From positions 1,466-65,465 of the IMG/VR virus record IMGVR_UViG_3300031277_000001: DNA of 64,000 bases. One strand, given 5' to 3'. Both the position numbers and the translations under genes were made by a program. Below, piece by piece: positions 1 through 64,000 of this stretch. Numbering within the stretch: the stretch's first letter is position 1; every line of letters starts with the position of its first letter. The DNA comes from a virus (lineage: Duplodnaviria > Caudoviricetes). A model generated the notes under the pieces. That model had not been told where the DNA came from. It saw only the letters and a program-made list of their open reading frames with translations, and did not search any database.

Positions 1-1184
1 GAGGGGAGGATCTCCGAGATCTCGTGCTGCGTGAAGTAAGCATCATGCTTGGGCCAATACTCCTGAGTCTCCCAACCTTTCCTCTTCAAGAGAATGGGAA
101 CAATCTGCTCACTTGCCCTCGCGATGATCTCTCCCAGATCTGACCAGTAGGGAACGTCATTCCCCTGCCTCTTGTCCATCAAAGCAAATCTCGCTAAGGG
201 ATTCTTCATGATTAATCCTGGCAATCTTCCTGGACCATCGGGAAGCCTGTTGAGGAATTGGTGAAACACTTTTCGTTCTTCTCTCCCTTTCAGGAGGGTA
301 TAATCGAGATGATGAAAGTACTCGTGAGTAAAGCTCTTGGTGAACTCCTTCCCCATCGTGATGGTCCTCGAGTACTCAGAGTAGTTGGCGGCCACTTCTC
401 CAAAACTGGTACGCGTTCCCACTCGCTGTCCTCCACGACCCCTCTTGGAGTACGTGATCTTGACCATCGACTTGTTCTTGAACCCCAGGAAGTCGAGTTG
501 GTGCAACTTGTAGAGGACAGGCACCCAGAGGTACTTGTTCTTCCACGTCAACTTGTCAGTGATCTTGGCCTTGAAGTGCTCATAAGCAAAGGACTTGTAC
601 TCCTCAACGGGGAGGTCCTTGAAGAACTGCAAGGAGGGCCTCTCAGGCAAGGGAGTGGAGGGCTTCTCCTCAATCTTGCGTTCCTCACTCTGGGTAGGGA
701 TGGGCTCACCCAGTATCTCCTTCGCGGACTCCGGCTCGGGCTCCTGGAGGAGGTGCTCGAGGAACTTGGCCTTGGCCTCCACCACGCTGTCAACCTTGAA
801 GAACTGCTGCTGGACCTTGGGGTAGAGGGAGCAGGGAGGGATCTGGACGTCGACGAACCCATTGGACGTCTTGATGGCCCACATCTTGTCCAGGGCCTCC
901 TGCCCCTTCGCTCCGAACTTCTCCACGAACTTCTTCTTGTTCTCCTGGAGGAGACGCGTAACGAACTCCTGGTTGGGATTCTCCTTGGGGTGCATGACAG
1001 GCCGCCCGGCCTTCCTGGCAGCCTCCTCGGCCTCCCTCACCTTCGCGGAGCCCGTCTTCCCCACGTACTTCCACGACGTGGGGGTGTCCTTGCGGAAGAC
1101 CTCGCCGTTCCCGTAGTAGCGGACGGTCCCGAGCGGGAGTCCGCGAGCCTTCACCAGTGGTACTCTAACGAGCAAGTGCTCCAT
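1..1184 (-). CDS. Zincin-type metallopeptidase-domain protein (LPD1/polyvalent-protein-like), 3' end runs off the window
   Basis: Manual translation from ATG 1184 is open to the window edge (MEHLLVRVPLVKARGLPLGTVRYY...SFTHEYFHHLDY...VPYWSDLGEIIARASEQ). HExxH plus a downstream E..AR motif. Missing from the ORF track because it has no stop in the window. Confidence 0.75.
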   Translation of the reverse strand, partial: MEHLLVRVPLVKARGLPLGTVRYYGNGEVFRKDTPTSWKYVGKTGSAKVREAEEAARKAGRPVMHPKENPNQEFVTRLLQENKKKFVEKFGAKGQEALDKMWAIKTSNGFVDVQIPPCSLYPKVQQQFFKVDSVVEAKAKFLEHLLQEPEPESAKEILGEPIPTQSEERKIEEKPSTPLPERPSLQFFKDLPVEEYKSFAYEHFKAKITDKLTWKNKYLWVPVLYKLHQLDFLGFKNKSMVKITYSKRGRGGQRVGTRTSFGEVAANYSEYSRTITMGKEFTKSFTHEYFHHLDYTLLKGREERKVFHQFLNRLPDGPGRLPGLIMKNPLARFALMDKRQGNDVPYWSDLGEIIARASEQIVPILLKRKGWETQEYWPKHDAYFTQHEISEILP

Positions 1185-1207
1185 GTCACGTCGTCCCTTC
1201 TCACTCA

Positions 1208-2971
1208 CTATTCTTGTGCCCAGTGCTTCTTGATCCAAGCCTGGTACTCAGGATTGTCAACCCCACCTTCTCTTGCCCACTTCTTCTTCAGGTCCTTGGG
1301 GAGGGGATTCTCCTTCATCTTCTTCAAGTCGATCCGGAACGTCTTCTTGGGATTATCTGCTTCATCATACTTCTTCTCAGGATGTGAATAAGGCTTCTCT
1401 AACTTGTCTACTATCTCCTGAGCCTTTCTTCGAGTCTCTGCGGGGAGCATCTCATCCTCTGCTATTCGACCATACTTGGCTATCTTCTTCTGAATCTTGG
1501 GAGGAATGTCATCCCACTCAACAACGCTTTTTACTTCTCCTCCTCCTTTCTTCTGAACCTTCTTTTCTTGTTTACGTACAATCAAATCTCCGTACTTGTT
1601 TTCTTGTACCTTGAAACCCAATTCCCTAATTTTTTTCTTGCCATAAGTAGGATCATCAAAAAAACGATCAATATCTATATAAACTTTCTTTCCCTTGTAA
1701 GATATCCTGTCCTTCGAATTATGGCCGGAATCCAACTTGATACCAAGTTCTTTTAAACCTTCTTCAATACCTCTGTCACCTTCCTCACTACTCATAACAA
1801 CTGGCTCATCTTTAAACGACTCTTTCTTCTCCTTTCGTGCAGTCAACTGCTTCAAGACCTGACTGGAAGCGGCTTCACTGTGTCGCCATCTATCATTCAA
1901 GATAGCGTTGTTCCCAATGAAGTCAGCAATAGCCTCATCAACATCTTTTTCAAACCTCTTTGCGTCGTAAATTACACGAGAGAGTTCTTCTCTTGCTTGT
2001 TCAATTGACATGAAACCTTTCTCTTGCTTCATGTCAAGATCTCTGGAAGCAGCACTGGGGGCTTCATGCTTCTTGGGGGCTGCATCTTCTCTGTCATATC
2101 TTGCAGCTCGATCAGCAGGGGACTCCTTGACAGGCTTGATCTGATCATGAGGAACATTATATCTAAGGACAGTCTTTCCATTCATCACCGTAGCCAGATC
2201 ATATCCACCCTTGTGGTGCGGAGAGACAACACGCCACTGATTACCGGCATATTCTACCAAGTCATTATGCTTGTATCCTTGCTGGCCTGGTTTATAGTAG
2301 TACTTGTAGTGTCCTCTCGTACCCTCGCGCTTGATGTACTTAGCCTTCCTGAGCACGCGCAGCACCAGCGAGACGGACTTCGTCATCTTGCCGGCCAGGG
2401 AGCCCAGGTGCTGGCTCCACGTCGCCAGAGACGCCCCCGACGACAGCTTCCAGCCCTTCTTGATGCCTTCGTCGAGCTTCTTCTTCAGGACGAGGACGTC
2501 CTGCTTCTTCATCTGACCATGCTGGGGGATGCTCGTCCTCAAGACCTTGGACACCCTGGCGATCCACCCGTAGTCCTTCGTGGTCAAGCCGTGGCCGGGG
2601 GTGTCCTCACCAGTCTTGGCTCCCTGCTCACCGCTGGGTGACGGGCCTGCCTTGAGCTTGCCAGAGGCGTCCTTGTACCAGTACGTGAAGTTCCCCGAGG
2701 TGCCCGTCCTCTTGACGTACTTGTGGGACGCCGTGGCGGTGGCAAGCGCCTTCTTCAACTTCTTGATTATCTTCTTGGGAACATCTCCTGGCTTGATCAA
2801 GATGACAGCTTTCATGAGCGTCCAACCCTTCTCCGTCTTGATGTACTTCTTCCCGTCCTTCTCCATGACGGAGCCCACGGGATTCTTGACCGCACGGGCC
2901 TTCTTGGGCTTCTTCTCCGGGAGAGCCTTGCCCTCCGCGTCCGTAGCCTTCACCAACTTGATCCTCACCAT
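1208..2971 (-). CDS. Lys-rich modular protein, probably virion/head-associated
   Basis: 587 aa ORF with SD (gagagga); two KYxKRxGxxGxY/FxYxY modules; lies downstream of the portal. Confidence 0.75.
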   Translation of the reverse strand: MVRIKLVKATDAEGKALPEKKPKKARAVKNPVGSVMEKDGKKYIKTEKGWTLMKAVILIKPGDVPKKIIKKLKKALATATASHKYVKRTGTSGNFTYWYKDASGKLKAGPSPSGEQGAKTGEDTPGHGLTTKDYGWIARVSKVLRTSIPQHGQMKKQDVLVLKKKLDEGIKKGWKLSSGASLATWSQHLGSLAGKMTKSVSLVLRVLRKAKYIKREGTRGHYKYYYKPGQQGYKHNDLVEYAGNQWRVVSPHHKGGYDLATVMNGKTVLRYNVPHDQIKPVKESPADRAARYDREDAAPKKHEAPSAASRDLDMKQEKGFMSIEQAREELSRVIYDAKRFEKDVDEAIADFIGNNAILNDRWRHSEAASSQVLKQLTARKEKKESFKDEPVVMSSEEGDRGIEEGLKELGIKLDSGHNSKDRISYKGKKVYIDIDRFFDDPTYGKKKIRELGFKVQENKYGDLIVRKQEKKVQKKGGGEVKSVVEWDDIPPKIQKKIAKYGRIAEDEMLPAETRRKAQEIVDKLEKPYSHPEKKYDEADNPKKTFRIDLKKMKENPLPKDLKKKWAREGGVDNPEYQAWIKKHWAQE

Positions 2972-2972
2972 T

Positions 2973-3158
2973 TCATCCTCTCCTCTCGTGTCCCCACAGC
3001 TCGGGGAACATCATCGCAGCCTCATCAAACTCTGCTTGGGTCACCACTCGGGACAACAAGTACTTGAGCATCGCTGCCATCGCGTTCTCCAGAGAGGTGT
3101 GCTTGCTGGCGTCCCACTTGTCTTCAAGAACCACGTGCAGACCGTTCGCAGTCAGCAT
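2973..3158 (-). CDS. Hypothetical protein (61 aa)
   Basis: ATG 3158 with aggaag SD, overlapping the kinase stop; 3' part of track ORF 2973..3446. Confidence 0.55.
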   Translation of the reverse strand: MLTANGLHVVLEDKWDASKHTSLENAMAAMLKYLLSRVVTQAEFDEAAMMFPELWGHERRG

Positions 3159-3985
3159 ACTTCCTCCTCTTCTTGTGAACCCTTCATGAACCCCTTCCCG
3201 GCATCCCTGTACACGGGGAGACCTCCATACCTCTTCAGATAGTCCAAGCGACGAAGGAAGATGATCCTCCCCGCCTTGGCCACCCCGAACCTCACGAGCT
3301 CGTCGTGACAAGCCTGTATGGTCTCCGGCGTGATCTCCTGGATTGCATCTTCTGGTATCTCGAGATCCCCATGCTCGGACAACATCTGGTGCGGCCTGCT
3401 CCGGTATCCCCGGAACACTCCGTACTCCGTCGCGTCGGGGAAGCACAACCCGTTGTCGATGGCCCAGAACTTCCTACCCGTCACCAACCAGTTGCTGGCG
3501 TGGCGGTCCGTGTTGCAGCACAACCAGTCGAGGAGGGCGAGCCTCTGCCACTCCTCTACCCTGACGTCCTCGTAAGTGAGTCCAGAGGCCTTCCAGGTGG
3601 GCGCGGAGGGAATGAATACCTGCGCGGATCCCACATCGTCGTCCACCTTGCGGATCACCGTGGGAGGAACGACGTAGAGACCCAGCAGGGACGAGACCAG
3701 GTACACCAGTCTCTCCCGCTTCCACTCCGTCCCGGGGAGCACGTTGTTGCCCCTCATCTTCTTCACTCTAGTGTGAGGTCTCACCTTCCACACGGCCTCC
3801 ACGAAGCTCCCCGGAGCGGACGAGAAGACCAGCTTTCGCGCCCTGCCGGACTTGCTCCCCACAAGGGGGACGGGTGGTCCCTCAAACTCTCCGAGGAGGA
3901 AGTCCTCCCAGGGGTGGGAGTACACTTCTTCCTGTGTCGTGATGAGATCTGCTGCCATGTCCTTCCTGACCATCAACTTGTTCAC
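3152..3985 (-). CDS. PI3/PI4-kinase-like (HipA-related) atypical kinase
   Basis: RERLVYLVS..LGL..VPPT, GSAQVF, catalytic loop LDWLCCNTDRHASN and AIDNGLCF motifs. Confidence 0.85.
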   Translation of the reverse strand: MNKLMVRKDMAADLITTQEEVYSHPWEDFLLGEFEGPPVPLVGSKSGRARKLVFSSAPGSFVEAVWKVRPHTRVKKMRGNNVLPGTEWKRERLVYLVSSLLGLYVVPPTVIRKVDDDVGSAQVFIPSAPTWKASGLTYEDVRVEEWQRLALLDWLCCNTDRHASNWLVTGRKFWAIDNGLCFPDATEYGVFRGYRSRPHQMLSEHGDLEIPEDAIQEITPETIQACHDELVRFGVAKAGRIIFLRRLDYLKRYGGLPVYRDAGKGFMKGSQEEEEVC

Positions 3986-4072
3986 CTACCTAGACCTCCG
4001 TGAAAGAAAGAAATCAACAACGAGAACAACGGCTACTATGACGAGTATGAAGAGATCAACACCATAAGGCAT
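3986..4072 (-). CDS. Small single-TM peptide (28 aa)
   Basis: MPYGVDLFILVIVAVVLVVDFFLSRRSR fills the gap between neighbouring genes. Confidence 0.4.
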   Translation of the reverse strand: MPYGVDLFILVIVAVVLVVDFFLSRRSR

Positions 4073-4075
4073 CTA

Positions 4076-5170
4076 CTACTTCTTCTCTTTGAGGACTCCC
4101 TTGCCCTTCTCCGTGACCACCACCGAGGTCCCTCCACCAACGTCTCGCTCGGAGACGAACTTGATGAGACCTGCGTCGGCCATGTCGTCAAACATCTTGG
4201 AGTCCTTCTCGGGGATGTCCGCGGCGTCATCAAGGCTCTCCACGGAGGCCAGGGCAGACTTCACCTTCGCGTTGTCGTAGCCCTTGAGGACAGGACTGGA
4301 CGACTCTTTCTTGTCAGGAGATCCCGCCTCTTTCACGAAGTACGTCACGTAAGGAGTTATCCCCTTGCCAGGGACAGTCCTCACCCCAGCCTCTTTGTAC
4401 ACCTTGACAGTCTTGCCCTCGGCGCGTAGTTTCTTGGCTTCGGCGAGGGCGGCGGCCTTGGACCCCACCTTGGGCTCACCAGTACTCTGAGACCCACCAC
4501 CTTGACCACTCCCGTACTCGTACTTGTAGTGCCTCGGACTTCCTGTCCGCTTCGTGTACTTAGCCTTCGCAAAGATCCTCTGGAACAGCGACGGCTTGGC
4601 GGTCCTGACCGACTTGTTGATGGGTGGAGGAATGGCCGCTTCCACCAAGGAGCGGATCACCTGCTGCAAGGGGTCGATCTTCCGCTCGTCCATGTGGTTG
4701 ACCATCTTGAGCTGCTCCATCTTCTTCAGGACCAGCGTCTTCTCGTCTCCCTCGACTAGGTTCTCCTCCAGGACAGCCTTCAACTGGTCGATCTTGACTG
4801 CGATCTCCGCGTCCGTCAAGGCGAGCCTGAGGTCCATGATGATCCCCAGGGCTCTGTTGATGGCCCAGCAGTTCAACCGCTTGGGACTCTCGGACACAGC
4901 CTCCGGACCAGGATACGACTTCTGGAGCTCCGCTGACACCTCGCTGGGCTTCATCGCCTTCTTGTAGCCTATCCCGGCCTCACTGGCCGCTATGGCGATG
5001 GCCTGGTTCCTCTTGGTCACCACAGGACCCTTCTTAGATCCCGAGTGGAGCTCACCATGCTTGTACTCGTGCATGACCTTCCCGAACTTGTCGTCCTTCT
5101 TGGACTTCTTCTTTTTCTTCTTCCCCGACCCCTCTTCCTTCATGGATTTCGACAACAATGCTATGATCAT
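4076..5170 (-). CDS. Lys-rich protein with N-terminal DUF6496-like motif
   Basis: KFGKVMHEYKHGELHSGSKKGPVVTKRNQAIAIAASEAG resembles DUF6496; also carries KAKYTKRTGSPRHYKYEY. Confidence 0.7.
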   Translation of the reverse strand: MIIALLSKSMKEEGSGKKKKKKSKKDDKFGKVMHEYKHGELHSGSKKGPVVTKRNQAIAIAASEAGIGYKKAMKPSEVSAELQKSYPGPEAVSESPKRLNCWAINRALGIIMDLRLALTDAEIAVKIDQLKAVLEENLVEGDEKTLVLKKMEQLKMVNHMDERKIDPLQQVIRSLVEAAIPPPINKSVRTAKPSLFQRIFAKAKYTKRTGSPRHYKYEYGSGQGGGSQSTGEPKVGSKAAALAEAKKLRAEGKTVKVYKEAGVRTVPGKGITPYVTYFVKEAGSPDKKESSSPVLKGYDNAKVKSALASVESLDDAADIPEKDSKMFDDMADAGLIKFVSERDVGGGTSVVVTEKGKGVLKEKK

Positions 5171-5382
5171 GACGTCCTCCTTTTTAGTCTGTCACGCAGA
5201 GTCAGACGGACCTTCACGGCCACGTCCACCTCTGACCTCTTGATTGGCTTGCCCAAGAAGTTGTTCTTAAAGGCAAACCAGAGAACCCACCAGAACCTCA
5301 TCCTAGGCAGTTTCTCCAGCGTGCCTCCCTCGTTCGTCCGGAGATAGCAGGCATCTCCCATGACCTTGAAGTCACCTATCAT
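5167..5382 (-). CDS. Hypothetical protein
   Basis: 71 aa ORF, ATGA overlap with the next gene, ggggag SD. Confidence 0.5.
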   Translation of the reverse strand: MIGDFKVMGDACYLRTNEGGTLEKLPRMRFWWVLWFAFKNNFLGKPIKRSEVDVAVKVRLTLRDRLKRRTS

Positions 5383-5514
5383 CGTCTCCCCCCTTGCCCG
5401 TCAGGGCTCTCCTAAACAGGTCCAACATCTCGGGGCTACCATGCATCTTGCCATCATTACCCTTGCGCCCTTTGGGTGGGATGTATATCCCTGTGCTCCT
5501 CCCCTGCTCTTCAC

Positions 5515-5760
5515 TCACTGACACCACCTCCTCCAGAAGCGCTCCAGCCGCTCTTCCTCTCTCCTCCGCTGCCGGTATGCATACTGCTCCAGGGAGATCC
5601 TCTTCTTCGGCCGGGATCTGAGGAAGAAGAACTCAATGAGTCCCTCAACAATTACCCACCTCATCTTCTTCTTCCTCTCCGGCAGGGAGTATATAGATTT
5701 GATGATTGTCTCATCATAATCGTAGGATTCCAATAGTTCATAAGCCTCCCGATCCGTCAT
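5515..5760 (-). CDS. Hypothetical protein (81 aa)
   Basis: MTDREAYELLESY... start overlaps the upstream stop (TGATG). Confidence 0.55.
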   Translation of the reverse strand: MTDREAYELLESYDYDETIIKSIYSLPERKKKMRWVIVEGLIEFFFLRSRPKKRISLEQYAYRQRRREEERLERFWRRWCQ

Positions 5761-5909
5761 CACCTTCCTCCCGTCTTGGTATTCACGTACACCGCCAGGT
5801 TGACCACGGACGGAGGCAGCACGATCTTCTTCGCACACTTCGTGCACACCAGCACGCAGTCCACGATCGCCCAGGCGTTGCTCCCACACGAGCACTTCGC
5901 CTGTGTCAT
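5760..5909 (-). CDS. Small zinc-ribbon protein (49 aa)
   Basis: Manual translation MTQAKCSCGSNAWAIVDCVLVCTKCAKKIVLPP...; CxC/CxxC; overlaps both neighbours. Confidence 0.5.
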   Translation of the reverse strand: MTQAKCSCGSNAWAIVDCVLVCTKCAKKIVLPPSVVNLAVYVNTKTGGR

Positions 5910-6448
5910 TCACCCACCTTCTCCCCGAGATCCTGGGAGTTGTGGAAGTCCTCCCGGGCCTCCTCACTCTTGGACGCCTTCGTTGAGCCATCAACGAGCC
6001 CAACTGAGCAGTCACAGGAGTGCACCCACGGTGCATGACTCTTTCCGCATCTCGTGCACACCCAACCCTTACTGACATCACTCATGGTGTTCCTCCTTCT
6101 TCCTTCTATGTACTCGTACAACTTCACCGTCGCGATCGTCTTGTTCTCGGACCGGCAGCCCCAGTGGAACGCCTGCTCCATGGCACTGAACATGTCGTCC
6201 GTGGTGAAACTCGCGTCCCTCCGCAGCTCCATCACGGGACCCGAGGACTTCATGAACTCCTGGTACCTCTTCTGGTCAGACTCCGCATCGAGTGCATAGT
6301 ACTTCCGAGCCCAAGAGGCACCCGGCATGAGTACACTGACGACGGCACAGTTCCTACTATTGAGCTCCGGATCAATGAAGACCAGAGAGGAGTCTCCTCC
6401 CCGGATGGCCCGACCAAACAATTCCTTCAAAGGCGCTATGATGATCAT
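5906..6448 (-). CDS. Hypothetical protein with C-terminal zinc-finger-like segment
   Basis: Start MIIIAP at 6448 (ATGA overlap); C-terminal GWVCTRCGKSHAPWVHSCDC. Confidence 0.55.
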   Translation of the reverse strand: MIIIAPLKELFGRAIRGGDSSLVFIDPELNSRNCAVVSVLMPGASWARKYYALDAESDQKRYQEFMKSSGPVMELRRDASFTTDDMFSAMEQAFHWGCRSENKTIATVKLYEYIEGRRRNTMSDVSKGWVCTRCGKSHAPWVHSCDCSVGLVDGSTKASKSEEAREDFHNSQDLGEKVGE

Positions 6449-6882
6449 GACGGCTCCCCCTTCTCCTGCTTCTCCATCTCCATGAGGAACATCGCGTTGC
6501 AGATCACCTGGGCGAGGTGGAGGCACTCCGGCATCTCGGGGTCCCTCAACTCTCCCCCGCGCCAGGCCTCGAAGTGTCGCATGAGTGCCGAGGTGTACCT
6601 GTCCTTGGCGTTAGGCACCAGCTTCCAGTTGTTGTCGGCGTACTTCCGAGCCCCGATGGTGAGCACCCTGGCCACCTCCCGCAGGACGTCGACCGGCACC
6701 AGGGAGTAACGGACCTTGCCATCGTCGTACTTCGCTCCCTCACTACGTACCTCAGAGTCAGTACTCCTCATCGCCTCCTGCACATTCCCAAGTGCCTCCG
6801 TGGACTTCCTATCAGACTCCACAGCCTTCTGGAAAAACTCCTTGCAGATGTGCTCCGTGGACTTCCTACTCATCGCCTGCAC
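6445..6882 (-). CDS. dATP/dGTP diphosphohydrolase (DUF5664 family)
   Basis: GAKYDDGKVRYSLVP..L.EVARVLT.GARKY..NNW...Y..ALMRH..AW..GE..DPE...HLA...CNAMFL signature. Confidence 0.85.
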   Translation of the reverse strand: MQAMSRKSTEHICKEFFQKAVESDRKSTEALGNVQEAMRSTDSEVRSEGAKYDDGKVRYSLVPVDVLREVARVLTIGARKYADNNWKLVPNAKDRYTSALMRHFEAWRGGELRDPEMPECLHLAQVICNAMFLMEMEKQEKGEPS

Positions 6883-7114
6883 TGCCTACGTGAGACTCCA
6901 CCGGAGTAATCACCTGGAGGAGTGTACGGGAGTCAATTACCATGACCTTGTTCTTGGGAAACGTACGTATCAAACTCTCCCTGAGAGTTACTACGAACTT
7001 GGTGGAGTTCATCATGAGATCATTCACAGACACCACAATGACGTCATCCGGCTTCAGTTCCAGGACCTTGATACTCTCCAAATCTATGACGGCATCACCA
7101 TCTACTAATTTCAT
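6866..7114 (-). CDS. Hypothetical protein
   Basis: 82 aa ORF with ggagga SD. Confidence 0.6.
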   Translation of the reverse strand: MKLVDGDAVIDLESIKVLELKPDDVIVVSVNDLMMNSTKFVVTLRESLIRTFPKNKVMVIDSRTLLQVITPVESHVGSAGDE

Positions 7115-7133
7115 CTCTTGTCCTCCACCAACT

Positions 7134-7460
7134 TCATACTTCCTCCTCTGGTGTCACGTCTCTCACAACAGGATCAGTATTCCTGGGAAGCATTTCCCCC
7201 ACGATACTGACACCGCCCCCGAGATCAATCTCTACTTTACCACCCCTGAGATCCTTGATCCTCGACACGGAGCCACGTAGGGAGATCACCTTCCACTCCT
7301 TGTCGTCCGGCTTCCTGCCGCCGTCACCCGTATTGGCGGATTCCACGTGCACCAGGACTGCCCCGCAGATCGTGCAGTCCCCCGCCAGGTAGTGCTCTGT
7401 GACCTTCCCGCAGCGCTCGCAGTACTTGTACTCCACGGCTCGAACCATGTTCACACTCAC
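7134..7460 (-). CDS. Zinc-ribbon hypothetical protein
   Basis: YCERCGKVTEH...CTICG. Confidence 0.6.
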   Translation of the reverse strand: MSVNMVRAVEYKYCERCGKVTEHYLAGDCTICGAVLVHVESANTGDGGRKPDDKEWKVISLRGSVSRIKDLRGGKVEIDLGGGVSIVGEMLPRNTDPVVRDVTPEEEV

Positions 7461-8164
7461 AACGACATCACCTCCCGGGACTCCTCGTACTCCCGCTGCT
7501 CCTTGCTGTCAGACCACTCGATCAGGTACTCCACGAGCTCCCGCGTCCTCACGTGCAAGCACATCCTGTGACAGTTCACAGCGTACCACCTCCGCGTCGC
7601 CTGGTAGTGGTCGTCCCCGTGCAGGTAGGTCCCCTGAGCCTTCCCGGCCGCCACCCAGTCCGCCACCATCTCCTTGACGCACTCGACAGGCATCTCGAGC
7701 ACCTTGATGCCTCCGAGGTCCACGGGGAGAGTCCAGTACTGCCAGTGGTGGGCGTTCCTCTTCTGGTGGAGGAACCAGGCGTGGTCGAACGCAGGGTCAC
7801 CGGTGTCCGTCGGCTTGTAGTACCCTATGCCCTTCTTCCTCTCCGCAGCCGCTACATCACGGAACCTACCGTGGAAGTGGTTGGCGTAGGGGAAGAACTC
7901 CGACGGCCTGAACTTCGACAAGTCGTGGACGACGCCCCGCCAGGGCATCCCCATCCTCGCGCACTCCAGGAACACGAACCACTTGTGCTTGATCACGTAC
8001 TTGAGGTACGTCCGCCAGACGATGAGGAGCAGGAGCCAGTGACGAAGCCTCGCGCCTGCTGCATGGGGCTGGCGCTGCATCGCCGACTCACCGCCCTGCT
8101 TGGAAAACTTCTTGGACTTTTCCACGCTCTTCTCTTGCACTTCTCGTACCTCCTCTCGATTCAT
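7457..8164 (-). CDS. DUF5662-family HD-like protein
   Basis: KHKWFV...HDLSKF.PSEF..Y...AW..HQKRN.HHWQYW...EMP...EM.ADW. Confidence 0.8.
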   Translation of the reverse strand: MNREEVREVQEKSVEKSKKFSKQGGESAMQRQPHAAGARLRHWLLLLIVWRTYLKYVIKHKWFVFLECARMGMPWRGVVHDLSKFRPSEFFPYANHFHGRFRDVAAAERKKGIGYYKPTDTGDPAFDHAWFLHQKRNAHHWQYWTLPVDLGGIKVLEMPVECVKEMVADWVAAGKAQGTYLHGDDHYQATRRWYAVNCHRMCLHVRTRELVEYLIEWSDSKEQREYEESREVMSL

Positions 8165-8167
8165 CGC

Positions 8168-8368
8168 TCACATCTCCGCGGGTGGCCCGGGGAGTCCCGC
8201 GTTCTTCACGGCTTCCACTACCTCTTCTACACCATCCCAGGCCTTTAGTACCGCCTTCGACTTCATGTGTATGTACGTCGTTCCGCTCTCTCTACAGATG
8301 TAATCTATGTTGAACACGTTCACCCACACATACTTGTCGAATCCAGTCCTGATCTTCACTAACTTCAC
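8168..8368 (-). CDS. Hypothetical protein
   Basis: 66 aa ORF, GTGA overlap with the portal stop. Confidence 0.55.
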   Translation of the reverse strand: MKLVKIRTGFDKYVWVNVFNIDYICRESGTTYIHMKSKAVLKAWDGVEEVVEAVKNAGLPGPPAEM

Positions 8369-9939
8369 GTCACATCCCCCATGACCTTCTCCTTCCTTCT
8401 CGTCAGCCTGTCAAACTCCTTCACGTAGTCGTCCCAGGACTTCCAGTCTCCTTGCATCGACTTCTTGGACTCCTCACCTTCGAGGAGGGACTCGCCCTCA
8501 CCTATCTCAGGGAAGTCCATGTCCTCTCCTTCACTGCCTTCACCGGGGCTGCCACCCATCATGCCTTCCTGGGCCTGCTGGGCTTGCTTGTCCTGGATGA
8601 GCAACTGCACGGTGAACTGGTTCAAGATCTCGTCTGCGTAGGGGCGGTCCATCTTCTCCTTGCCCTGCTTCTCGAGTATCTCGTTGATCGTCATGTCCAC
8701 ACCGAGTCGCTTCGTGAGGATCTCTGTCTTCCTCAACTGGTCAACGGGATCCACTCCAGAGAACTTGAGCTCGTACTTCGTGGTCACTTTCCTGAGCACC
8801 TTGTTGAGATGCTGCTCCATGAACATGAGGAGGCTGTCGAGTCCGCGATCCTTGCTGGCTTCCACTCTGGGAGTCATCTCGTTTGCCCCAAACACGTGAG
8901 TAGCGTCGTCTGCCTTGATGCCGAGCTCCGCGAGGTCAATCGAGAAGACGGCTGCTATGAGGCTGCTCACGAACATCATCCCCTTGTGGTACTCCATGTC
9001 TTTGTTGCTGGTTCCTATCGCCTTGAAGTCTATCCCCACGCCGTCCTTGCCACTCGGGAGGATCGGGATGGCCCACTGACCGCCGGCACCCGACATGGCC
9101 GAGTACCAGTACTGCTGGATGGCCGTGAGGCCCTTGGTGTCTATGTCACCCATCACAGAGATGAACCCGCGCGGCATCTTGTCTCGCACGAACTGGTCTC
9201 TGAGGTGGTTGTAGCCGAAGAGGAGCGTCGTGATCAAGTCTATCGCCATCTCTACGTCGGAGTAGCCGTAGCCCCTGAACCTGACGTCTGCCCTCTTGTT
9301 CTTGTAATCAAACACTAAGTTGTTGTGGTTGTACTCTTCTTTGATGACGTCGTCTAGCACCTGGATGAACGCAACGTTCTTCTTAGGGTACTCCGGGGTC
9401 GTCCTCTTGAGCGTGGCGCCGTCAACCACCCAGTACGCCGCCGGCTGCCCCCTCAGGTTGTACTGGATCTCCGTGGCTATCTGGTCTATCGTGCAGGTCT
9501 CCCTGACTATCATCTGGAGGTAGTCCGAGAAGTCGTCCTCCCGCTCGGAGGAGTAGTCGTAACCAGTCTGCTTGATGAACTTCACGAGGAGCTTGATCTC
9601 CTCAGGGTCTGCCTTGCCCCCCTCTTCCTCCGTGGCCACGAGTCGGAACCCCTTCTCGCCCTCCCTGGCCTGGTCCTCCGTGACGTAGCGAGTGAACCCG
9701 AGGACTTGATTGATCCTCGTCTTTATGATTGCGTTGAGGAGGGGCACCCTGTCCACTATGTTGCGGAGCACCGAGTAGTCTATCTTGAGGAGCCTCTCCC
9801 GGACGCCCTTCGCGCCTCCCCTGACCATCCAGTTGATGATGTTGGGATCTAAGAAGGCTGTCTGCAACTTCTTCAACTGTGAGTTGAGATCAACGATCTG
9901 CTTGCTGTCTCTCTTCTTACTGTGACGATTCTTTCTCAT
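8365..9939 (-). CDS. Phage portal protein (SPO1/phage K-like)
   Basis: LNAIIKTRINQV, VDGATL, W.SAMSG..GQWAIPIL, NKDMEY, IAAVFSIDLAELG and SKDRGL..LL.F.E motifs typical of Herelleviridae-like portals. Confidence 0.9.
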   Translation of the reverse strand: MRKNRHSKKRDSKQIVDLNSQLKKLQTAFLDPNIINWMVRGGAKGVRERLLKIDYSVLRNIVDRVPLLNAIIKTRINQVLGFTRYVTEDQAREGEKGFRLVATEEEGGKADPEEIKLLVKFIKQTGYDYSSEREDDFSDYLQMIVRETCTIDQIATEIQYNLRGQPAAYWVVDGATLKRTTPEYPKKNVAFIQVLDDVIKEEYNHNNLVFDYKNKRADVRFRGYGYSDVEMAIDLITTLLFGYNHLRDQFVRDKMPRGFISVMGDIDTKGLTAIQQYWYSAMSGAGGQWAIPILPSGKDGVGIDFKAIGTSNKDMEYHKGMMFVSSLIAAVFSIDLAELGIKADDATHVFGANEMTPRVEASKDRGLDSLLMFMEQHLNKVLRKVTTKYELKFSGVDPVDQLRKTEILTKRLGVDMTINEILEKQGKEKMDRPYADEILNQFTVQLLIQDKQAQQAQEGMMGGSPGEGSEGEDMDFPEIGEGESLLEGEESKKSMQGDWKSWDDYVKEFDRLTRRKEKVMGDVT

Positions 9940-10130
9940 GTCTGGGACTCCTGGCCTGGCGGGATTGGTGAAATTGAATTGTAGAACAAAAAGGAGGACT
10001 TCTCCTCGACAGGAGATGATGGGGAGGGAGAGACTTCTAGACGTACCAGGACTCGCGGTCCTCTCTGCTTCAAGATTACCTCACACCTACACCCCTCACT
10101 TCGGACCGGACAAGTATGTTACTTACAATT

Positions 10131-10159
10131 ATAATAAGATATTTCTAAAGAAATGTCAA
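10131..10159 (-). promoter_or_regulatory. Sigma70-type promoter upstream of the portal
   Basis: Minus strand TTGACA-17 nt-TATTAT(AAT). Confidence 0.6.
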
Positions 10160-10350
10160 CCAGCAGTCTTCTTCCTTCTAGGAGTTATCTCGAGATCAAA
10201 GGCGTGGAGCAGTTCTCCTATGCGGTCTATCTCATACAAGGAGTGAATTAACACCTGATCAAGGAAGTTACACACTCGCTCCGAGGCTCTTTGAACGTCC
10301 TTCTCCTCGTTAAGAATCTTCGTGATGTATCCTTTCTGCTGTGAAGTCAT
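10156..10350 (-). CDS. Hypothetical protein
   Basis: 64 aa ORF with gaggagg SD. Confidence 0.6.
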   Translation of the reverse strand: MTSQQKGYITKILNEEKDVQRASERVCNFLDQVLIHSLYEIDRIGELLHAFDLEITPRRKKTAG

Positions 10351-10413
10351 GAGTTCCTCCTCAATACAACAGCCACATCTACCAGGGGAGTGTCATCACC
10401 GGGGCACAACAAC

Positions 10414-10818
10414 TCAGGCATTCTTCCACGTCCTGAGAATGTCAAGTGCTTTCTGAATGTCAAACACAGAGATACCCAGGAGTTGCCGGAGAAACTTACG
10501 GATCTCCCTCTCCGTGTACATCTCGGAGACGACGTCCTCATACAACTTAACCTTCTCCCGGGCATCCTCCAAGGTGATGACTGCGACATCACGAGGCAGC
10601 TTGTTGTCACCGGCGGGGTGGACATGGAAGTCTCTCTCCCTCGCGAGAGTCAGCTTGTCTACCCCTTCCATGAGCTTGTACCACTCCTGCTTTATCGCGT
10701 CCAACTTTTCATCCTCGTATATGTCTCTTCCTCCCTTCAGACCATACACCTTCGCTTCCGCGTCGAGCAACAAGCTCAACTGCTCATCATCCATCTTCGG
10801 TATTCTTCCCTCAGACAT
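10414..10818 (-). CDS. Hypothetical protein
   Basis: ATG 10818 with gaggaggg SD; 134 aa. Confidence 0.65.
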   Translation of the reverse strand: MSEGRIPKMDDEQLSLLLDAEAKVYGLKGGRDIYEDEKLDAIKQEWYKLMEGVDKLTLARERDFHVHPAGDNKLPRDVAVITLEDAREKVKLYEDVVSEMYTEREIRKFLRQLLGISVFDIQKALDILRTWKNA

Positions 10819-10829
10819 AATGTCCCTCC

Positions 10830-11369
10830 TCAATACAGCTTCTTCTCATACTTCCTCACGACCACTCGCTTCGTGACTCCGTTCACGTAAGCCCGCAGTG
10901 CGTGCGCAAGAATCGCATTCTCCTGGAAGAGATCACGACGGAACTTCTTGCTCTCTCGCTTCTTGTACATCTTCCCTGACTTGTAATAGTAAAGACCCCA
11001 ACCCTCGGGGAGTTCGTCAACCTTGATAACCCCCTCGAGACAGACGTAGTAACGATGGGCACCGAGGTGGGGAAACTGCACGTAGAAGAGCTCCGGCCGC
11101 TCCGCTTGGAGGACCGCCTCCTGCCTGTAGTTTCCTCGTCTCCCCCACCAAGACGTCTTGGGCTTCCACTTCTGCCTGACCTCCTTCTTCTGATCGTTGA
11201 GGAAGTCCGACCGACTCATCTTGATCTCATAGAGAGTACTGTCGGAATCCTTGAAGGCCAGTACGTCGGGATACTCTTGAGAAGCAAAGCTCTGGTACTC
11301 CCAAAGAGCCACGTGGGCTCCCCGAATGCACCAGAGCGCTACCGCTTCACACAATTCAGAGTGTGTCAC
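10830..11369 (-). CDS. PD-(D/E)XK nuclease, MmcB-like
   Basis: E.PDVLAF...YEIKMSRSDFL.D..K motif and LPEGWGL. Confidence 0.75.
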   Translation of the reverse strand: MTHSELCEAVALWCIRGAHVALWEYQSFASQEYPDVLAFKDSDSTLYEIKMSRSDFLNDQKKEVRQKWKPKTSWWGRRGNYRQEAVLQAERPELFYVQFPHLGAHRYYVCLEGVIKVDELPEGWGLYYYKSGKMYKKRESKKFRRDLFQENAILAHALRAYVNGVTKRVVVRKYEKKLY

Positions 11370-11382
11370 CTTCCTCTTTCCC

Positions 11383-11706
11383 TCAAGGATCTATGATGTC
11401 GATACTCCTGGCTACTATCTGCACCTTCGAGCGCAGATTTCCCTCACGATCCTCCCAAGAAGCGACTTCGAGGCGTCCATACACTTCAACAACCGTGCCC
11501 TTCTTCAACTCCTGGTTGAGATCTTCTGCGGCCGGACCGAACTGGACGACGTCGAACCTCGACACCTTCTCCTTCTCGTTGTAGCGGAAGGTGTACATCA
11601 GAGCTAAGTTGATCACGGGAGTCCCGTTGCTCGTGTACCGCAACTCAACATCACGATCAAGAGTTCCTCGGATCTCCACTGTGTTCAAGTCGTTCTTCTC
11701 CTTCAT
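11383..11706 (-). CDS. ssb: Bacterial-type single-stranded DNA-binding protein lacking the acidic tail
   Basis: LNTVEIRGTL.RD.ELRYTSNGTPV...LKKG..V.VYGRL....W.DR.G..RSK..IVA OB-fold signature. Confidence 0.85.
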   Translation of the reverse strand: MKEKNDLNTVEIRGTLDRDVELRYTSNGTPVINLALMYTFRYNEKEKVSRFDVVQFGPAAEDLNQELKKGTVVEVYGRLEVASWEDREGNLRSKVQIVARSIDIIDP

Positions 11707-11842
11707 AATCTCTCCTCTCTTAAATATGGTACGTAACAGTATCCACCCTACCGTAGGAATGGACAAAGCAGCGACAATGAGCAAGCCCAAAATGTTTGTC
11801 GTGGTCACACTTCCCTCCACAACACTGTATTAGAAGACCTCC

Positions 11843-12505
11843 TCAAACATCAAACACCTCGGGAAGAAGACCGAGAAGATAGTTCCTGAGAGGAATCATC
11901 AACTGCAACATTTGTGGGTGAGCCTTCGAAGAAGTGCGCAATCTAAGCACGTGCCTCCACTCACGATAATTCGCCGACATCACTATCTCCGTCTTCAAAG
12001 CGTTAGGAAGAACAGACCTGGCCTGCTGAGGGGTCCAACCCGATTCCAGAAGCTTCATGTACGTCTGTTCTGCTACCAAACAAGAGTTCATCCAAGCATA
12101 TGAAGGAGACGAAGAACCTGGCTTCAACTTCTGATCAAGAAGCTCAATTCCATACTCCCCATCTGGATAGTCCACCCAAAAAGGACGAATGACAGTTATC
12201 TGAGCATCAAACTGCTCCCGAGAATAATTGCAGTATCTCGTGCTCTCCTGCGAGAACGACGCGAGGCGGTGACGGACCAGTTCATGCGAGATGCCTCTGT
12301 CACAGACGAACCTGACAGTGAGTAAGGAGTGCTCAATCACAGATTCATGCCCGAGACTTATCACCTTCTTCACAAACTTCGGGGCTGAATCTTGCGTGAT
12401 TTTCTCTTCAGACTTATAACAAGTCCTCCCCGCCCTCTCTATCACTTGAGAAAAAAGAGGGGAATCTGGAAAGATCACCTCAAACGAAGGTTCTATCATT
12501 CTCAT
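11843..12505 (-). CDS. thyX: FAD-dependent thymidylate synthase
   Basis: GRTCYKS, GHESVIEH, RGISHELVRHRLASFSQESTRY, ARSVLPN. Confidence 0.95.
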   Translation of the reverse strand: MRMIEPSFEVIFPDSPLFSQVIERAGRTCYKSEEKITQDSAPKFVKKVISLGHESVIEHSLLTVRFVCDRGISHELVRHRLASFSQESTRYCNYSREQFDAQITVIRPFWVDYPDGEYGIELLDQKLKPGSSSPSYAWMNSCLVAEQTYMKLLESGWTPQQARSVLPNALKTEIVMSANYREWRHVLRLRTSSKAHPQMLQLMIPLRNYLLGLLPEVFDV

Positions 12506-12903
12506 AACAACACTCCTCTCACCAACTTTCTCGCCCGTATGATGTTGCTGGGACTGTTCCATATGAAGTTCCTGCCACTCGGATGAGGAAGGATCAAGTA
12601 TCTCCCCTCCCTCTCAAAAGGAGTGTAGTGGAATCCAAACGCCTTGCTCACCTTGGCTCCCAGGAGGATTATGACACTCCACTCCTGCGACTCCTTGATG
12701 ATGTTCGCTTCTTCTCTCGCCTGCTTGTTGGACCACGTTCCCACGCACAAGTTCTTCCTATCAAACTTCCCTATGTACTCCGACACGGACATGTCGAAGA
12801 TGTTGCGGAGCCTGTCTCCGGAAGCTCCGCGTGGGAGTGGATACAAGGCAAAACGAGGATCCACTCCATAGGGATTGAGTTCACCGACGAGTAGAGGCTT
12901 CAT
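12502..12903 (-). CDS. Stand-alone UDG-superfamily-like protein
   Basis: LLVGE.NP, SG.RL, ILLG..V..AF, LPHPSGRN..WN. Confidence 0.65.
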   Translation of the reverse strand: MKPLLVGELNPYGVDPRFALYPLPRGASGDRLRNIFDMSVSEYIGKFDRKNLCVGTWSNKQAREEANIIKESQEWSVIILLGAKVSKAFGFHYTPFEREGRYLILPHPSGRNFIWNSPSNIIRARKLVRGVLL

Positions 12904-13499
12904 ACCTTCCTCTCCTGCTCATCCCGGTACAGATCACCAACAATTTTGAAGATCTCCTCCCAAGACAGTGCTCGGAAGATACGGCGATTGTTCTCCCGGA
13001 CTGCCTGGTTGTACTGGTAATCCACAACTATTGCACTCCTCCCCGTAGCTGCCCAGGGGATGATCTGCTCCGCGGAGTCGTCGATGAGGAGGTCGGCGTC
13101 GAGCATCCACTTGGGGTGCCCCATAATCAAATGCTTGTAGACGTCGAAGAAGCAAAAGTGCTTCATCACCCACTCCACCTTCTCGTGAGCACACGAGGGA
13201 GACGACCACCAGGGAACCGTCCCTATGTAAAGATCAGTTCTCAAGAGACAATGAAGACGAGTGAAGTACTCCCCAGCTCCTGGAATCAACTCCAAGGACT
13301 CCCAGAAGCCGGGGCGGAGCATCAACTCATTGACCACCTCGGCGGCGGCCCTCTCCTCCACAGGAAGTACCCACTTCTCTATCCTACGAGAAGTCCAGTG
13401 GGTAGGAGGAAGAAGCGTGAATCCCTTCTTCTTGAACTCAGTCAGGACACCCTTCCTCCAGTCAGAGAGGACTCCATCCATGTCAACAATTACTCTCAT
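12900..13499 (-). CDS. 5'(3')-deoxyribonucleotidase (NT5C, HAD family)
   Basis: VDMDGVL.D, GFW..L..IPGA, EK..W...HF, LIDD. Confidence 0.9.
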   Translation of the reverse strand: MRVIVDMDGVLSDWRKGVLTEFKKKGFTLLPPTHWTSRRIEKWVLPVEERAAAEVVNELMLRPGFWESLELIPGAGEYFTRLHCLLRTDLYIGTVPWWSSPSCAHEKVEWVMKHFCFFDVYKHLIMGHPKWMLDADLLIDDSAEQIIPWAATGRSAIVVDYQYNQAVRENNRRIFRALSWEEIFKIVGDLYRDEQERKV

Positions 13500-13501
13500 C
13501 C

Positions 13502-14080
13502 TCACACCTCTTTCTGCTCGATAGGCTTGTGGCAGTTTGTACAAATTACTTTCTCACCGTCGTGCCTCCAACTACGACCCTTACTGTCTTGATCACACTC
13601 ACACACATCCGGCTTCACGGCGGCGAGGGAGGCGAGACTTATTATCTTTTCAAATAGTGGTGCTGTCATCGTTTTGAATTCGGACGTGATAGTACAAAAT
13701 CCAGAGGCATAATACTTCAAATCGTTTATTGCCACCTCCAGCGCATCCCGCTCGGCCGTCACGCGCTGGAGGTCGGCGCGGAGGGTGGTGAGTTCATCAC
13801 CGCCCATTCCTAGCGTATATGTCTTCTCAATCTTCTCAAAAACATCGGGCTTGCAGGGGTAAAACTCATCGTTGACACCTTTGATGATATAATCGCCGTA
13901 GTCGGCCCGCATAGGGCCTTCAAGAGTACTTATCTCTATCCACATCTTTTCACCGACAGCACCGACTCCACAAACCTTGCCACCACACCAGGAAGCCACA
14001 TCGTCTGGTGTATTCGGTTCACAAAGATGTACTACCTCAATTGTCACTGGCTTTTTGGTGTATCTTTTCACTTCATTCAT
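13502..14080 (-). CDS. PGDYG-like phage protein with coiled-coil and Zn-ribbon extension
   Basis: Y.KKPV.IE...ISTLEG.M.A..GDYIIKGV..EFYPCKPDVF. Confidence 0.7.
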   Translation of the reverse strand: MNEVKRYTKKPVTIEVVHLCEPNTPDDVASWCGGKVCGVGAVGEKMWIEISTLEGPMRADYGDYIIKGVNDEFYPCKPDVFEKIEKTYTLGMGGDELTTLRADLQRVTAERDALEVAINDLKYYASGFCTITSEFKTMTAPLFEKIISLASLAAVKPDVCECDQDSKGRSWRHDGEKVICTNCHKPIEQKEV

Positions 14081-14241
14081 CGGTGCGCTCCTTTTGGACT
14101 AGCGTCATTTAAACCTCTCTGGTACGCGTCCCTTATGGCCAACAAAACCTTTTGTTTTAAGCTGTCTTTAAACTTTTCTGACAATATGTTAGTCAGATCA
14201 AGATAATCACAAAAATCTTCAAACACCGTTTTCTCACTCAT
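14077..14241 (-). CDS. Hypothetical protein (54 aa)
   Basis: Manual translation MSEKTVFEDFCDYLDL...; SD gaggg; ATGA overlap. Confidence 0.5.
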   Translation of the reverse strand: MSEKTVFEDFCDYLDLTNILSEKFKDSLKQKVLLAIRDAYQRGLNDASPKGAHR

Positions 14242-14245
14242 CCCC

Positions 14246-14686
14246 TCACACCTCTTTCACCTCAGCTATTACGGGGGACTTCGCCTTGGCCATGGGCACC
14301 AACCATGTCAAATTATTGATCGTGTGCAGTCTATCTATCTCATCGGAGTCGTACCAACACACAAACTCGGCGGTCTTTTGCTGGAGAATTGGAAAAGACA
14401 TTCTCAAAGTCTTCCTCTTGATAAACGAAGAGAAAAAATGTACTCGCCAAGAAGCATCCTTTGCCGTGAGGACACAAAACTCTCTCCAATCATGCACACG
14501 GAGTCCCGTCTCTTCTTCAAACTCACGAAACATCGCCTGGGAGGGAGTTTCCCCCTCTTCTATCTTACCCCCCACTCCGTTGAGGAAACTCTTCTGCCAT
14601 GCAGGCTTATTCTTCTTTATCAACACAACAGACAAGTTGGAGAGGAAACTCTCAACAAAAAGAAAACCCGCTACGTACTCCTTCAC
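14246..14686 (-). CDS. NUDIX hydrolase
   Basis: Nudix box GGKIEEGETPSQAMFREFEEETGL; GTG start. Confidence 0.9.
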   Translation of the reverse strand: MKEYVAGFLFVESFLSNLSVVLIKKNKPAWQKSFLNGVGGKIEEGETPSQAMFREFEEETGLRVHDWREFCVLTAKDASWRVHFFSSFIKRKTLRMSFPILQQKTAEFVCWYDSDEIDRLHTINNLTWLVPMAKAKSPVIAEVKEV

Positions 14687-14696
14687 AAAATCCCTC

Positions 14697-15971
14697 TCAA
14701 ATATGAAATGGCTGGACGTCCTTCTCCGTCCTACCTGTAGAGAACAGGAGGAGGTCAGGAAATGCTGCAACCACATCACTCGACCTCACTCCGGATTTCT
14801 CATGATGGATTAATCTAAGCAAACTAAGAGTAGACACTCCAGCAATAGTCCTCAACCTGAACTCCTTGGTAAAGTCCGTCAGGTGGTCCAAACACGTCAA
14901 TGCCACACCCACCTTGGCAGTACTGGAAGGCCTATACTTCACCTTACCCAGATCTTCTTTGATTTCCTTGACGGCCTGCTTACACCAATCAAGATCGAGG
15001 TAGCCGTACCTCATGGCTCCCTGGAACTTGTTCTCAGGATTAGTGTAGTTCTCGACTCCCTTATAAGGGAGTCCGTCCACCTCGTTGAGTACGGGACCAT
15101 CACCGTGTCTCGTCAAGTAAGTCCTGGTGACCAGGTAGACGTCGAGCTCCACCTCGGAGCGGAGACGATTGAGAACCTCCACGACGTTCCGCATCCCCGT
15201 GCTCGACCGCGTCAGATACGGCATGAGATCCTTTCGCTTCTGATCCAGACGCATGCCCTGGGCTCCCTCGAAGACCACCTGTCTGCCGGGCTCCTTGGCA
15301 CAGTACCTCTCCAGGAGGTCCGAGGTCTCCCACATCACAGAGTTCTTCATCATCCTCCTCGCGTAGTCCACGAAGTTGTCCACGATTGCGAAGCCTCCCA
15401 TCTTGTCGATGGCCCACCTCCGGAACTCACGATCATCCAGATGCAACTTCTCCAGACGGTAAGGGAGATACTCGTTCTCTATAATGTACAAGACGTCCTT
15501 GAGCTGTCCCTCTGACTTGTCTACGAGATCCCTGGCCAGGATCTTGAGCTGACGATACTGACTGCGCTCCACGGTCTCGTTGATCCCCAAGCCGCAGGTC
15601 ATCGTAGTCCCCTCCTGCTTGGAAGCATACTCGTTGATCAGCATGTCGTACGGCGTGGAGATCCTGCAGAGAGGATCGACAAAGACCTCCCTGACAGGGG
15701 CCTTCTTGTCGAGGAGCTCCTTGAGTTCCTTGAAGAACATGAGGGGATTGACGATGAAGTGTGGAGCGAAAAGAGTTCGGGCACCCCGAAGAGTGCCCGA
15801 TCCGAAGTGATGAAATATGTGCTCCTGGCCACTGGACGTCTTTACACCATGACCAGCCTGAGCTCCACCGTTGAACCGCACGTTGAGGGTACGTGCATCT
15901 GACAGATAGTTGACTATGTGACCCTTGCCCTCATCACCGTAGTTCATCCCAACAACTGCTGAAATCTTCAT
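14697..15971 (-). CDS. purA: Divergent adenylosuccinate synthetase-like ligase
   Basis: YGDEGKG, RFNGGAQAGH, TCG.GI.E, FEGAQG..LD, TR.Y.TRHG.GP; lacks the canonical TTGRxRR loop. Confidence 0.85.
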   Translation of the reverse strand: MKISAVVGMNYGDEGKGHIVNYLSDARTLNVRFNGGAQAGHGVKTSSGQEHIFHHFGSGTLRGARTLFAPHFIVNPLMFFKELKELLDKKAPVREVFVDPLCRISTPYDMLINEYASKQEGTTMTCGLGINETVERSQYRQLKILARDLVDKSEGQLKDVLYIIENEYLPYRLEKLHLDDREFRRWAIDKMGGFAIVDNFVDYARRMMKNSVMWETSDLLERYCAKEPGRQVVFEGAQGMRLDQKRKDLMPYLTRSSTGMRNVVEVLNRLRSEVELDVYLVTRTYLTRHGDGPVLNEVDGLPYKGVENYTNPENKFQGAMRYGYLDLDWCKQAVKEIKEDLGKVKYRPSSTAKVGVALTCLDHLTDFTKEFRLRTIAGVSTLSLLRLIHHEKSGVRSSDVVAAFPDLLLFSTGRTEKDVQPFHI

Positions 15972-16016
15972 ATAGTTTCAATCCACACGCCCTGGGTAGG
16001 ACGTGATCCTCCCGTA

Positions 16017-16958
16017 TTACAAGTGTGCGTCGATCGTGTCCCGGACCTCGGTGTCCGTCTCCGTCATGTTCTTGAGTGCGTTGGCGACCACGACTCCCGT
16101 GGAACCGTCCCAGGACTCCGTCACGTTTTTCAAGGACTTCCCGGCTGCGAGCTCCAGTATGGACACGATGGTCTCACCGATCTTCTCGTGGTCATCCAAA
16201 GGAATCACCCGCTGGGCTCCGATCACGTCCTCCCATGACTTCCTCACGGACTCGAAGGCCATCCGAGCGTGACTGCCCTCCTTGATGATGATGTGGAACA
16301 CGTTCCACTCGGGATAGATGAGGTCATAGAGTTCCTGGGCGGTGATCTTCTCCTTATCGATGTCGTCTCCCATCGCGGTCAGGAAGTGAGAGCGGTTGAG
16401 TTCCGGAGTGATCTCCTCATCTCCGATAGTGAACAGAAAACCCTTCTGACCCCTCTTGGTGAAACTGTCGGTCTTCGTGCGATACTTGGCGAAGTACCAG
16501 GCGAGGATGTAGGACTCGTGACAATTCCCCCCACCACCACCTTCCAGGTAGATCTTCTCGAGCTGTTCGAAGATCCGAATGTCGGACTCGAACTGGGACG
16601 CTTGGAACGGCACGCGGTCACCGGCCTCGACGTCTCCGATGGCACAGCAGCAGATGTGGGGATCCGTGATGGGACGCCTCTCCAGGACCTCCTGGCAGAT
16701 CGTCTTCATCCCCACCCTGGCCAGGCGATCGAGCACGGCGTGCATAGATCCTGTCACGTCAAGAGACAAGATCAAGGGTGTCGAGTTGGGATGATCGGGA
16801 CCATCCACGGACTCACGGACCTTGAACTTCTTGGGGTCGAGATCTGGGTTGACGTTCCGGCTCTTATAGATGTCGGCCGTCGTCGTATCGGGATCCGAGT
16901 ACCTCCGTGATGTACTGAATCTCACAAAATCTTTGTCGCTGTAACTTCCACCACCCAT
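16017..16958 (-). CDS. vWA-domain protein
   Basis: MIDAS LDVTGSM, AIGD, QFESD, EGGGGGN..ESY, FTIGDE. Confidence 0.85.
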   Translation of the reverse strand: MGGGSYSDKDFVRFSTSRRYSDPDTTTADIYKSRNVNPDLDPKKFKVRESVDGPDHPNSTPLILSLDVTGSMHAVLDRLARVGMKTICQEVLERRPITDPHICCCAIGDVEAGDRVPFQASQFESDIRIFEQLEKIYLEGGGGGNCHESYILAWYFAKYRTKTDSFTKRGQKGFLFTIGDEEITPELNRSHFLTAMGDDIDKEKITAQELYDLIYPEWNVFHIIIKEGSHARMAFESVRKSWEDVIGAQRVIPLDDHEKIGETIVSILELAAGKSLKNVTESWDGSTGVVVANALKNMTETDTEVRDTIDAHL

Positions 16959-17150
16959 GTGGTTCCTCCTCTGTATAAGGTATAAGACACCGTACGGTGA
17001 CTCCTGCTTAAAAATAGAGGGGGCCCCTGAAGGCTTCTCGGAATGGCGAACCGAGAGAAAGACGGCAAATAAAGCCCCCTCTAAAAATCTCTCTCCATCA
17101 AAACTCTCTTTGAGGTTCTATCGTGGTGATGGATCCACTTCCTCGTGTAC

Positions 17151-17186
17151 CATGTTATTGGTCTAACTCCCCCAAAGTTTGAAAAT
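17151..17186 (-). promoter_or_regulatory. Phage-specific promoter motif, copy 1
   Basis: TTTTCAAAC-13 nt-GACCAATAA; 31 nt identical to the copy at 35555-35585. Confidence 0.7.
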
Positions 17187-17192
17187 CTTCCC

Positions 17193-18980
17193 CTATGACT
17201 TCCTCAACTGATTGAGAAACTCCACGGCAGTCATCTTAGACAACTTGTCAATCTCTTCTTGAACTAACTCCTTCTTCCCATCCATTGAAGATGCTGGAGG
17301 CTTCTGAGAAGGAACTCCCGCGGCTTCCTTGATGTAGTAATCTATGACACTGTCGCTAGGAATTATCCTATCCGCCTGTGCGCAATACGTCTCGGACAAC
17401 ATGAAGTGGTCTGGATTACCAGATTCCCAAGAGTAGTAAGACTTCTCAGGATTGTTTTCATTCTCAATCAAAATCCTCGTGGAAGCTCCCATCTGAGAAC
17501 GATAACGCCCGCTCACGAGAACAGAGGACCCCTCAGGATTCATTATCATCAAGGAGTCAAATTGTGTCTTCAAATAATCAATAGATGACGTCCTGTCCTG
17601 CTTCACTATCTGATCTTCTCGATTGACGTTGAAATCGAGGAGTCCATGCTGGAACCTCGAAGCATAGACGTTCTTGAACTCATCGCGGAGAGAAGCTATG
17701 GAGTGTATCTCCGGATCAGCATCAATCACACACACCTTCGGCTGCCACTCCTTCAAGAGTTCTTTGAGAATACCAAAGGAAGGGATCTCCGTGGCCAGGA
17801 CGAGTCTCCTCCTAATGCAGTTCTGATTGTCCTTGATGCGTTCTCGTATCGTCACAGTAAGAACACCGCCTACATCAACCCCCATGAACAAGGGTCCCTT
17901 GATGTCTGTCTTCTCAATGGGATACCGATAAGGTACCTCAACTTTATTCAAGACCCCATCGGAGAATCGAGCACCTTCTGAGGAATATGGCAATCCCAAT
18001 CGCTGATTGATGAAGAACTGACGTTTCTGAGCATCGAAAAAAACCTCTATCCATTCATTAGCAAGCTCCCTCAAAGACACATAGGGGGTGATCACCGAGG
18101 GGATGAGTCTCCCTACCCACTCCTTATCCAAGAACTCCTCCACAAACTCACCCTTCTGAAATCTGTTGACCTTCTTCCCACACTTGGCACAGATCAACGC
18201 CGGTTCATCCGAATTACTACACTCTCTATCATAGAGTTCATAATTCTGAGGGCCTGTCTGCCGCATGACATTCTCAAAGAATCCAGGAACGAAGTAATAC
18301 CCGCAGTGCTCACACTTTATAAACCAACGTCCCTTCGTGGACGACTGTATCCTCTTATTTATTCCAAACCCCTCAATCGTAGGCGTCGAGATCTCCCTGT
18401 GAGCCTTGTATGACGAGTGAATCAAACGATCAGGAGCCATGAGAAGATTCTTCTGATTGCAACGATCCTTCTCATCAACATATATAGAGTCCATCGGCTT
18501 CTCGATGAACTCGTCCTCGACATTTGACCCCACATAAGCTATCTGGCCCTTCCCGAAGTGCTTGAGAGCAACACGAGACGTCCCGGCGGCATCATCTATC
18601 ATGCGCTGGTAGGCTGCTACGCGCCGAATCACAGGATCAATCCGTGAACTCACAAAGTGATCTCGGCCCTTGTACTTGGGAAGAACATACATGACGAGGA
18701 GTCCCAGTTCTCCTGCTTCATAGAAAGAACTCAATATGAACAACTCAGTGAGTCCTCGCTGAGCGGGCTTCTCAACAACGAACTTCTTGAACTTCAAGAA
18801 GTCACGATAGAGAGCAATCAAGTACGGAACATTCTTGAAGGACATGCGCTCTCCATGGATGTTCCTATGGTACTGGAGGGCCCAGTACAAGAGAGGAGCT
18901 TCCTTCTTGAACTGCTCCTTGAGATCCATCTCTTTCAAGTGTATCTGGTCAGCTAAGTTCTTGATAGGATCTTCAGACAT
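17193..18980 (-). CDS. terL: Terminase large subunit (GpA/SPO1-like)
   Basis: KPAQRGLTE Walker A variant, YVDEKD, ISTPT..G.GI, CxxC pairs, LGLPY, MGVDVG nuclease motif, DHF. Confidence 0.9.
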   Translation of the reverse strand: MSEDPIKNLADQIHLKEMDLKEQFKKEAPLLYWALQYHRNIHGERMSFKNVPYLIALYRDFLKFKKFVVEKPAQRGLTELFILSSFYEAGELGLLVMYVLPKYKGRDHFVSSRIDPVIRRVAAYQRMIDDAAGTSRVALKHFGKGQIAYVGSNVEDEFIEKPMDSIYVDEKDRCNQKNLLMAPDRLIHSSYKAHREISTPTIEGFGINKRIQSSTKGRWFIKCEHCGYYFVPGFFENVMRQTGPQNYELYDRECSNSDEPALICAKCGKKVNRFQKGEFVEEFLDKEWVGRLIPSVITPYVSLRELANEWIEVFFDAQKRQFFINQRLGLPYSSEGARFSDGVLNKVEVPYRYPIEKTDIKGPLFMGVDVGGVLTVTIRERIKDNQNCIRRRLVLATEIPSFGILKELLKEWQPKVCVIDADPEIHSIASLRDEFKNVYASRFQHGLLDFNVNREDQIVKQDRTSSIDYLKTQFDSLMIMNPEGSSVLVSGRYRSQMGASTRILIENENNPEKSYYSWESGNPDHFMLSETYCAQADRIIPSDSVIDYYIKEAAGVPSQKPPASSMDGKKELVQEEIDKLSKMTAVEFLNQLRKS

Positions 18981-19470
18981 CGGGACTGTCTTCCGCCGTC
19001 ACTTCATCAACTGTTGAGGCTTCCTTGAGCTGCTCTTCCGCAACCTTCGCCAACTGTCCCGGGGGGAGGAACTTGGAGAAGTACTCCTCAAGTCCCCTCC
19101 AAATCATAGGCACACCTTGTAACCGCGTCTCGTTCTTCAAGATGTGGTTGCGTGCGAAGATCCAGGCTTCAATTGCAATGTTGAGGCCAAAGACTCTCAC
19201 GACACTCCTGCCTATGTCAAAACTAGTCCTATCTATCTTTCCATACCTGAGCTGAAAGACAGAAGAAACAATCTTGCCTGCTACTTCCATGGGCAAGGGA
19301 TCTTCGGGAGGCAAACTGTTCACCTTCTTGAAGTCCCCAGTCGCCTTCTGTATCTCCTCAAAGATACTCCGAGACAACGAGTAGAGAGGCTGGAGTATCT
19401 CTTCAACCGCCTTCTGGACCTTCTTGAAGCGCTTCTCGGCTTGAACTTCCTGTCTCTTCTTGTTGGACAT
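18973..19470 (-). CDS. Hypothetical protein in the terminase operon
   Basis: 165 aa ORF between the terS candidate and terL. Confidence 0.7.
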   Translation of the reverse strand: MSNKKRQEVQAEKRFKKVQKAVEEILQPLYSLSRSIFEEIQKATGDFKKVNSLPPEDPLPMEVAGKIVSSVFQLRYGKIDRTSFDIGRSVVRVFGLNIAIEAWIFARNHILKNETRLQGVPMIWRGLEEYFSKFLPPGQLAKVAEEQLKEASTVDEVTAEDSPDV

Positions 19471-20125
19471 CTTGTCCTACCTTTCTCATGGACGCTCCCT
19501 TGACTACCTGCTCAAGCAAGGATATCTCATCCAGTCGTTCTCTTAACTGATCAACATCAATAGAAGCCTCCACCTTGGTAACAGCCTTCTCCCCCGCAGA
19601 ACTTGATGAGGACTCCGCGGTGACCCTCAAGTTGAAGTTTCCATCAATGTCCATCCCCAAGATCTTCATAATCATCTTCCCCATCGCATCAAAGTTCTTG
19701 TCTGTCACAGGGAGGTCGAGCATCTCATACAACTTCTGGAAACATCTCTCTTCCAAGAGCTTCATGCGCTCCATGACCAAGAGGTTGTGCTTCTTCCTTA
19801 TGATGATGTAATATCTGAGAATCTTAGGGTTTCTCTTCCACGCCTCTATAGTAGAAGAAGCTACATGAAAGATGTCTGCCCACTGCTTGTTTGATCGAAA
19901 CTCCGTTGCCCAACGGAAGGCGAAGTTCTTGTACTTCTCGGGAAGGAGAGGTAGTTGTGGATCACTCTGCGAGTAAACCTCTGCAAAGATCTTAGACATC
20001 CTCTCACGAAAGACAGTCACGGACTCCTTGATAGCAGAACCGTCATCCTTGTCAGGCTCTGGGGGGGTGTCCAAAATAGTCAAATCTTTGAATTCTTGAT
20101 TGTTTTCTCTAAGATCATCATCCAT
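19403..20125 (-). CDS. Putative terminase small subunit (HTH)
   Basis: HTH-like SNKQWADIFHVASSTIEAWKRNP; position upstream of terL. Confidence 0.6.
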   Translation of the reverse strand: MDDDLRENNQEFKDLTILDTPPEPDKDDGSAIKESVTVFRERMSKIFAEVYSQSDPQLPLLPEKYKNFAFRWATEFRSNKQWADIFHVASSTIEAWKRNPKILRYYIIIRKKHNLLVMERMKLLEERCFQKLYEMLDLPVTDKNFDAMGKMIMKILGMDIDGNFNLRVTAESSSSSAGEKAVTKVEASIDVDQLRERLDEISLLEQVVKGASMRKVGQDVQQEETGSSSREALQEGPEGG

Positions 20126-20389
20126 CTACACGTCCTGGAGTTCAAGTAATTTCAAAAAGCGCTTCACCTTGGCTGGGGAGAGATGAATGCGCCCCTCTTG
20201 TACAACATCATCAACCGTCACAGAAACAACTAACTCAGAAGGAAGAACAACATCACCTGCGTCCTTCGTCAAGGACTTCCGCACCGTGATCTCTATCTCT
20301 CCTCGAAGATCTATCGTCCGTGGAGGCTTCTCAATCGAAGAGGAAGCGGGGTCTAAGACGTAATCATCAAACTCTTCTTCGTGACTCAT
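20126..20389 (-). CDS. Hypothetical protein (87 aa)
   Basis: ATG 20389 with ggaggtgagg SD. Confidence 0.65.
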   Translation of the reverse strand: MSHEEEFDDYVLDPASSSIEKPPRTIDLRGEIEITVRKSLTKDAGDVVLPSELVVSVTVDDVVQEGRIHLSPAKVKRFLKLLELQDV

Positions 20390-20532
20390 CCTCACCTCCC
20401 AAAAGAATAGAAGTAGGTCGCATGGAGGAATCTCCCGGTGATTTCTTCCCTTTCGGGCTTTGTCCCGAGAGACATGCGAAGAGGGTGCTTCTGTTCCAGC
20501 ATACAACACCATTCACCTGGAACACCCCACGG

Positions 20533-20570
20533 ACACTACTTCTACTCAAACACACTACTTCTACTCAAAC
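20533..20570. repeat. Perfect 19-bp tandem duplication
   Basis: acactacttctactcaaac at 20533-20551 and 20552-20570. Confidence 0.9.
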
Positions 20571-21030
20571 GCTCGAAGACGTCCCACTCCAGAATCACAA
20601 CGGGCTTCTTGAAGGACTTCCTCTTGTGAACCACAATCCAGTCAGTACTGTCTACTTTGTTACTCTGAGCCTGCCTGATAGCATCCACCAAAGAAAGAGA
20701 CTCCGTAGACTTGCTCTCGATAGAAAAGGGGAACCTCAAGAGAGCTTCACCTCTCAAAATGATATCCACTCCAGATTGCCCCATCTCTCGAGAATGGATC
20801 AAGCACTGATCATCAGACTGATCATAAGGAACACCTATTATCTGAGAGATCCTTCTACATATCCACTGCTGAAGATCTCTCCCCTTCCCCTTCGCACTAC
20901 TCGTCTTGATAGGTTTCAGAGCACGTACTAACTTTTTCTTCGCGGAATCATAAGCAGGAGATTCCCCTATATAAGAAGGAAGGTTATTAAGAAGAGCTCG
21001 AATTTCCTTGCCTTCAAACGACACGGTCAT
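20542..21030 (-). CDS. Holliday junction resolvase (PD-(D/E)XK)
   Basis: SAKGKGRDLQQW, MGQSGVDI, FPFSIESK, QAQSN. Confidence 0.8.
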   Translation of the reverse strand: MTVSFEGKEIRALLNNLPSYIGESPAYDSAKKKLVRALKPIKTSSAKGKGRDLQQWICRRISQIIGVPYDQSDDQCLIHSREMGQSGVDIILRGEALLRFPFSIESKSTESLSLVDAIRQAQSNKVDSTDWIVVHKRKSFKKPVVILEWDVFERLSRSSVFE

Positions 21031-21232
21031 GACTTCTCCCTTCAAGAAACATCTCGGAGAACATGTTTATACCCAGGAAGGCAAAGTAGTTCATAGCCCT
21101 GGACTCCTTGCTACCCTTACCTCTAAGGGCTACAATAGCTTCGACAGGGGAATCCTTTTCTGCAACCCTACTCAGAAAAGACAACCACGTCTTGTAGAGG
21201 AGATTCCTATCAACACGAAACTCATCCATCAT
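21014..21232 (-). CDS. Hypothetical protein (72 aa)
   Basis: ATGA overlap with the recA stop. Confidence 0.55.
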   Translation of the reverse strand: MMDEFRVDRNLLYKTWLSFLSRVAEKDSPVEAIVALRGKGSKESRAMNYFAFLGINMFSEMFLEGRSHDRVV

Positions 21233-22422
21233 CCGTATCTTCGCGGTCTCACGGTCTTGATGGCAGATTCTATTTCTTCCCACTTTGCCCTCACGCGATC
21301 TCGGAGTTCTTCCTGCTTGGAGTTGTTCTCTATCCACGTTATCAAGTCCTCTCTCTTCATTGCAACTCCGAACGTCTTCTCGAAGTCTTCTCGCATCTCC
21401 ACATCTTTGACGATCCACTCAGTTAGACCTTTGACTCCAGCAAGATTAGTATACGTTTTTTTGGCTTCTCTGTAAAGATCTTCCTTGCCCTTCGACTTGA
21501 TGAATTCAACAAGAACTTTCGGAGTAATCTCCTCTCCAGGAGACCAACGAAGAGCTGCAGAGGAAGAAGACAACTCACCTGTCTCGGTACGAAGATCAAA
21601 CAAGAAGTCCACGTTGGACCCTACGTTGTCAAGTCCATAGTCGAAGATGAGAGGAAAGTAACAAGAACGAAAGGGCCGAGGCGTCTTGGACTTCTTCGTC
21701 TTGGCCTTGACCACCTCTCCCACGGGCCTCCCTTTCTTGATGATATTATGGGCTTTGTAAAGCCACAAGCAAGTGTGCGCATAGAAGTTGAGAGCTTTAC
21801 CCCCCGCTCGCGTCTGCGTGTTGAACATCGAACCGATATCATCACGAGTCTGGGAAATGACCACCAAGAGAATGTTCTTCTGCTCGACAAGACCCGTGAG
21901 GTTCTTGAAGAACTCCTGTGAGAGGAACTTGGCGGATTCCATCTGGTAAGAGCCCTGCTCAAACTTCTTGTCCTTCTGGTACGCCGAGAATCTCTTGTCA
22001 CCTCGCTCCTGAATCTGTCTTGACGAAAGACCATCGAGGGTGTCGAGGATATAAATCCCCTTCTCATCCGCCTTGAGAGATTCCGCAAACTCCCGGACAT
22101 GACAATACCACTCCTCCACCGTCTCAGACTTCACACGATCTTCTTCATCAGGCAAGACCTTGAATCCATAGAGCTGCTCGGTATCAAAGGTGAACCCAGA
22201 CTCGGCATCATCGTACACCCACTTCAGCTTGTCCTTGAAACAGTGGTACGCCGCAGCCACGAGCTCACAAGCCAAGAACGTCTTCCCTGAGGAGGAGTCA
22301 CCCACTAAGTTGATGATCCTTCCTATAGGATAGCCATACCGGAGTCCTCCACCAACAACGAGGTCAAGGAGATCACAACCCGTGGAAAACGATCCTCTCT
22401 CCTTCTCTTGCATCAACATCAT
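21229..22422 (-). CDS. recA: RecA/UvsX-like recombinase
   Basis: STG...LD...GGG, P.GRII.L.GDSSSGKT, DAE, ISQTRD.IG, GGKALNFYA. Confidence 0.9.
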   Translation of the reverse strand: MMLMQEKERGSFSTGCDLLDLVVGGGLRYGYPIGRIINLVGDSSSGKTFLACELVAAAYHCFKDKLKWVYDDAESGFTFDTEQLYGFKVLPDEEDRVKSETVEEWYCHVREFAESLKADEKGIYILDTLDGLSSRQIQERGDKRFSAYQKDKKFEQGSYQMESAKFLSQEFFKNLTGLVEQKNILLVVISQTRDDIGSMFNTQTRAGGKALNFYAHTCLWLYKAHNIIKKGRPVGEVVKAKTKKSKTPRPFRSCYFPLIFDYGLDNVGSNVDFLFDLRTETGELSSSSAALRWSPGEEITPKVLVEFIKSKGKEDLYREAKKTYTNLAGVKGLTEWIVKDVEMREDFEKTFGVAMKREDLITWIENNSKQEELRDRVRAKWEEIESAIKTVRPRRYG

Positions 22423-22811
22423 GATAACGGGATCCTCCTGTTCTTCTCAACCGCTGCAAGATAAGAAGACTCACGAACATATATCTTCTTCACGGCGTCG
22501 CACCGCATGACTTCTAGACGCCACTTCTTGATGCGAATGTACACCGAGCTCAAATTCACCTTGTACTTCACAGCAAGAGCACCCACAGAGATCCATCCCG
22601 GAGGAGGCTGCACGGCTTCTTGCATGATGTACTCTCCAAGAAGTCGACGATCGAACCACCAGTGGTAGCCATCGGGGTGCTTGGACATGAACCCCATCCT
22701 GAGTCCTTGATAGTAGAGCATGGTGGAAGAAATACTCTTCCCCATCCTCTTGCAATATCTGAGGGCCTCGGAGGTAGTCAGGTGATCCTTGAGATCTAAG
22801 TTGTCCTTCAC
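22419..22811 (-). CDS. Putative tandem-HTH DNA-binding protein
   Basis: LTTSEA...W.F and WISVGALAVKYKVNLSSVY.RIK excisionase-like HTH patterns. Confidence 0.55.
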   Translation of the reverse strand: MKDNLDLKDHLTTSEALRYCKRMGKSISSTMLYYQGLRMGFMSKHPDGYHWWFDRRLLGEYIMQEAVQPPPGWISVGALAVKYKVNLSSVYIRIKKWRLEVMRCDAVKKIYVRESSYLAAVEKNRRIPLS

Positions 22812-23824
22812 TCCTTCTCCTTCTTAATCTTGCGATAGGCGTCCTCGCACTTGTCCCAGACTTTGCACCTGGCACACTCCTTCTTGCGGTCCCAGTCCTC
22901 CCCGAAGACGTAATCAAAAGGGCACACATCCTCTCTCCGCGGGTCTTCTGATTTCTTCTCATCATCCCCATCACGATGACGGCGGTGCTCAGAGTCGTCC
23001 TCTTCCCGATCTCTCCGGGAGAGCCTCTCATCTCTGTCAGTGTCACGAGAAGAAGAGCGAGAACGAGTCTCTTCATCGCCATCACCCTGACCATAGAGAG
23101 CTGCTTGCATCTCGTCATAAGTCATGACCTTCATGATCTCGTCCAACGAGATGCTCCTCTTCTCAATCAAGTTGTCGAGTTCTTTGGCAGTGATGTCATC
23201 CTCGCGGTCCTCAAAGGAGAAGGACTTGAACTCCAGGAACTCCACTCTCTCGATGGACGTAGTAGCACCGCGGAAGCGCACGATCTTTCCTCTCTCGATT
23301 CCGGCGTAGTCCACCATGCCACGCTCTCCACCGGCAGCGATGGCTTCTTCTACCAACTCCTTCTCGAAGAGGTAGTGAGAAGTAGAAAAGATCATGAGCC
23401 CTTTCTCGACGTCTCGGGCGTCAAGAACATTGTATATCACGCGGCGGCTGGGTTTGAGAGCCTTGTACTCCTTCTCCATTCCCTTCGCCTTGTACTCCTC
23501 GGCCTGCTCGCAAACAGGACACGCCTTCAAGTAGTTCTTCTTCAGACAGACCATGTCCATTTCACCTGCTCCCACCCTCTGGTGGACCCAGACGTCCATG
23601 ACACAATCAATCTCTCCTATCTCATACTTGCCCTGCGCCACCATGGGGTGCTTCTTGGTCTTGATGGTGTAAGGGACGATGATGATCCTGTTCGTTGCCT
23701 CGCGTGGCTTGTAGAACTTGGTGTCTGTGGGGAAGTTAAAGATCTGCCCTCCTCCACCGGAGTCCTTGGTCTTCTGAGCCTCAGCGTACCTCTTTTGCAA
23801 ACCACTTCTTCTCGTCTCACTCAT
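22808..23824 (-). CDS. Phage gp32-like ssDNA-binding protein
   Basis: FYKP....NRI.IVPY, VHQ, C...CPVCE, LKP.RR..YNVLD; charged linker; between UvsY-like and recA. Confidence 0.75.
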   Translation of the reverse strand: MSETRRSGLQKRYAEAQKTKDSGGGGQIFNFPTDTKFYKPREATNRIIIVPYTIKTKKHPMVAQGKYEIGEIDCVMDVWVHQRVGAGEMDMVCLKKNYLKACPVCEQAEEYKAKGMEKEYKALKPSRRVIYNVLDARDVEKGLMIFSTSHYLFEKELVEEAIAAGGERGMVDYAGIERGKIVRFRGATTSIERVEFLEFKSFSFEDREDDITAKELDNLIEKRSISLDEIMKVMTYDEMQAALYGQGDGDEETRSRSSSRDTDRDERLSRRDREEDDSEHRRHRDGDDEKKSEDPRREDVCPFDYVFGEDWDRKKECARCKVWDKCEDAYRKIKKEKE

Positions 23825-24327
23825 GATTCTTTCTCCTCTCCTAACCTATGTAATTTCTTGCGTGCATCTTCCTGTGCCGCATCTCTTCCTGTTCTCACGT
23901 GGCCTGTGTCGATCATGTAGTAGCCCTTAGACCACAAGACGGTCAAGTTGTCCAGCATGGACTTCCTGTGCCCCAAAGAACCCACCACAGCATCAGCCCG
24001 AAGTCTGTTCTTCTTGGCCTCCCTCAGTTTGTCCTTAGCCGCAATGACTCGATCGTGAGCTTCAACCAAGGCCTTGATAGAAGCGTCAGTCACCTTCACG
24101 TCATCGGGAGGATCACGACGAAAAGATAACTCCACTTCTGCTTTGATCTTCGCCAGGAAGTCCTCAGCCTCACTCTCACTATCCTTCGCCGCAGCTTGGA
24201 TCTCAGAATAGTACAAATACAAGGACGACTGACTCTCACACTCTTCATCAAGCTTGTACTTGTTGATCCTACAGTCCCTTCTTGCACTGTCCAAAGAATC
24301 AACTACCTGCTTGTCACTTTCATCCAT
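23821..24327 (-). CDS. UvsY-like recombination mediator
   Basis: Helical protein INKYKLDEE...LY.YY...K.TDA.IK.....RKSML.NL adjacent to SSB and recA. Confidence 0.65.
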   Translation of the reverse strand: MDESDKQVVDSLDSARRDCRINKYKLDEECESQSSLYLYYSEIQAAAKDSESEAEDFLAKIKAEVELSFRRDPPDDVKVTDASIKALVEAHDRVIAAKDKLREAKKNRLRADAVVGSLGHRKSMLDNLTVLWSKGYYMIDTGHVRTGRDAAQEDARKKLHRLGEEKES

Positions 24328-24345
24328 ACTCTATCCTTTCATATT

Positions 24346-24378
24346 GTTATTGGTCTTCATACCACTGAGTTCATAAAC
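24346..24378 (-). promoter_or_regulatory. Phage-specific promoter motif, copy 2
   Basis: TTTATGAAC-13 nt-GACCAATAA upstream of the UvsY-like gene. Confidence 0.55.
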
Positions 24379-25234
24379 TTTTGTACCCCTCAAAGGCTGT
24401 CCAGACGTCGTTCATGTACGAAGAGTGACTCGGAGAATACTCTGCGAAGAACGACTGGTAGGACTCAAAAGACTTCCCTCCCTTGTAGTACATACTAGGG
24501 AAGTACTCCCCTGCAACATAGGCTGCGGCTATCCACCTCAGGTCACCATTGAACTCCGCACTGAGCACCAGATAGAGACGAAACCAGCCCTCCGTCATCA
24601 TCTCAATATCATTCTCCCAACCCTGACAATAACGAGAGCCAAACAAGGACTTCGCCGTGAATGGCATGAACTGGTACAACCCCACCGCTCCCACCGAGGA
24701 CACAGCAGAAGGAACAAACCAGCTCTCGCACCTCATGAAAGCCATGGGCAACCAGGGATCCACCATGTACTGCTCAGAGTACCTGAATATGGCGCGGAGG
24801 AGTCTGTCTATCTGGTCGTTAGTCAGACGCTTCTCCTTGGGTATACTGTTCTTGTGCTCGTCATAGAAGTCAAGGATAGACTTCTTGCCCTTGAGATAAA
24901 AGATCTCCATCCTCTGAGAATAAGAAGGAGACTCCTTCCTGACCAAGGCACTGATAGTGTACAATCCTTCCCTCTGCTCTTTGAGAACGCCACTGTTGTA
25001 CTGGAGCAACTGCATCACAGCATAGACTGCCGCTCCTGCAATAAGCATCGCCAGGAACAACAAAAGAATGATCTGGAAGTTCTTCTTCTTGATCATTCCA
25101 TCACGGTAGCGAACCCTATCCTGCGTCGTCTTAAGAAGTAACGACAACTGGGCGGCGTCCATCTCCGACTTTGAGTATTCAAGAAGATCACTTGAAGAAG
25201 GGCCCCTCCCTTGAAGAGATCTCGGTTCTTCCAT
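24371..25234 (-). CDS. Membrane-anchored lytic transglycosylase (SLT domain)
   Basis: N-terminal TM; VDP....A....ES.F.PSAVS.VGA.GL.QFMP.TA; AAAY. Confidence 0.85.
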   Translation of the reverse strand: MEEPRSLQGRGPSSSDLLEYSKSEMDAAQLSLLLKTTQDRVRYRDGMIKKKNFQIILLLFLAMLIAGAAVYAVMQLLQYNSGVLKEQREGLYTISALVRKESPSYSQRMEIFYLKGKKSILDFYDEHKNSIPKEKRLTNDQIDRLLRAIFRYSEQYMVDPWLPMAFMRCESWFVPSAVSSVGAVGLYQFMPFTAKSLFGSRYCQGWENDIEMMTEGWFRLYLVLSAEFNGDLRWIAAAYVAGEYFPSMYYKGGKSFESYQSFFAEYSPSHSSYMNDVWTAFEGYKSL

Positions 25235-25240
25235 ACTACA

Positions 25241-26179
25241 CTATCCTCCTATAGTCATTGCATTGTAACAAGCCAGAGACACACCGGCTTTCCCTGAGTC
25301 GTAGAACGGCTGGGAGAAGACATCAATAACAAGGGCTGCACGATTGTTCACCTTGCCTTGCAACAAGGCAGAAGTAAAGTATCCAAGGATCTGGTGTCGC
25401 AAGGCCTCCCAGTCAGAAGATTCCTCGAACACTTTCTTCAACTTGTCGCATACGTCTCCCCAAGTACCATCTTTCTTGATCATGGCTCGACAGAGCTCCA
25501 AGACATACTCACTCCCTTCCTCGGAAGTAGCAGACCCTGATCTCAAGATCTTCAAAGCAGCGTCAAGTTCGAGAAACATGACCTTCTCCATGGCTACCAG
25601 CGCCATGCGAGGCGATCCTTGACTCACATCTATTATCTCTTCAATCACGGAATCAACTAGTTCAACCTTCTCCTCTTTGCCCACGCGCTTGAGGAGGACA
25701 GAGATGTATCTCGACTCAAGAGAAGAAAAGAGGACTTCTGTACATCTCGATCTCAAAGGCTTGATCAACTTCTCAGGATTCGTGGTGCACAGAAAAAAGT
25801 AGCAGTGACTGGGAGTGTCTTCAAGAGGCTTCAACATGGCGTTCTGAAAGTCCTTTGAAGTCATGTGAACTTCGTCTATGATCCACACCCAATACTTCCC
25901 ATCAAAGGGATACGCACGCATCTGATCAATGATCTTCCTCGCCGTCTCGATACCCCTGTTGTTGGCGGAGTTCACCTCAATCAGCGAGAGATCCTCCACA
26001 CCCAGTCTCTTGGCGAAGATTCTAGCGGCGGTCGTCTTTCCACACCCCGCGGGACCCGTGAAGAGATAGACGTGAGGTCTCTCCTCATTCTTCAAGGTGT
26101 CATCCAACATCTGGACAGTCTCACGATTGCCCAGGAGTTCATCGAAGTCCTTAGGTCGATACTTCTGATACAACGACAT
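25241..26179 (-). CDS. dnaX: DNA polymerase III gamma/tau-like clamp loader
   Basis: LYQKYRPKDFDEL.G, YLFTGPAGCGKTT.AR, IIDEVHM, NAMLKPLE, TTNPEK, RSRC. Confidence 0.9.
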   Translation of the reverse strand: MSLYQKYRPKDFDELLGNRETVQMLDDTLKNEERPHVYLFTGPAGCGKTTAARIFAKRLGVEDLSLIEVNSANNRGIETARKIIDQMRAYPFDGKYWVWIIDEVHMTSKDFQNAMLKPLEDTPSHCYFFLCTTNPEKLIKPLRSRCTEVLFSSLESRYISVLLKRVGKEEKVELVDSVIEEIIDVSQGSPRMALVAMEKVMFLELDAALKILRSGSATSEEGSEYVLELCRAMIKKDGTWGDVCDKLKKVFEESSDWEALRHQILGYFTSALLQGKVNNRAALVIDVFSQPFYDSGKAGVSLACYNAMTIGG

Positions 26180-26379
26180 TACTTCCTCCTATTCTTACTA
26201 ATTCTCTTCGGAATCTCTATGAGGATCTCCAGGTAGTCAATAGACCTTGTACTATCCGCAAGGAGAGCTTTGTTCCTCTTCGTGTAATCCCATATTCTAC
26301 GAAGAAAGAAGCGAGCCAATGAGTACATCACATAATTCCATATTCTCGATACAACAAATAGACTATAGTGATAGCTCAT
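26179..26379 (-). CDS. Hypothetical protein
   Basis: ATG 26379 with ggaggag SD; overlaps neighbours. Confidence 0.45.
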   Translation of the reverse strand: MSYHYSLFVVSRIWNYVMYSLARFFLRRIWDYTKRNKALLADSTRSIDYLEILIEIPKRISKNRRK

Positions 26380-26600
26380 GTCTTCTCCTCCACAATCCTC
26401 GACACCCACAAGGGCTCTCCCTCTACTTCGAGAAAGAAGACCACGCGCGTCAGCTTGATGCTCTTAGTAATATTCGTATTCATCAACTGCACCTTGTCTA
26501 CATACTCCAAGGCCTTCTTAGAAAGCTCCTCCTTCATCTCAAGACCAAACCGATTGAGAGAAGCATCAAGGGGGATCTCCTTACCATTCTTATCTATCAT
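26376..26600 (-). CDS. Hypothetical protein
   Basis: MIDKNGKEIPL... tightly packed. Confidence 0.55.
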   Translation of the reverse strand: MIDKNGKEIPLDASLNRFGLEMKEELSKKALEYVDKVQLMNTNITKSIKLTRVVFFLEVEGEPLWVSRIVEEKT

Positions 26601-26817
26601 CAACGGACTCCCATATGTTATCAACAGCAATCTTCTGCTTCTCAGTCACATGATGATTCTTGTCGATCCAGTCGCGGATTCCCTGGAGAGTATCGTCGGC
26701 GAAGGAGTACTTCTCATCGAGAAGCATCTCATCACACTTGTCCAAATACTCCAACCAGTCAGATTCACTACTGTCATGCTCTTCCCGAGCATCCTCAAGA
26801 CGACGAAGTCTCTTCAT
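26590..26817 (-). CDS. Hypothetical protein
   Basis: MKRLRRLED... ATGA overlap. Confidence 0.55.
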   Translation of the reverse strand: MKRLRRLEDAREEHDSSESDWLEYLDKCDEMLLDEKYSFADDTLQGIRDWIDKNHHVTEKQKIAVDNIWESVDDR

Positions 26818-26978
26818 ACTTCCAAGGATCTCCTCCAAGCATCGGACTTTCTCTTCAACTCATCAAGAACATCATGAACGTCTTCGTCCTCATCAACATC
26901 TGCTACGAGTTCAACACGAATGTTCTCGTAATTCCCTGTGTTGTAGGTCTTGAAAAAAATAACCTGCTTGATTCGCAT
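26814..26978 (-). CDS. Hypothetical protein (54 aa)
   Basis: Manual translation MRIKQVIFFKTYNTGNYENIRVEL... immediately after the pol stop. Confidence 0.55.
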   Translation of the reverse strand: MRIKQVIFFKTYNTGNYENIRVELVADVDEDEDVHDVLDELKRKSDAWRRSLEV

Positions 26979-26979
26979 A

Positions 26980-29598
26980 TCATTCCCCCGCCTTCAACGT
27001 CCCGCAACTCTCCATCTCGGCCCAACTCCCGTCAACAGCCGAGCGCTCTTTCTCAACGGTGAGCGGAACTATGATCCAAGGCCAGAACTCTCGGACCTTC
27101 TTCGTACCGTAGTCGTACACGAGGCGATCAAACAACTTCTCGTCGTCGGGATGCACGTCCGCAACAATAGAATCATGAATCTGCCCTATTACAAAAGATC
27201 TATCAAGATGTTGGGTAGCCTCGGACACCTTGACAAACGTCCAGAGGAGGATATGAAACGCGCTTCCCTGGACCCTGTAGTTGATCACCTCGTTCCTCTT
27301 CATGGGACCCCAACATCGAAAGTCCGTGTACATGTCGATATAACCGCACTTCTCGTAATCCACAACCGTTTGCTTCTTCCATGCGGCGTACACCTTGAAT
27401 CGCTCTCCCCAAAATCTCCTATCACACTTCTCAACATGGGACTCGAAGTCGTCAAAATCTCGGACGCCCTTCTCACGTAGCCATCCCCGGGTCTCCTCGG
27501 ACATCCTCTTCCACATATCTGGAGCAGTCTGCTCGTAGAAGGAACCATAGAAGGAAGGAAACACGAAACCATTCTTGGCGAGGTACCTCTCTTGCTTTGA
27601 CACCTTCTCCTTGTCCTTCTTGAAGATCTCAGCAGCCATGTCACGATGCATGTCGGCGTTGGGGTCCTCGATGTACCGGATGAGATTGGGATCCTTGTTG
27701 TAGCAAGCCGCTGTGCACACTTCAGTCTGCTTGAAGTCATACTCCACGAGGCGATTTCCTCTCCTGGGAACAATCAACGAACGTATGACGTGCTTGATCT
27801 TCTCGTCTCTCTTTGGAACGTTCTGGAAGTTCGGACTACTTGAAGAAGATCGAAACGTATCGACGTTACCCAAGCCGAAGAAGGGGTGGATGTATCCTCG
27901 AACCATCTCTCTCTCATACTGTCCCAAGTATGTCTTCCGAGCCTTACTCCATCGCCGAAACTCGAGGACTTCCTTGGCGAGCGGGACATCAAGACCTTCA
28001 AGAGCCTTCTCGTCCACAGACCTCTTGCCTCCAGATGTCCGTGCCCTGGATCTCACTTCGAGGATGTCAAAGAGAAGATGTGCCAACTGATCTGGAGAAC
28101 CTACGTTGAACTTATTCTTGCCATCCCATCTCTTCACCTCGGGGCTATCATAAATCCTCTCTTCTATGCAGCGGATCCTCCTATCAATAGAGGCGCGCAC
28201 CTCTTCCAATTTCTCCCTTTCAACACGGACACCATTGTTCTGTGCCCTTGCAAGCCACTGACTTGACTCAAAGAAGAATCTCGCTCCGGTCAGGAGTCGC
28301 TTCTTTGAGTCAAACTCCTTCCTTTGGATCACAAACAACTCCCTAGTAAAAAAAGAGTCCTCCCCGTTGTAAAGCAAGACCTTCCCCATGGGAGCTTCCT
28401 CTATTCTATTAAAAGCGTTAGCAGAGTCTGCATCCTCCCCAGGAGATGCGGTCGTAATGTATGGATCAACGTCTTCATCATAACCTAGGACCCCTAGATT
28501 TTTGTAGACCTGAAACTTCAAACCGACGTTCTTTCTATTGTTGAGACAATGAGCCGCGAGCATAGTGTCCCACCTCGGCCCCGAAATCTTCTTCCCTAGG
28601 CAGTACAAAGACCACATTTCCTCGAAAGACATGTTGTGACAAATCTTGCCTATGTCAGAGTCAAGAAATCTTCCCCAAGCTTCCTTGACTTTATCATCTG
28701 AGAACGAAAAAGCCTTGGTATCATGTCCGTCACAGAAAGATACAGACACAATCCTATGTCCTTCTCTGTGAGGTTTCTTCCCTGTGGTTTCATAATCAAA
28801 AGCAACCCAGGAGGGACTCCTCATCAAGAGATCCTCTATCCAAGCAACAGCTAAATCTGGGTCCTCCGTGATGTCAACTTTACTTCTCTTGTATGAAGGG
28901 AAATCAGCAGAAACAACAGATAGCACTGCACGTAACTGCTTCTTATACTGTGCTTCGAGAACCTTGTCGCCCCCCAAACGTACAAGATATGAAGGATGAT
29001 AGACGGGACAAATCCACATTCCCAACTCCTGGTCAGGAATGACCTCTCCCACCCAATTAGAATACTTGATCTTCTTGATCCTTCCCACCATGCGAGGACC
29101 CATGTAGGCATCAAAGGCAGATTCACCTACGAGGAGAACTGCCTTGGGCTTGTACATCTCAATCGTGTTGAGAAGATTTCTTCTACAGATCCGCAGTTCC
29201 TTAGGACTTGGACTTCTATTCTTGGGAGGTCTACAAATCAACGCATTGGTCTTCCAGAAGTCCTTATCAAGATCAAGGTCAAGTTCTGACAAGATGTCAC
29301 GAAAATACTGTCCTGTCTTCCCTACAAGCTGAGTACCTTTCCTGTCCTCGGTCTCTCCTGGGGCCTCGGCCACAACCAAAATCTCCTTGTCCCCACGACC
29401 ACTAGGCTGCATCTTCGGAGATTCACAAGTCTTGTAGAGCCCACAATTCTCACAAGTCTCAACCTTCGTAGAACGCGAGGAAGAGGACCTCCCCCGAGTT
29501 GGAGCAACACCTCTTCTTTCCCGCTCGGACTGCTTCTCGGCCTTTGTCTTCATAGCATAGAGGCCGACATTCATCTCTTCAAAGAAACCACCCTTCAC
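26980..29598 (-). CDS. polA: Family A DNA polymerase with N-terminal family-4 uracil-DNA glycosylase-like domain (SPO1-type)
   Basis: CxxC.L, VAEAPG..ED..G..LVG, CRPP.NR.P, YHPSY; exonuclease DYETTG and HNMSFE; R.SSSSPNFQNVP, D..Q.E, R..AK...F...YG, QIHDS. Confidence 0.95.
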   Translation of the reverse strand: MKGGFFEEMNVGLYAMKTKAEKQSERERRGVAPTRGRSSSSRSTKVETCENCGLYKTCESPKMQPSGRGDKEILVVAEAPGETEDRKGTQLVGKTGQYFRDILSELDLDLDKDFWKTNALICRPPKNRSPSPKELRICRRNLLNTIEMYKPKAVLLVGESAFDAYMGPRMVGRIKKIKYSNWVGEVIPDQELGMWICPVYHPSYLVRLGGDKVLEAQYKKQLRAVLSVVSADFPSYKRSKVDITEDPDLAVAWIEDLLMRSPSWVAFDYETTGKKPHREGHRIVSVSFCDGHDTKAFSFSDDKVKEAWGRFLDSDIGKICHNMSFEEMWSLYCLGKKISGPRWDTMLAAHCLNNRKNVGLKFQVYKNLGVLGYDEDVDPYITTASPGEDADSANAFNRIEEAPMGKVLLYNGEDSFFTRELFVIQRKEFDSKKRLLTGARFFFESSQWLARAQNNGVRVEREKLEEVRASIDRRIRCIEERIYDSPEVKRWDGKNKFNVGSPDQLAHLLFDILEVRSRARTSGGKRSVDEKALEGLDVPLAKEVLEFRRWSKARKTYLGQYEREMVRGYIHPFFGLGNVDTFRSSSSSPNFQNVPKRDEKIKHVIRSLIVPRRGNRLVEYDFKQTEVCTAACYNKDPNLIRYIEDPNADMHRDMAAEIFKKDKEKVSKQERYLAKNGFVFPSFYGSFYEQTAPDMWKRMSEETRGWLREKGVRDFDDFESHVEKCDRRFWGERFKVYAAWKKQTVVDYEKCGYIDMYTDFRCWGPMKRNEVINYRVQGSAFHILLWTFVKVSEATQHLDRSFVIGQIHDSIVADVHPDDEKLFDRLVYDYGTKKVREFWPWIIVPLTVEKERSAVDGSWAEMESCGTLKAGE

Positions 29599-30671
29599 TA
29601 CTTTGTGTCCTCAATGGTGTAGGCTGCTAAGAAGCACTTGGAGTTGGGACCTACAAACACGAGTCGACGAAATCCTTGATATTCCTTCAAATAGATCTCC
29701 TTCGACCTCTCTAGAGCGTACACAGTAGAGGAGGACTCCAAGGTCACCTGGATAGGCGTGTCCATGCCCTTGGGAGGATCCTTCCACTCAATCTTCTCGA
29801 AGTACTTCCCGATGGCTCTCTGGGACTCACACTCAATGCCTTCCTTCGAGAAAGTAATCTTGAGCAACTCCATCCCACCATACTCAATAGAGAGCACGTT
29901 TGCCCTTCCTATCATCTGCTTGAAGGAGGAGGGGAGGACTCCTTGAGGATCTTCCTCTACCTTCTCCATCGCAACGACGGTACTCAAGATCTTGTCAAAA
30001 GGGTAGTCTGTGTCCATCTTCTTTCTTCCTGACACGATGGTCCCGTCAGGGAGCTTGAGAAAGAGACGCGTCTGCGAGTGCGCCACCGCAGTCATGTTAT
30101 CAAACTTGAGGAGCTCCGTCACGACCTTCTCTTCAATCAAGAAGTCTCCCATGGGATCCTTCATCACGAAGAAGTTGAGCCTCTTGGAATCGACGGAGAG
30201 GACAGTCTTGTCCTTAACACGAACACCTTCAAGAGCATACTCTCTCAAACCGAGAAGACAGAAGTTAAGGGCTGCACGAAAGTCCTCCGACACAGGCTCC
30301 CAGGAAAGAGCCTCCATGTCCATCTTCTCCACTTGCTTGAGAACAGCATCCTCTTGGTAGGCGAAGGTAGCCTTGGATCTACCACACATGATGTCCACTC
30401 CGGCCTCTGTGACCTCTATGTCCACCGTGTCCTCAGTGTACTTGGTCAACAGCGAATAGAACTCGGCTGCGCGGATGGACCCCTTGAGAAACTTAAACGT
30501 CTCTCCCAAGAAGATAGACACAGCTACGAAGTCCTTGAAGGCATGGACGTAGCCCTCCTTGAAGGAAAACGAGTTGTTCTGGAATTCCCCTCTCTCAGCC
30601 CCTATCATCGACGTCTGCAATTTCTCCAGAAGCGCTTTTCGATCCACTTGCATTCCGATCTCCTCTCTCAT
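29598..30671 (-). CDS. Putative sliding clamp (beta-clamp-like)
   Basis: About 350 aa, N-terminus QVDRKALLEKL, DYP linker, adjacent to pol with dnaX nearby. Confidence 0.6.
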   Translation of the reverse strand: MREEIGMQVDRKALLEKLQTSMIGAERGEFQNNSFSFKEGYVHAFKDFVAVSIFLGETFKFLKGSIRAAEFYSLLTKYTEDTVDIEVTEAGVDIMCGRSKATFAYQEDAVLKQVEKMDMEALSWEPVSEDFRAALNFCLLGLREYALEGVRVKDKTVLSVDSKRLNFFVMKDPMGDFLIEEKVVTELLKFDNMTAVAHSQTRLFLKLPDGTIVSGRKKMDTDYPFDKILSTVVAMEKVEEDPQGVLPSSFKQMIGRANVLSIEYGGMELLKITFSKEGIECESQRAIGKYFEKIEWKDPPKGMDTPIQVTLESSSTVYALERSKEIYLKEYQGFRRLVFVGPNSKCFLAAYTIEDTK

Positions 30672-30813
30672 ATTCTTCTTTCTTCTTCATGAAATTATCA
30701 AGTTCTGACTTGTAAAAGTACGACTTCAAGATGTGTAAATCTTTGATCTTGTCTTCTATCTTCTTGAGATAATCCTCATTCAAGTTGTAGAATCCAGCAT
30801 AGAAAATAATCAT
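30595..30813 (-). CDS. Small protein resembling the N-terminal strands of DpdA/TGT barrels
   Basis: MIIFYAG...HILKSYFY. Confidence 0.5.
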   Translation of the reverse strand: MIIFYAGFYNLNEDYLKKIEDKIKDLHILKSYFYKSELDNFMKKKEEYERGDRNASGSKSASGEIADVDDRG

Positions 30814-31148
30814 GACAACCCCATCGACTTCAAGATCTCCGAGCCATCACAGAAAGAAGGACCGCGGAGAGCCGCTTCCTTCTGCTTACTCCTCTCTTCT
30901 ACTAACTTGACGACAGCATCAAAGACATAGCACTGCATCTTCATCTGCTCACTTTTGTTCAAAGTCGCAGGGAAGGGGAGGGCTTGGAGAGTCCCAACGG
31001 GTTCCCACATGTCTTGAGATATACGATGCAACTCATCCAAGGAAAACTCTCCAAGAATCAAATCAACACGAACCATCAAAGGCTTGAGGAGCTCCGCCAA
31101 CAAAATATTCCTCTCAAGTTTATTGTCTCCCACGGGTTCCTCCATCAT
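30810..31148 (-). CDS. Hypothetical protein
   Basis: 112 aa ORF with ATGA overlaps on both sides. Confidence 0.6.
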   Translation of the reverse strand: MMEEPVGDNKLERNILLAELLKPLMVRVDLILGEFSLDELHRISQDMWEPVGTLQALPFPATLNKSEQMKMQCYVFDAVVKLVEERSKQKEAALRGPSFCDGSEILKSMGLS

Positions 31149-32023
31149 GTAAAATTGAATCCTTGAGCCAAGAACTCCTTGCCCTTGTAGCGTCGGTGAG
31201 GAAAAGGCTCAAGCCTGGACAAAAATTCTTCAAAGAAGAGGATATTGATCACCTCCCTCTGGCGATGGGAGTTACTAAGCCCTTCTTCAACAACTTTCTC
31301 CATACCATTCTCAGAAATAGACTTCCCCCATGAAAATCCTCGCATGGACACATACTCCATGACCTTCTCTTTCTCCTGAGTAGATAGCGTGGAGAAACGC
31401 CTCATCACGATCTCTCTCATCGTTCCGCGAAGAGTGATCTTCGTGGCCAAGGGCGTCCTGTCATACATGAACTCTCCCTTGGCGTTCCAGCGAGGAACGA
31501 GGATCCCTCCATATCCTGCACAGAGACGCCAGGTCATGGAATCACAGGAGAACCACGGGTACCTGTAGAGCATCTCAACTGAGGTCACTGCGAATCCATG
31601 CGTCTTGACCAACGGATACCCCGCGTCGTCTGTCGTGTGCATCATGCACTCATCAAGCCAGCGGACCTTGCTTCTGTGCACCGAGTCGTTGGCGGGGGAG
31701 AGTCCTATGTAGGGAATCTCCTTGACCATCTTCTTCAACCACTTCCAGTCTTCATGTTGGTGGAAGACGTGAATCAACTTGTCCTTCTCGATGCCCTTGG
31801 AAAGCATGTACTCGTAGTTCGCGTAGCCCTTGCGGGCGGACTCCTCAAACTCGTCCCGAGATGGCTTGCGACCAAACTCTCCAGGAATGGAATCCAGATT
31901 GACGTAGTAGGAGAACTTGTCCCTGTTCTTCTTGATGTACTCCACATACTCGTCAAGATCAACAGCGTCCTTCTGCGTCCACGCCGAGAATGCTCCACTA
32001 TCAAGGAGCATCGAGAAGTTCAT
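31145..32023 (-). CDS. dpdA: DNA 7-deazaguanine transglycosylase (TGT-like)
   Basis: LLDSGAFSAW, NLD.IPG, VFH, YIGLS, HGFAVT, YPW.SCDS.TW; directly follows queF. Confidence 0.8.
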   Translation of the reverse strand: MNFSMLLDSGAFSAWTQKDAVDLDEYVEYIKKNRDKFSYYVNLDSIPGEFGRKPSRDEFEESARKGYANYEYMLSKGIEKDKLIHVFHQHEDWKWLKKMVKEIPYIGLSPANDSVHRSKVRWLDECMMHTTDDAGYPLVKTHGFAVTSVEMLYRYPWFSCDSMTWRLCAGYGGILVPRWNAKGEFMYDRTPLATKITLRGTMREIVMRRFSTLSTQEKEKVMEYVSMRGFSWGKSISENGMEKVVEEGLSNSHRQREVINILFFEEFLSRLEPFPHRRYKGKEFLAQGFNFT

Positions 32024-32466
32024 ATCTTGCTCCCCACATGAATCTTCGTCGTGATTCCTCCTCGAATAGCCACCTCAATGTCCACGGACAAATCATCAGG
32101 ACCAACAACACTATGAAAATCTTGATAAATCTTCGCCGCAAGGTGCTCATGAGAGATAGGAAGTTCCCGATAGTCCAAGAGATAAAACTTCAACGCCTTG
32201 AGCTCCGGGACACTCTTGCGAGGTACATATCTGATGCGAAGCTTGTTGATGTCTGGCAAGAACGTCACAGGACACAAAGAAATCAACTCGTCCGTGGCGT
32301 ACTCAACAACCTCTGCCACAAGTCCCACATAAGGGATCAACACAAGATGAAAGTGAGGAAGTACGACGTCCATGGAGTCCTGCACTCTCTGCCTATAGAT
32401 TGCCTCCGTAGCGTTCTCCATCGTAGTGAGAGGCTTCCACTTCCTAACATCATCCATCGTCACCAT
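32020..32466 (-). CDS. queF: PreQ0 reductase (QueF)
   Basis: SLCPVT..PD (catalytic C/D), QueF motif ELKALKFYL, SHE, RGGI. Confidence 0.85.
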   Translation of the reverse strand: MVTMDDVRKWKPLTTMENATEAIYRQRVQDSMDVVLPHFHLVLIPYVGLVAEVVEYATDELISLCPVTFLPDINKLRIRYVPRKSVPELKALKFYLLDYRELPISHEHLAAKIYQDFHSVVGPDDLSVDIEVAIRGGITTKIHVGSKI

Positions 32467-33092
32467 CCATAACCTCCTTGTAGTATCTGCATGTCCTTGA
32501 GCTTGTTCTCCTCGAAACCGAAGTAGTTCAACCAGTCCAGGAGTCTCTTGAGCTTTCTCCGTATGTCCAGGGACTCCTGCGGTGAGCAGTAGTCGCGTAT
32601 GATGCACTTGCAACCCCTCGTCTTGCCATCACACTGGAGCATGTTCCAAGCCCTCCCGAACGTCCTTGTCATGAGAATAGCTCGCTCCTTGTTGTGAAGA
32701 AACCTCAATATCTCGAAGTCGCAGGAGAAGGGTCGAAGATCGTGAATCTTGCAGCGTCCCGTGATTTTCTCGAGATACTTGCAGTGGTAATCTTTGTTCT
32801 CCTCCTGGAGATCCGAGAACACCGTGTAGTTCTTGTCGTTGATTCTTATCTGCCGAGGAGTGAGCTTCAACGCGTCTATGGCTTCCCTCTCCGAGGGGAG
32901 ATAGTCCAAGGAAAATCGAGGACAGCACGCCCCGCATCCAGAAGGGCAAGTGAACTCTCGCATCAACTTGGGAGAGATCTGCAACTTCTTCGAGGGTTCA
33001 ACAAGCACTCCCTTGTAATAGAAAGGACTACTTGCACAAGAAGCCACGTAAGATAACATGATCTTGTCTACAGAATCAGTGTACTGTGGCAC
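32460..33092 (-). CDS. CxxxCxxCC cysteine-cluster protein (YkgJ/PF03692-like; candidate preQ1-modifying enzyme)
   Basis: CPSGCGACC ... C.YL....GRC.IH..RPFSC; between queC and queF. Confidence 0.7.
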   Translation of the reverse strand: MPQYTDSVDKIMLSYVASCASSPFYYKGVLVEPSKKLQISPKLMREFTCPSGCGACCPRFSLDYLPSEREAIDALKLTPRQIRINDKNYTVFSDLQEENKDYHCKYLEKITGRCKIHDLRPFSCDFEILRFLHNKERAILMTRTFGRAWNMLQCDGKTRGCKCIIRDYCSPQESLDIRRKLKRLLDWLNYFGFEENKLKDMQILQGGYGW

Positions 33093-33101
33093 GTGTTCTC
33101 C

Positions 33102-33854
33102 TTAAAAGGGCGTTCCTTCGAGATCTGGGTCACCTGCGTCCGACGCCATCTCCTTGGTGACGCGACGCGGCGTCTCGTTGGTTTCTTCCTCTTGCATCTC
33201 TCGTTCAAGGACGTCTTCGTAGTTGGTGTTGTCGAATCCCTGGAGAGCTTCCTTGCGCTCCGTGCACGCTCCGCACTTGCCGCAGTGGTACTCTCCTCCC
33301 TTGTAGCACGTCCAGGTGTTCCTCCCGAAGTCGATGCCGAGACCATGTCCGATGAGTCCTATGGCTCTCTTGGACAAGTAGATGTAGGGAGCCGCAATCA
33401 TGATGTGCTCGTAAGTCCCCATGGCCATGGACTGACTCATGGAGGCGATAAAGTTAGGACGACAGTCGGGATAGATGGCGTGATCTCCCGAGTGAACTCC
33501 TATCAAGACACCTGTGCAACCAGAAGATGCTGCAACGGCACAGGCGATGGAAAGCATCATCCCGTTTCGAAAGGGAACAACCGTCTTCTTCTGGCTCTCG
33601 TCCTCGTAGTGCCCTTCGGGAATGTCATCACCCCCTTGGAGAAGATTTGATCGAAGCATGGGCAACAGCTGCGAGAGATCAATGACCTCATGGGGAACGC
33701 CCAAAGACTCGCAGTTCTTCTTGGCAAACTCCAGTTCTTTGAGATGCTTCTGTCCATAGAAGAAAGACAGTGCTTTCTTGATGTTCTCCTTTTCCTGGTG
33801 GAGCAAGGTGACACTATCCATTCCCCCCGACACGATAATCAACTTATCTTTCAT
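33102..33854 (-). CDS. queC: 7-cyano-7-deazaguanine synthase
   Basis: SGGMDS, YGQKH.KE, VPFRN, YPDCRP.F, TWTCY.G...HCGKCGAC.ER. Confidence 0.95.
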   Translation of the reverse strand: MKDKLIIVSGGMDSVTLLHQEKENIKKALSFFYGQKHLKELEFAKKNCESLGVPHEVIDLSQLLPMLRSNLLQGGDDIPEGHYEDESQKKTVVPFRNGMMLSIACAVAASSGCTGVLIGVHSGDHAIYPDCRPNFIASMSQSMAMGTYEHIMIAAPYIYLSKRAIGLIGHGLGIDFGRNTWTCYKGGEYHCGKCGACTERKEALQGFDNTNYEDVLEREMQEEETNETPRRVTKEMASDAGDPDLEGTPF

Positions 33855-33857
33855 ATC

Positions 33858-34484
33858 TTACCTCCCTACCAATGAAAGAAATTCTGCCCTGACTTCTGGC
33901 TGGAGGAATACTCCACGCAGGGCAGATGTGATAATTTTGGATTCTTGTTGATATGCTCCCCGCATCTTCATGCAGTAATGTGTCCCTTCAACAAACACAG
34001 CCGAACCTCCTGACTGAATGCCTAAAAACAACTTGTTGGCAATATCCTCAGTCAAAGTCTCTTGAAGAACTGGGCGCTTAGCCAAAATAGAAGACAACCG
34101 AGCCAACTTTGATACACCAAGAACGCGGCCGGCGGGAATGTAGGCGAGGTTGACTGTGTACTCCACGGGGAGGAGATGATGGGGACACATCGAATAGACA
34201 CGAATCCCTCGAGCTATGATCATCTCTTTACATTCCCCAGGAAATGTGGCAGAAAGAATCTTTTCTACCTGCATGTCAGTATCACGCAAGCCTCCGAAGA
34301 TTTCTGCATAGGCTCGAGCAACACGAGCTGGGGTGTCTTTGAAGTTTTCATCTTGACTGTTCAAACCATAAAGAGAGGCGAGACCTTGTAGTATGAACGC
34401 CACTCCATCTTCAATCATCTGAGTTCCATCTCGTTCCATTATCGCACTCCTATCAACTTGTGGATTTGCAACGACAATCTCCAC
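33858..34484 (-). CDS. folE: GTP cyclohydrolase I
   Basis: DTPARVARAY, SMCPHHLLP, GVSKLAR, LQE.LT, HYCM.MRG. Confidence 0.95.
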   Translation of the reverse strand: MEIVVANPQVDRSAIMERDGTQMIEDGVAFILQGLASLYGLNSQDENFKDTPARVARAYAEIFGGLRDTDMQVEKILSATFPGECKEMIIARGIRVYSMCPHHLLPVEYTVNLAYIPAGRVLGVSKLARLSSILAKRPVLQETLTEDIANKLFLGIQSGGSAVFVEGTHYCMKMRGAYQQESKIITSALRGVFLQPEVRAEFLSLVGR

Positions 34485-35083
34485 TCCAAAGGGAGCTTCT
34501 TGACTGCATCAACTGTCGCTTCAACATTCTTGTTGTCGTTGGGCTGCAAGAAAAAGTGATAAAATCCCTCACGTATGCCTATTCTTCCCAAGAGGGGTTG
34601 ATAAGGCATAGCAGGAACAACGTATCTTCGCAGCTCCTCAATAGACTGCCCTGTATACACGAGTTTCAACTCGTCTCCAACGCGCTGCTTCCAGTTGAAA
34701 TCCTTAGGAGAAACTGTCAACCACTCCACCTTACGATGATCAAAATGAAAGTCTCCATTCGTCTCCACATGAACACGAAAACAAGAAGAATGCAAGCATT
34801 CTACCAAGTCAAGGAGACCTTGCATCTGGAACGTAGGCTCGCCCCCAGTGATTACAACACGGTTGCAGTCGGATCTCTCGGCAAGAGTGAGGACCTCGTC
34901 CATGATCTCATCGCAACTCATCACAGTAAATGGCAAGTGAATTGTGTCGCAAAACGAACAAGTTCTATTGCACCCTGAGAAGCGAACAAATATGGCGGGG
35001 GTCCCTGTCCAATAACCTTCACCCTGGATGGAGTAGAAAATCTCGTTGATCTTAATCTTCAACTCAGGACTGGTTGCCGTCAT
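34439..35083 (-). CDS. queE: 7-carboxy-7-deazaguanine synthase (radical SAM)
   Basis: EIFYSIQGEG..TG.PAIFVRFSGCNRTCSFCDT, TGGEP, ETNG, SPK, LSLQ.HK. Confidence 0.95.
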   Translation of the reverse strand: MTATSPELKIKINEIFYSIQGEGYWTGTPAIFVRFSGCNRTCSFCDTIHLPFTVMSCDEIMDEVLTLAERSDCNRVVITGGEPTFQMQGLLDLVECLHSSCFRVHVETNGDFHFDHRKVEWLTVSPKDFNWKQRVGDELKLVYTGQSIEELRRYVVPAMPYQPLLGRIGIREGFYHFFLQPNDNKNVEATVDAVKKLPLEWRLSLQIHKLIGVR

Positions 35084-35396
35084 ACGTCACCACCGAACCT
35101 TCACTCTCCTCCACATCCACCTTGTAGCAGTAGGGGATCTGATCACACAACCACTTTGCAATGTTCTCCGCCGTGGGCTGCTCAACATAATCGTTGATAA
35201 AGTGATGATCAAGAACGTTGACCGTCTCCTTGATCTTCGAAAAGTCAAACACCATCCCATTCTCATCGAGACTTTCACGACGACAGTATATTGTAATTTT
35301 CCACGCATGCCCGTGAACATTCTGACACTTCGACGGATAATTGAGATCCAGTCGATGCGCTGCTGCTACAACAACCACCTTCTTCAAGTAGAACAC
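35064..35396 (-). CDS. queD: 6-carboxytetrahydropterin synthase
   Basis: AAH.L....KCQNVHGH, GMV.DF, LDH..IN, PTAENIA. Confidence 0.95.
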   Translation of the reverse strand: MFYLKKVVVVAAAHRLDLNYPSKCQNVHGHAWKITIYCRRESLDENGMVFDFSKIKETVNVLDHHFINDYVEQPTAENIAKWLCDQIPYCYKVDVEESEGSVVTYDGNQS

Positions 35397-35548
35397 TTCT
35401 TCACCTCTCCTTCAACAAGTTCCAACCCCATCATAGCCAATCCTATCCCGAAAAGAATACTAATCTTAGTTCTCTCCTTCTCTCTCTTCGTAGGCTGCAT
35501 CATGATAGTATAGGCTTGATCTACAGTCCACTTCAAGTAGGGTTTCAT
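35384..35548 (-). CDS. Small hypothetical protein (54 aa), possibly leaderless
   Basis: Manual translation MKPYLKWTVDQAY...; ATG a few nt after the promoter motif. Confidence 0.4.
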   Translation of the reverse strand: MKPYLKWTVDQAYTIMMQPTKREKERTKISILFGIGLAMMGLELVEGEVKKCST

Positions 35549-35550
35549 AT

Positions 35551-35586
35551 CATATTATTGGTCTAACTCCCCCAAAGTTTGAAAAA
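35551..35586 (-). promoter_or_regulatory. Phage-specific promoter motif, copy 3 (heads the que/dpd operon)
   Basis: TTTTCAAAC-13 nt-GACCAATAA. Confidence 0.7.
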
Positions 35587-35588
35587 TA

Positions 35589-37016
35589 TCACCCTATCCC
35601 CAAGACGTCAGATTCAAGACGCGAATCAAGGCAGACTTGACCGAGATCCAAACACTGGAGAACAACTATCTTTCGCCCCCCTATGCGATCATCACGCTCT
35701 ATCAACTGTTGTATTCTACAGACACCTTTTTCTCGCTCCTCCTTGGTCTGATTGATAGAAATCAACTTACCTACATGAGCAATCTTCCGGATGTCCTCCG
35801 CGACGTCCTTCTCACTGGCGTCCTGAGTAAAAGCGGCTCTCCCCGCCTGAGTAGCTGTGACAGTCAAAGAGTTCCTCTTCTGCGCCATCCCTCTCAACCT
35901 CTTCCAGATTTCATCCAACTGGTGCCTGTACTCACCATACATACGAGAAGGAACAATCAAGTCGGCGTAATCAACTATGATGACGTCAGGAAGGAACCCA
36001 TCATAGTAGTACAAATTGTCCAGAGTGGCCTCAATACTCTCTACAGTCGCGGAGTACGCTGGAAAAGTAAATATTCTAACCTGTCCTGCACGAAACTGTC
36101 TCCGAAAGTTACTTTGAAGCTTCTTCACAGAAGAGAGATCAATCGTCTCGTAGTCGCGTTCCTCAACTCGGACCTCCCACTTGTCTTCCTCACCCTCTCT
36201 ATAGAACGTAGGAAACATGACAGATCGAACCCTCTGGGTCTCTCTACGTCTCCTCGGCTGCCCAACAAGAGAGACCCAAGTACGTCTAATATACTGGTTG
36301 TGTGTCATCTCTAAGTTGATGAGGGCTACACGAAAGCCATGGTAGAGAGCCAATTGTCCTACATACCACTCCCACCACGACTTCCCTTTCTTCGGAGCAG
36401 CCAAAAAAGCAATGAGATCTCCTCTACAAAATGCGCCGAGTCCTACACTAGTACCAAGGATTCCAGGAAAGCGGAACAGTACATCTTCCTCTTCAAGAAA
36501 AGCCGATGCTACTTGAGCGGAATCATCAAGGAGAGAGACACCCTTGTCACGAGGAGTTTCTACTCTAGAAAAATTAGAAATTGCCTGCTCTCCCTTGAGA
36601 GGATTCTTCTGGAGAAGACTCTCATCAATCTGATCCTTCAAGCCTTCAAGAGCACGCAACTTCAAGTATTGAACTGCATTGTCTACAAGGAAAGGAGTAT
36701 TGTCCCTCTCGGGATGGACGTCGTTGTTCTCGTAGTCCTTAGAGAGGCGAAGGAGAAACTCTGAGATGAGCTCCGTGTCATCTTCATCTCGGATTGTAGA
36801 AGCATTCTTCTTGTAGAGGTCCTGGATGTGCTTGCCTGGGGCTTCCTTGTACACTCTCCAGTATTCAAGTACCCAAGACAACACGATCTTGGCGTACGAT
36901 GACTTCATGTACAAGGGCTTCAACACTAAGGAAACTTCTCTCAAGAACTTCGTAGAAGTAATAGCCTGCGTAACAATCTGTCTCTCAATACTCGCATCTA
37001 TCTCTTTCACCTTCAT
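35589..37016 (-). CDS. DnaB-like replicative helicase
   Basis: LAAPKKGKS Walker A, NLEM, IIVDYADL, TATQ..R, AEDI.K. Confidence 0.85.
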   Translation of the reverse strand: MKVKEIDASIERQIVTQAITSTKFLREVSLVLKPLYMKSSYAKIVLSWVLEYWRVYKEAPGKHIQDLYKKNASTIRDEDDTELISEFLLRLSKDYENNDVHPERDNTPFLVDNAVQYLKLRALEGLKDQIDESLLQKNPLKGEQAISNFSRVETPRDKGVSLLDDSAQVASAFLEEEDVLFRFPGILGTSVGLGAFCRGDLIAFLAAPKKGKSWWEWYVGQLALYHGFRVALINLEMTHNQYIRRTWVSLVGQPRRRRETQRVRSVMFPTFYREGEEDKWEVRVEERDYETIDLSSVKKLQSNFRRQFRAGQVRIFTFPAYSATVESIEATLDNLYYYDGFLPDVIIVDYADLIVPSRMYGEYRHQLDEIWKRLRGMAQKRNSLTVTATQAGRAAFTQDASEKDVAEDIRKIAHVGKLISINQTKEEREKGVCRIQQLIERDDRIGGRKIVVLQCLDLGQVCLDSRLESDVLGIG

Positions 37017-38637
37017 TTATTATCTCATCCTCATCTTTCAAGCAATCTTCAAACAACGTGCCAAGGAAGTCCTCGTCCTTGGCGTCTCTCCCATCAATAA
37101 TCTTGGTGAGTACCTCCTTCTTCTTGTCAAGCAATTTGATGATCTTGTTTTCAATAGTATCGTCAGCAATGAGATAATAGATATTGACACACTGGGTCTG
37201 TCCTATCCTATGACAGCGATCGCCCGCTTGGTCGAGATCAGCATTGGTCCAAGGCAACTCCAGAAAAGCAACAGATGATGCAGATGTCAACGTGATCCCC
37301 ACTCCTGCAGCGACCATCTGTCCTATGAACAACTTAGTACTAGGATCATGTTGAAACTTGTTGATCCTCTTCTGTCGCTCCTCGGCAGGAGTACTCCCAT
37401 CAATTCGCACACAGTGTCCCTCGAACTCGCGTTCTACATCATCCAAGACGTTGATGTGAATCCCAAATACTACAAGTTTCTGCCCTGTCGAGAGAAAATC
37501 ACGTATCCACCGAAGAACAGAATTCCTCTTCGCAAGATATGCAAGCTGCTTCAATCTCTCTACTTGATTCTGAGCTTGAATACCTCTCTTTGCGATGTTC
37601 TCCTTCACCCACTCCTTGAACTTCTCTGAGGCGTCACGATAAGCCTCCATCTCAACAGCATCACACTCGAGACGAACGAGTGACTTCAACTTCTCGGGGA
37701 GGTCTTTGAGAACGTTGACCTTCTCTCTTCGAATCATCACGGGGGCAACAATCTCTCGAAGTTCATCTTGATTTGTGGCTCCCTTGAAAGTCCACCCAAA
37801 CCCGTTGTACTTGGGATCACAATAGCGATGCAAGTAACTCCACTGATTAGGAAACAACGAAGGTGCAACGAGATTCAAGACAGTAAAGAACTCAGAAGGG
37901 TAGTTCTTGATAGGTGTTCCCGACAAGAACACCTTGTGAGGGACAGGCTTGGCGATATGAACAAACGACTTAGTCCTGAGAGCCTTGCTGTTAGACACAT
38001 ACTGAATCTCATCTCCTATAATCGTCTGGAAGGGGATCTCCATAAGGATCTCCTCCCAGTCCTTCAAGATGTCATAGTTAATGACATAGAACTTCCTCTC
38101 CTTCTTCAAACTATGAGCCTTACGCGAGGAAAAGATGTACGTATCTGTCTTCTTGATTCCCAACCACTTAAGAGCTTCTTCAATCCACACAAACTTGACT
38201 GTCGCAGGGCACACAATCAAAGCGGGGAAACTGTCTTCATGAAGATTCAAGTACCCTATAGCCTGGATAGTCTTTCCCAAGCCCATCTCATCTGCAATAA
38301 TCCCAACACCAGAGCGACCTTCAAGAAAACGTACGCCTTCTTTTTGAAAGGAAAAGAGACCCTCAATCTTGGTCTCATCAATCACCACTTCCTTCTTCTC
38401 CTCTTCTTTAGATTCAAGGAGCTTAGCAGCAGCGGGAGTGAAGTCAAACCCAAAATCTTGCAAGTACCTCAAATTACTCCTCGTGACAGGAACAACCCAC
38501 ACTTTCCTCTCCATGTTCCACATTCTCCCCACGAGATTCACCTTGACCAGCTCCAAGACACTATAAAACGCCTTTCTATCATCTGATCGAAACTGCACGA
38601 GAAGAACAGAACCGTCATAGTCCACCATCTTAATCAT
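36985..38637 (-). CDS. SNF2-family helicase
   Basis: FQKEGV, ADEMGLGKTIQ, IVCPA, NYD, LSGTP..N, RR.K..VL.DLP, G.GITL, QA.DR.HRIGQ. Confidence 0.9.
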   Translation of the reverse strand: MIKMVDYDGSVLLVQFRSDDRKAFYSVLELVKVNLVGRMWNMERKVWVVPVTRSNLRYLQDFGFDFTPAAAKLLESKEEEKKEVVIDETKIEGLFSFQKEGVRFLEGRSGVGIIADEMGLGKTIQAIGYLNLHEDSFPALIVCPATVKFVWIEEALKWLGIKKTDTYIFSSRKAHSLKKERKFYVINYDILKDWEEILMEIPFQTIIGDEIQYVSNSKALRTKSFVHIAKPVPHKVFLSGTPIKNYPSEFFTVLNLVAPSLFPNQWSYLHRYCDPKYNGFGWTFKGATNQDELREIVAPVMIRREKVNVLKDLPEKLKSLVRLECDAVEMEAYRDASEKFKEWVKENIAKRGIQAQNQVERLKQLAYLAKRNSVLRWIRDFLSTGQKLVVFGIHINVLDDVEREFEGHCVRIDGSTPAEERQKRINKFQHDPSTKLFIGQMVAAGVGITLTSASSVAFLELPWTNADLDQAGDRCHRIGQTQCVNIYYLIADDTIENKIIKLLDKKKEVLTKIIDGRDAKDEDFLGTLFEDCLKDEDEIINEGERDRCEY

Positions 38638-39521
38638 AAGTGCTCCACCATCCAGCGAACTTCTCGAACTATATGATCAGGAAGTTTCGCAGGATCCTTG
38701 TCTGTCTCAAGATCAACCACGTGAGTATGCACTCCCAGGCTTCCAATGGCTGATGCATACTTCTCTGCTCTCTTCTGAGCATCGGGCTCAGAATCAAACA
38801 AGAAGACGACCTTCTTGTATGTTGTCAAGAGACGAAGCTGTTGATCCGTCAACTGAGTACCGAGTCCTGCTACAAAGTTGTCCCCCATGCGCCACACATC
38901 AAAAGGACCTTCAACAACCGCTACCCAGTCCTTCTTGCAATTATCAAGGTTGTACAAGACGTACTTAGGATTCATCACACTGCGCTCTACTGACAAGGTC
39001 TTGTAGCGAATCTTCTGCTTCTCAGTGATGTCTCTGCTAGTGAAAGAGACAACTTGTCCATGAAAAATGATGGGTATTATGATCCTAAGACGATACTCCC
39101 CCGCCAAGCCTGTCCCTCTAACTTGATACTTCCTCTCAATATAATCGGGATCAAACCCACGAGAGATCAAATATTTTCTATGATACTTCTCCAAAGACTC
39201 TCCAGGGAGGCTCACCGAACTTGATCTTGGTTCCTTCTTCTTGTTCAAAATACTATGAACAAGTGTTGCAGCCGAGTAGTCGCGAATAATACTCTCAGCT
39301 TGAGTCCAGGAAATGTGCAAGAGAGATACAATCACCTCCTCGACAGGGTGTCCTCCACACTTCCAGCATGAGTAGTACCCTCCCGAGAGATTGAATCCCC
39401 CGTGATTTGAATGATCAGAACACAAAGGACATCGTATTGCAACCCACCCGGGAGAAACGTTCTCTCCTTCCTCAAAGTAAGGAACACCATTGTCTCTAAG
39501 GAACGCCCTGGCATCAAACAT
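38634..39521 (-). CDS. DNA primase (Zn finger plus TOPRIM)
   Basis: CPLC.DH...SCWKCG, IIPI, VEGPFD, FD.E, KDP. Confidence 0.85.
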   Translation of the reverse strand: MFDARAFLRDNGVPYFEEGENVSPGWVAIRCPLCSDHSNHGGFNLSGGYYSCWKCGGHPVEEVIVSLLHISWTQAESIIRDYSAATLVHSILNKKKEPRSSSVSLPGESLEKYHRKYLISRGFDPDYIERKYQVRGTGLAGEYRLRIIIPIIFHGQVVSFTSRDITEKQKIRYKTLSVERSVMNPKYVLYNLDNCKKDWVAVVEGPFDVWRMGDNFVAGLGTQLTDQQLRLLTTYKKVVFLFDSEPDAQKRAEKYASAIGSLGVHTHVVDLETDKDPAKLPDHIVREVRWMVEHL

Positions 39522-39523
39522 GA

Positions 39524-39919
39524 CTATACAGAAATCTCCATCACACCGCCTTCGAGTCCTGTCACCTTGATAGTATCTCCCCGACAAATCTTGTAACCAA
39601 TCTGAGCAACAGGGACAACAGACCTAAGAACTACAGGGCCCACGAGAGCTTCCATCATCCAGTTGGATTCTCCCAAGATGGAAGATGCCCCTCGTATGAT
39701 AGAAGGAAAGAAGGTTTCACCCGTCTTCTCACGGAGATATCGGGCAATCATCACAGAAGAACTTGTAATCTTCACCTTGTCTCTCTTGTAACAAGCATAA
39801 AGAAAACTAATCGTGTACTTGTCAAACAACTCCTCTACCCATGCCCTGTCTTTCTCATTCAAGTACACAGACATGTAGTCATCAAGAACGAAAGGCTCGG
39901 AAACTTCTTGATGTCTCAT
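39524..39919 (-). CDS. Hypothetical protein
   Basis: ATG 39919 with ggagggg SD. Confidence 0.6.
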   Translation of the reverse strand: MRHQEVSEPFVLDDYMSVYLNEKDRAWVEELFDKYTISFLYACYKRDKVKITSSSVMIARYLREKTGETFFPSIIRGASSILGESNWMMEALVGPVVLRSVVPVAQIGYKICRGDTIKVTGLEGGVMEISV

Positions 39920-39933
39920 TATGAGTCCCCTCC

Positions 39934-40458
39934 CTAAAAAAGTTGGTAGCAATGCCACCAGTCCTTTATCTCCTCCAACGAGATGTCAACAACTTTCACC
40001 GCCCAGGAGAGCTTCTTCGTGAAGAATTCTCGAATAGAATTGAATGTGTGTCTCTTCTCGGGTAGGGAGAAGATGTAAGCAAGGATCTGCTGAGCACTAT
40101 TGGACAACTCCGTCGTGATGGACTCCTGCAATTCAAGCTTCTGGAGAAACCGATCAAACACATCAGTATGTGACAACGTGTCAAGAATCGACTCATCTTG
40201 ATATTCCACCTTGACGAGATCTTTGTTCTGACGATAATAGAGATCTGCGATCCCTTTCAATCTGTACCACAAGAAGGTAGTAAACTGACCTAACTTCTCA
40301 TCGTACTTCAATAAAGCTTCTACAAAGATGTAGAAAGCTTCTGAGCACATCTCATCATAGTCAAGACCATTACTTCTCGCTGCCCTCCAGGCTTGGTGTA
40401 GGATCTGCCTCTTGCATCTCTTGAACTCCTGCGTCATCACTTCGGTACTTACGTTCAC
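39934..40458 (-). CDS. Phage RNA polymerase sigma-factor-like protein
   Basis: Region-2-like LDYDEM.SEA...FVEALLKYD...GQFTTFL. Confidence 0.7.
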   Translation of the reverse strand: MNVSTEVMTQEFKRCKRQILHQAWRAARSNGLDYDEMCSEAFYIFVEALLKYDEKLGQFTTFLWYRLKGIADLYYRQNKDLVKVEYQDESILDTLSHTDVFDRFLQKLELQESITTELSNSAQQILAYIFSLPEKRHTFNSIREFFTKKLSWAVKVVDISLEEIKDWWHCYQLF

Positions 40459-41092
40459 GTGATTCCTCCCCTTTCAAAACTACTACATGAGATTTCTTGT
40501 ATCCATCACGACCTTCCCTCAATTTGACAGAAAAGAGTTTGTCTGCAATCTCTACAAGATTTTCTTCATGAGAAACAATTACAACTTGCAACTTCAATCT
40601 CTTGCTCAACTTCTTCAACATCTCACTCGCCTTGGGACGCAAGTCTCTCGAGAGAAGGCGGAAAGGCTCATCAAGTACAATGAACTTCCTCGTCCTGCCG
40701 AGGGACCAGACGGCAAGACGGAGGGCGAAGGAGCACACGTCCGAGACACCTCCTCCTGACGAGTCTTGTGGATCTATACTAACACCATTACGTAAAAAGG
40801 TCAACTGTGCCTCCGTCTTTCCTCTCTTTATCTCAAAGTTGACCTTGAAGTCGTACTCCCCGGGAAAGACTGCGTCAATAGCAAGTTGAACGATGTCTTC
40901 AAGATGAAACTTGAGAGATTCTTGCGTCTCCTTAGCTACCTGCTGGATTAGAGCTTGAGCCTTCTCCACACTTTCAAGAAGTTGCAGAGAAGACTTCTTC
41001 TTCTCAATGGTCTCTGAGATCTTCTTCTTCAAGAAAGATCTCCGCGCCTCGGCCTGGAGAAGAATGGCACTATAGTCCTCCAAGTTCCTCAT
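40370..41092 (-). CDS. SbcC/Rad50 C-terminal half
   Basis: Coiled coil, SGGG signature, ALRL, VLDEPF Walker B/D-loop, VSH. Confidence 0.85.
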   Translation of the reverse strand: MRNLEDYSAILLQAEARRSFLKKKISETIEKKKSSLQLLESVEKAQALIQQVAKETQESLKFHLEDIVQLAIDAVFPGEYDFKVNFEIKRGKTEAQLTFLRNGVSIDPQDSSGGGVSDVCSFALRLAVWSLGRTRKFIVLDEPFRLLSRDLRPKASEMLKKLSKRLKLQVVIVSHEENLVEIADKLFSVKLREGRDGYKKSHVVVLKGEESRERKYRSDDAGVQEMQEADPTPSLEGSEK

Positions 41093-41337
41093 GACACGGA
41101 ATCCCAATCATACGAAGATTCAATCCTCGCCAAGAGAACAGCTATCCTTCTCTCTCCTTCCTTGATGTCGTCAACCAGAGACTTGATCTTGGCCTCAACC
41201 GCTGGGAGATCATCACATTGAAACTCGTCCTTCCACCTCTTCTTGATGGACTCCATGACTCCCTCGGCCTTGGACTTCTTTGCCTTCAAGGTGTCAATCT
41301 TCTCCTTGATCTTCTTGATGTCTTCAATCGCTATCAC
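41089..41337 (-). CDS. Coiled-coil protein within the sbcCD locus
   Basis: 82 aa heptad-rich ORF. Confidence 0.65.
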   Translation of the reverse strand: MIAIEDIKKIKEKIDTLKAKKSKAEGVMESIKKRWKDEFQCDDLPAVEAKIKSLVDDIKEGERRIAVLLARIESSYDWDSVS

Positions 41338-42293
41338 TTAGATCCTCCCACTTGATCCAAAAGTCTTTCAATCACATCTACAATAGAGGGATCCACACCC
41401 TTCATCTTGACTCGAAGGTTCTGAACGAAGTCCAATGAAACCTGAGTACCTCTCTCCAGTGTAGATATGAACGCCTCGATCCTTTCGTCACGTTCTTGCT
41501 GTCTCTTTATGTGATCGTTCGACACTGTCCCCTTGTCAGGAACAGGAACAAACTCGACCTCATCTCTGACTAGATCAATAAAGTAGAAACCTGCTTGGTA
41601 ATCAACAAGATCTGCAGACTGACGCACCAGGCACCCCGGATTTACTACCTTCTGAGTACCCTTCTCCCAGAGGAAGTGCCTATGATTGTCCCCCAAGCAG
41701 ATGTAGCGAGCATCTGGAAACATCTTGGCAAGATCTTCCGCAAGGACACCTTCATCAGTAGGAGGCATGTCTTTCTTGGATGCAAAAGTGAGTTGATGAA
41801 GAAATACTAACTCTCTATCATCATACCCGCAGTCGCAGTCACCTCCTAAACCACAAGCACAATCATCTGCATGCGCTGTCCTTCGCGATTCCCGGATCTC
41901 CCCAAAGTGCAATGAGACTCCGATGTCATCAAGGGGGTGCAAAGGAGTTCCTCCCATCTTTGCGATAGTCCAAATATTCCCAAAAGACGACGCCATCATG
42001 TTGTCCAAGTTGTGATAGAGAAGATCATGCTGTCCCGCAAGAATGTATATCCCTCCCCCTTCCACGTGATACTGACTCACAACTTGAAAGAAGAGATTGA
42101 TAATAGAAGGATGCACGTGTGACTTGTGACAAAGATCTCCGCTCAGAGCAATTGAAGCTTTCTTCTCGTTAGCAAAACTAACAACAAACTCTAGAGCCTC
42201 TCTCTGCACTGCTAACCAGTCAGCGTCGTTCCTACAAACAGGCATGTCCTCACGTAAGTGGAGATCTGCAACTGCACAAAGACGTTCAATCAA
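41334..42293 (-). CDS. SbcD/Mre11 metallophosphoesterase nuclease
   Basis: ADLHL, GDL.H, GQHD, LH, GDNH, NPG. Confidence 0.85.
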   Translation of the reverse strand: MIERLCAVADLHLREDMPVCRNDADWLAVQREALEFVVSFANEKKASIALSGDLCHKSHVHPSIINLFFQVVSQYHVEGGGIYILAGQHDLLYHNLDNMMASSFGNIWTIAKMGGTPLHPLDDIGVSLHFGEIRESRRTAHADDCACGLGGDCDCGYDDRELVFLHQLTFASKKDMPPTDEGVLAEDLAKMFPDARYICLGDNHRHFLWEKGTQKVVNPGCLVRQSADLVDYQAGFYFIDLVRDEVEFVPVPDKGTVSNDHIKRQQERDERIEAFISTLERGTQVSLDFVQNLRVKMKGVDPSIVDVIERLLDQVGGSK

Positions 42294-42295
42294 AT

Positions 42296-43357
42296 CTATT
42301 CCCCTTTCAACTTCCCTGTTCCATCACATAAAGGACACACGTCGGGCAAAGACTCGTACAAGTCGTGAATCTCTTTATCAACTTCCTCAACAATACGAGA
42401 AGATGTGTTGTATATAGATAGAACAAGATCTAAAGCTTTCCTCTTGTCGTCCAGATCTTGTACCATAGAAATCTTGTTCTGGACGTCATCAACAAGAGCT
42501 TCAATAGGAGAAATATCAATAGATGTCACTACCTCTTGAGCTTCTACAAACTCCTTCTTCAAGGAGTCCAACTGACCTCTCTTCCGAGAAAGTTCTCCAA
42601 GAGAAGTTGACAAAACTTCTACTTTACCAATGAGGAGCTCTACTTCCTGCATGTCAACCTTGTCACATACCTCTAGTGCTTCTCGATATTCTTCTCCAGT
42701 ATCTCGCAAGGCTTGGAGGACACCATGCAAAGGAAATATCATTGATTCCATTTGCACTGCTTCATCAACAACCTCACGAGCAGCAATCAACCAAGAAAAA
42801 GAGTCGTACTCCTTCTGCAATTCAACAAGCTCCGCCTCAAGGGAATCCCGAGTAGAACGACTCTGCCTCTTCGTGGACTCCACAAGTGAGAGCACTTCAT
42901 CTATAACGTCGAGGCGAACAGTCTTGTTGAGGATCCTCGCCACCTCTCCTGCCCCGTTGGACAAAAGGAAGTGAGGATCAAGCTGCTTTTGGATGTTGAT
43001 ATCTGTGATATTAAGAAGATCAGAAACCTCATGAGGAACATCACGACGAATAGCATCAAACTTCTCCTGGTTAACGAGATACCTGTTGATGTCCCTGTGC
43101 CGAAATCTCGTAATAGTATTGTCATCAAACGAGAGAGTGACCTGAGTGGGCTGCTTGATAGTCCCCTTGTCCGTGATGTTCCAGTGAGAAACTATTCCAA
43201 GCCCGTCTGGTTTGTTCTGCAACAACCAGTAGAAAGCACGAAGGATGGCTGTCTTGCCCTTGTCAGAAGACCCTATGATCACATTAATGCCTGAGCAGAA
43301 TTCCAACACAGTGTCTTCATGAGACTGAAAGTTCTCAATATGCAGTTTGTCAATCAT
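42296..43357 (-). CDS. SbcC/Rad50 N-terminal half ending at the zinc hook
   Basis: IENFQSH, G.N.I.GSSDKGKTAILRA, Q.Q.D.HFLL, terminal CPLC. Confidence 0.85.
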   Translation of the reverse strand: MIDKLHIENFQSHEDTVLEFCSGINVIIGSSDKGKTAILRAFYWLLQNKPDGLGIVSHWNITDKGTIKQPTQVTLSFDDNTITRFRHRDINRYLVNQEKFDAIRRDVPHEVSDLLNITDINIQKQLDPHFLLSNGAGEVARILNKTVRLDVIDEVLSLVESTKRQSRSTRDSLEAELVELQKEYDSFSWLIAAREVVDEAVQMESMIFPLHGVLQALRDTGEEYREALEVCDKVDMQEVELLIGKVEVLSTSLGELSRKRGQLDSLKKEFVEAQEVVTSIDISPIEALVDDVQNKISMVQDLDDKRKALDLVLSIYNTSSRIVEEVDKEIHDLYESLPDVCPLCDGTGKLKGE

Positions 43358-43384
43358 TACTAAGGGCCCCTTCTCCGTACAAAT

Positions 43385-43426
43385 AATTATTGGTCTAAAT
43401 ATAAGAAACCTTGAAAAAAATGTCAA
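43385..43426 (-). promoter_or_regulatory. Overlapping sigma70-type promoter and phage promoter motif (copy 4)
   Basis: TTGACA-17-TATATT overlapping TTTTCAAGG-13-GACCAATAA. Confidence 0.65.
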
Positions 43427-44550
43427 CCGGATTTTCTATTCTTCTGCTCCCTCCTCTGAACAAACAAGACGAACGCCAACGCAAAAGGCGCTATGATGTC
43501 AATAAAGACAGCAGGAAACACAGACAACCAAAACTCAACATGGATAGGACTCGCTCCCAAGACAGTGCCTATCCACACATAAAAAGATTGATGCACAACG
43601 ACGGTGTCCTGAGTTAGCCCTTCCTTTGTTTCTCCCTCCAAAGAAGAACGAACCTTCTCTCTAATCACAGACAACTGCTCGTTGAGCTTCTGCACCTCAC
43701 GGTCCACAACAGCGATCCGCCAGGTCAAATCGTTGAAAATCTTCCTGTCCTCCTGCTGCTTCTCCAAGGTGTCAAACTGGGAGAGGAGCTTCTGATACGA
43801 CGTCCGCTGCTCCATCTTATCATCGATCTGCTTCTGGAGATTCTCCTCCTCAGCCTGGTAGGACTCATACAGAGCCCGCTTATACGTCATCTGGCTCCCC
43901 TTCGCCGTGGCGACTACCTCGTTGTGGATCCTCTGATTGTACTGCCCCGCCACGGTGCTCACCATGGAGAAGACGAGAACGACCGCCCAGAGTATCAAGA
44001 ACACCGAAGCGAGGATCCTCTGTCGGGATCGACCAAGGAGAATCACGATCTCAAATGCCATGCAGGAGAAGAGAACCATGACAGAACTCAACACGATAGC
44101 GAGGAGGGGAGGAAGGAAATCCATCAACCAAATCGCAGTATAGTAGATAGATAGAGACACGGCGCCCACAACAATCACAGTCATCACCACTCTCAAGACG
44201 ATGAGCATCCACCCCAAGGTGACGATATCACCAACAACCTCCTTCTTCTTATCTTCTACCGGGGGAGAATCAAGCAGTCTGCTTCCCTGCACAGGAGGAA
44301 CTTGAGGCGTTTCTTGCTCGGACTTCTTCACAGGAGAGGACTCAATCATCTTGTACCTGGAGTAGTTCTTCTTGAGAAAACCTTCGTGAACGAGTAGCCT
44401 ATAGATGTCGAGCATCTTGTACTCCGAAGTAGAAAACCTCTCCGCGGCTTCCTTGATAGTGGGCAACTTCTTGTACTGATTAAAGTAGTTTCTCAAGAAG
44501 ATCTTCACATCGTCAATCACAAGAACCCCTACAGACTGCGCACTGCTCAC
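43423..44550 (-). CDS. Membrane protein with N-terminal HTH, TM helices and coiled coil
   Basis: LPTIKEAAERF...L...GFL wHTH-like; three N-proximal and one C-terminal hydrophobic helices. Confidence 0.7.
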   Translation of the reverse strand: MSSAQSVGVLVIDDVKIFLRNYFNQYKKLPTIKEAAERFSTSEYKMLDIYRLLVHEGFLKKNYSRYKMIESSPVKKSEQETPQVPPVQGSRLLDSPPVEDKKKEVVGDIVTLGWMLIVLRVVMTVIVVGAVSLSIYYTAIWLMDFLPPLLAIVLSSVMVLFSCMAFEIVILLGRSRQRILASVFLILWAVVLVFSMVSTVAGQYNQRIHNEVVATAKGSQMTYKRALYESYQAEEENLQKQIDDKMEQRTSYQKLLSQFDTLEKQQEDRKIFNDLTWRIAVVDREVQKLNEQLSVIREKVRSSLEGETKEGLTQDTVVVHQSFYVWIGTVLGASPIHVEFWLSVFPAVFIDIIAPFALAFVLFVQRREQKNRKSG

Positions 44551-46379
44551 TCTCTCTCCTCCTTCTTGGTCTTAGAATCCATGTAAGTAGGATTCTTGAC
44601 GCGCTTCTCTATCATCCTGAGAGCAAGAGTGTCGTCCTTGTCAAGACCTCTCTTCCACTTGTTCTTCAACTTCCACCATGCAATGGCTGAGCGCACCCTC
44701 TCAAGATCTTCATGACTCGTGGCGTTCAAGGACAACCTTGCCACAACAAGTTTAACAAACTCCTCCTCCCTGAGTCTCTCTTTCTCCTTGACCTTCTTGA
44801 TCCAGTGAAGGGTAGGCATCAGCTCCAAGTAGTGCCTTCTCTCATTGCGGTTGTGCAAGTAATACTCGCAATCAGCTTCTGATATCTCGTCGATATTGAG
44901 GAACTCACCGTCGTAGAAACGAAAAGGCACCCTATGCTTCCTCTCATGAGCAGGCTCCCAATAGTCCCATGGATAGACGGTGTCCTTGGGATTGTATCGA
45001 ATGACAAGACGTCGATGGTGACGATCTCCGTCCGCAAGAATCATCCCCTCTACTTGATAGATAACACCGCGAGAGGGTGCCGAGTCGGGGCGAAAAGGAT
45101 ATGTCCTGTCATATATTTCGCTAAAGTAGAAACCAAACTTCCCCATACACACACGAGAACCCACCACAACAGATTTAGCATTCGTCTTAAGAAACTCTTC
45201 CCAGGAGGGATGTCCATCTGAGATCCAGTACTCCTGCTCGGCGTCCCTTATGAGCTCCACCTGGTCGGAAGTGAAGCCGTCCAACTTCATCAAATTGACC
45301 TTCCCGCGGAGTCGTGTTCCCAGAATCTCCGTACGATCAATGAGACCCTGCAAGGCTGCAAAGCAAAACAAGTGTGGACGGACTTCTTTGCCAAGTTGCT
45401 TCTGCAAGTACTCATCGTCCCAGTCCTTGTGTTCCTTGTAGATCTCCTCAAGGCGATCCTTAGATGGAAACAACGTCTCGGGAACCTTCACGTCAGACCA
45501 AATTCTATACAAGTTCTCACCATTCCGAATCAAGAAGTATGTCCGAAAGTTCCCCTCGTTCATACTAGCATTCACCCAAGGGTCATCCGAGTAGTGCTTG
45601 GACTCACGACGGACTCGAAAAGCGCAGACAGACTTCTCCTTGTAGAGAAACTTGTCGTAGTTCTTCGTGATCCACTCATCAAACACCCCTATGGAACGCA
45701 CATCAAGTCCTCCCTCTTCCCACACTCCAGTCTCCTCGTCCATGTAGAGGAGCTGCTGATAGACGGACACGGGCAACTCCTCCGCTGCTCGCTCGCCCTG
45801 ACGAAGAACTATCACCTTCTCGTTCATCCCCATGTACGTCGTCAAAGCGTAGAGAACTCTCGTCTTTCTATCAACCTCAGCTTGTAACAAGGCCAACTGG
45901 TGAAGCATCTCACTTCGCTTCAACTCAAACTCGTACTTCATCCTCTGAAGCTGATCATGAGATGAGCGAAGTTCCATCTTGTTCTGCATCTCAGAGAAAG
46001 AAATAGCTTTGTCTACTTGATTCTCAAGAGATTCAGACACTGCACCCTCAATCAAGGGCTGGTTCAAAATCAACCGATAGTCCATGTCAATGCACTCAAC
46101 AAGGGGGAGGTCGAGTAGTTTCACGTGTTTCTTCACATAACCGCTATCATCAAGAACTTCCTCATACACGGGGATACTCGAGTTAGCCTTGTATTCGTGC
46201 ACGTAGCGATCGAGCGCCTCGTCCCTTTCCCCTCTCTTCTTGATGAACTTGTCAGGAACATACCTCTCGGGAAACAAGACCTTCACCTTGAAGAACTTCA
46301 CAGCAGTGTCTACATCAGGGGCTTCCACATCTACATAACGCCCATACTCTTTGATAAGACCAAAAGAATATCTCTTCAC
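44547..46379 (-). CDS. Hypothetical protein (610 aa)
   Basis: Long ORF with phage-like codon use; coiled coil then QQLLYMDEE segment. Confidence 0.8.
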   Translation of the reverse strand: MKRYSFGLIKEYGRYVDVEAPDVDTAVKFFKVKVLFPERYVPDKFIKKRGERDEALDRYVHEYKANSSIPVYEEVLDDSGYVKKHVKLLDLPLVECIDMDYRLILNQPLIEGAVSESLENQVDKAISFSEMQNKMELRSSHDQLQRMKYEFELKRSEMLHQLALLQAEVDRKTRVLYALTTYMGMNEKVIVLRQGERAAEELPVSVYQQLLYMDEETGVWEEGGLDVRSIGVFDEWITKNYDKFLYKEKSVCAFRVRRESKHYSDDPWVNASMNEGNFRTYFLIRNGENLYRIWSDVKVPETLFPSKDRLEEIYKEHKDWDDEYLQKQLGKEVRPHLFCFAALQGLIDRTEILGTRLRGKVNLMKLDGFTSDQVELIRDAEQEYWISDGHPSWEEFLKTNAKSVVVGSRVCMGKFGFYFSEIYDRTYPFRPDSAPSRGVIYQVEGMILADGDRHHRRLVIRYNPKDTVYPWDYWEPAHERKHRVPFRFYDGEFLNIDEISEADCEYYLHNRNERRHYLELMPTLHWIKKVKEKERLREEEFVKLVVARLSLNATSHEDLERVRSAIAWWKLKNKWKRGLDKDDTLALRMIEKRVKNPTYMDSKTKKEERE

Positions 46380-46546
46380 CCCCTCCTCCTTCCATATCTA
46401 CGCTTGAACTTGCCTCGCTTATGATTGGCTATCCCACGGAACCGCTCAACTCCCTTGTCTGATGAAGAATAACCACCGACATTCCAGTGACTCCACATCT
46501 TCGCCCACATGGAAACTAACGCAAGCATGAAATTCTTTTTCATCAT
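46376..46546 (-). CDS. Small basic hypothetical protein
   Basis: MMKKNF... overlaps the next gene. Confidence 0.45.
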   Translation of the reverse strand: MMKKNFMLALVSMWAKMWSHWNVGGYSSSDKGVERFRGIANHKRGKFKRRYGRRRG

Positions 46547-46547
46547 C

Positions 46548-46820
46548 TTACCGTCCCCCTTCCATCTGGTCGAGCATGGCGCGGAGTGTTCGTGCCCTAC
46601 TTCTGTGTATTTCATCGATACCGGCGCTTGATGCTCCTATGCCCCATGCCAAGCTACGCACCATCTCGATGAACTCCACGGGCACTGAGACGCGGCCGGA
46701 AGGAGTGAATGTGTCATCTAATATATCAGGGCACACAACATATGTCTCATCGTCACTACCGACGGTTTCTAAATGCTCAGTTCTTGTTTTTCCGCAGTTC
46801 TTGCATATCTCATTCATCAC
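46548..46820 (-). CDS. Hypothetical Cys-containing protein
   Basis: CKNCG; SD ggagg. Confidence 0.55.
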   Translation of the reverse strand: MMNEICKNCGKTRTEHLETVGSDDETYVVCPDILDDTFTPSGRVSVPVEFIEMVRSLAWGIGASSAGIDEIHRSRARTLRAMLDQMEGGR

Positions 46821-47004
46821 GCGCCGCCTCCTGCTGCTTTATATAGCGTTTCAATTCTTTTTTAGTTGTTATCTTTTTAGGAAACTTTATAAAGCCCGCC
46901 TTCGTACATTCACACCCATCCCATGCACAGTCTTGGCAGATTGGCTCATGGCAATTATCGCAATAATATTCAGCTTTCGCTTCTCCGCAATTGCTACACT
47001 TCAT
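46810..47004 (-). CDS. Small zinc-finger protein
   Basis: MKCSNCG...CDNC...CQDC...CEC. Confidence 0.55.
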   Translation of the reverse strand: MKCSNCGEAKAEYYCDNCHEPICQDCAWDGCECTKAGFIKFPKKITTKKELKRYIKQQEAARDE

Positions 47005-47005
47005 T

Positions 47006-47203
47006 TCACTCGCTGCCTTTCTTTGATCGGATGATGGAAAGAATTCCTGTTGCCTCTTCCAGCATTCCGCAACAGACACTTATATCATATAAAGGGTTGT
47101 CTTTCCTTGATTCATATTCTTTTATCCGCGCCTCAACCTCCTGCTCCAGATCAATGAGGATGTGGCATTCGTTCGGTTTGCAGATTAAAAAATCTTCGCT
47201 CAT
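47006..47203 (-). CDS. Hypothetical protein
   Basis: ATGA overlap, ggag SD. Confidence 0.5.
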   Translation of the reverse strand: MSEDFLICKPNECHILIDLEQEVEARIKEYESRKDNPLYDISVCCGMLEEATGILSIIRSKKGSE

Positions 47204-47388
47204 TGCTTCTCTCCTTCTTTACGAGAAAGCCTCGATCTCCACCAACGTACAATCAACGGAGTTTCGTGTTTGTATCTATCACATGCCGTACTACGAGGAT
47301 AATCCCACTTACCGGCAGCACATCTGTTACAAACAGAGTTGTCGCAACTATCGCACAATGGTTTTTGCGTAGTGCTGTATGTGATCAT
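47200..47388 (-). CDS. Small Cys-rich protein
   Basis: LCDSCDNSVCNRC...CD. Confidence 0.5.
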   Translation of the reverse strand: MITYSTTQKPLCDSCDNSVCNRCAAGKWDYPRSTACDRYKHETPLIVRWWRSRLSRKEGEKQ

Positions 47389-47579
47389 CCCCTACCCCCT
47401 GCGGCTCTTTCGGCGGCGATGGATTCATTGTGAAGTTTTACGATATGAGCACCATAACTACGTGACACCTTGTCAATGATTATTATTCCAGAGGCGTCAA
47501 TTATCTGGCAACAGCGTCTCGCCTGGTCGTATTTTTTGTGCCATTTTTCTATGTATTCTTTCTTCTTACGCTCCGCCAT
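47385..47579 (-). CDS. Hypothetical protein
   Basis: MAERKK... with gagg SD. Confidence 0.45.
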   Translation of the reverse strand: MAERKKKEYIEKWHKKYDQARRCCQIIDASGIIIIDKVSRSYGAHIVKLHNESIAAERAAGGRG

Positions 47580-47823
47580 GTCGCGCCTCAGATTTTCCCA
47601 AATAATAAGGTCCGTCAATAGAAATGCTTTGCACAAAGAGTACTTCAAATATCTCAGTTCCTTTCGGAAAATCCTTTAGTGAAAATCCATCGACTTTTTT
47701 ATTAGTAAATAACCACGCCTTGTATTTGTTCTCAGACCATCCTTCTTTCTGAGTGTAAAAAACAAGCAAGCCGTCTTCTCTTCTGCGTCCAATTACATAC
47801 ATCTTTTTCTCGACTATAGCCAT
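47566..47823 (-). CDS. Hypothetical protein
   Basis: 85 aa ORF, ggag SD. Confidence 0.55.
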   Translation of the reverse strand: MAIVEKKMYVIGRRREDGLLVFYTQKEGWSENKYKAWLFTNKKVDGFSLKDFPKGTEIFEVLFVQSISIDGPYYLGKSEARHGGA

Positions 47824-47827
47824 ACCG

Positions 47828-48094
47828 TCACTCTCCCTCTTTCGCTTGGGCGCGTGTCAAAGTATATGCAGAGAACCAGTTAAGCTTCCCAAGCTCAATA
47901 ATTATGCAGTGGGGACATAGAAGCCCGCCGCTCGTCTTCGTTGGTGATATATGTATCCACAGATCGTCCGGGATCAACAAGTCCATACGGAAATATCTGC
48001 CACACCGCTGGCACCGACATCCACGGCAATCATCACAGAGAAGGTCAAGGCCAGTCCTTTTGTTGACAATGCAGTGAACGCAATTCGTACTCAT
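47828..48094 (-). CDS. Zinc-finger hypothetical protein
   Basis: CQRCG...D..W..I....GGLLCPHCI. Confidence 0.6.
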   Translation of the reverse strand: MSTNCVHCIVNKRTGLDLLCDDCRGCRCQRCGRYFRMDLLIPDDLWIHISPTKTSGGLLCPHCIIIELGKLNWFSAYTLTRAQAKEGE

Positions 48095-48097
48095 CCC

Positions 48098-48436
48098 TCA
48101 CACCTCTTTCTGTTCGATGGGTTTCCAACATGTATTTGATATCGGCGTATTACCTTCTACTGTGCAATCTTTAGCGTTTCCGCAATTCTTGCACATATCC
48201 GGCTTCACGGCGGCGAGGAGAGAATGCTTTATTTTGTTGTATGCCCTTAATCGCTGTTCATACGTCTTCAAGCCCATCAAGCCACCAGCCTTTTTGAATG
48301 CAGCCCACACATTCTTTCTCTCCCGCGTCACGCGCTGGAGGTCGGCGCGGAGGGTGGTGAGTTCCTCGACAGGAATGAGCGTTGTCGGCTTGCCGATCTT
48401 CTTTTTGTCATGGAAATAATCTATGTCTTCACTCAT
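48098..48436 (-). CDS. Hypothetical protein sharing modules with 13502..14080
   Basis: ELTTLRADLQRVT, LAAVKPD and KPIEQKEV shared; SD aaggag. Confidence 0.6.
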   Translation of the reverse strand: MSEDIDYFHDKKKIGKPTTLIPVEELTTLRADLQRVTRERKNVWAAFKKAGGLMGLKTYEQRLRAYNKIKHSLLAAVKPDMCKNCGNAKDCTVEGNTPISNTCWKPIEQKEV

Positions 48437-48674
48437 CGGTGCGCTCCTTTGGTTGATATTGTTTACATTCAATTATCAATCTTTCAGCCTCATGTGGTAA
48501 ATATTCATACCCATCTTTGGGGAAATTATGCAAAATTGTTTCTGGGTCGTACCCGCACAGTCCTATAATTTCCTTGTGCTTCTCCACACGATCAAAATCA
48601 TCGTATGGCCGCCCCGTCTCTATCCTCCACAATATCGTTGCGTAATCATGCAGTGCCCACCACAAGTCACTCAT
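48429..48674 (-). CDS. Hypothetical protein
   Basis: 81 aa ORF. Confidence 0.5.
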   Translation of the reverse strand: MSDLWWALHDYATILWRIETGRPYDDFDRVEKHKEIIGLCGYDPETILHNFPKDGYEYLPHEAERLIIECKQYQPKERTDE

Positions 48675-48706
48675 CTCTCACCGCCTTTCTCGGGGACGCG
48701 CTCTGC

Positions 48707-48955
48707 TCATGGGCGGGACTCGGGTTCGACAATAGGCTCTGCGTTTATTATTTTTTGCGCTTTCGACTCCATTCCCTCACCCCAGCACTTTTGGCATACC
48801 GTAGTTCTATATTTGTCACGAGGTTTGTCAACATCTATTACGGTAAGGATTGCGACTGGTTTATTTGTGCAACGCGTCCATACTTGAGGAGCAAATTGAA
48901 ACGCCCCAGGACTACGTTGTCCCATACATTGTTTCAAGTCTATGTCGTCTTTCAT
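48707..48955 (-). CDS. Hypothetical Cys-containing protein
   Basis: MKDDIDLKQC... SD ggag/gagggg. Confidence 0.5.
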   Translation of the reverse strand: MKDDIDLKQCMGQRSPGAFQFAPQVWTRCTNKPVAILTVIDVDKPRDKYRTTVCQKCWGEGMESKAQKIINAEPIVEPESRP

Positions 48956-49026
48956 CCCCTCACTCCTTCGCCTTGGCCGCACGGCGGGCGGTGTCTTCTT
49001 CACTCAGCTTTTCCATGCAGTCCTCC

Positions 49027-50436
49027 TCAATCACATCTCAAGCTCTCGAGAGCTGCAGCCTTCACGATCGCTGCCTCACCCTCAACAGTGTTGTCATCAT
49101 GTTCCCTCTCCTCTTCAATCGCCTTGGACTCTCGTGCTCTCACAACCTCTCGTGCTCTCGCAGACTTGATCTCCTCAACTGTCAAGTCCAGGACGACGTC
49201 AAACTCCTGGAGACACCAGGTGACAAATCTCGACCACGTCTTGTTTCCCTGCCCGAAGTTGCCGAGCCTCCACCCCTCCCATGATCGCGCAAACTCATCT
49301 ATGGTGGTGAGGAACTTGTCGATCGTGGCAAACTTTTCCTTCCACGTCTGCACGTGATCCTTGACGTAGTAGTTGTACGCAACGAGGTCCTTCTCGTTCT
49401 TCTTGTACCAAGCGAGAAGAGAGGAAGCCTTCACCAGGTACTCCGATTCTCCCCACTCCTTCCTCTTGTGAGAAAGTAGAACCGACCTCTCCTCCTCAGA
49501 GAGATCAACGCAACCCTTCATCCTACCTTCTCCACGAACCAACTTTGGCTCGTTAAACACACAATAGAGGAACCACGACTTCTGCGCCCCCTTGTTGTAA
49601 AAGAAGTCGTTGATGGACTTGTTGAGAATGTCCTTCCTCTCAGGCTCGTAGCCCTCCACGCGCATGGTGGCAAAGCGCTTCACAGCTTTCCTCACGAGAG
49701 GTTCTACCGGGCGGCCCTCAAACCACTTGAAGTCGATGTTAGAATCCTTGACCCACTTAGGATCAAAGGCGTACTCGCGGACGAGTACGCGTGGGCGGGG
49801 CAGGAGAGTCAGAAACGCTTGTGCTTCAAGAAACAACTTCGGAACGGGCTTGTCAGCGGAAGGGGGGCGATTCGTGAACCCTCCGAGCGGAAGAACTTCG
49901 AGCAGGAGTTCCTTGATCTCATTTCGCAACATGTTCTTCTTCTCAGGCGAGGAATTCTTGAGTCCGAAGGACTCTATACTACTCTGTTTACTATCTGTTC
50001 GTAATACATCTGTAGTTACATTTGTGTGTTTAGCACTATCCATTTGTGTGTTTAGCACTATGGATTTGGTGGTTTCACCAAATGGTGAAACTCCATCCTT
50101 TTCCAACCATGCATCTTCATCTACCAGGGCGTAAGAAAGCTTCCTCTTCCAGGGATCATTCTCAAAGTGTCCTGTGACAATCACGTTCTGCTTCTTCAAC
50201 GAGTTGATGATTCTCTCTACTTGCCACTGCGTCCAGAAAGGAAAGTATGACGCCCACGTGTTGATCGTATTGAACGTCCAGGTTCTCTCTACCTTCTCTC
50301 CATTGATTTCTATGGGATGCATGTTCCTGTTCTCCGCCTTGTTCTTCCTTATCCAGAAGATGAGGGCTTGGAGAATGATAGCCTCATCAACTCCATACTT
50401 CTTAGCGACTTGGGCATCAAAGATGTAACAAGACAT
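49027..50436 (-). CDS. Phage replication initiator (N-terminal wHTH)
   Basis: FD..VA.KYGV.EAI......FWI.KN...RTW..N...W...FPFW...Q..R....L; internal iterons. Confidence 0.75.
   Translation of the reverse strand: MSCYIFDAQVAKKYGVDEAIILQALIFWIRKNKAENRNMHPIEINGEKVERTWTFNTINTWASYFPFWTQWQVERIINSLKKQNVIVTGHFENDPWKRKLSYALVDEDAWLEKDGVSPFGETTKSIVLNTQMDSAKHTNVTTDVLRTDSKQSSIESFGLKNSSPEKKNMLRNEIKELLLEVLPLGGFTNRPPSADKPVPKLFLEAQAFLTLLPRPRVLVREYAFDPKWVKDSNIDFKWFEGRPVEPLVRKAVKRFATMRVEGYEPERKDILNKSINDFFYNKGAQKSWFLYCVFNEPKLVRGEGRMKGCVDLSEEERSVLLSHKRKEWGESEYLVKASSLLAWYKKNEKDLVAYNYYVKDHVQTWKEKFATIDKFLTTIDEFARSWEGWRLGNFGQGNKTWSRFVTWCLQEFDVVLDLTVEEIKSARAREVVRARESKAIEEEREHDDNTVEGEAAIVKAAALESLRCD
50019..50091. repeat. 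Iteron-like repeats, putative replication origin
   Basis: catttgtgtgtttagcactat at 50019-50039 and 50041-50061, then inverted repeat gtttcacca-aa-tggtgaaac at 50072-50091. Confidence 0.65.
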
Positions 50437-50467
50437 ATCATGATCCTCCTGAGAAATAGTCCTACTA

Positions 50468-50504
50468 CATGTTATTGACCTGAACGTGGTGGAGTTTGAA
50501 AAAT
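50468..50504 (-). promoter_or_regulatory. Phage-specific promoter motif, copy 5
   Basis: TTTTCAAAC-13 nt-GGTCAATAA upstream of the initiator. Confidence 0.6.
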
Positions 50505-50552
50505 TGTTGTCTCTTCCAATCTACCCCGAGATCATTTCTATCTACCCCAAGA

Positions 50553-50906
50553 TCAGTCTCGATCTGGTACAACATGATTCGGATCTTCCCCTAGATCCTT
50601 CAACTTGGTGGCTACCATCTCCCACCGGATCTTGTTCATCCTACCCCGGATAAACAAGATGCCGTGTCTCTTGGCGTAGAAGAGCCACCCCTTTACGTTC
50701 TCGTCCTTCTTGACAAGAACATGGTACGCCTCGCAAGTCACGGTGTCCGTGACTCTATCGACATACTCTGCGTGAGAGTGGTGGTGAAGCAAGGCATAGT
50801 TCTTGTACTCCCTCTCCACACTGACGTACCGACAGCAAGTAGTTCCCAGGTAGTACTTGTGTACTATCTTTTGCTTCACGAAGTCCTGCCTCTCTTTAGC
50901 ATTCAT
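50553..50906 (-). CDS. Hypothetical protein
   Basis: MNAKERQ... ATGA overlap, ggaggag SD. Confidence 0.6.
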   Translation of the reverse strand: MNAKERQDFVKQKIVHKYYLGTTCCRYVSVEREYKNYALLHHHSHAEYVDRVTDTVTCEAYHVLVKKDENVKGWLFYAKRHGILFIRGRMNKIRWEMVATKLKDLGEDPNHVVPDRD

Positions 50907-51166
50907 GATCTCTTCTCCTCCTTCTTCTCTATGCATTTGTAGAGGTCGTTGAGATGTATCACCATCATAGTGATGGTCTCGAGGAGCATCTTCTTCCTTT
51001 GAGGAACAGAGTCCTTGATGTTTGCGGCTCCCCACAATAGTCGCAAGTCAGAGTGGAGCTGATCACAGTACGCTTGCTCCTTGTTCTCAGGACGTACGAG
51101 AGCTCTGCCACTGAAGGGACACTCTCCTCTAGTACCGTCCTTAGTAAATCTCGTATCAGTCCCCAT
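50903..51166 (-). CDS. Hypothetical protein
   Basis: 87 aa ORF with aagggg SD. Confidence 0.55.
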   Translation of the reverse strand: MGTDTRFTKDGTRGECPFSGRALVRPENKEQAYCDQLHSDLRLLWGAANIKDSVPQRKKMLLETITMMVIHLNDLYKCIEKKEEKRS

Positions 51167-51251
51167 ACTAGTCCCCTTTCTTGTCCGGGCTGGCCACCGG
51201 GCCGCCGCGTTACACCGGAGAATCTTGGTAGAGTTCCCCGGCGGCTCCGCG

Positions 51252-51629
51252 TCAATCGAGCTCCGAGAGGAGCTTCTGGAGGTCCTCCACGGACTGCCCC
51301 TTCAGGGCTTCGTCCTGCTTGGAGGCGATGATCTCGAGGATCTTCTGCTTCTTGAGCTTCCGCTCCACGGCGTTCTTCTCCGCCAGGGCATCTGCCTTCT
51401 TGACTTCGAAGACGTGTCTGACGATGCCGATCTGCAGAGTGAGGACCTCGTCCTCCTTATCGTCCTCCTTGAGAAGGCTGTCTTCCGTGACTTCCCTGCG
51501 TGCGGAGTTGAGTTCCCTGTAGATGCTGTCCAGTGCACGCGGTGAGAGGTCCCAGAGGTCCTCCGCCGTGATGGCTCCCCGGTAGGGGAAGCGCAACTTC
51601 ATCCTTGCTGCTTTTTCAAACATTTGCAC
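51252..51629 (-). CDS. Conserved phage protein (MFEKA.R.KLRF...EDLWDL family)
   Basis: Recognisable phage family motif; follows the 682 aa gene; probable start ATG 51623. Confidence 0.7.
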   Translation of the reverse strand: MQMFEKAARMKLRFPYRGAITAEDLWDLSPRALDSIYRELNSARREVTEDSLLKEDDKEDEVLTLQIGIVRHVFEVKKADALAEKNAVERKLKKQKILEIIASKQDEALKGQSVEDLQKLLSELD

Positions 51630-51641
51630 CTCCTTGGTGAC

Positions 51642-53690
51642 TTAGAAGTTTACCTTGAGGGTCCTGTTGACGTGACCCTCAACCTTGACTACGACCGAGT
51701 TCCGCTTCGTAGCGGAGAAGCCCAGTCCTGAGAGCTGGTCCGCGGCGTCAACGACGCGCATCCTGCTTCCCAGTGCTTCAAAGACTCTCTTGTGGACCGC
51801 GAGATCCTCCCGGAGATACTCGTTGAAGAATCCGTTCGGGAGCTCGTCGTTGACACTCCCGTTGAGCATGAAGAAGTAGTGACGATGACCGATCCCCTTC
51901 TGATCGTCCCAGTAGTTCGGGGAGTACATGATCACCGACGCGGGGTAGAACTGGTTGGTGTCGAGACCCCAGGCCTTCCGAGACGCAGTGGATGAAGGAA
52001 CGAGTTCCTTGATCGAGAAGCCCTCCTTCGCGGTGTAGGTGACCTCCGCCACGTGAATCCTCTCCCCCTGCCTGAGTGGCTTGTTGTAGGAGAAGCTGTG
52101 AACCTCGCCATCGAACTCGACCTCGGCTGTGAAGCCGGACCGGGCACCCCTTGAAGCGAAGCAGTGCACGAACATCTGATACCTCCCTGGAGGCATCCTC
52201 TTCGTGTCCGTCCAGATGATGTTCTCTACTGCAACCCCTCCCCGAGCCTGTTGTGTGGGAACGATGATGTCAACGTCGAGCATCCCTGTGGAGGGGTGCA
52301 CGTGCATCTTGTTCACGTAGAAGATCTCGTTTCCCCCCGGTTCAATGCAGTGTGCGTCGAGGTCGTTGTTGTTGTCGCCCTCCTCGTTCCACTGGATGGA
52401 GAACCGGAGCACACCGTCAACACGACCTCCCATGGCCTTCACGCGCTCCTTCATGGAGTCCGTGATGTTCCCCGCATAGGCCCACGAGAAGGGGTTCCCC
52501 CACTTGAAGAGCGTCTTGCTGTTGGAAGCCTGAGGGGCAATCAGTGACACCCTGTTGGGTACGAGGCGGTTCTCAAAGAGAACCTCCACTCTCTTGACCG
52601 TCGGCAGGACGTCCTTGACGAAGTCCTCCGCGGAGATCTCCTCGACCTTGGAGAACGACTTCGGGTTGACGGCCACCCCCTGGGCCATGTCGTCGAAGAC
52701 GGACCCCGCGAGCCGCTTGGCCGCGTCCCTGTCCGCGAAGAGGATGTTGTTCACCGTGATGTCGTCGAGTACCGCAAACCTGCGGGGGAGACTCTCGAGG
52801 AGTCCCAGTTCTGTCAGCTTGGCCTCGGCGTCCGCGATCATCTTCTTGGTGTAGATGGCCTTGGGGCGCTTGTAGTTCGAGGGGGCTACGATCTTCTCGT
52901 ACCGCTTGACAGCCTCGTCGAGGTCCACCCCAGTGGTGACGTCGGTGAGTAGTACGCCGATGCTGTGATTCCGGATCCTACTCAGGGCCGGACCGGCTTC
53001 CAGGGACTTCTCCCAGACGTACCAGTCCTTGATCTCGTCGTGGGTGAGTCGGTGGTACATGCGATGATACTGTAAGAACTTCTTGAGCACGGCTTCCCAC
53101 TCCTCACCCTTGTACAAGGAGTTCTGAGCGATGAGTTCCAGCACTGTCTCCACGGCGTCCTGGGAGATCTCCTCCAAGGATCGCTGGAAGACGTTCTTGC
53201 TGTCGCGGAACTGACCACGCCGGGTACCCTCGTCACCTTTCTTGACCACGAACGTAGGAGGCAGCTTGAAGTAGAAGTGGTGCCAGGTCATGACGGAACC
53301 GTCTTCGTGCTCCTCATGGTTCTTGTCCATACCATGTGTACGCTCACTCGTGACGAAGACGTCGGTGATCGCGGCGCGGCGCACGAACTGTGCCATCTTG
53401 TTGATCACGGTCTGGAAGGCGGCGTGACCTATGTCAAAGTCCCAGATGGTGGTGATCTTGCCATCCTTGAGCTTCACCACGTTCCCGAACGTCTTCACGA
53501 AGTGTCTACAAGCAGAGCAGTCGTACTCTCTTCTCTCGCGATACTTCATGTTAGTTCCCTCGGGGAAGGACTCAAGATAGGTGTTCCAGAGAAGGTCCTT
53601 GTCAACACCCACGACAAAAAGGTGCGTTACGTCCTTGAGCATCTCCGTGATGTGGGACTGCATGGAGTCTCTGAATTGCTTGAAGTTCAT
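51642..53690 (-). CDS. Conserved large phage protein with C-terminal YfaP/DUF2135-like domain
   Basis: LW..YL.SF...R.EYDC..CR.F; W.....DLD.HC..P.G..I.Y...G.LDVD...AVENI.W. Confidence 0.75.
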   Translation of the reverse strand: MNFKQFRDSMQSHITEMLKDVTHLFVVGVDKDLLWNTYLESFPEGTNMKYRERREYDCSACRHFVKTFGNVVKLKDGKITTIWDFDIGHAAFQTVINKMAQFVRRAAITDVFVTSERTHGMDKNHEEHEDGSVMTWHHFYFKLPPTFVVKKGDEGTRRGQFRDSKNVFQRSLEEISQDAVETVLELIAQNSLYKGEEWEAVLKKFLQYHRMYHRLTHDEIKDWYVWEKSLEAGPALSRIRNHSIGVLLTDVTTGVDLDEAVKRYEKIVAPSNYKRPKAIYTKKMIADAEAKLTELGLLESLPRRFAVLDDITVNNILFADRDAAKRLAGSVFDDMAQGVAVNPKSFSKVEEISAEDFVKDVLPTVKRVEVLFENRLVPNRVSLIAPQASNSKTLFKWGNPFSWAYAGNITDSMKERVKAMGGRVDGVLRFSIQWNEEGDNNNDLDAHCIEPGGNEIFYVNKMHVHPSTGMLDVDIIVPTQQARGGVAVENIIWTDTKRMPPGRYQMFVHCFASRGARSGFTAEVEFDGEVHSFSYNKPLRQGERIHVAEVTYTAKEGFSIKELVPSSTASRKAWGLDTNQFYPASVIMYSPNYWDDQKGIGHRHYFFMLNGSVNDELPNGFFNEYLREDLAVHKRVFEALGSRMRVVDAADQLSGLGFSATKRNSVVVKVEGHVNRTLKVNF

Positions 53691-54100
53691 GTATTTTCTC
53701 CTTTTGAGTTCTCCTTGTAACCAGGCTCCACACGCTCGAACATCCGAGAGTCGAACTCATACTCCAGGAGAGCGTCATTCTCAGAAGAGTAGAAGAGTGC
53801 CGTGAAGTCCATCAGTTTGGTGAATGCTCCCACTTGATTAGTGTTCACTGGATTGAGGATGACGCGATGTACTTGAACGACATCCTGCTCACGAGGATAA
53901 TTGTAGAAGCCCACATACATCTTCTTGAGCTTCACAATGTCTCCCACAGCCAGGGACTTGATCGGTTGGAAATCCACAGCACGATCTGACGCAGGGATGA
54001 GTTTCAACTCCGCGTCATGGAAGGGGCTCTCCTGCACCACCTTATCCTTGGGAAGAGATTTTCCTTCCGGACTGGGAGCTTTTCGTTTCTTCTTATTCAT
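53687..54100 (-). CDS. Hypothetical protein
   Basis: 137 aa ORF with GGAGGTAC SD. Confidence 0.65.
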   Translation of the reverse strand: MNKKKRKAPSPEGKSLPKDKVVQESPFHDAELKLIPASDRAVDFQPIKSLAVGDIVKLKKMYVGFYNYPREQDVVQVHRVILNPVNTNQVGAFTKLMDFTALFYSSENDALLEYEFDSRMFERVEPGYKENSKGENT

Positions 54101-54143
54101 TCAGTGTACCTCCTCGGTATGTATAGACTTGCAACTGCAAGTA

Positions 54144-54238
54144 TGGGAGCGACGGGACTCGAACCCGCATCGCGCGCGGAGTGCACAAATACACCACAGT
54201 ATACCGCCGCCCGAGTGTTACCACTACACCACGCTCCC
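54144..54238 (-). ncRNA. tRNA-like RNA with expanded anticodon arm (95 nt)
   Basis: Acceptor GGGAGCG/CGCTCCC, D arm GTGT-AGTGGTA-ACAC, T arm GCGGG-TTCGAGT-CCCGT; anticodon region about 41 nt with no canonical 7-nt loop. Confidence 0.75.
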
Positions 54239-54390
54239 AAGCTGGCCGCCCTGTGGTACTCCGGATCTTTGGAGAGGGCGGCCTTAGAAATACCTCATAG
54301 AGAAAACATGTAGTAGGGACCATTACTTTGCGGCCCCCATATCAGACCTCCTTTCTACTCTACATACAGGACCATCAAGCGATCCCGCAA

Positions 54391-55464
54391 TCAGATGTGA
54401 CAATCGACGACGGTGAGGAAGGTCTCCGGTGGGTTGTTGAGAATGAAGTGATCAACGAATTCGTCGTCCCACTTCTGCTTGTCTTCATCTTTATCAGAAG
54501 ACATACACCACCAACCCATCACGCCGGGGGCATACCACTTGCCATCTTTAACAACAGCATAGGTAGAAAAAGCCTGCATCGCTTTCCGACGTACAAACTT
54601 GTTCCAATCTCCACCGGCGAAAATTGTTCTGTACTCACCAGAAAGAAGGAGATCGTGATCGGTGTCAAGTTCCTGGATCTTCTTGACAACAGGATGTTGA
54701 CTGTAGGCTTCCCGGGCCTTCTTAATGTCTTCATATTTTTCCCGATACTCGCTCCACAAAGGGATCTCCTGACCATCAAAGGCGGGGAAGAACTTGTCCC
54801 AGAGAGATTTAGCACACATCAACTGAGACAACACCATAGCGTCAAAGTCGATGTCTTTGACCTGAAGCTGAGCGCATCGTTCTGTTTCAATATGATCCTT
54901 GGGAGGACCCTCAACGAGAGCTGCGTCAGGTTTCCCAATGAGTTTAGGGAGTACAGAAGCCATCAACTTTTCGAATGGATGAGATTCTACAATAACGGGG
55001 GCAACTATGGCTTCTTTTTTGGGTATGAAGAAATTTGCCCATCTTCCTCCCACAGAATACCAATCCCAGAAACCATTGGGATTGCTCCAATCTCCGTAGC
55101 GCTTTTTCTCGGGATCTCGTTCATACCCACACCAGTTTTTCATATACTCTTCAAACGTGGCGAAGGTTTCTTTGTAAGGAATGAAACGTATTTCAAGGTG
55201 TTCGGGGACCTTGTGGGTGTTAGCCACCACCATCCCTATCTCTCCTGGAACTTTAAACTCGTCGTTCCAAGGAAGGAGTTTGCGACCATCTGGCATGATG
55301 ACATATTCAGTTCCTCCAGTTTCATACTCAGTTCTGTGCTCATCCTCGGTATCTTCAAACTCGAGGAGTTCGCGGGGAAAGTTTTCATCCCCATCATACT
55401 CCTGGTAAGGAGCGAGTTGCTCTTCGATGTTGTCCCCGATAACAAGGACAGTAAAATGTGACAT
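54391..55464 (-). CDS. Conserved phage hypothetical protein
   Basis: MSHF.VLV....E.QLAPY.E, NPN..WDWY..GGRW, DGKW...G.MGW, VDCH motifs. Confidence 0.75.
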   Translation of the reverse strand: MSHFTVLVIGDNIEEQLAPYQEYDGDENFPRELLEFEDTEDEHRTEYETGGTEYVIMPDGRKLLPWNDEFKVPGEIGMVVANTHKVPEHLEIRFIPYKETFATFEEYMKNWCGYERDPEKKRYGDWSNPNGFWDWYSVGGRWANFFIPKKEAIVAPVIVESHPFEKLMASVLPKLIGKPDAALVEGPPKDHIETERCAQLQVKDIDFDAMVLSQLMCAKSLWDKFFPAFDGQEIPLWSEYREKYEDIKKAREAYSQHPVVKKIQELDTDHDLLLSGEYRTIFAGGDWNKFVRRKAMQAFSTYAVVKDGKWYAPGVMGWWCMSSDKDEDKQKWDDEFVDHFILNNPPETFLTVVDCHI

Positions 55465-55691
55465 GTGTTCCTCCCTCAAATGTATATTCCGATCTGTCTT
55501 GTTCAAGCGTGGTAGATCACCTCCACACGACACCCGCCCCTCGTTGCAATTCACATGCAGATACCCTTCCTTTCCCGGGCAGGTGTTTCGACTATTTCTT
55601 GAGGACGCCAATCAAGAGAGCTACGCCTGCGGCTACTATGAAGAAAGCCAGGGCGCCCGCCAATGTAGCTATGATGATGTCTCCTACCATC

Positions 55692-56738
55692 TCAGGCCAC
55701 CTCTTCGTTCAGAACTCTCCAGTCTTGAGGAGAGAGCTCGATGACTTCGTGACCCTTCTGCTCCAAGGCAAACTGACGATCGCGATTGTCAATCTCCTTC
55801 GCGAGGGCCGTGATCGAGTTGGCGAGTCCCCAGCGGGAGGCGTCTCCCTCGGTCATCAGGTTCGTCATGACGGACTCACGCTCCTTCTCGGTGAGGTCAA
55901 AGCGGCGAGTGACGTTCTCAACGACGCGGATCGGGTTGGCGATCTTGTCTTCCGTGGCCTCGCGCAATCTCGTGACCATCTTCTCAAAAGAGGCTTGGGT
56001 GAGGGCGTGCGCGAAAGTGTCACGGAGTCTCAGACGGAACGCCTCGATCTCTGCCACGACCGTGTCGTGCTTGAAGATGTTGGTCTCCTGAGCGTCGTCG
56101 GAGATCCTCCGACCTATGTGCGTGCGACTCACGAGCGACTGTCCCACCATCCCGTTGGAGCACACGAGTCTCCAGATCAGCGTGGAGATGTCTACTGCAC
56201 CGTAGCCCACCTCCGAGTTGGAGAGGGTCACCCCCGCTTGGACGATGTCTCCCTTCTTGACCTCGGCTGCGAGGGAGGGGAAGACGATCTGGACGTACAT
56301 CTTGGTCTCCGTCAAGGAGAGAGCCCGGACTTCCACGTCAGCGAAGTCGCGCATGACGGGAAGGAAGGACTCCATGACGGTGTAGTGGTCAAACGGGACG
56401 AACTTGTCAGACAGAAACGCACGTGCTCTCCCGTCAAGGGTCCTCACCATCTTCTTGGTGTCCGGGTTGTTGTACAACCAAGCGTTGACGTTCTGCGCTC
56501 TGAGCCCGGGGATGGCTCCCATGGACTCGTAGTAGCGCTTCGGGATGCCGAGCTTCTCCGACACCTGCTGGTGCGAGACGTCCGTCATGGCGAACTTCCC
56601 GAGTCCCGAGAGCTCGAGAGTGTTGTCGTCGGACGCCATGTTGATGCTCCCCTGGTTGATGAGATAGTCGTTCTTCGACTTCTCAATCCGATCGACCTCC
56701 ATTGCGAGGTCGTTCATGCTAGTGTAGTTGCCTTTCAT
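55692..56738 (-). CDS. DUF932-family protein
   Basis: RT.DG.ARAFLSD.F, G..LSNSEVG.G, RLVCSNG. Confidence 0.8.
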   Translation of the reverse strand: MKGNYTSMNDLAMEVDRIEKSKNDYLINQGSINMASDDNTLELSGLGKFAMTDVSHQQVSEKLGIPKRYYESMGAIPGLRAQNVNAWLYNNPDTKKMVRTLDGRARAFLSDKFVPFDHYTVMESFLPVMRDFADVEVRALSLTETKMYVQIVFPSLAAEVKKGDIVQAGVTLSNSEVGYGAVDISTLIWRLVCSNGMVGQSLVSRTHIGRRISDDAQETNIFKHDTVVAEIEAFRLRLRDTFAHALTQASFEKMVTRLREATEDKIANPIRVVENVTRRFDLTEKERESVMTNLMTEGDASRWGLANSITALAKEIDNRDRQFALEQKGHEVIELSPQDWRVLNEEVA

Positions 56739-56901
56739 GTAGTTCCTCCTGTTGTTTGTTGTTCAACTGGTTGGCGACCTCCTCCGCTTCTGCGGCTGTG
56801 TCGCACCAATTAGTAACCTTGTTGATTGTACCTCGTGATGCCACTACACCTACGTAGTAGCAGCGTGCGCGAGGGTCGTAGCCATGTGAGTACTTGGTCA
56901 T
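56719..56901 (-). CDS. Hypothetical protein
   Basis: 60 aa ORF, ggagg SD upstream. Confidence 0.5.
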   Translation of the reverse strand: MTKYSHGYDPRARCYYVGVVASRGTINKVTNWCDTAAEAEEVANQLNNKQQEELHERQLH

Positions 56902-56916
56902 GCTGACATGTCCTCC

Positions 56917-57159
56917 CTAGAGAGGAGCTCCTGTGAAGGGATCACCTCCAGCAGCTATGAACTCCTCTAAGTTGTTGAGACCAATGGCGTCGGGGGAGAT
57001 CTCCACTTCCTTGCCCCCCTCATCAACTACAGTCTCCTCCCCTGTGACCTCAGGCTCGTTGTTGTCGACAGGAACACCTTCTTCATCAACAACATGGCAG
57101 TCATGCGACCACCAGCAGTCCACGCAGTTGCATCCGACGTCATGTTCCACGAGAATCAC
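56917..57159 (-). CDS. Acidic hypothetical protein
   Basis: GTGA overlap; CNCVDC. Confidence 0.5.
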   Translation of the reverse strand: MILVEHDVGCNCVDCWWSHDCHVVDEEGVPVDNNEPEVTGEETVVDEGGKEVEISPDAIGLNNLEEFIAAGGDPFTGAPL

Positions 57160-57509
57160 CTCCCCTCGTTAGGGGCCAGTAGACTCCGTGAGGAACGGAG
57201 ATAAGCAATCATCTCTTTTTCCTCATCGGAAGTGTTCCGACCCATGTTTGCAATTTCTTCCCGAGCCCAGGTTATCGCATCGATGTCCTCATCGAAGATG
57301 TAAGCTGACTTGAACAGTGAGCATGTCTCTCGATTGAAAGGACACTCAAAGAGACGTGAGACCCGGCACTCGATGACTCCGGCATAAAGATTTTCTTCGT
57401 TCTTGATGGCAACAGGACGAATGTGCCCCTGACCCAAGAAGAGGTCTGCCTTCACGATCATGATCTTGATCTCATGCGGAGCCTCCTCGCAGCTCTTGAT
57501 TCTTTCCAT
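57156..57509 (-). CDS. Hypothetical protein
   Basis: 117 aa ORF, GGAGGTA SD. Confidence 0.6.
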   Translation of the reverse strand: MERIKSCEEAPHEIKIMIVKADLFLGQGHIRPVAIKNEENLYAGVIECRVSRLFECPFNRETCSLFKSAYIFDEDIDAITWAREEIANMGRNTSDEEKEMIAYLRSSRSLLAPNEGR

Positions 57510-57673
57510 TCATACCTCCTCGTTGATATTACTTGCAGCTCCAGAGACGCCCGGGAGTGACGCGGGGGACACCCCCTCCACGCACACGCCATTTCGCTCG
57601 CGGACGTCATTGGAGCTGTACGCCTACTACCCTGTCGCTTCCCTCGGCGTCAGCTCATGAATGAAGATACAAC

Positions 57674-58024
57674 TTAAGACTTCGAGTTTCTGCAGTAAGG
57701 TCTGAGATACTCTATAAGAGTATTGTTCGCATCATCATTCTCAAAGAGGTCAATCTTCTTGACAGCCCCTTCCATGATGCTGTTGAGACGTTCTCGTGAC
57801 GCAGGGGTCCTCTCTTCCTCGGGCAGACTGTTCCAAGCCTCCCTACGGAAGCCTACTAAGATAGCGTTGAACGTGTGCTTCGTCTGCTTCATGTTCTTCT
57901 GCTCGTTGGACATGTGAGACTCGTCCACGCTCTCACCCGGAGCAGGATTCTGGAGACCCTTGTCAAGAGATGCGAGAACGATGGCGTCGATGTCGACAGG
58001 ATAGGTTAGCATTGAGATTAACAT
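57674..58024 (-). CDS. Hypothetical protein
   Basis: 116 aa ORF. Confidence 0.55.
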   Translation of the reverse strand: MLISMLTYPVDIDAIVLASLDKGLQNPAPGESVDESHMSNEQKNMKQTKHTFNAILVGFRREAWNSLPEEERTPASRERLNSIMEGAVKKIDLFENDDANNTLIEYLRPYCRNSKS

Positions 58025-58206
58025 GACGCACCCCCCTTCACAGAGACCATCTTCTTGAGCTCCGCGTCGAGGAACTCCTTGACCTCGGCGGGAGTCTTCT
58101 TTGACCAGGCCCTATCACAAAGGGGCTTCACTTGTGTCATGAAGTCGAAGCCCTTCTCGCGGGCCGTGGTCAGGAAGTCTACCATGACTTGTAGTTTTGT
58201 GTTCAT
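58018..58206 (-). CDS. Hypothetical protein
   Basis: 62 aa ORF, GGAGGTGA SD. Confidence 0.6.
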   Translation of the reverse strand: MNTKLQVMVDFLTTAREKGFDFMTQVKPLCDRAWSKKTPAEVKEFLDAELKKMVSVKGGASC

Positions 58207-58257
58207 GTTTCACCTCCTCAAGGTTGTAAAGAACTGTGGGACTGACTCAGATGATGA

Positions 58258-58482
58258 TTAGCCTAACACCCCCGCGTTGTCACCAGCACTCCAGCAGGTA
58301 CGTCTCTCAAAACTGAACATCTGCTGCTTCTTGTTACGAACAGCTTCTCTCAACTTCTTGAGATGCTCAGGAGAGGCCTGCATCGTGATCATCGGAGCCG
58401 TGGCGGGTGTACGATGTATCTTGACTTTTGGTTGAGGTCTTTCTTCTATGACCTCTTCAAATATAGTGACCTCTTGAATCAT
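58258..58482 (-). CDS. Hypothetical protein
   Basis: ATGA overlap, ggaggtg SD. Confidence 0.55.
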   Translation of the reverse strand: MIQEVTIFEEVIEERPQPKVKIHRTPATAPMITMQASPEHLKKLREAVRNKKQQMFSFERRTCWSAGDNAGVLG

Positions 58483-58673
58483 GAGAGCACCTCCTTCAAG
58501 CGCTCCTCAAGAGCAGGACGGATGCAGTCCAGATGAAAGTTGTCGTAGCCGGGAAGCCTGTTCTTGGCTATGAAGCGATTCATCAAGAAAGACTCTCCAG
58601 GATTGATGGACTCGTGGCAGTAGCGACACTCGCGCCGCCCCTTGGCCTTCTCGAGAGTGATGTTGATTAGCAT
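58479..58673 (-). CDS. Small zinc-finger protein (PARP-type CxxC...HxxC-like)
   Basis: A.GRRECRYCHESI.PGE...FHLDC; GGAGGTAC SD. Confidence 0.6.
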   Translation of the reverse strand: MLINITLEKAKGRRECRYCHESINPGESFLMNRFIAKNRLPGYDNFHLDCIRPALEERLKEVLS

Positions 58674-58686
58674 TTGTACCTCCTCC

Positions 58687-59166
58687 TTATTTTCTGTTCA
58701 TTACCGCAAGTACATTCTTGGTGTAGAACAGATTTCGAGACCAATAGCCATATACACAACGAGTCCCTTCTCGTGAAGGATCACCTGTGTCGTGTATCAC
58801 ACCATCAACAACAGCAACCAGATGCTTAGATAAGCAGACGATCAACCTACCTTCCTGAGGCAATTCTTCTCTTTTGAGATGCACTCTACAGCCCTTTCCT
58901 ATCTGCATAGTAGGAAACCACAAGAAACCAAGTGAGTTCATGTAATCGTGAAACCACTTCCTCCTCGTATATACACCCTTAGAAGCATCTTTTAACTTTC
59001 TGCTCTTTCTGGTCTTCCGTTGAGTTGAACACTTTGAAGAGAGAAACTCAAATACGTCTTTGTAGTCTTGCTCTGTTGCTATAGCTATGGCACGGGAGAC
59101 ACAGTCACCGGACATTTTCTTATATCCAGCAGCCTCGCGTCCTCCGTCATCATAGACAAACTCCAT
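58687..59166 (-). CDS. Conserved phage protein (GDCV.RAIAIA...H...V.DG.I.DT)
   Basis: Cys/His/Asp arrangement reminiscent of papain-like folds; GGAGGTAC SD. Confidence 0.65.
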   Translation of the reverse strand: MEFVYDDGGREAAGYKKMSGDCVSRAIAIATEQDYKDVFEFLSSKCSTQRKTRKSRKLKDASKGVYTRRKWFHDYMNSLGFLWFPTMQIGKGCRVHLKREELPQEGRLIVCLSKHLVAVVDGVIHDTGDPSREGTRCVYGYWSRNLFYTKNVLAVMNRK

Positions 59167-59272
59167 ACCGTACCTCCTCATGTAAGGTTGAGCGGGAAGC
59201 GGAGGGGAGGTACCGACCTCCGCCCCCGCTCCGTGCGGGCTTTCACCGCACTGGCCTTGCCCTTACTCCTTG

Positions 59273-59734
59273 TCAGAAAATGTTTATCGTGCCCTTCACC
59301 TGGATGTAGAACTCCGTGAAGGCTCCCTCCACGTTCCGCAACGACAAGTCAGACACGACAGCGTACGTCATGGCCGGGTGTATGCAGTAGTGCCTCACCC
59401 CTATCTCCAGTGAGTTCCCTATCCTGAGTCCTGCGTTGAATCCGTACAGCATCTCCGCGGGAGTACAGGAAGGTATGCCCTGAGAATTGCTCCAGTCAGT
59501 GAGGAGGAAGGGGATCTTGACAGAGGCTCCCACAAACACCGTGTCCAACAAGACGACCTCGGTAGCAAAGTCTGTGAATAGCCCAAAGGGTATCTCACTC
59601 AAGACGTCAGGGTTGTACGTCACGAAACCCGACGACATTCCCCCCACCTCTACCTTGAAGTTGACGTCGAGCACGTGATCGGCGTATGCCGATACTCCCA
59701 AGATAAACATGAACACAACTAACAGCTTCTTCAT
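59273..59734 (-). CDS. Secreted putative outer-membrane beta-barrel-like protein
   Basis: Signal peptide MKKLLVVFMFILGVSAYA, alternating amphipathic strands, C-terminal Phe. Confidence 0.55.
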   Translation of the reverse strand: MKKLLVVFMFILGVSAYADHVLDVNFKVEVGGMSSGFVTYNPDVLSEIPFGLFTDFATEVVLLDTVFVGASVKIPFLLTDWSNSQGIPSCTPAEMLYGFNAGLRIGNSLEIGVRHYCIHPAMTYAVVSDLSLRNVEGAFTEFYIQVKGTINIF

Positions 59735-59759
59735 ACTAATGTCCTCCTCAATCAAGATG

Positions 59760-60023
59760 TTATAGAGAGAATCTTATCGATTCCGCTTGATTCTGCAACA
59801 TCATAGCAGTAAAAATAAAACCTTGTCGCTGCGCGATATCCGCGTCGCGCTCGAGTTCCTGGATGTCCAGTAACTTCCGGATGTGAGACACCTTCCCCAC
59901 TTCAACTTCGTGGATCTTCTCGGAGATGGTCTTGGCAATTCTCTCGAGAGCTTCGGGAGGAAGCTCTTCGAGGAGCTCGTCGAACAGCATCCTCAAGATG
60001 CCCTTGCTGGTTTCATAATCCAT
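59760..60023 (-). CDS. Hypothetical protein
   Basis: 87 aa ORF, GGAGGTAC SD. Confidence 0.6.
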   Translation of the reverse strand: MDYETSKGILRMLFDELLEELPPEALERIAKTISEKIHEVEVGKVSHIRKLLDIQELERDADIAQRQGFIFTAMMLQNQAESIRFSL

Positions 60024-60203
60024 ACTGTACCTCCTGAGCTCTTCAGCTCCTGCTGCGCTTCTCTTACATGTTAGGCGGCTCCAGGTTGACCTACCCGTCC
60101 CTACAGTCTACTGGAGGAGAAGCGCATGAGGAGCCGGTCGCCCGGAGGCGACAGCTCTTGCCGTGGTTGGATCAACGGTGACACGGCAGACCGGCTAGAC
60201 GAA

Positions 60204-60422
60204 CTACTCGTCGTCTTCGAGATTGAGTTCAGGCTCCTCGCAATGCTCCACGAGTGTCTGGAGGAGATGATTGTAGTCGCCCTTCTTGCACTCGTCCAGG
60301 ACTTCCTTGATCTCCTCAGGAGTCCATCCTTCCTTCCTGGCCTGCCTCTGGAACGCTCCCATGAGAGAAAAGGCGTTTCCATCGAGACCCTCGAGTTGGA
60401 GCTTCACTTTCTTTGTAGTCAT
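60204..60422 (-). CDS. Conserved small phage protein (L.G.DGNAF..MG...GDY..LL)
   Basis: ATG 60422, GGAGGTAC SD; recurrent phage motif. Confidence 0.7.
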   Translation of the reverse strand: MTTKKVKLQLEGLDGNAFSLMGAFQRQARKEGWTPEEIKEVLDECKKGDYNHLLQTLVEHCEEPELNLEDDE

Positions 60423-60621
60423 GTTGTACCTCCGTGACCTTAGTGATCGCTGCTTCGCGTATAACATATATTATAATAGAAGCAACTTATTAGTCGCGCC
60501 CGCCAGTGTCGGACTGGCATCCGAGGCTATCATCTCGAGCGGACCGCCGCTGCGCGAAGAAAAAGGGGTAGCCTCTACGCGCCGGACTCTCACGAGTCAG
60601 GCTGCGCACTTTGGTGAGTTG

Positions 60622-60834
60622 TCATGCTGTGTAGATGTGGAATCCTTTGCCGTCTCTGTAGAATTCTACCAAGACCAGCTTACCTTCAAGTACCCACTTC
60701 TCGACCAGAAACCCCTGCTCGAGATCATACACTTGATAGTAACAAGAACCAGTCAAGTTCTTCTCAACACGAAGCGATCTGAACATGTTCTGACTCTCGT
60801 AAAAACTGGCCTCTGTAATGTTTGCCTTTGCCAT
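60622..60834 (-). CDS. Small early protein, cassette 3
   Basis: 70 aa, GGAGGTA SD; enclosed by inverted repeat 60565-60584/60856-60875. Confidence 0.7.
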   Translation of the reverse strand: MAKANITEASFYESQNMFRSLRVEKNLTGSCYYQVYDLEQGFLVEKWVLEGKLVLVEFYRDGKGFHIYTA

Positions 60835-60977
60835 GATATACCTCCACGCGCGTGTCGGCGCGTAGAAGCCACCCCGGTAGATCTTGCTGTGAACTTACCC
60901 GACGATTTCTCGTCACCCCTTGTCGATGAGGTACTTGACGCGCCGGACTACCGTGTGAGTAGTCAGCGGCGTGAGTA

Positions 60978-61184
60978 TCAGATACCCAGTTCAGTTAATT
61001 TCTGCTTGTACTCTTCCTCGGTGCTGAAGCGAAGTACGAAGTTCATCCCATACAAGGAACTTTCATGCTTCTTCGCCTCTGTTTGAGTAATGTTTCCAAG
61101 CGCTGTGTAGTAAGGTTTTCCACGAGATTGCATTAACTGCGGATTGCGTCTTTCTTTGATGTACCAGTACTTTGCCTTAGCCAT
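60978..61184 (-). CDS. Small early protein, cassette 2
   Basis: 68 aa, GGAGGTAC SD; enclosed by inverted repeat 60925-60945/61205-61225. Confidence 0.7.
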   Translation of the reverse strand: MAKAKYWYIKERRNPQLMQSRGKPYYTALGNITQTEAKKHESSLYGMNFVLRFSTEEEYKQKLTELGI

Positions 61185-61275
61185 GTTGTACCTCCTGCGC
61201 CTTTCAGCGCGTCAAGTACCTCATCTGCGTTCCAGTCCTCAACGCGCTGGACTGTTGCCAGCCAGCGGCGGTAGG

Positions 61276-61455
61276 TTAGTTTTCTTCCAAAACTTCAGTT
61301 AGGATACCTTCGACTTCAATTGCGTTTCCGTTTTCATCGTGTGATTGCGCACGCATCCGCTCACCGATAAAATCGGTGATTTCTTTTCCGTTGATCGTAT
61401 CCTGAGAAATTGTGCCGGTTGTTTCGTTGTCGAGTAATACGGTCCAAGTTTTCAT
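61276..61455 (-). CDS. Small acidic early protein (59 aa), cassette 1
   Basis: Manual translation MKTWTVLLDNETTGTISQDTINGKEITDFIGERMRAQSHDENGNAIEVEGILTEVLEEN; GGAGGTAC SD; enclosed by inverted repeat 61229-61249/61475-61495. Confidence 0.7.
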   Translation of the reverse strand: MKTWTVLLDNETTGTISQDTINGKEITDFIGERMRAQSHDENGNAIEVEGILTEVLEEN

Positions 61456-61714
61456 AGTGTACCTCCGTGCGCCTCAGCGCGTGGAGGACTAGAACTTCCT
61501 TCTCTATACGGCTTCCCGAAGCCCTACGGCAATCGGTCTTGCGGTTTGTGCCGGGCTGGTAATTTCGCCCCGCCTACTCGCGCTCGCCCCCTATGTGTTG
61601 CAGTTTCCTGCTCCGTCAGCCGGACTTTTGTTCGCTTACTTCCGCCCTACTTTAGGCGCTTTTTCGGCTATCCCTTTTGGGGAACGTGCCCGATAACTTT
61701 TTGTATATATACAT

Positions 61715-61743
61715 AATATAGTACAGATTTTGTCTAATGTCAA
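61715..61743 (-). promoter_or_regulatory. Strong sigma70-type early promoter
   Basis: TTGACA-17 nt-TATATT with AT-rich UP-like tract upstream. Confidence 0.8.
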
Positions 61744-61818
61744 GTATTCTTTTGAAAAGTTTTGTTTATTTTTCAGATTTTCACGGGAACCACTATACAG
61801 GTTTTAAGTGAAACACCT

Positions 61819-61860
61819 AAAAAAGGGGGCGGGGGACAGAAACTCTGCCCACCCACCCTT
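61819..61860 (-). terminator. Rho-independent terminator after the lysis-like operon
   Basis: GC-rich hairpin (gggtgggtgggcag...ctgtcccccgcccc) followed by a T tract. Confidence 0.65.
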
Positions 61861-61897
61861 GGTCCGAGCGAGGAGGAATCCTCACCGTATTGAGATA

Positions 61898-62164
61898 CTA
61901 CTCGTAGAGGTACACCATACCGGCGCTCAGAGTGTCAACCTTGATTGCGATGGGATCCATCAACGGGAACTCAAATGGATCCACGAAGTTGGACCCCCAA
62001 GCCACCGAGTGGAACACCGCGTTGCCCTCGAGGTCCGTCAGAATGCACTGACTCCCGCCCGCCCCGCCAACGCACACCCAGCGGACCTTCTTGAATACTC
62101 TCTCCGCGGTCACGTCGTCCTCCGCCGTGAGCACCCACACGTTCTTGTACTTCGATACTGCCAT
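61898..62164 (-). CDS. Hypothetical protein
   Basis: 88 aa, aggag SD. Confidence 0.65.
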   Translation of the reverse strand: MAVSKYKNVWVLTAEDDVTAERVFKKVRWVCVGGAGGSQCILTDLEGNAVFHSVAWGSNFVDPFEFPLMDPIAIKVDTLSAGMVYLYE

Positions 62165-62182
62165 GTCGTTCTCCTTCCTGTG

Positions 62183-62650
62183 TTAGTGTATCGTGCCGTT
62201 CGCAATCAGCACCACCACGATCGTGGCGGCTACACCGAGTGCGGCACCAAGCCCTGCTCCTATCCCGAGATCCCGCCAGAAGTGATTCTGGTCAGGCACC
62301 ACGTTCGGGAAGTTCATGGTGGGGAGCCTCACGCGGAAGCCGAGTGAGGCCAAACTGACGTCCACCTCGGAGTCCACGGGCACCACAGTGACGGTCTTCC
62401 CCGTGACGAGACACACGTAGTCGAACTTGGAGAAGAGCAATCCGGAGTGCTCGACTTCGTCGTACTTGATGACGAAGTCTACGAGTGTATCTCGGGACAC
62501 CGACGCTATCCACCTGCTGGCCTCCTCCCTCGTCATGGGGACGTACTTCTGACTGGCCTCCGGACTACTCGGAAGCGGGGTCCCCTCCTGTGCCACCACT
62601 GGCAGTACCAGGAGTAGGAGCAGGACTATGCTTGCGATCAACAACTTCAT
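62183..62650 (-). CDS. Signal-peptide protein with C-terminal TM (spanin-like)
   Basis: MKLLIASIVLLLLLVLPVVA; C-terminal GIGAGLGAALGVAATIVVVLI. Confidence 0.6.
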   Translation of the reverse strand: MKLLIASIVLLLLLVLPVVAQEGTPLPSSPEASQKYVPMTREEASRWIASVSRDTLVDFVIKYDEVEHSGLLFSKFDYVCLVTGKTVTVVPVDSEVDVSLASLGFRVRLPTMNFPNVVPDQNHFWRDLGIGAGLGAALGVAATIVVVLIANGTIH

Positions 62651-62993
62651 GCTTTACCTCCACGCAGATGATCTGCTTGTCCTTGTCGTAGCCCACGGCG
62701 GTGACGTCGATGGCGTCGATCCCCTTGGGCATCTTTATGGTCTGGACGTTGTCCGTACCGGGGACGACCACCTTGATCTTGTTGGCGTCCGTGACTAACC
62801 AGTCCAGTTTCTTCACAGGCTTCGGGAGCAGCGTGTCGAAGACGACCTTGAGCTTCCTGTAGATCTTGATACCAGCTATGGTCGCCGCGACAGCCCCCAG
62901 GGCCCCGAGGAGGAGCTTCCAGTACTTGCCTACGAACTCCCCGACCTTCTTGAAGAATGCTCCCACTTTCTCGAAGAACTCCTTGACTTTCAT
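62565..62993 (-). CDS. N-terminal TM protein (possible spanin partner)
   Basis: Amphipathic helix plus TM YWKLLLGALGAVAATIAGI; overlaps the downstream gene. Confidence 0.6.
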   Translation of the reverse strand: MKVKEFFEKVGAFFKKVGEFVGKYWKLLLGALGAVAATIAGIKIYRKLKVVFDTLLPKPVKKLDWLVTDANKIKVVVPGTDNVQTIKMPKGIDAIDVTAVGYDKDKQIICVEVKHEVVDRKHSPAPTPGTASGGTGGDPASE

Positions 62994-62996
62994 AGG

Positions 62997-63428
62997 TCAC
63001 ACCCTCCCCAACTTCTGCGTCACCTCGGAGACCGTGGCGTACCCTATGAACGCGGAGCACATCTCGGCGACGCCCGCCAGGCCGGTCTCCGGCCGCGCCA
63101 GGAGCACCACCAGGGCGATCTCCAGGGCCACGACGATCGCCACGAGCTTCAGCACCCTCCCGATCTCAAGCCTGCCATGCTCGTCCTGTACCACTCCGGC
63201 CGACTCCGGTAAGGGGTCCTCGTTGCGTGCCGGACCCTGGATTGCCTGACCTACCTGACCCCCCGCTACGGGCACCAGGAAGGCGGCGACGATGAGCAGT
63301 AACTGAGGGAGATTCGCTCCCATGAGTGCACCGACGTTGGCCACCACTACCGCGGCAACGAACATCACGATCATCATCACGATCCCACTGGACTTGTCGT
63401 TCCAGCCGTCCTTGAAAAGTTCTTTCAT
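62997..63428 (-). CDS. Holin-like multi-TM membrane protein
   Basis: Four hydrophobic segments in two similar halves; follows the peptidase. Confidence 0.55.
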   Translation of the reverse strand: MKELFKDGWNDKSSGIVMMIVMFVAAVVVANVGALMGANLPQLLLIVAAFLVPVAGGQVGQAIQGPARNEDPLPESAGVVQDEHGRLEIGRVLKLVAIVVALEIALVVLLARPETGLAGVAEMCSAFIGYATVSEVTQKLGRV

Positions 63429-63439
63429 GATCCACCTCC

Positions 63440-64000
63440 TCACTGTGGTTTATAATAGATCACAGTCTGCTTGACTGTCGAGAACTCGTATTTCGTGAAG
63501 AGTTGCAAGAAGCCGTTGCCCCTCCACTCCGACTTGCGTCCCGGCCAGGAGTCCTTGATTCGCAAGCACTGAGCTTCATCATCAACAATACCGGCCGAGA
63601 TGTAGTGCCCGGGAATGAGCATCCCCACCGAGTTTCCGTCCAGGATCGCCTGGTACACCTGGTCCCAAGATCTCCCCCACTGCCACTGTGCCTTGACGTC
63701 AAACATCATCTTGGCTACCCTGACGTGGAGTTCCATGTAGCGGTTCTCCATCACGGTGTCACCATGGAGCCCCGGGATGATCTTTTGCCACTCCTCCATG
63801 TTGAAGGGGTCCGAGAAGCACAACATCACGACGTCGTCCAACTGCGGTCCCCGCTTCCACCCCGGGAAGATCTTCGTCAGGGATTCCTCGCCGGGGAGAT
63901 CCGGACCCAGGAGATTCGCACAGTTGTTCACGACCTCCTCGGCCCCGCAGCTCTCCAGGTACCCGCGGGAGTGCACCTTGTCCAGGGTGACCTGAGACAC
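63440..64000 (-). CDS. C39-like cysteine peptidase (candidate endolysin), 5' end probably outside the window
   Basis: ESCG ... PGHYI ... IKDSW catalytic Cys-His-Asp pattern. Confidence 0.6.
   Translation of the reverse strand: MSQVTLDKVHSRGYLESCGAEEVVNNCANLLGPDLPGEESLTKIFPGWKRGPQLDDVVMLCFSDPFNMEEWQKIIPGLHGDTVMENRYMELHVRVAKMMFDVKAQWQWGRSWDQVYQAILDGNSVGMLIPGHYISAGIVDDEAQCLRIKDSWPGRKSEWRGNGFLQLFTKYEFSTVKQTVIYYKPQ

What the first reader, a model, noticed from the sequence alone, without database searches (positions are those of the whole stretch)
60565..61495. 'Gene-in-a-loop' array: each early gene is bracketed by its own long inverted repeat whose 5' arm is also an anti-Shine-Dalgarno
Seen: three consecutive small genes right after the early promoter are each enclosed by a different 20-21 nt inverted repeat: 61475-61495/61229-61249, 61205-61225/60925-60945 and 60856-60875/60565-60584. 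On the minus-strand mRNA, four of the five deviations from perfect complementarity are G-U wobbles and one is a C-U mismatch, which points to RNA pairing. All 5' arms end in ACGCGCYG and are followed by GCGC...GGAGGTA. Each 5' arm can therefore instead form a local hairpin over its own SD. Cassette 3 gives GCUUCUACGCGC/GCGCGUGGAGGU (12 bp), and cassette 1 gives CCUCC/GGAGG plus GCGC/GCGC. Each 3' arm is preceded by a similar bulged hairpin just after the stop codon, and the last helix is followed by a U tract. Cassettes 1 and 2 are only 3 nt apart. Inference: the SD stays occluded until the whole gene is transcribed and the 3' arm captures the 5' arm, so only full-length transcripts are translated. 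Alternatively, the helices are RNase III-type processing stems that release each gene as a separate, possibly circularised, mRNA. The conserved boundaries may also make the genes exchangeable cassettes. I do not know a described system with this architecture.
Basis: partly seen in the sequence, partly recalled or inferred. Interest (0 to 1): 0.9.

Follow-up and report, generated by a model that had tools for sequence, protein, structure and literature searches.

The report
Phage early genes looped by RNA stems
Three small early genes of an uncultured salt-marsh phage each sit inside their own 20-21 base-pair RNA stem whose upstream half can also cover the gene's ribosome-binding site, a layout resembling ribosomal-RNA processing stems and the hok fold-back switch that I found in no paper for protein-coding genes.

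Summary
On the minus strand, three consecutive ORFs (59, 68 and 70 aa) are each enclosed by their own 20-21 bp inverted repeat. These are the only three such helices in the 65-kb record. Across the three cassettes, 61 of 62 cells pair and 10 of 21 pairs change on both sides. All four transition mismatches are G-U on the mRNA strand.

Each 5' arm also matches its own ribosome-binding site more than chance allows. Growing-chain folding switches that arm from the binding site to the 3' arm once the 3' arm exists.

My best reading is RNA stems of RNase III-substrate size that cut or insulate each cistron, combined with a hok-like fold-back. Conserved inner junctions probably also act as gene-swap points: one low-depth variant contig keeps the arm but starts a different gene.

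An independent family of viral contigs has the same layout. Earlier notes of this scan report similar arrays on other DNA. No cleavage or expression data exist, and my searches found no paper describing this layout.

The parts
61715..61743 (-). Sigma-70-like promoter (TTGACA, 17-nt spacer, TATATT) that heads the transcription unit
   Evidence: 11 of 12 matches. It follows a GC-rich inverted repeat plus T-run at about 61825-61860 that is visible.
61496..61708 (-). Leader of about 213 nt between the predicted transcript start and the first arm
   Evidence: MFE -65.8 kcal/mol, z-score -1.86 (modest). No Rfam match.
61475..61495 (-). Cassette 1 5' arm (GUUCUAGUCCUCCACGCGCUG). It contains the anti-SD CCUCC.
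61276..61455 (-). Cassette 1 ORF: 59 aa, acidic, orphan. Its SD GGAGGT lies at 61461-61466.
61250..61263 (-). Cassette 1 small hairpin with a GCAA tetraloop, directly abutting the 3' arm
61229..61249 (-). Cassette 1 3' arm
   Evidence: (pair probabilities 0.95-1.00 except at the single C-U mismatch)
61205..61225 (-). Cassette 2 5' arm. It pairs locally with AGGUAC and AUG of its own start region.
   Evidence: (I3)
60978..61184 (-). Cassette 2 ORF: 68 aa, basic. One homologue is known (P0002, 56% identity).
60946..60964 (-). Cassette 2 small hairpin abutting the 3' arm
60925..60945 (-). Cassette 2 3' arm
60876..60924 (-). 49-nt spacer between cassettes 2 and 3, holding a GACGA-GAAA-UCGUC hairpin
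60856..60875 (-). Cassette 3 5' arm. It forms a 12-bp local hairpin over its SD.
   Evidence: (I4)
60622..60834 (-). Cassette 3 ORF: 70 aa, orphan
60585..60598 (-). Cassette 3 small hairpin with a GUGA tetraloop, abutting the 3' arm
60565..60584 (-). Cassette 3 3' arm
60557..60564 (-). U tract (UUUUUCUU) directly after the last helix
   Evidence: No canonical local terminator hairpin precedes it.

Best explanation
The inverted repeats act in the early mRNA, not in the DNA. Host RNA polymerase starts at the sigma-70-like promoter and makes one transcript carrying three small genes.

As each gene emerges, its 5' arm first folds back onto its own Shine-Dalgarno/start region. This is a metastable hairpin that keeps ribosomes off the nascent message. 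When the 3' arm is transcribed, it captures the 5' arm in a 20-21 bp helix that is 17-22 kcal/mol better than any local fold. Each cistron then becomes a closed loop.

I think these two-turn duplexes most likely serve as RNase III-type processing and insulation stems, like the leader-trailer stems around 16S and 23S rRNA. A cut in the variable outer half would release each cistron. The conserved GC-rich inner 8 bp (ACGCGCYG/CRGCGCGU), with the stacked small hairpin, would keep the two mRNA ends clamped and protected. The fold-back would also set when and how much the gene is translated, in the manner of hok tac/fbi.

Every cassette shares the same inner junctions. These junctions may also be where recombination swaps the enclosed gene while keeping the arms.

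Shown: the sequence anatomy, the statistics, the covariation among paralogous cassettes, and the predicted folding order. Inferred: that the helices form in vivo, that RNase III cuts them, and the effect on translation and stability.

The confidence of 0.45 is for this composite reading. I put about 0.85 on the narrower claim that the long-range RNA pairing itself is functional.
For: - The helices are real and specific. There are three and only three in 65 kb, against a shuffle mean of 0.22.
- 61 of 62 cells pair and 10 of 21 pairs change on both sides. Slid controls pair only 35-46%.
- The strand is the sense RNA. There are 4 G-U and 0 A-C mismatches.
- The whole-transcript MFE forms all three helices, with pair probabilities above 0.9.
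- The arms lie at fixed distances from the translation signals: 19-21 nt before the ATG and 26-37 nt after the stop.
- 5'-arm complementarity to its own ribosome-binding site exceeds chance in all three cassettes (0.018, 0.004 and 0.010 of 500 shuffles). A DNA-only function does not predict this.
- Growing-chain folding gives the order local hairpin, then long-range helix.
- Helix length of 20-21 bp matches the 22-bp two-turn ideal E. coli RNase III substrate (passage of PMC3867540).
- Two of the three junction hairpins carry GNRA loops.
- An independent family of viral contigs repeats the layout, with 25-35 bp helices. Cognate flank scores are 55-81 against a non-cognate maximum of 32. Twenty-four unique cassettes were found, with 41 G-T versus 18 A-C mismatches under symmetric scoring.
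- Gene swap inside kept arms: one contig in run X3 matches the leader, 5' arm and GCGC hairpin, then diverges at the SD into another gene start. In family 2, the same arms hold different genes and the same genes sit in different arms.
Against: - There are no RNA data. No listed run holding this stretch is RNA.
- The host is unknown, so the presence of RNase III in it is unknown. The 65-kb record (CheckV 70% complete) encodes no RNase III or dsRBD match.
- Only three paralogous cassettes from one phage support the covariation. No orthologous array was found in viral, metagenome or genome collections.
- Both end elements also fold well on their own: 5' -16 to -22 kcal/mol and 3' -19 to -22 kcal/mol. 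The long-range state could therefore be kinetically slow to reach.
- Predicted SD accessibility does not change consistently between states. The translational part of the model is therefore weak.
- G-T wobbles are also tolerated in single-stranded DNA hairpins. The strand asymmetry therefore does not strictly exclude a DNA hairpin.
- The X3 evidence is a single 250-nt contig at depth 2.2.
Confidence: 0.45

Rival explanations
1. This is pure translational gating without cleavage. The 5' arm hides the SD until the 3' arm captures it, so only complete transcripts are translated.
For: The anti-ribosome-binding-site complementarity of each 5' arm exceeds chance. The partner switch happens exactly when the 3' arm is made. 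For cassette 3, the SD unpaired probability rises from 0.008 to 0.27.
Against: For cassettes 1 and 2 the SD does not become more open (0.007 vs 0.007, and 0.24 vs 0.40). In the MFE fold the SD re-pairs elsewhere in all three cassettes. A helix of 8-12 bp would be enough for a switch, so 20-21 near-perfect pairs are more than gating needs.
Confidence: 0.2
2. The function is at the DNA level. The arms are the two halves of cassette-specific hairpin recombination sites, or conserved boundary motifs, that make the genes mobile cassettes. This would be integron-like or PeSL-like, with no role in the RNA.
For: The X3 variant contig swaps the gene at the conserved junction. Family 2 reassorts arms and genes. 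PeSL motifs mediate modular shuffling and mini-circles in T4-type phages (abstract of PMC2839356). An earlier scan note (e1-4591245) read a similar array as integron-like.
Against: No tyrosine or serine recombinase family match was found on the record, although the record is about 70% complete. The outer arm ends share no core site: they are GTTCTAG, GATGAGG and GGGGTGG. In X3 the break lies at the inner junction, not at the outer arm end. A DNA site does not explain the arm-to-SD complementarity, the sense-strand G-U bias or the GNRA loops. No joints or inversions were seen, but only contigs were available.
Confidence: 0.12
3. The cassettes are three hok-like type I toxin-antitoxin modules. 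Each would be a stable, inert full-length mRNA that is activated by 3' trimming.
For: The RNA logic is the same. There is a 5'-3' long-distance stem, a metastable 5' hairpin that blocks co-transcriptional translation, and an SD still sequestered in the full-length form (passages of PMC9841398).
Against: The proteins are hydrophilic with no membrane segment; the maximum Kyte-Doolittle 19-residue mean is 0.86. No antisense promoter-like site lies on the plus strand in 57000-64000. The three genes are different and sit in tandem behind a single promoter.
Confidence: 0.03
4. The inverted repeats are chance matches or leftovers of duplication with no function.
For: Only one phage carries this exact family, so there is no orthologous conservation.
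Against: Shuffles give a mean of 0.22 such helices against 3 observed. All three bracket one ORF each at fixed offsets. Ten compensatory pairs were found. The 5' and 3' elements are not copies of each other: cross-type alignment scores are 15-23, against 29-43 within a type.
Confidence: 0.02

Closest known systems
Leader-trailer processing stems around 16S and 23S rRNA in bacterial rrn operons, cut by RNase III
   Same: A long-range helix of about two turns or more encloses a whole functional unit inside a polycistronic transcript, and successive units each have their own stem. The abstract of PMC6582327, seen in the listing, describes RNase III cleaving the two large stems flanking 23S and 16S.
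   Different: Here the loops are protein-coding cistrons of 225-271 nt. The 5' strand doubles as an anti-ribosome-binding-site element. No cleavage has been shown.
hok/Sok mRNA fold-back (tac/fbi, ucb/dcb) of plasmid R1
   Same: A 5'-3' long-distance stem closes the full-length mRNA. A transient 5' hairpin forms before transcription is complete. The SD is sequestered in the closed form (passages of PMC9841398).
   Different: There is no membrane toxin and no antisense promoter-like site. Three unrelated genes sit in tandem in a phage early operon. The stems have RNase III-substrate length.
Phage T7 early-region RNase III sites (R0.3 to R1.3)
   Same: An early polycistronic transcript made by host polymerase is divided into single-gene mRNAs whose ends carry protective stems.
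   Different: The T7 sites are local hairpins between genes, not helices that span a gene.
PeSL (promoter-early stem-loop) cassettes of T4-type phages
   Same: Conserved regulatory motifs flank small non-essential early genes and serve as recombination points for modular shuffling (abstract of PMC2839356).
   Different: PeSLs are a promoter plus a terminator stem-loop, repeated in direct orientation between genes. Here there is one promoter for three genes, and the flanks are gene-spanning inverted repeats.
Integron gene cassettes with attC sites
   Same: There are cassette-specific imperfect inverted repeats and exchangeable single genes. This comparison is recalled.
   Different: attC is a local hairpin at one end of a cassette, with a conserved core and a cognate integrase. 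None of these was found here.

Membership tests
RNase III processing stem (rRNA leader-trailer type) | Double-stranded RNA of about two helical turns (about 20-22 bp) | tested here: met
   The helices are 20-21 bp with 0-1 non-standard pairs each. The ideal E. coli substrate is 22 bp (figure legend of PMC3867540).
RNase III processing stem (rRNA leader-trailer type) | The helix is formed by sequences flanking a whole functional unit within one transcript | tested here: met
   There is one promoter-like site upstream and none between the cassettes. Each helix encloses exactly one ORF. All three helices form in the MFE fold.
RNase III processing stem (rRNA leader-trailer type) | Staggered cleavage by RNase III in vivo or in vitro | not testable with these tools
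   No RNA run was listed. The host is unknown. The phage record has no RNase III or dsRBD match.
hok-type fold-back mRNA (tac/fbi) | 5'-3' long-distance pairing in the full-length mRNA, plus a metastable 5' hairpin during transcription | tested here: met
   This is in silico only. The growing-chain MFE switches from the 5' arm:SD hairpin to the long-range helix. The local complementarity exceeds chance.
hok-type fold-back mRNA (tac/fbi) | SD sequestered in the closed full-length form | tested here: inconclusive
   P(unpaired) of GGAGG is 0.007, 0.24 and 0.27 for c1, c2 and c3.
hok-type fold-back mRNA (tac/fbi) | Small hydrophobic membrane toxin | tested here: not met
   GRAVY is -0.59, -0.92 and -0.23. 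The maximum 19-residue hydropathy is 0.86.
hok-type fold-back mRNA (tac/fbi) | Antisense RNA gene overlapping the 5' region | tested here: not met
   No promoter-like site lies on the plus strand in 57000-64000. This was a consensus scan only.
Integron cassette / attC | Cognate tyrosine recombinase | tested here: not met
   PF00589 and PF00239 have no match on the record. The record is about 70% complete, so absence from the phage is not proven.
Integron cassette / attC | Conserved core sites at cassette boundaries | tested here: not met
   The outer arm ends differ among cassettes. Only the inner 8 bp are conserved.
PeSL regulatory cassette | A strong sigma-70 promoter plus a terminator stem-loop between each pair of genes | tested here: not met
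   The only promoter-like site near the array is at 61743-61715, upstream of it. There is none between the cassettes.
PeSL regulatory cassette | Gene replacement with breakpoints in the conserved motif | tested here: inconclusive
   One 250-nt contig at depth 2.2 diverges at the SD after an unchanged 5' element.

The most novel reading that the evidence does not exclude
Gene-in-a-loop modules may be a general, undescribed way for phages to package accessory early genes. Each gene would be a self-contained panhandle mRNA whose closing helix does three things. It keeps the nascent message silent through an anti-ribosome-binding-site 5' arm. It marks an RNase III excision site that leaves both ends clamped and places the stop codon beside the start, possibly allowing ribosome recycling. 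And it provides standard junctions at which any gene can be swapped in by recombination. The present array and the unrelated CTNTTTGACATTGTGAAT/CCGTGG family would then be two independent inventions of one principle.
Probability: 0.3. Interest if true: 0.85.

Novelty: new variant of a known kind. Interest (0 to 1): 0.72.

Why it matters
If the stems work as proposed, phages have a modular RNA format for single genes that combines three functions. It processes the transcript like rRNA stems, controls translation like the hok fold-back, and allows plug-in exchange of genes like PeSLs.

This would help explain how orphan early genes can be shuffled between phages and still be expressed predictably. 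It would add protein-coding messages to the substrates of long-range RNase III stems. It would also give synthetic biology a natural insulator design. The layout recurs in an unrelated family of viral contigs and in earlier notes of this scan, so it is probably not a curiosity of one genome.

Tried and rejected
**Relatives of this exact array: none found.**
- A distant blastn of the region against GenBank phages gave no match.
- The three cassette proteins gave no relatives in viral contigs. A neighbouring DUF932 protein gave none either.
- In 5.8 billion proteins, only the window's own proteins appeared, plus one 56% homologue of the cassette-2 protein (P0002).
- Motif scans returned only GC-rich noise. 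In the viral contigs listing every row held a single match, and 0 sites had more than 18 of 20 pairable arm positions. In metagenome contigs, 0 of 120 sites exceeded 18 of 21. In genome contigs, 0 of 120 exceeded 18 of 21.

**RNA evidence.** No RNA holder was listed for this stretch. The runs that were laid are DNA contigs and show no joints or inversions.

**Rfam.** There was no match in 60300-62000 at E up to 1. I looked by eye for a split hammerhead core at the three-way junction and rejected it, because no CUGANGA/GAAA core is shared by the three cassettes.

**tRNA-like or RNase P reading of the small hairpin plus 3' arm.** Rejected. The loops are 4-5 nt with no T-loop, and the helix is 21 bp.

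**Circularisation.** No RtcB or RNA ligase family match was found.

**Other points.**
- The RNAduplex flank comparison was uninformative, because it produced long gapped duplexes. I replaced it with ungapped helix scoring.
- L001 and L002, which have the best phrog_1933 hits, are AT-rich unrelated phages without the array.
- Family-2 genes have no close match in cultured phages apart from three distant phrog_3754 hits.
- In family 2, the arm-to-start-region complementarity was not consistently beyond shuffles, although the inner CCGUGG motif often pairs with CCAUGG at the start codon.
- The cassette proteins stayed orphans.
- Literature searches found no paper describing gene-spanning stems around phage protein genes. 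Subscription journals and supplementary files were not searchable.
Full report
**What is there.** The window is almost the whole of a 65,465-bp virus record. IMG/VR classes it as linear, and CheckV estimates it at about 70% complete. All large genes lie on the minus strand. They include a family A DNA polymerase fused to UDG, an SNF2 helicase, a DnaB-like helicase, a gpA-type large terminase and a portal protein. The only run that holds the whole stretch is a salt-marsh metagenome.

On the minus strand, a GC-rich inverted repeat with a T-run is followed by a sigma-70-like promoter at 61743-61715, with 11 of 12 matches. A leader of about 213 nt comes next. Its folding z-score is -1.86, and it has no Rfam match. 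Three small ORFs follow: 61276-61455 (59 aa), 60978-61184 (68 aa) and 60622-60834 (70 aa). Each has GGAGGT 5-6 nt before its ATG.

I aligned the three cassettes and counted pairs. Of 62 cells, 61 form a standard pair, and 10 of 21 pairs change on both sides among the cassettes. Sliding the 3' partner by 1-3 columns leaves only 35-46% paired. None of 500 column shuffles reaches the observed values.

The non-Watson-Crick cells are four G-U/U-G pairs and one C-U mismatch. On the opposite strand the four wobbles would be A-C mismatches. In the whole record, exactly three helices have at least 20 bp, at least 18 Watson-Crick pairs and a loop of 100-1000 nt, and they are these three. One hundred dinucleotide shuffles gave a mean of 0.22, and one shuffle reached three.

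The inner 8 bp (ACGCGCYG with CRGCGCGU) never vary, while the outer 12-13 bp differ in each cassette. The 12-mer AGTCCRGCGCGT occurs three times in the window without mismatch, only at the three 3' arms. The arms end 19, 20 and 21 nt before the ATG. They begin 26, 32 and 37 nt after the stop codon. Cassettes 1 and 2 are 3 nt apart, and cassettes 2 and 3 are 49 nt apart.

**Anatomy of the boundaries.** The three 5' elements resemble each other, with alignment scores of 29-43. The three 3' elements also resemble each other, with scores of 30-36. A cassette's 5' and 3' elements are not copies of one another, scoring only 17-20.

Each 5' element alone folds into a hairpin of -16 to -22 kcal/mol in which the arm covers the SD or start codon:
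- c1: UAGUCCUCC with GGAGG and ACUA.
- c2: GUACUU with AGGUAC, and AUG with CAU.
- c3: 12 bp, GCUUCUACGCGC with GCGCGUGGAGGU.

Each 3' element alone folds at -19 to -22 kcal/mol. It carries a small hairpin that abuts the 3' arm with no spacer. Two of these three hairpins have GNRA loops, GCAA and GUGA.

**Is the anti-SD property real?** I shuffled only the outer 12-13 nt of each 5' arm, 500 times. The native local hairpin was equalled or beaten in 0.018, 0.004 and 0.010 of the shuffles. SD occlusion was equalled in 0.028, 0.034 and 0.000. The same test on the outer part of the 3' arms gave 0.56, 0.18 and 0.44, which is no signal.

The 5' arm is therefore selected to pair with two partners: its own start region and the 3' arm. 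A function purely in double-stranded DNA does not predict this.

**Predicted folding order.** In the MFE fold of the 1181-nt stretch 60540-61720, all three long-range helices form. In single cassettes their pair probabilities are 0.90-1.00. The long-range state is 16.9, 22.1 and 20.7 kcal/mol better than the best fold limited to pairs spanning 120 nt or less.

I folded the growing transcript in 30-nt steps. The SD of the cassette in progress is paired with its 5' arm at every length until the 3' arm is present. This involves 5, 3 and 5 of 5 SD bases in c1, c2 and c3. Once the 3' arm is present, 20-21 long-range pairs form and the SD loses the 5' arm.

The SD does not become free in the MFE, however. 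It is still paired at 5, 5 and 4 of 5 bases. The ensemble P(unpaired) in full-length versus truncated RNA is 0.007 vs 0.007 for c1, 0.24 vs 0.40 for c2 and 0.27 vs 0.008 for c3. In c1 the SD re-pairs with ACCU-A-CCG directly after the stop codon. This extends the closing helix past a three-way junction.

The claimed opening of the SD is not.

**Relatives.** I found no orthologous array:
- There was no DNA match in GenBank phages.
- There were no viral contigs relatives of the three proteins or of a nearby DUF932 protein.
- Only one distant protein homologue turned up (P0002, 56% identical to the cassette-2 protein, on a 1725-nt ENA contig).
- Three motif scans gave only chance hits in GC-rich DNA.

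Three other salt-marsh runs hold short contigs 95-99% identical to parts of the region. One of them, in run X3, is 250 nt long at depth 2.2. It matches 61658-61468 (leader, 5' arm and GCGC hairpin) with three differences. It then continues with GGAGGT and a different gene start that occurs nowhere else in the window. This single low-depth contig suggests that the gene can be replaced while the arm is kept, with the break at the conserved junction.

**A second, independent family.** The downstream gene 58687-59181 belongs to phrog_3754. Among the homologues with usable flanks, five are bracketed by 25-35 bp helices (L130, L123, L116, L068 and L062). These came from a set of 125 flank pairs covering both queries. 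Their helix scores are 55-81, against a maximum of 32 for 125 non-cognate flank pairs. Their scores on the antisense strand are lower. L068 and L130 each carry two abutting cassettes. Extended -10 promoter-like sequences lie 40-60 nt upstream in L062, L116 and L123, so the arms would be transcribed.

The conserved upstream motif CTNTTTGACATTGTGAAT occurs in 92 stretches of viral contigs. Of 93 motif sites, 25 have a downstream partner helix of 24-31 bp with a loop of 353-830 nt. Symmetric scoring gave 24 unique cassettes. One of them, L420, is probably spurious. One L068 row pairs the arms of neighbouring cassettes. In this set there are 41 G-T and 18 A-C mismatches.

The same arms hold different genes, for example in L062, L403 and L442, and in L380 and L412. 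The same gene also sits in different arms, for example in L068, L394, L417 and L425. This family shares no sequence with the present array but has the same layout. Its arm-to-start complementarity was not consistently beyond shuffles.

**Earlier notes of this scan.** Unchecked AI notes report comparable arrays on other DNA:
- e1-6111902: 13 pairs of 26-35 bp in an 88-kb phage, read as rRNA-like stems.
- e1-3265810: conserved arms with swapped genes, with PeSL named as closest.
- e1-4591245: seven pairs, read as integron-like cassettes.

I used these as leads only.

**What it most likely is.** The evidence favours RNA helices. It rests on the sense-strand wobble bias, the three-way complementarity of the 5' arm, the fixed offsets from translation signals, the single promoter and the GNRA-capped junction hairpins.

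Twenty to 21 near-perfect pairs is more than a conformational switch needs. It matches the 22-bp, two-turn ideal substrate of E. coli RNase III (figure legend read in PMC3867540). The geometry is that of the stems flanking 16S and 23S rRNA (abstract of PMC6582327, from the listing).

The folding logic is that described for hok mRNA: a metastable 5' hairpin, then 5'-3' closure, with the SD still sequestered (passages of PMC9841398).

I therefore propose RNase III-type processing or insulation stems combined with a hok-like fold-back. The conserved GC-rich inner 8 bp would clamp the ends after a cut in the variable outer half. Arm diversity would keep each 5' arm paired with its own 3' arm and would avoid long direct repeats in the DNA. 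Cleavage, stability and translational effects are all inferred. My confidence in this composite reading is about 0.45, and about 0.85 that the long-range RNA pairing itself is functional.

**Rivals.**
- Pure gating without cleavage (0.2) fits c3 but not c1 or c2.
- A DNA-level cassette mechanism (0.12) fits the gene swaps. However, no recombinase family match was found on the record. There is no shared core at the outer arm ends. It also does not explain the arm-to-SD complementarity.
- hok-like toxin modules (0.03) fail on protein hydropathy and on the lack of an antisense promoter-like site.
- Chance (0.02) is excluded.

**Novelty.** Five literature searches found no description of gene-spanning stems around phage protein-coding genes. 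The parts are known from rRNA stems, hok tac/fbi and PeSL shuffling (abstract of PMC2839356). The combination and its use for arrays of protein genes appear new, so I class it as a new variant of a known kind.

**Limits.**
- There are no RNA data.
- The host is unknown.
- Only three paralogous cassettes from one phage support the covariation.
- The thermodynamic predictions cover RNAs of 270-1180 nt.
- The swap evidence rests on one low-depth contig.

Noticed in passing
L062, L068, L116, L123, L130 and L380-L469 (viral contigs): This is an unrelated family of gene-in-a-loop cassettes. It is marked by CTNTTTGACATTGTGAAT upstream of the 5' arm and by CCGTGG(G/C)CC at the inner end of the helix. 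In the members I inspected by hand, a mismatch recurs about 12-13 bp from the inner end, mostly U-U. The motif occurs in 92 stretches, and 25 sites have strong helices. Arms and genes reassort independently.
   Followed up: partly
window 61467-61468 (run X3 contig): A 250-nt contig at depth 2.2 from another salt-marsh run keeps the leader, 5' arm and GCGC hairpin of cassette 1. It then diverges at the SD into a different gene start that is absent from the window.
   Followed up: partly
window 60876-60924, minus strand: The 49-nt spacer between cassettes 2 and 3 holds a 5-bp hairpin with a GAAA tetraloop (GACGA-GAAA-UCGUC).
   Followed up: no
window 60425-60557, minus strand: Structured RNA lies between the U tract and the next gene. 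The 176-nt stretch folds at -59.8 kcal/mol with a z-score of only -0.97. An AT-rich promoter-like stretch follows at about 60460-60495, before the phrog_1933 gene.
   Followed up: partly
window 58687-59181, minus strand: The phrog_3754 protein (164 aa) has a GDC...H...D pattern that suggests a small cysteine peptidase-like fold; this reading is recalled and not tested. The family is very widespread, with 293 relatives in viral contigs.
   Followed up: no
window 722-1146 and 37938-39118, minus strand: Two further long-range complementarities were seen: 19 nt with 18 Watson-Crick pairs and a 387-nt loop, and 20 nt with 17 Watson-Crick plus 2 G-U pairs and an 1141-nt loop. The first lies inside a large ORF. 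Neither meets the threshold of 20 bp and 18 Watson-Crick pairs with a loop of 100-1000 nt, and neither was examined.
   Followed up: no
window 54143-54239, minus strand: The only tRNA gene is a tRNA-Tyr (GTA) of 97 nt, found by ARAGORN and Rfam.
   Followed up: no
L008 and L046 (viral contigs): These loci have dense families of short repeats in both orientations. L008 has about 20 copies of a motif related to AAATTAGTGGGGCAACG. L046 has TTAAGGTTGTTAAGG tandem blocks. Both produced many spurious long-range helices in the scan.
   Followed up: no
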